This document shows, one piece after another, positions 1-16,919 of a stretch of DNA of 16,919 bases. How positions within the stretch are numbered: position 1 is the stretch's first letter; every line of letters begins with the position of its first letter. Source of the DNA: Octopus sinensis (lineage: Eukaryota); the NCBI RefSeq assembly GCF_006345805.1, contig NW_021824937.1, positions 1 through 16,919 of the forward strand, in the 5' to 3' direction. The translations under genes and the position numbers were made by a program. A model generated the notes under the pieces. The model made no database searches, was not told the DNA's origin, and saw only the letters and a program-made list of their open reading frames with translations.

Positions 1-3000
1 AAATCCTTTTTATATACTCTATTCTGGCTTTTTAAAATTTTCAGCAAGATTTGCGTAATTATAAGATCCCTACTCAGTTCTCCACGTGTGTGATATCATC
101 GAGCTCATTTTTCAGGGGATCAGTTTGAATATTCTGGATAATATGCGTTTTTAACAGCTCGTCTAAATCTTTTTATATACTCTATTCTGGCTTTTTAAAA
201 TTTTCAGCAAGATTTGCGTATTATAAAGATCCGTACTCAGTTCTCCACGTGTGTGATATCAATCGACTAATTTTTTCAGGGGATCAGTTTGAAATATTTC
301 TGGATATAATGCGCTTTTTACAGCTCGTCTAAATCTTTTTTATATACTCTATTCTGGCTTTTTAAAATTTTCAGCAAGATTTGCGTAATTATAAAGATCC
401 CTACTCAGTTCTCCACGTGTGTGATATCATCGAGCTCATTTTTTCAGGGGATCAGTTTGAAATATTTCTGGATAATATGCGCTTTTTACAGCTCGTCTAA
501 ATCCTTTTTATATACTCTATTCAGGCTTTAAAATTTTCATTAAAGATTTGCGTAATTATAAAGATCCCTACTCAGTTCTCCACGTGTGTGATATCAATCG
601 AGCTCATTTTTTCAGGGAATCAGTTTGAAATATTTCTGGATAATATGCGTTTTTTACAGCTCGTCTAAATCTTTTTTATATACTCTATTCTGGCTTTTTA
701 AAATTTTCAGCAAGATTTGCGTAATTATAAAGATCCCTACTCAGTTCTCCACGTATGTGATATCAATCGAGCTCATTTTTTCAGGGGATCAGTTTGAAAT
801 ATTTCTGGATAATATTCGCTTTTTACAGCTCGTCTAAATCTTTTTTATATCTCTGTTGGCTTTTTAAAATTTTCTGTCAAGATTTGCGTAATTATAAAGA
901 TCCCTTCTCAGTTCTCCACGTGTGTGATATCATCGAGCTAATTTTTTCAGGGGATCAGTTTTAATATTTCTGGATAATATCCGCTTTTACAGTCGTCTAA
1001 TCCTTTTTATTACTCTATTCTGGCTTTTTAAAATTTTCAGCAAGATTTGCGTAATTATAAAGGTCCCACTCAGTTCTCCACGGTGTGATATCATCGAGCT
1101 CATTTTTTCAGGGGATCAGTTTTAAATATTTGGATAATATGCGTTTTTTACAGCTCGTCTAATCTTTTTTATATACTCTATTCTGGCTTTTTAAATTTTC
1201 AGCAAGATTTGCATAATTATAAAGATCCCTACCAGTTCTCCACGTGTGTGAATCAATCGAGCTCATTTTTAAGGGGATCAGTTTGAAATATTTCTGGATA
1301 ATATTCGCTTTTTACAGCTCGTCTAAATCTTTTTTAATACTCTATTCTGGCTTTTTAAAATTTTCTGCAAGATTTGCGTAATTATAAAGATCCCTTCTCA
1401 GTTCTCCACGTGTGTGATATCAATCGAGCTAATTTTTTCAGGGGATCAGTTTTAAATATTTCTGGATATATCCGCTTTTTACAGCTCGTCTAAATCCTTT
1501 TTTAATACTCTATTCTGGCGTTTTAAAATTTTCAGCAAGATTTGCGTAATTTAAAGATCCCTACTCAGTTCTCTCCACGTGTGTGATATCAATCGAGCTC
1601 ATTTTTTCAGGGGATCAGTTTGAAATATTCTGGATAATATGCGTTTTTTACAGCTCGTCTAAATCTTTTTTATATACTCTATTCTTCGCTGCTTTTAAAA
1701 TTTCAGCAAGATTTGCATAATTATAAAGATCCCTACTCAGTTCTCCACGTGTGTGATATCAATCGAGATCATTTTTTAAGGGGATCAGTTTGATATTTCT
1801 GGATAATATGCGCTTTTTACAGCTCGTCTAAATCCTTTTTATATACTCTATTCTGGCTTTTTAAAATTTCAGCAAGATTTGCGTATTATAAAGATCCCTA
1901 CTCAGTTCTCCACGGGTATTATATCAATCGAGCTCATTTTTTCAGGGGATCATTTGAAATATTTCTGATATAATGCGCTTTTACACTCGTCTAAATCTTT
2001 TTTATATACTCTATTCTGGCTTTTTAAAATTTTCAGCAAGATTTGCGTAATTATAAAGGTCCCTACTCAGTTCTCCACGTGTGTGATATCAATCGAGCTC
2101 ATTTTTTCAGGGGATCAGTTTGAAATATTTCTGGATAATATGCACTTTTTACAGCTCGTCTAAATCCTTTTTTAATATATCTATTCTGGCGTTTAAAATT
2201 TTCAGCAAGATTTGCGTAATTATAAAGATCCTTCTCAGTTCTCCAAGTGGTGATATCAATCGAGCTCATTTTTTCAGGGGTCAGTTTGAAATATTTCTGG
2301 ATAATGCGCTTTTTCAGCTCGTTGAAATCCTTTTTTACTCTCTATTCTGGCTTTTTAAAATTTTCAGCAAGATTTGCGTAATTATAAAGATCCCTACTCA
2401 GTTCTCCACGTGTGTGATTCAATCGAGCTCATTTTTTCAGGGATCATGTTGAAATATTTCTGGATAATATGCGTTTTTTACAGCTCGTCTAAATCTTTTT
2501 TATATACCTATTCTGGCTTTTTAAAATTTCAGCAAGATTTGCATATTATAAAGATCCCTACTCAGTTCTCCACGTGTGATATCAATCGAGCTCATTTTTA
2601 AGGGGATCAGTTTGAAATATTTCTGGAAATATTCCGCTTTTTACAGCTCGTCTAAATCTTTTTATATACTCTATTCTGGCTTTTTAAAATTTTCTGCAAG
2701 ATTCGTAATATAAAGATCCCTTCTCATTCTCCACGTGTGTGATATCAATCGAGCTAATTTTTTCAGGGGATCAGTTGAAATATTTCTGGATAATATCCGC
2801 TTTTTACAGCTCGTCTAAATCCTTTTTATATACTCTATTCTGGTCTGGCTTTTTAAAATTTCAGCAAGATTGCGTAATTATAAAGGTCCCTACTCAGTTC
2901 TCCACGTGTGGTGATATCAATCAGCTATTTTTTCAGGGGATCAGTTTGAAATATTTCTGGATAATATGCGGTTTTTACAGCTCGTCTAAATCTTTTTATA

Positions 3001-6000
3001 TACTCTATTCTGGCTTTTTAAAATTTTCAGCAAGATTTGCATAATTATAAAGATCCCTACTCAGTTCTCCACGTGTGTGATATCAATCGAGCTCATTTTT
3101 TAAGGGGATCAGTTTGAAATATTTCTGGATAATATGCGCTTTTTACAGCTCGTCTAAATCCTTTTTATATACTCTATTCTGGCTTTTTAAAATTTTCAGC
3201 AAGATTTGCGTAATTATAAAGATCCCTACTCAGTTCTCCACGTGTATTATATCAATCGAGCTCATTTTTTCAGGGGATCAGTTTGAAATATTTCTGGATA
3301 TAATGCGCTTTTTACACTCGTCTAAATCTTTTTTATGTACTCTATTCTGGCTTTTTAAAATTTTCAGCAAGATTTGCGTAATTATAAAGGTCCCTACTCA
3401 GTTCTCCACGTGTGTGATATCAATCGAGCTCATTTTTTCAGGGGATCAGTTTGAAATATTTCTGGATAATATGCGCTTTTTACAGCTCGTCTAAATCCTT
3501 TTTATATACTCTATTCTGGCGTTTTAAAATTTTCAGCAAGATTTGCGTAATTATAAAGATCCCTTCTCAGTTCTCCAAGTGTGATATCAATCGAGCTCAT
3601 TTTTTCAGGGGATCAGTTTGAAATATTTCTGGATAATATGCGCTTTTTTCAGCTCGTTGAAATCCTTTTTATATACTCTATTCTGGCGTTTTAAAATTTT
3701 CAGCAAGATTTGCGTAATTATAAAGATCCCTACTCAGTTCTCCACGTGTGTGATATCAATCGAGCTCATTTTTTCAGGGGATCAGTTTGAAATATTTCTG
3801 GATAATATGCGCTTTTACACTCTCGTCTAAATCCTTTTTATATACTCTATTCTGGCTTTTTAAAATTTTCAGCAAGATTTGCTAATTATAAAGATCCCTA
3901 CTCAGTTCTCCACGTGTGTGATATCAATCGAGCTCATTTTTTCAGGGGATCAGTTTGAAATATTTCTGGATAATATGCGTTTTTTACAGCTCGTCTAAAT
4001 CTTTTTTATATACTCTATTCTGGCTTTTTAAAATTTTCAGCAAGATTTGCGTAATTATAAAGATCCGTACTCAGTTCTCCACGTGTGTGATATCAATCGA
4101 GCTAATTTTTTCAGGGGATCAGTTTGAAATATTTCTGGATATAATGCGCTTTTTACAGCTCGTCTAAATCTTTTTTATATACTCTATTCTGGCTTTTTAA
4201 AATTTTCAGCAAGATTTGCGTAATTATAAAGATCCCTACTCAGTTCCCACGTGTGTGATATCAATCGAGCTCATTTTTCAGGGGATCAGTTTGAAATATT
4301 TCTGGATAATATGCGCTTTTTACAGCTCGTCTAAATCCTTTTTATATACTCTAATTCTCAGGCGTTTTAAAATTTTCATTAAAGATTTGCGTAATTATAA
4401 AGATCCCTACTCAGTTCTCCACTGTGTGTGATATCAATCGAGCTCATTTTTTCAGGGGATCAGTTTGAAATTTTCTGGATAATATGCGCTTTTTACAGCT
4501 CGTCTAAATCCTTTTTATATACTCTATTCTGGCTTTTTAAAATTTTCAGCAAATTTGCGTAATTATAAAGATCCTACTCAGTTCTCCGTGTGTTATATAT
4601 CAATCGAGCATTTTTTCAGGGGATCAGTTGAAATATTTCTGGATAATATGCGCTTTTTACAGCTCGTCTAAATCCTTTTTATACTCTATTCTGGCTTTTT
4701 AAAATGTTTCAGCAAGATTGCGTAATTATAAAGATCCCTACTCAGTTCTCACGTGTTAATATCAATCGAGCTCATTTTTTCAGGGGATCAGTTTGAAATA
4801 TTTCTGGATAATATGCGCTTTTTACAGCTCGTCTAAATCCTTTTTATATACTCTATTCTGGCTTTTTAAAATTTTCAGCAAGATTTGCGTAATTATAAAG
4901 GTCCCTACTCAGTTCTCCACGTGTGTGATATCAATCGAGCTCATTTTTCAGGGGATCAGTTTGAAATATTTCTGGATAATATGCGTTTTTTACAGCTCGT
5001 CTAAATCTTTTTTATATACTCTATTCTGGCTTTTTAAAATTTTCAGCAAGATTTGCATAATTATAAAGATCCCTACTCAGTTCTCCACGTGTGTGATATC
5101 AATCGAGCTCATTTTTTCAGGGGATCAGTTTGAAATATTTCTGGATAATATGCGCTTTTTTCAGCTCGTTGAAATCCTTTTTATATACTCTATTCTGGCG
5201 TTTTAAAATTTTCAGCAAGATTTGCGTAATTATAAAGATCCCTACTCAGTTCTCCACGTGTGTGATATCAATCGAGCTCATTTTTTCAGGGGATCAGTTT
5301 GAAATATTTCTGGATAATATGCGCTTTTTACACCTCGTCTAAATCCTTTTTATATACTCTATTCTGGCTTTTTAAAATTTTCAGCAAGATTTGCGTAATT
5401 ATAAAGATCACTCAGTTCTCCACGTGTGTGATATCAATCGAGCTCATTTTTTCAGGGGATCAGTTTGAAATATTTCTGGATAATATGCGTTTTTTACAGC
5501 TCGTCTAAATCTTTTTATATACTCTATTCTGGCTTTTTAAAATTTTCAGCAAGATTTGCGTAATTATAAAGATCCGTACTCAGTTCTCCACGTGTGTGAT
5601 ATCAATCGAGCTAATTTTTTCAGAGATCAGTTTGAAATATTTCTGGATATAATGCGCTTTTACAGCTCGTCTAAATCTTTTTTATATACTATTCTGGCTT
5701 TTTAAAATTTTCAGCAAGATTTGCGTAATTATAAAGATCCCTACTCAGTTCTCCACGTGTGTGATATCAATCGAGCTCATTTTTTCAGGGGATCAGTTTG
5801 AAATATTTCTGGATAATATGCGCTTTTTACAGCTCGTCTAAATCTTTTTTATATACTCTATTCTGGCTTTTAAAATTTCAGCAAGATTTGCATAATTATA
5901 AGATCCTACTCAGTTCTCCACGTGTGTGATATCAATCGAGCTCATTTTTTCAGGGGATCAGTTTGAAATATTTCTGGATAATATGCGCTTTTTACAGCTC

Positions 6001-8665
6001 GTCTAAATCTTTTTTATATACTCTATTCTGGCTTTTTAAAATTTTCTGCAAGATTTGCGTAATTATAAAGATCCCTTCTCAGTTCTCCACGTGTGTGATA
6101 TCAATCGAGCTAATTTTTTCAGGGGATCAGTTTTAAATATTTCTGGATAATATGCGCTTTTTACAGCTCGTCTAAATCCTTTTTATATACTCTATTCTGG
6201 CTTTTTAAAATTTTCAGCAAGATTTGCGTAATTATAAAGATCCCTACTCAGTTCTCCACGTATGTGATATCAATCGAGCTCATTTTTTCAGGGGATCAGT
6301 TTGAAATATTTCTGGATATAATGCGCTTTTTACAGCTCGTCTAAATCTTTTTTATATTCTCTATTCTGGCTTTTTAAAATTTTCAGCAAGATTTGCGTAT
6401 TATAAAGATCCCTACTCAGTTCTCCACGTGTGTGATATCAATCGAGCTCATTTTTTTAGGGGATCAGTTTGAATATTTCTGGATATAATGCGCTTTTTAC
6501 AGCTCGTCTAAATCTTTTTTATATACTCTATTCTGGCTTTTTAAAATTTTCAGCAAGATTTGCGTAATTATAAAGATCCCTACTCAGTTCTCCACGTGTG
6601 TGATATCAATCGAGCTCATTTTTTCAGGGGATCAGTTTGAAATATTTCTGGATATAATGCGCTTTTTACAGAGCTCGTCTAAATCTTTTTTATATACTCT
6701 ATTCTGGCTTTTTAAATTTTCAGCAAGATTTGCGTAATTATAAAGATCCCTACTCAGTTCTCCACGTGTGTGATATCAATCGAGCTCATTTTTTCAGGGG
6801 ATCAGTTTGAAATATTTCTGGATAATATGCGCTTTTTACAGCTCTTCTAAATTCTTTTTATATACTCTATTCTGGCGTTTTAAAATTTTCATCAAGATTT
6901 GCGTAATTATAAAGATCCCTACTCAGTTCTCCACGTGTGTGATATCAATCGAGCTAATTTTTTCAGGGGATCAGTTTGTAATATTTCTGGATATAATGCG
7001 CTTTTTACAGCTCGTCTAAATCTTTTTTATATACTCTATTCTGGCTTTTTAAAATTTTCAGCAAGATTTGCGTAATTATAAAGATCCCTACTCAGTTCTC
7101 CACGTGTGTGATATCAATCGAGCTCATTTTTTCAGGGGATCAGTTTGAAATATTTCTGGATATAATGCGCTTTTTACAGCTCGTCTAAATCTTTTTTATA
7201 TACTCTATTCTGGCTTTTTAAAATTTTCAGCAAGATTTGCGTAATTATAAAGATCCCTACTCAGTTCTCCACGTGTGTGATATCAATCGAGCTCATTTTT
7301 TCAGGGATCAGTTTGAAATATTTCTGGATATAATGCGCTTTTTACAGCTCGTCTAAATCTTTTTTATATTCTCTATTCTGGCTTTTTAAAATTTTCAGCA
7401 AGATTTGCGTAATTATAAAGATCCCTACTCAGTTCTCCACGTGTGTGATATCAATAGAGCTCATTTTTTCAGGGGATCAGTTTGAAATATTTCTGGATAA
7501 TATGCGCTTTTTACAGCTCGTCTAAATCCTTTTTATATACTCTATTCTGGCGTTTTAAAATTTTCATCAAGATTTGCGTAATTATAAAGATCCCTACTCA
7601 GTTCTCCACGTGTGTGATATCAATCGAGCTAATTTTTTCAGGGGATCAGTTTGAAATATTTCTGGATATAATGCGCTTTTTACAGCTCGTCTAAATCTTT
7701 TTTATATACTCTATTCTGGCTTTTTAAAATTTTCAGCAAGATTTGCGTAATTATAAAAGATCCTACTCAGTTCTCCACGTGTGTGATATCAATCGAGCTC
7801 ATTTTTTCAGGGATCAGTTTGAATATTTCTGGATAATATGCGCTTTTACAGCTCGTCTAAATCCTTTTTATATACTCTATTCTGGCGTTTTAAAATTTTC
7901 AGCAAGATTTGCGTAATTATAAAGATCCCTTCTCAGTTCTCCACGTGTGTGATATCAATCGAGCTCATTTTTTCAGGGGATCAGTTTGAAATTTTTCTGG
8001 ATAATATGCGCTTTTTACAGCTCGTCTAAATCCTTTTTATATACTCTATTCTGGCGTTTTAAAATTTTCAGCAAGATTTGCGTAATTATAAGATCCCTAC
8101 TCAGTTCTCCACGTGTGTGATATCAATCGAGCTCATTTTTTTCAGGGGATCAGTTTGAAATATTTCTGGATAATATGCGCTTTTTACAGCTCGTCTAAAT
8201 CCTTTTTATATACTCTATTCTGGCTTTTTAAAATTTTCAGCAAGATTTGCGTAATTATAAAGATCCCTACTCAGTTCTCCACGTGTGTGATATCAATCGA
8301 GCTCATTTTTCAGGGGATCAGTTTGAAATATTTCTGGATAATATGCGTTTTTTACAGCTCGTCTAAATCTTTTTATATACTCTATTCTGGCTTTTTAAAA
8401 TTTTCAGCAAGATTTGCGTAATTATAAAGATCCCTACTCAGTTCTCCACGTGTGTGATATCAATCGAGCTCATTTTTTAAGGGATCAGTTTGAAATATTT
8501 CTGGATAATATGCGCTTTTTACAGCTCGTCTAAATCCTTTTTATATACTCTATTCTGGCGTTTTAAAATTTTCAGCAAGATTTGCGTAATTATAAAGATC
8601 CCTACTCATTTCTCCACGTGTGTGATATCAATCGAGCTCATTTTTTCAGAGGATCAGGTTGAATA
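1..8665. repeat. Tandem satellite DNA array, 169-bp monomer, 51 full copies plus one partial; open at the left edge of the window
   Basis: Consensus AAATCCTTTTTATATACTCTATTCTGGCTTTTTAAAATTTTCAGCAAGATTTGCGTAATTATAAAGATCCCTACTCAGTTCTCCACGTGTGTGATATCAATCGAGCTCATTTTTTCAGGGGATCAGTTTGAAATATTTCTGGATAATATGCGCTTTTTACAGCTCGTCT (169 bp; 57 G+C; T-rich plus strand). Monomers start at about 1, 165, 331, 499, 667 ... 8197, 8364, 8532, head to tail with no spacers. Similarity ends at ~8663-8665. Confidence 0.99.
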
Positions 8666-8682
8666 AATTGTAGCGTGCAAGC

Positions 8683-10139
8683 ATGGTCGTTTTTCCTGTG
8701 ATGCGCAAAAATGACAATCTTAAAGCAGAAAAAAGGGGTGCAAAGCACCCATCCCGAACAAAGGGGGATGTGGTAGAACCTGCTCAGGTAGCCCATGAGG
8801 ACGGCTGGCGTACCGTTGGGAAACCTAAACGTGTCGTTGCCGTCCAATTTCTAACAACTTAGGTTCTCGCAATTCGTCTTCGTAGATGGATCCGCCGTCG
8901 AAGAAGTCCGCTCGCGCGGGGGTAGAATTACCTTCGGCGTGGTGGCTAGACTAGAGGTCTTTCCCACCAGTGGAAAGGCCTCGGTCATAAGATCCTGGGA
9001 CGCTTGACTCTATACAGCCATCTGGCGGTATAGAGTCCTGAAGAGGGAGCCCACCCAATTCCTGCTTGGGTGGGAGAAGGAGGAGGACTTCTTCAGCTTT
9101 AAAGGAGAGCTGGAGAAGTCCAGCCCGTTCGGTCCTGGCATGCATCGGCTTGTCAGGATTGAACGAAAGGTAAGGCAGGTAAGAGTCCTGCTCCTCGGGG
9201 TCCCCCGGGACTTCGAGGATAATGATCTTTTAGGACACATACAGCGGGAGTACCCCAGTGCCTCTGCCCTTGCACGCTTCAAGCAGGGTAACCGCCCTCT
9301 TGAAGTGGTGGAGGTCATCCTAATCTGCGGTGGGGAGCATGGTCGCAAGACATGCCCCTCACCACCTATGGTGAGGCAGTGTGTCAACTGTGGTAAGTTA
9401 GGACACACTGCCAACTTCAAGGGTTGTCGTAAGTTCAAGGAGGCAACCCGACAGGTTGGTGGGGATGTAATCCCGAAGGTAGTCGCCCCCCTAGCGTCGC
9501 GGCCCCCGCACAACCACCGGCAAACAGGTAAAGCAGGCCACCTCCCAAGTCCGCTTGGGTGGCGAGGCCTGTGAAGCCTGCAAGCCACCGCACCCCTAGC
9601 GCCGCGGGCCCCAGCGCCAAAACTGGCAAACAGCAAAGCAGGCCAAAACCCCAAGTCCGCTTGCGTGGCGAAGCCTGTGATGCCTGCAAGCCACCGCACC
9701 CCAGCGTCGCGGCCCCCCGCTCCACAACCTGGCAAACAGGCAAAGCAGGCCAAACCTCCCAAGTCCGCTTGGGTGCGCGAAGCCTGCGAGCCCCATTGCT
9801 AGCGGGTCGGTACCGCCGCACGCCGACAAAGCCGTCGCCGACAAGCGGGTGGTGAAGCATCCGAGTCAGCTCAGATGCCGAAGCCTGCGATGCCCTCCGA
9901 GTCGGCTACAGGTGACACCGCCCAGTAAAAACCTGGGGGCGAAAAGGCTTCCCTCCATACGTGGAGATGCCATTGCACTCACCCCCTTGCGAGCGTGTGC
10001 CGCAGGACAGTGTTAGTCCTGCGGTGGAGTTATGTATACGCGTGATAACACTTTGTAGGAGATGAAGTGCAGTGTAGCGGATATGCTACGCCGCAACTAT
10101 GCCGAGGCCAAGAAGATCCTTGGCGAGGAGCCGATATGA
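8683..10139 (+). CDS. gag: LINE ORF1, gag-like nucleic-acid-binding protein (frameshifted in this sequence)
   Basis: ATG 8683/8701 gives MRKNDNLK...EDGWRTVGKPKR (WxxV-basic motif common in LINE ORF1). Central VLLLGVPRDFEDNDLLGHIQREYP...RFKQGNRPLEVVEV. Partial knuckle CGGEHGRKTC (9326-9355) and CVNCGKLGHTANFKGC (9380-9427). Then a P/K/A-rich repeat tail and a helical end ...MLRRNYAEAKKILGEEPI* with TGA at 10137-10139. Continuity needs several frameshifts, so the C-terminal boundary is inferred. Confidence 0.75.
9487..9790 (+). repeat. Internal tandem repeat in ORF1, ~106-108 bp x ~2.9
   Basis: Units start at ~9487, 9593 and 9699 (CCCC(T)AGCG..GCGG..CCCC...GGCAAACAG..AAAGCAGGCCA..CCCAAGTCCGCTTG.GTG.CGA.GCCTG). 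The reconstructed ~36-aa unit is approximately PSVAAPAPQPGKQAKQAKPPKSAWVAKPVKPASHRT. Confidence 0.92.
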
Positions 10140-12729
10140 TGCTCAACATCATTTCGGTGAACGCGCGCTCCTTGTCAGGCAAAGGAGACGCGATTCGGAG
10201 GATGTTGGCCACCACTAGTGCGGACATCCTGGTGGTCAACGAAACAAAGTAAAGCAGGATCGGTACGTAGTTGATGGCTACAACTGCTGTCACATACCCT
10301 GGAACAGGGGGTCAACATGTGGCACTGGAAACTAGCCTCTTCTACAAGCCGTACCTTGCTCTCCGGAGCTCAGGTTTATGTTCTTGTAGCCTATGTGAAT
10401 TCCTCAAGTGAGGATTCGCATAGGTAATTTAACATTTTACCTAGGGCGATGTATTCGAAGAACTTTACGGCGTGTTCTTGGCACGTACGGGAGTTCTTTG
10501 GAAAGCATCCGAAGGCGATGGTCGTTGGGGACCTGAATGCCAAGCCACCAAGAGCTCGGTTCAGGGTAACCAACGCGCATGGTTTGGCTCTAAAGACGCT
10601 GGTTGAAGACCTCGGGTTGGAATTCAGATCTTCAAGCGAGCCAAACCATCGATTCGCGGGGAGGACAAGACTGGCTAGGCCTTGCTCTGGTCAGCCCCGG
10701 GATGCTAAATTGGGTTAGTAACACAAATCTTATTGCCTGATATTGGGAGCGACCATCTGCCTCTATTGCACGAACTCCGTGAGCCAGTTCCTCAAAGGCC
10801 CCAGGATACTTTGACCTCCGGTCCGGTTCCTGGGCCAACCTGGAGAGGTTCATGGCCAGCAGGTTGCCCTCACTCTCTGGTGGGAATACCTGCGCCAACA
10901 TACGAGAGTTGGAGGCGTTAGATAATGGAATCAATGCTGCCCTGTCTGATTATATGCGAGATAATTTCAAACAGAACCCAGTACAGGGCCAGCACATTCC
11001 ACGCTCCCGTACCGGGTGCTAAATAATTAGATTCAAGCGCCGGCTGTCCAGACTGCGGACAAATGCGTCTACCAGGAGAACCGTGTCTGGTTTCGCGGCT
11101 GATCAGCCGGCTTCAAAGGGAGATCCGGAGGGAAATCCGTGAACACGAAGTTCACGGTGGGAGCGGGCCTGCCAAAGAGTGGACCCGCGCTTTCCGGACT
11201 TCTGGAAACAACTGAAGAGCCTGTCGGGGAGAGGGGAGGCAAAGTCAGTGCGCCTTAAGCGCTCTGATGGAACCCTCGCCTCGGACCCGGTTGAGTGTGG
11301 CTATATTTTCAACAACCACCTCAACAACATCTCGGGAACTGACGGAAGTCAGTTCGTAGAGACGTCGTCTTTTGTTACTATCCAGGAGGTATTGTTGGGA
11401 CAAGCGCTGCCAGCTGGACATATCAAGGTCGATGCAGGCGAAGTTTCCGAAAGGGAGATCCTGGCAGCGATCTCCCGAAGTAAGAACACTGCGGCGGGGC
11501 TAGATCGGATCCCTATGTCCATCTTCAAAAAGGCCCCGCCGTTGTTGATCACGGCCTTACAGGTTTTGTTTAGCGGGAGCTGCGACTTGGGATGATTCCT
11601 TCCAGGTGGAAAGTGGCTGAGGTAATCCTCATTGGAAAACCTGGGAAGCCTCATGAAGTCCCCGGGGGATATAGGCCCATTTCCTTGCTTCCCGCTATAT
11701 CTAAAATCCTAGAAAGGATCATGCACCGAAGGCTCCTGGAGGAGCTGACGGTGGTTGACGCCCTCCCGGAGTTCCAATGGGGCTTCAGGGAGGGTCGTTC
11801 ATGTGGAGACTGCTTGTGGAAGGTGTCTTCCGAAATGAAGAACGCCCTCCAGAAAGGGAGTGTGGTATGTTAGTTAGTCTTGACATAGAAAAGGCCTTCG
11901 ACTCGGTGTGGCACGACGGCCTGCGGAGTTCCCTCGCCACGTGTGGGGTTTCTCCGTGTCTAAGGCGCTGGCTGTCGGGGTTCCTCGAATCTCGCGGTCA
12001 GGTCGTGCGACACCAGGGGGTCTTTTCTAAAGTCGCAACAGTCCTTCGCGGGGTCCCTCAGGTTCTGTGCTGAGTCCCACACTGTTTAATATCTTTATGG
12101 CCTCTGCGCCTATGCCAGTCAATGCTCGTACTGAAATGGTGATCTATGCAGACGACATTATCCTCTGGGATCAGTCGATGAAACCAAATGTGCGTGTCGT
12201 AGGCTACAGGTTGCTGTGGATGAACTTGTAAACTGGTGTGGGAGTAGGGGTCTAAAGATGTGTGTGGACAAGTGCAGTGTCCTAAAGTCTGTAAAAGGAC
12301 GAGGGGTTACACTAATTTTATCCCTAGGTTATCGCTGGACGGGTCAGCGATCGCTGTAGTTGATCGGACGACTTACTTGGGCGTGGTCTTCAAGCAGTCA
12401 GGTAAGTTCGATGATCACATTGCACGTACTAAAATGCGTGCAATGCTGCGATTAGGCGCGTTGCGTGCTTTCCACTTGAGGAGAGGTGCCTGGTTCCGTG
12501 TGTTCAACGCCATGGTGTTACCCGTGTTAACTATGGCGTGCACGCTTGGCACTTCTGCGAGGACAGGGAGAAGTACGTTGACGCGCTTAAGAAAGTAAGA
12601 AGACGAGCCATCCCGGCTAGCCTATGGCTTAGGATGGCGTGATGAGCTCTCCAACGCCCAGGAATTGTCCTCAAAGGCCTCCCTGAGGTCCTAGAGAAGA
12701 TAATGACTGGGTGGCAGGTAAGACGGTAA
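10136..12729 (+). CDS. pol: LINE ORF2: apurinic-like endonuclease plus reverse transcriptase (more than 10 frameshifts in this sequence)
   Basis: APE motifs: MLNIISVNARSL, DILVVNETK, GDLNAK (10527-10544), GSDHLP (SDH 10748-10756). RT motifs: KNTAAGLDRI, WKVAEVILIGKPGK, YRPISLL (11670-11690), QWGFREGRS, LDIEKAFDSVWHDGL (11879-11923), GVPQ(G)SVLSPTLFNIF, YADD (12145-12156), YLGVVF, YGVHAW. The stop is uncertain: 12727-12729, or near 12840 if one more shift occurs. Confidence 0.93.
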
Positions 12730-12831
12730 GTCCTAACCTGTGGTTGTGTAGAGAGGCGAGCGTGTGTGCTGGACTGAAAAGGCAGGAATGCCGAAGGTCT
12801 CCTTATGTTACCTCACTAACAGCCTCTCTAA

Positions 12832-12850
12832 CTATTATTAAAATAAAAAT
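12832..12850 (+). other. Probable short A/T-rich 3' tail of the LINE, containing AATAAA
   Basis: CTATTATTAAAATAAAAAT lies between GC-richer LINE sequence and the first CRE-like codons. It is short and imperfect. Confidence 0.45.
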
Positions 12851-13475
12851 TTTCCTTCCTCTTCTGGCACTCTCCTTGACGATGAAGCGGTAAGGATCGG
12901 AGTCTCTCTGCGACTCGGACTAAGGCAATGTGTCCCGCACACGTGCCGCTGTGGCTGCACTGTTGACCCTTTCGGTCTGCACCCTTTATTGTGCAAGAGG
13001 AGTGCCGGACGTTTCCCGAGGCACTCTGCTATGCTGACATCATACGGAGGGCCCTCGACTCGGCGGATTTCCTTCGGTTCTCGAACCACCGGGTCTTGAC
13101 CGCGGAGACGGAAACGTCCTGACGGGATAACCCTTTTTCCCTTTGAAGGCGGAAAAGGCCTCGTATGGGATGCAACCTGCTGGGACACCTTTTCTGCTTC
13201 TCACTTAACTTCGTGTGCTCTGGAGGCTAATCTGCAGCTAAGAAGGCTGAAGATTTAAAGCTTTTTAAATATTCTGCCCTCTCGGAGAATTTTTCCGTGG
13301 TGCCGATCGCGCGGAGACGTCGGGTGCTCGGTCCAAAACTGAAAAGTTCCTTCGCAAGCTCGGAGCCAAAATCTCAATGCGCACCCTGGGGAGGCGGACT
13401 GGCTAATGCAAGGTTCTCGATTGCCATTATCCGGGGAACAGTTTGGCAATCCGCCAGGCTACATATCTACAATAA
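12851..13475 (+). mobile_element. 5'-truncated CRE-clade (RLE-type) non-LTR retrotransposon fragment: C-terminal CCHC zinc finger plus restriction-like endonuclease
   Basis: Manual translation across ~7 single-base shifts: FPSSSGTLLDDEAVRIGVSLRLGLRQCVPHTCRCGCTVDPFGLHPLLCKRSAGRFPRHSAM / DIIRRALDSA / GFPSVLEPPGLDRGDG / RPDGITLFPFEGGKGLVWDATCWDTFSASHLTSCALEA / SAAKKAEDLKLFKYSALSENFSVVPIA / ETSG / VLGP / KTEKFLRKLGAKISMRT / RFSIAIIRG / NSLAIRQATYLQ* (TAA 13473-13475). The motif order LRLG, CxC..H..C, RH, EP, RPDG (13115-13126), WD, AE..K..KY, ETxG, QR.S.AI.RGN is what I recall for CRE-type RLE domains. Confidence 0.86.
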
Positions 13476-13569
13476 CATAATATTGATAAATTCGATTGAT
13501 TTGGAAGGATTAATTTAGTGCATTCAGATGACACGTGCTTTATAGATCTAGTAATATATACCCAAATCT

Positions 13570-14997
13570 CTACTTTCTGGCATAGTTCAAGGAAAGTATA
13601 GTTTGTTCTATATCACTCCACATCGAAGATAACACCGACGAGAAATACTACGAAACACCCAGCCACCAAAATGTGTTCCATATGCTGGTTAGCCTAGTCT
13701 TGGGACGTGGAATGACTGTGTTCTTGCCAGCCGAGCACAACACAGTTCATTAAAGTCGTCAGTTGATGAGTCCACTGCATTCACAGACGGTCCACTAATG
13801 TAAAGAATCCGTTCCTCTCTGCCTTCTTATTAAATATCGTGATTTGAAAGACACGGTGGACTCCCAACCTCTTCTCTCCAAACTCGAGGTTAAGGACATC
13901 CTCATCCAAACATAGAGTAGACACCTCTTTAGAGATTCGACTGCTATTTTGAAGCAAGTCTATCATGTCCCCATCTTCAAAATCCACTGCAGAGAAAAAC
14001 AGACTACACTCTCCCCCGATTCTCTTCACTTCACTCGTCAGCTTTTTTATTTCTTCAATAGACTGAAGTAGTAATCTTTCCGAGGTTTGTCCATATACAC
14101 AAACACACACATTCTGTCCCAATGCGGCTGCTCTGAGTAGAATTGGTCCACAGAATATTCTCCGCACACCACAATGTCAAAGTTGTAATTATTTGGACGT
14201 ATATCCCTCCTTCCATTCAACTTGGTGTGAATAAAGTAATTATACTTGCCTTGAGAGGAAGACTATTTGTTGAGATTTGCTGGGAATTTATGATCTTTAT
14301 CGCCTCCCCGCATTCAGTAGAATTGACAAAACAGACTACTCTCACACACCCCTGAAAACTCATCACAATAATCCTCCCTTTAAAAATTCCACTTTCATTG
14401 ATAATTTTACAATTTCCATCACCTCCTTCTTTAACTGATCACTCTTGGTAGCCCACTCGGCTGAGAGGACCTGGGCTTTCTTATTAGACTGACACACTCC
14501 AGCCTACAGTGAGAGAACTAGAGTACATTCATCAAATCAGTAAGTGTTGTTATTCTTTCAACATTCTCGCATTGTCTTTCTATTTGTTCGACTAGAAAAC
14601 TGTCTTTCCTTCTCGAGTGATTTCAATTCGTCATCCTTGGATTGTTCTCGAGAGTGCAAGTCGTTGAGTTGTTGTTTTTATAATCTTTTAACATGAATAT
14701 TTATTAATACGATATTTTGCTGGTCAGTTCAGTCGAGTTCTTTCCTTTTTTGAGCAAATCTCCGTCTTCTCCTTGTTTATTGACTCGAATTGCAGCTCTA
14801 AATCTTCGAGCCGGCCTCGTATGTCCCACGGTTTCCTTTCTGCTGTTCTGCCTTTTGGTCGCTAGGTCTGATTTAAAAATAGATTTACTTGCTCCGTCTT
14901 TCGAAGTGTTGGATTAGTGCCTCTCGATGGCACAGTTGTTGATTTTTTAGTCTGAAATACAATAAATATATACTTCTATATGTCGACTTGTCCTCAT
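13570..14997 (-). CDS. Kinesin-14 (KIFC1/Ncd/Kar3 family)-derived protein with a degenerate, probably non-catalytic motor-homology domain; multi-exon with mini-introns, ~415-420 aa
   Basis: Spliced reconstruction: MRTSRHIE|TKKSTTVPSRGTNPTLRKTEQ|RPKGRTAERKPWDIRGRLEDLELQFESINKEKTEICSKK (WD motif 14808-14834; cf. recalled human KIFC1 KRPAWDLKGQL). Coiled coil follows (KQQLNDLHSREQSKDDELKSLEKERQF, LVEQIERQCENVERITTLTDLMN|AGVCQSNKKAQVLSAEWATKSDQLKKEVMEI). Motor-core elements appear in kinesin order: GCVRVVCFV (GNIRVFCRV), YNFDIVV (FSFDRVF), PILLRAAALGQNVCVCVYGQT (LVQSALDGYPVCIFAYGQT), SLFFSAVDFEDGDMIDLL (SFVASYVEIYNETVRDLL), HRVFQITI (HSVFQLQI), FTLVD (LSLVD), AVDSSLTTL (AINSSLSTL), KNTVIPRPKTRLTSI (KESHVPYRNSKLTYL), EQTILSLNYARK (SESLNSLRFASK). 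Several 1-bp shifts and one in-frame TAA (14678-14680) remain. Confidence 0.8.
14221..14249 (-). other. Mini-intron 6 (29 nt, GC-AG)
   Basis: AAG|GCAAGTATAATTACTTTATTCACACCAAG|TTG has the canonical GC-donor context AG|GCAAGT. Removal gives in-frame LPLK|LNGRRDIRPNNYNFDIV, whereas the nearby GT donor leads to a stop. Confidence 0.65.
14352..14392 (-). other. Probable intron 5 (41 nt; alternative donor at 14410 gives 59 nt) at the neck/motor boundary
   Basis: The acceptor GTTTTCAG precedes GGG TGT GTG AGA GTA (GCVRV). Either donor (GTGGAA or GTAAAA) joins in frame and removes TGA TGA. Confidence 0.55.
14504..14526 (-). other. Mini-intron 4 (23 nt, GT-AG)
   Basis: GTACTCTAGTTCTCTCACTGTAG. Removal resolves a stop and a frame change exactly (LTDLMN|AGVCQSNKK). 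Confidence 0.75.
14685..14710 (-). other. Mini-intron 3 (26 nt, GT-AG)
   Basis: GTATTAATAAATATTCATGTTAAAAG is an AT-rich island containing TAA TAA. Removal joins two coiled-coil-like frames but leaves one TAA just downstream. Confidence 0.55.
14862..14888 (-). other. Mini-intron 2 (27 nt, GT-AG)
   Basis: GTAAATCTATTTTTAAATCAGACCTAG. Removal deletes an in-frame TAG and keeps the frame into KPWDIRGRL. Confidence 0.7.
14952..14973 (-). other. Mini-intron 1 (22 nt, GT-AG)
   Basis: GTATATATTTATTGTATTTCAG. Removal joins ATG...GAA to ACT AAA in frame. An alternative upstream donor cannot be excluded. Confidence 0.6.
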
Positions 14998-15119
14998 AAC
15001 AAAACTCAAAATACACGATTGCGTAATTTATTACAATTATTAATAAAATTACAAACGTGCTAAATATATTAATCATTACATATTGCATAAGATTTTCCTT
15101 GAATAGAATTAAATATTTC

Positions 15120-15600
15120 CTTTCAAAGGTGTGTTGGAAAACTTTTACTAGTGATGCCCAGAAATAGGTGGGTCTACTCTTTATGTGTGTTGTCACGCTG
15201 TAAGTCTGCCTAATCTGATCCCTGGTTTGTATGAGAGAAATGATGATAGGATTAAACTGCCAGGATCTCTGATGATCGCAATTTTTGAAGGAAAAGGATT
15301 CTCAATTGTTTTTATACGGTCATTCAGGACGTAAGAGAACAGATTCGCGTTTGGCGCAAACCAAGAGGATGCTTGTCTCTTCCAATTATCACGTCTTTTT
15401 AGAGAAGAAAGGTAGGGCAGGTACAATATAAGACTTTGGACAGGGGAACATATAAGTTCACATCCATTGCCTCTGCGATAGAGACTTGATGAAGTCAAAC
15501 TGAAAATAACAAGGATCCATTGGCTTCTCATCAACACTCAACACTCCCATCTGAGTGAATACATCCTGATTCGTCTATAATGGAGACTCAACTAAATGCG
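15120..15600. other. Possible coding island of an unidentified host gene
   Basis: GC-richer block between very AT-rich flanks, with a 114-aa minus-strand ORF and long plus-strand frames. I recognised no motif and could not resolve the strand. Confidence 0.25.
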
Positions 15601-16919
15601 ACTAATTTAAAGTCCTTTCAGCCTCCTCACAATAATTGTTTGACACTTTTTACACAATTATTTGATAAGTGAATTGTCTACCTATCAATTAGTGTAATAA
15701 ATGGTGTATGTTTACTTTGTAAATTATCCCGTTAATATTTGTATTACAAATCACATGATTATTAATTTTAATTGGATTGTAACAAATTAAAAACTCGTCT
15801 ATAATCTTTAAACGCTATAAAATAATCGAAACTGATAAAATAAATTTTAATCCAAGTTTAATTGTACAGACACTTGGTCCCCATTCTGCGATACTCTCAT
15901 TCACATCTCCTGAAGGCCACAAAACCGAGAATTACAATCATTCGCCGTCATCATTCCTTTCTTCCTCCTCTGACATTCAAGACTTCCGACCACAAACATC
16001 GAAATTCCTGAAAGAGTCGTCTCCTTATCGCTCGAAGGAATATGGATGCAGCGAATCTTCTTGGCAAAGACAGAGGATCTCGCTTACAAACTTGTGCGGA
16101 TGCTCCTGCATGGTTTGTGAATCGAGCTTTCTTGGCAACTATCAATCACTTTTATGTAATCTGATTATATTGTTGTATGTAATCTGACGGACAAATAATT
16201 ATCACGTGTACTATGGTCTGATCAATCAAAATCTTTGATGGAAAATAAAGAACGAAAAGAACATGAAGTACTCAGTTTATTTAAGTTTATATAGGCAAAT
16301 AAATAGTTAAGCATTAAAATAATATTTAATTAATCTTATATCCATCAGTTTAATAAAATAAATTATTACATTCACGTTGCTTCCTGTGTGTTATGAAAAG
16401 TAGCAAACTCGATGGTCCCTTTTGGTACTTTATTTCAGATTTTGGAGTTTCGTTCGAAGATTCACTATCATCGTTATTCACATTCGTGTTATTCAGCGAG
16501 GATCTCGTAAAACGATGACTTACGTTCAGGGACTTGATAAAAATTAGACTATGAAACAAATTGCGAAGCTCTTCAAAAAGTCTCGATTTGTTTCACACGT
16601 ATAGAAACTAGCGACTGGTGCTGGTGTCACCAATTGACAAATATTGCCTCGTCCTTCATTTTTGGGCGACCACCGCGATCGTCTTAAGGCTTTGTGTAGA
16701 ACATAATATGCCACTGCCGATCAAATTCAAACACAACGGATTCTGATCTTTTAATTTCTAATATCTCGTTTCTTGTTTATTTTTTAATTTTGTTTATTTC
16801 TTCTTAATTACTTTTTTGACCGTCCGGGCTCTCCTTTGTACTGAAAGCTCAACTTTTAAGGATTGCCACCCTTAAGTAACATTTTTTCTTGTTTGTTATA
16901 ACTATTTATCTGCTATATA

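Follow-up and report, generated by a model that had tools for sequence, protein, structure and literature searches.

Among kinesin-14s, heads that partner a motor but are themselves non-catalytic are, to our knowledge, known only in budding yeasts. The examples are Vik1 and Cik1, fungal proteins whose heterodimerisation with Kar3 and binding to microtubules have been shown by experiment and crystal structure. The origin of these budding-yeast partner heads is obscure because their sequences no longer resemble those of motors. Degenerate nucleotide-site motifs in a kinesin-derived domain are also found in KIF26A/B, Costal2/KIF7 and plant KAC, where the domain serves binding or scaffolding and not motility. 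They fall into other kinesin families or a plant kinesin-14 clade, their motor fold is full-length and they are conserved in many species. PMC4338441 describes Vik1 and Cik1 as proteins with a C-terminal motor-homology domain that is preceded by a coiled coil and is devoid of the elements for ATP binding and hydrolysis.

We analyzed the window, the whole stretch of 16,919 nt of DNA, and found a tail, a junction motif, a stalk, a neck and a C-terminal motor-like region in this order between 14997 and 13570 of the minus strand (Table 1). The preliminary description had read this locus as a non-catalytic kinesin-14 gene with mini-introns, and six plausible introns of 22-59 nt with phase-consistent joins were indeed found. 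All are AT-rich with GT or GC donors and AG acceptors, and five of the six join the reading frames without correction. The GC content was 42.3% in the exons, 27.4% in the introns and 34.5% in the flank. For intron 6, a GT donor 4 nt downstream of the GC donor was rejected because the phase is wrong. A clean spliced reading was not obtained, since, even with these six introns removed, the frame has to be corrected at 7 or more single bases. Unconstrained GT-AG splicing (15-80 nt) produced a "clean" open reading frame only by removing conserved parts such as KPWDIRGRL, and is meaningless. Neither ciliate table 6 nor Euplotes table 10 restored a continuous frame, and each frame contains all three stop codons.

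Table 1 Features of the kinesin-14-derived locus and of its flank, in positions of the window.
Feature	Position	Strand	Remarks
KIFC1-derived (kinesin-14A) gene or gene copy	13570..14997	-	7 exons, 6 mini-introns, spliced length ~1240 nt; from three-frame reading and frameshift-aware alignments to P0122
Exons 1 and 2	14862..14997 (exon 1 14997-14974; exon 2 14951-14889)	-	encode the start of the basic Ser/Thr-rich tail
Introns 1 and 2	intron 1 14973-14952 (22 nt); intron 2 14888-14862 (27 nt)	-	GT-AG; frame kept without correction
Exon 3	14711..14861	-	RPKGRTAERKPWDIRGRLEDLELQFESINKEKTEI..., KIFC1 tail-stalk junction motif; aligns to P0122 PMGKGGKRPVWDMKGRLEDMEALF
Lesion at the end of exon 3	in-frame TGA 14726-14724, or -1 shift in A6 run 14751-14746	-	two alternative paths
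Intron 3 and exon 4	within 14411..14710 (intron 3 14710-14685, 26 nt; exon 4 14684-14527)	-	coiled-coil stalk
Intron 4 and exon 5	within 14411..14710 (intron 4 14526-14504, 23 nt; exon 5 14503-14411)	-	coiled-coil stalk
Stalk frame breaks	A5 run 14679-14675 (TAA 14680-14678 in one frame); T4 run 14599-14596	-	
Intron 5 and exon 6	within 14221..14410 (intron 5 14410-14352, 59 nt; exon 6 14351-14250)	-	neck and beta1 GCVRVVCFVNSTECGEAIKIINSQQISTNSLPLK; phases agree without correction
Intron 6	14249-14221 (29 nt)	-	GC-AG, donor AAG/GCAAGT; phase agrees without correction
Uninterrupted 131-codon frame	13784..14176	-	alpha1/beta3 (ALGQNVCVCVYGQT), truncated P-loop, alpha2b, beta4 (DMIDLL), degenerate switch I region, beta7 (FFTLVD)
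P-loop remnant	14069..14092	-	GQTSERLL for GQTGSGKT, then a gap of 11-17 residues versus Kar3 and KIFC1
Out-of-frame relic	14067..14081	-	GKITT (SGKITT with one G restored); putative remnant of ancestral GKT-x-T codons; overlaps ERLLL of the read frame
Switch I position	13856..13873	-	KRLGVH for SSRSH; hhalign EKRLGV-H
Switch II position	13764..13798	-	LVD, -1 break (TGA 13783-13781 in the old frame), SVNAVDSS; L11 shortened
C-terminal motor remnant	13570..13763	-	HVP, -1 break near 13705-13691, K-TRLT, WWLG, TAG, EQTILSLNYARK, stop 13572-13570
Non-LTR retrotransposon (LINE)	8665..13480	+	3' end and kinesin stop codon ~90 nt apart, convergent
Satellite array, 169-bp unit	1..8663	.	51.8 copies, 93% matches

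The tail, taken through KPWDIRG (into exon 3), contains 13 K/R, 4 D/E and 11 S/T in 45 aa. It is followed by KPWDIRGRLEDLE from 14834 and then by a heptad-patterned stalk of ~117 aa, in which the hydrophobic contrast at heptad positions a/d was 0.38 versus 0.27±0.05 for shuffles (P = 0.017). The junction motif P-x-WD-x-[KR]-G-x-L-x-D, which we take to be typical of animal KIFC1, is present, with ERKPWDIRGRLEDLE aligning to KRPVWDMKGRLEDME of the KIFC1-like protein P0122. Domain order, heptad signal and tail charge all correspond to the kinesin-14A architecture of a basic N-terminal tail, a coiled-coil stalk and a C-terminal motor. When aligned to P0122, the tail and stalk scored 121 versus 33.8±4.0 for shuffles (z ~22), and the N-terminal half of the motor scored 66 versus 35.9±4.1 (z ~7); the score of the C-terminal half by itself was indistinguishable from that of shuffles. 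We also compared the motor with four PDB kinesin-14 motors (5wdh, 1f9t, 4gkr, 1cz7) using hhalign, with a frame-corrected conceptual protein as the query, in which the frame choices were partly guided by kinesin likeness. The score was 35.1 versus 15.5±3.3 for shuffled queries (z ~6), and the alignment was colinear over 207-248 columns (E 2.4-2.8e-4, probability 41-44%, 26% identity). These alignments, well above shuffles for both the tail/stalk and the motor, support the proposed kinesin-14 derivation and specify it as KIFC1-type. On these sequence grounds, the gene derives from kinesin-14A/KIFC1 and has strongly diverged.

Profile and database searches gave weaker matches. A search with the kinesin profile PF00225 had been suggested; with each base used once the score was 13.2-18 bits versus a gathering score of 29.3 bits, and one reading had no match. 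The Microtub_bd profile (PF16796) reached 17-27 bits with each base used once, at or below its threshold, and separate frame fragments had no Pfam match. When an HMM of the four PDB kinesin-14s was searched against 1146 fragments of the window, two kinesin-like fragments ranked first (E 0.25 and 5.2). A word-seeded search of 5.8 billion proteins with the conceptual proteins found none at E<=0.01 and only three at E<=10, all of them kinesin-14s (Kinesin plus Microtub_bd) with E ~4. No orthologue of the 131-aa frame was found by exhaustive phmmer among 1.84 billion representative proteins; the sole match, P0121, is a 13-fold tandem-repeat protein and was rejected as spurious. In metagenomes, the exact pattern across the P-loop had 0 matches and a tblastn-confirmed search returned 0 relatives. 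Rfam had no match in the window.

The absence of Pfam matches in separate fragments, the Pfam scores at or below gathering thresholds and the non-significant C-terminal half are what favors the explanation that the kinesin likeness is due to chance and the region is non-coding. However, this is effectively refuted by the scores of the tail/stalk, the motor half and hhalign relative to shuffles, and the correct domain order, the phase-consistent introns and the open-reading-frame signal also argue against it.

A structure check, also suggested in the preliminary description, did not yield a confident kinesin fold (pLDDT 50-52). AlphaFold2 on the 131-aa frame gave a pLDDT of 51.5 from the single sequence and 49.5 from a 4-row alignment. 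The low-confidence single-sequence model has the order alpha1-beta3-alpha2-beta4-alpha3-beta6-beta7, and beta4 is absent from the 4-row model. Foldseek of the model against the PDB returned nothing at E<=0.001 and no kinesin.

To characterize the motor, we analyzed its length and its nucleotide-site motifs. The region is ~250 aa long, as previously claimed, and ends with SLNYARK and the stop codon. At the position of the neck and beta1 (GNIRVFCRVRP) it reads GCVRVVCFVNS, where 5 of the 11 positions of GN[IV]RV[FY]CR[IV]RP are identical and the R-x-R-P part is lost; hhalign pairs GCVRVVC with GNIRVFC. The remnants of the three nucleotide-site motifs were located where they had been described, with SVNAVDSS in a different frame from LVD. 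Canonical P-loop, switch I and switch II sequences are all absent and no single-base correction restores any of them. For the P-loop GxxxxGK[ST], restoring one G yields GQTSGKI, which is one residue short and has Ile for Thr. Reading the GKITT relic raised the PF16796 score from 21.8 to 27.2 bits and the PF00225 score from 13.2 to 18 bits. MAFFT offered an alternative for switch I, aligning NKKAERN (downstream of KRLGVH) with NERSSRS, and SSRSH is found in neither reading. In place of the switch II motif DxxGxE, DLAGSE has become DRL followed by an in-frame stop; with one base corrected it reads DPSVNA. Single-base errors cannot account for the missing motifs, because the losses are substitutions and deletions that lie largely within one uninterrupted 131-codon frame. 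Since the Walker-A lysine/threonine, SSRSH and DxxGxE are missing, the motor is predicted to be incapable of kinesin-like ATP binding or hydrolysis.

It is very improbable that this is the ordinary catalytic kinesin-14 of the organism and that its motifs are missing only because a long-read assembly is of poor quality. Single-base deletions do occur in the assembly at a rate of roughly 0.5%, and one restored G gives GQTSGKITT, which resembles a P-loop more closely and scores higher in Pfam. However, even with this correction one Gly and the Mg-binding Thr are absent and the frame meets a TGA 8 codons on, while it takes substitutions to turn SSRSH and DLAGSE into KRLGVH and DPSVNA. The 131-codon frame, from beta3 to beta7, is also ~50 residues shorter than canonical motors over the same span, inside a single open frame, and the reverse transcriptase (RT) of the adjoining LINE has no large deletions relative to its homologues.

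The preliminary description had further argued that exactly the three catalytic elements were lost from a preserved scaffold, and had taken this as a sign of selection. We found that the core erodes as often as the nucleotide site. Kinesin-14 invariant residues are kept at 15 of the 55 counted core positions and at 6/23 nucleotide-site positions (Fisher p = 1.0), with 9/26 kept in L11-alpha4-L12-alpha5. In addition, the motor is short of ~80 residues of scaffold, including part of alpha1, the end of the P-loop with alpha2a/L5, beta5/L8, L9 or beta6, and L11. The erosion is uniform across the motor, and the argument from its confinement to catalytic elements falls.

Selection rather than pure decay nevertheless gained independent support from a neutral-decay simulation and an open-reading-frame test. 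Seven frame corrections were needed, whereas shuffles required 17.8±2.7, the antisense strand 12 and the flank 15-16. In 200 runs of simulated neutral decay (~0.44 substitutions per site, with the ancestor taken as ~55% identical to canonical kinesin-14s), 13.6±3.4 stops were predicted per 335 codons and never fewer than 7, versus at most 3 seen here. An open run of 131 codons has P = 0.035 under substitution-only neutral decay, and at least 3 multi-residue deletions inside this frame are every one in frame. Uniform decay of a normal KIFC1 would leave the motor better conserved than the tail motif, and the opposite is seen here. As at most 3 stops are seen where neutral decay predicts ~14, we conclude that the divergence arose while the reading frame was kept open by selection.

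The same data bear on whether a normal catalytic KIFC1 became a pseudogene long ago, with motif loss and shrinkage the product of neutral decay only. The uniform erosion of invariant residues over functional classes, the deletion of several structural elements, the statistically unrecognisable C-terminal half, and the failure to find a fold or an orthologue would all suit such a history. It is nonetheless an improbable one given the deficit of stops, the in-frame deletions, the number of frame corrections relative to the ~18 of shuffled sequence, a tail motif still ~50% identical to a distant KIFC1, and introns with preserved splice sites.

We then examined the quality of the sequence using the adjoining LINE, whose RT is ~40% identical to metazoan jockey/CR1-like RTs and which also has weak zinc-knuckle and endonuclease matches. 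All 5 frameshifts in the RT are 1-nt deletions and there are 0 stops in ~350 codons. The satellite array contains 58 indels and 58 substitutions as private variants, and the open reading frames at 15000-16919 have no Pfam match. With corrections of any type allowed, the kinesin coding sequence required 7 in 1239 nt (0.56%) and the LINE 19 in 3461 nt (0.55%). Because the two densities are equal and the RT frameshifts are all 1-nt deletions unaccompanied by stops, most of the kinesin frame breaks are probably assembly errors. A frame break in the stalk lies at the T4 run, where removing one T joins KERQF to LVEQIERQ. Under a deletions-only error model, the kinesin required 12 corrections (0.97%) versus 0.64% for the LINE, and this excess points to extra lesions. 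One or two nonsense codons remain after assembly errors are discounted, namely the TAG at 13650-13648, which is the codon of an invariant Lys in kinesin-14s, and the stalk TGA (14726) or TAA (14680), one of which persists whichever frame path is taken. As these are not explained as assembly errors, the copy may have been recently inactivated. The sequence is too error-ridden to tell a working dead-motor gene from a recently broken one.

This raises the possibility, which we consider somewhat unlikely, of a recently inactivated unprocessed duplicate of an already divergent non-catalytic KIFC1-like gene elsewhere in the genome, decaying beside the LINE and the satellite. Such a copy would account for nonsense codons that are unlike the deletion-type error of the LINE, for a deletions-only cost of 12 versus an any-type cost of 7, and for a setting that looks heterochromatic. 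The out-of-frame P-loop relic also suggests a fairly recent frameshift-plus-deletion event. However, lesions are overall just as dense in the neighboring LINE, with its RT frameshifts that look like assembly errors; the splice sites and the contrast in composition between exons and introns are intact, the 131-codon open frame has been kept, and the protein and metagenome searches turned up no parent copy.

Our preferred reading, to which we assign a probability of about 50%, sees the gene as a non-catalytic paralogue, or a highly derived orthologue, of KIFC1, either intact or recently inactivated. The gene would have kept three KIFC1 features, namely the basic tail, the junction motif P-WD-x-[KR]-G-x-L-E-D-x-E and a shortened coiled-coil stalk, while its C-terminal motor shrank to ~250 residues and the use of ATP was lost. 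For most of its history, it would have encoded a translated, non-catalytic motor-homology protein. The stalk may mediate dimerisation with itself or with a catalytic kinesin-14, and the tail, perhaps with the head, may bind microtubules in a Vik1/Cik1-like manner that involves no motor activity. The frameshifts in this copy would mostly be assembly errors, and the nonsense codons suggest that the copy was perhaps inactivated recently. Points against this reading are that no orthologue or paralogue was found, that erosion is uniform, that ~80 residues are missing and that a LINE and an 8.6-kb satellite adjoin the gene. The more specific proposal is doubtful, namely that a mini-intron animal lineage independently evolved from KIFC1 a translated non-catalytic kinesin-14 subunit, with tail and stalk retained and a head of ~250 aa blind to ATP, which pairs with a catalytic KIFC1 as Vik1/Cik1 do with Kar3.

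We compared the locus with known systems. It shares with KIFC1/HSET/Ncd, the minus-end-directed kinesin-14A motors of animals, the domain order, the G-x-[IV]-RV neck and a C-terminal motor ending just past SLRFA (here SLNYARK). Unlike in these proteins, the P-loop, switch I and switch II are predicted to be non-functional, its Pfam Kinesin score is below threshold, and its motor measures ~250 aa instead of ~335 aa. The motor is 26% identical to canonical motors, whereas canonical kinesin-14s are 48-49% identical among themselves, and ~29% of their invariant residues are kept. The stalk is also shorter (~125 aa versus ~190 aa in P0122). An unprocessed pseudogene is resembled in the frame breaks, the one or two nonsense codons, the adjoining LINE and satellite and the lack of a detectable orthologue, but the lesion density is not above the assembly-error density of the LINE, and stops are far below the neutral expectation. 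The lack of a detectable orthologue also sets the sequence apart from KIF26A/B, Costal2/KIF7 and KAC. If this is only a recently broken copy, the locus illustrates that in an assembly with ~0.5% single-base deletions, gene models need polishing before claims of pseudogenes or motif loss are made.

As in Vik1/Cik1, defined in PMC4338441 by a motor-homology domain that lacks the nucleotide-binding elements, all three motifs are absent here. Similarity to kinesin motors is likewise eroded across the whole domain and not just at the catalytic sites. PF16796 does not single out the Vik1/Cik1 type, as ordinary kinesin-14s, P0122 among them, match it too. In contrast to Vik1/Cik1, descent from KIFC1 can still be read in the sequence, beta5/L8 and other large elements are deleted, and the copy may not be intact. 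A tail motif of the KIFC1 type and a host that is probably metazoan would point to an origin independent of that of the fungal proteins. If the gene does encode a KIFC1-derived partner, it would be the first outside fungi, and its descent from a kinesin could still be traced. Such a dead head, derived from KIFC1 in an animal and not yet too divergent to be aligned with its parent, would show that this solution can arise repeatedly, and would provide a natural intermediate for learning which parts of the motor core serve microtubule binding and head-head communication independently of ATP.

The kinesin gene on the minus strand was aligned with PDB kinesin-14 sequences and with P0122, a KIFC1-like protein from the protein search, using a custom-written protein-to-DNA aligner that is aware of frameshifts and introns. 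The tail and stalk scored 121 (shuffled DNA, 33.8±4.0), with PKGRTAERKPWDIRGRLEDLELQF opposite PMGKGGKRPVWDMKGRLEDMEALF, and the N-terminal half of the motor scored 66 (shuffled DNA, 35.9±4.1). The C-terminal half of the motor alone did no better than shuffles. With hhalign, the frame-corrected motor (259 aa) was colinear with four PDB kinesin-14 motors from beta1 to alpha6, over 207-248 columns at 26% identity (E 2.4-2.8e-4, probability 41-44%; score 35.1 vs 15.5±3.3 for shuffled queries). Pfam gave no match on single-frame fragments of the gene and threshold-level matches only on conceptual proteins, all confined to the motor's N-terminal half (PF16796, Microtub_bd, 17-27 bits, cut-off 27; PF00225, Kinesin, 13-18 bits, cut-off 29.3). 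On these comparisons the gene is derived from kinesin-14A/KIFC1; the tail-stalk junction is its best-kept part and the motor has diverged extremely. We give a probability of about 0.5 to a KIFC1-derived gene for a non-catalytic motor-homology protein, either intact or very recently inactivated.

Features of the window, with strand and remarks
Feature	Position	Strand	Remarks
169-bp AT-rich satellite	1-8663	n/a	51.8 copies, 33% GC
Non-LTR retrotransposon (LINE)	~8665-13480	+	GC 50-60%; zinc-knuckle ORF1, endonuclease, reverse transcriptase
106-bp tandem repeat	9484-9786	n/a	2.8 copies, 85% matches
Kinesin-derived gene	14997 to 13570	-	stop codon at 13572-13570
KPWDIRGRL	from 14834	-	kinesin gene
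GCVRVVCFVNS	14351 onward	-	kinesin gene
Candidate GC-AG mini-intron, 29 nt	14221-14249	-	donor AAG/GCAAGT (/ marks the splice site)
Uninterrupted 131-codon frame	14176-13784	-	alpha1/beta3 to beta7
YNFDIVV, ALGQNVCVCVYGQT	within exon 7	-	kinesin gene
GQTSERLL	14092-14069	-	kinesin gene
Out-of-frame P-loop relic GKITT	14067-14081	-	overlaps in-frame ERLLL
DMIDLL	within 131-codon frame	-	kinesin gene
KRLGVH, then RVFQITI	13873-13856 onward	-	kinesin gene
FFTLVD	LVD at 13798-13790	-	kinesin gene
SVNAVDSS	down to 13764	-	frame differs from FFTLVD
In-frame TAG	13650-13648	-	homologous same-frame sequence on both sides
HVP, K-TRLT, WWLG	C-terminal remnant	-	kinesin gene
EQTILSLNYARK, then stop	stop 13572-13570	-	kinesin gene end

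The preliminary description had read the gene as a Vik1/Cik1-like kinesin-14 under selection, without P-loop, switch I and switch II but with a preserved scaffold. Its quoted strings were all located in the sequence as described, and the motor-like region from GCVRV to the stop spans 750 nt, or 250 codons. No single-base correction recovers the nucleotide site. Restoring one G, as it had anticipated, still gives a non-canonical GQTSGKITT, one Gly short and with Ile for the Mg-binding Thr, and this frame meets a TGA eight codons on. Reading the out-of-frame GKITT relic raises the Pfam scores by ~5 bits, and we therefore consider that the P-loop codons were probably broken by a small frameshift and a compensating deletion, 33 nt in sum. 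The relic implies this course over residue-by-residue substitution of the P-loop. At the switch I position one alignment gives EKRLGV-H and another NKKAERN, and the switch II position reads DPSVNA once the frame is corrected. Over an equal span the 131-codon frame has ~50 residues fewer than canonical motors, being without the P-loop end and alpha2a/L5, without beta5/L8, and without either L9 or beta6. An ordinary motor garbled by sequence errors is highly improbable, given motif changes at substitution level and the 50-80 residues that are missing.

We counted retention on the residues invariant across four reference kinesin-14 motors, leaving out of the core one Lys patched over the TAG. Identical residues numbered 15 of 55 in the core, 6 of 23 in the nucleotide site (Fisher p vs core, 1.0) and 9 of 26 on the L11-alpha4-L12-alpha5 microtubule face (p vs core, 0.60). 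Core and nucleotide-site invariants were retained at like rates, so the loss of exactly the catalytic elements does not hold; the observation itself is real, as is the kinesin-14 derivation, and the interpretation given with it is supported in part. AlphaFold2 gave no confident fold for the 131-aa frame (pLDDT 51.5 from the single sequence, 49.5 with three KIFC1 rows). The low-confidence single-sequence model has its secondary-structure elements in kinesin order, the four-row model is without beta4, and a Foldseek search turned up no kinesin.

A back-translated KIFC1 motor was then decayed by neutral substitution to the observed retention in 200 simulation runs. This retention was reached at ~0.44 substitutions per site, with 13.6±3.4 in-frame stops per 335 codons (at least 7 in all 200 runs), and an open run of at least 131 codons occurred in 3.5% of runs, even without indels. 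The actual motor has at most 3 stops, multi-residue deletions within the 131-codon frame are in frame without exception, and the tail motif is kept better than the motor, the reverse of uniform decay of a normal KIFC1. It follows that most of the divergence arose under maintained translation, a result that hinges on the assumed ancestor and on the frame choices made. The stop-codon and ORF statistics speak against a long-dead pseudogene of a normal motor, a reading that we consider improbable. The same statistics back selection rather than decay, as had been proposed, but do not establish that the present copy is alive.

Six short, AT-rich introns fit the gene (22, 27, 26, 23, 59 and 29 nt; 27% GC vs 42% in exons), and five of them join open frames without correction. 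Introns of 22-59 nt suggest a compact, mini-intron host lineage, and the relatives of the LINE together with the KIFC1-type tail suggest a metazoan one. In the candidate GC-AG intron, an alternative GT 4 bases downstream of the donor leads to the wrong phase. Splicing alone yields no ORF; a frame that opens with the ATG at 14997 and closes with the stop at 13572 takes at least seven single-base corrections. Alternative genetic codes were of no help in opening the frame, and a free search of GT-AG pairs reached an ORF only by deleting conserved sequence.

The LINE lies between the satellite and the kinesin 3' end, with the kinesin stop codon ~90 nt from the 3' end of the LINE. Its GC content is 50-60% vs a host background of ~33%, and the 106-bp repeat falls in its 5' part, where the stretch that follows the zinc knuckle is rich in Pro, Ala and Lys. 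Its reverse transcriptase, ~40% identical to metazoan jockey/CR1-like elements, showed five frameshifts in ~1050 nt against three homologues, all single-base deletions, and no in-frame stop across ~350 codons. In a genuinely decayed element, indels of various sizes and a few nonsense codons would be expected. The pattern here resembles that of a long-read assembly with deletion-biased errors, and the LINE may in reality be intact and young. Over 3461 nt it takes 19 corrections (0.55%/nt), and a nearly equal 22 under a deletions-only model. Private variants of the satellite monomers comprise 58 single-base indels (39 deletions, 19 insertions) and as many substitutions (58), a ratio abnormal for real variation that looks like unpolished long-read sequence. 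For this satellite, TRF gives a 337-bp period as well, and monomers measure 162 to 173 bp.

The kinesin CDS takes 7 corrections over 1239 nt (0.56%/nt; shuffles 17.8±2.7, minimum 12; antisense strand 12; flanking DNA 15-16). This density equals that of the LINE, so most frame breaks need no biological explanation. Under the deletions-only model the CDS takes 12 corrections (0.97%), a poorer fit than for the LINE. In a profile alignment the in-frame TAG sits exactly on a Lys invariant across kinesin-14s; it looks like a single-base nonsense change from AAG and is unaccounted for by deletion-type assembly error. In the stalk, all paths across intron 3 hit TGA 14726-14724 or TAA 14680-14678. Substitution errors could account for one of these standout lesions, the TAG or the stalk stop, though probably not for both. 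With an assembly of this quality the copy may be intact or broken. The main rival reading, in which a non-catalytic KIFC1-derived gene of this kind was duplicated and the duplicate died recently, is in our estimate rather unlikely.

Word-seeded protein search and metagenome scans revealed neither an orthologue nor a parent copy, and exhaustive search of 1.84 billion representatives yielded only one spurious repeat protein. That protein, P0121, was the only 'significant' match of the exhaustive search, made with the 131-aa frame. It has 1422 aa with 13 near-identical tandem repeats, and we rejected it as repeat inflation, its score summing many weak matches. Nothing recognisable was found in 15000-16919, upstream of the kinesin gene, which is AT-rich and has several open frames of 60-114 codons on both strands with no Pfam match. 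Rfam gave no match within the window.

A non-catalytic KIFC1-derived protein would be expected to form dimers via the stalk and to add an ATP-independent microtubule attachment. Both properties are suggested by analogy with yeast Vik1 and Cik1, whose motor-homology domain binds microtubules but has none of the elements needed to bind and hydrolyse ATP (PMC4338441).
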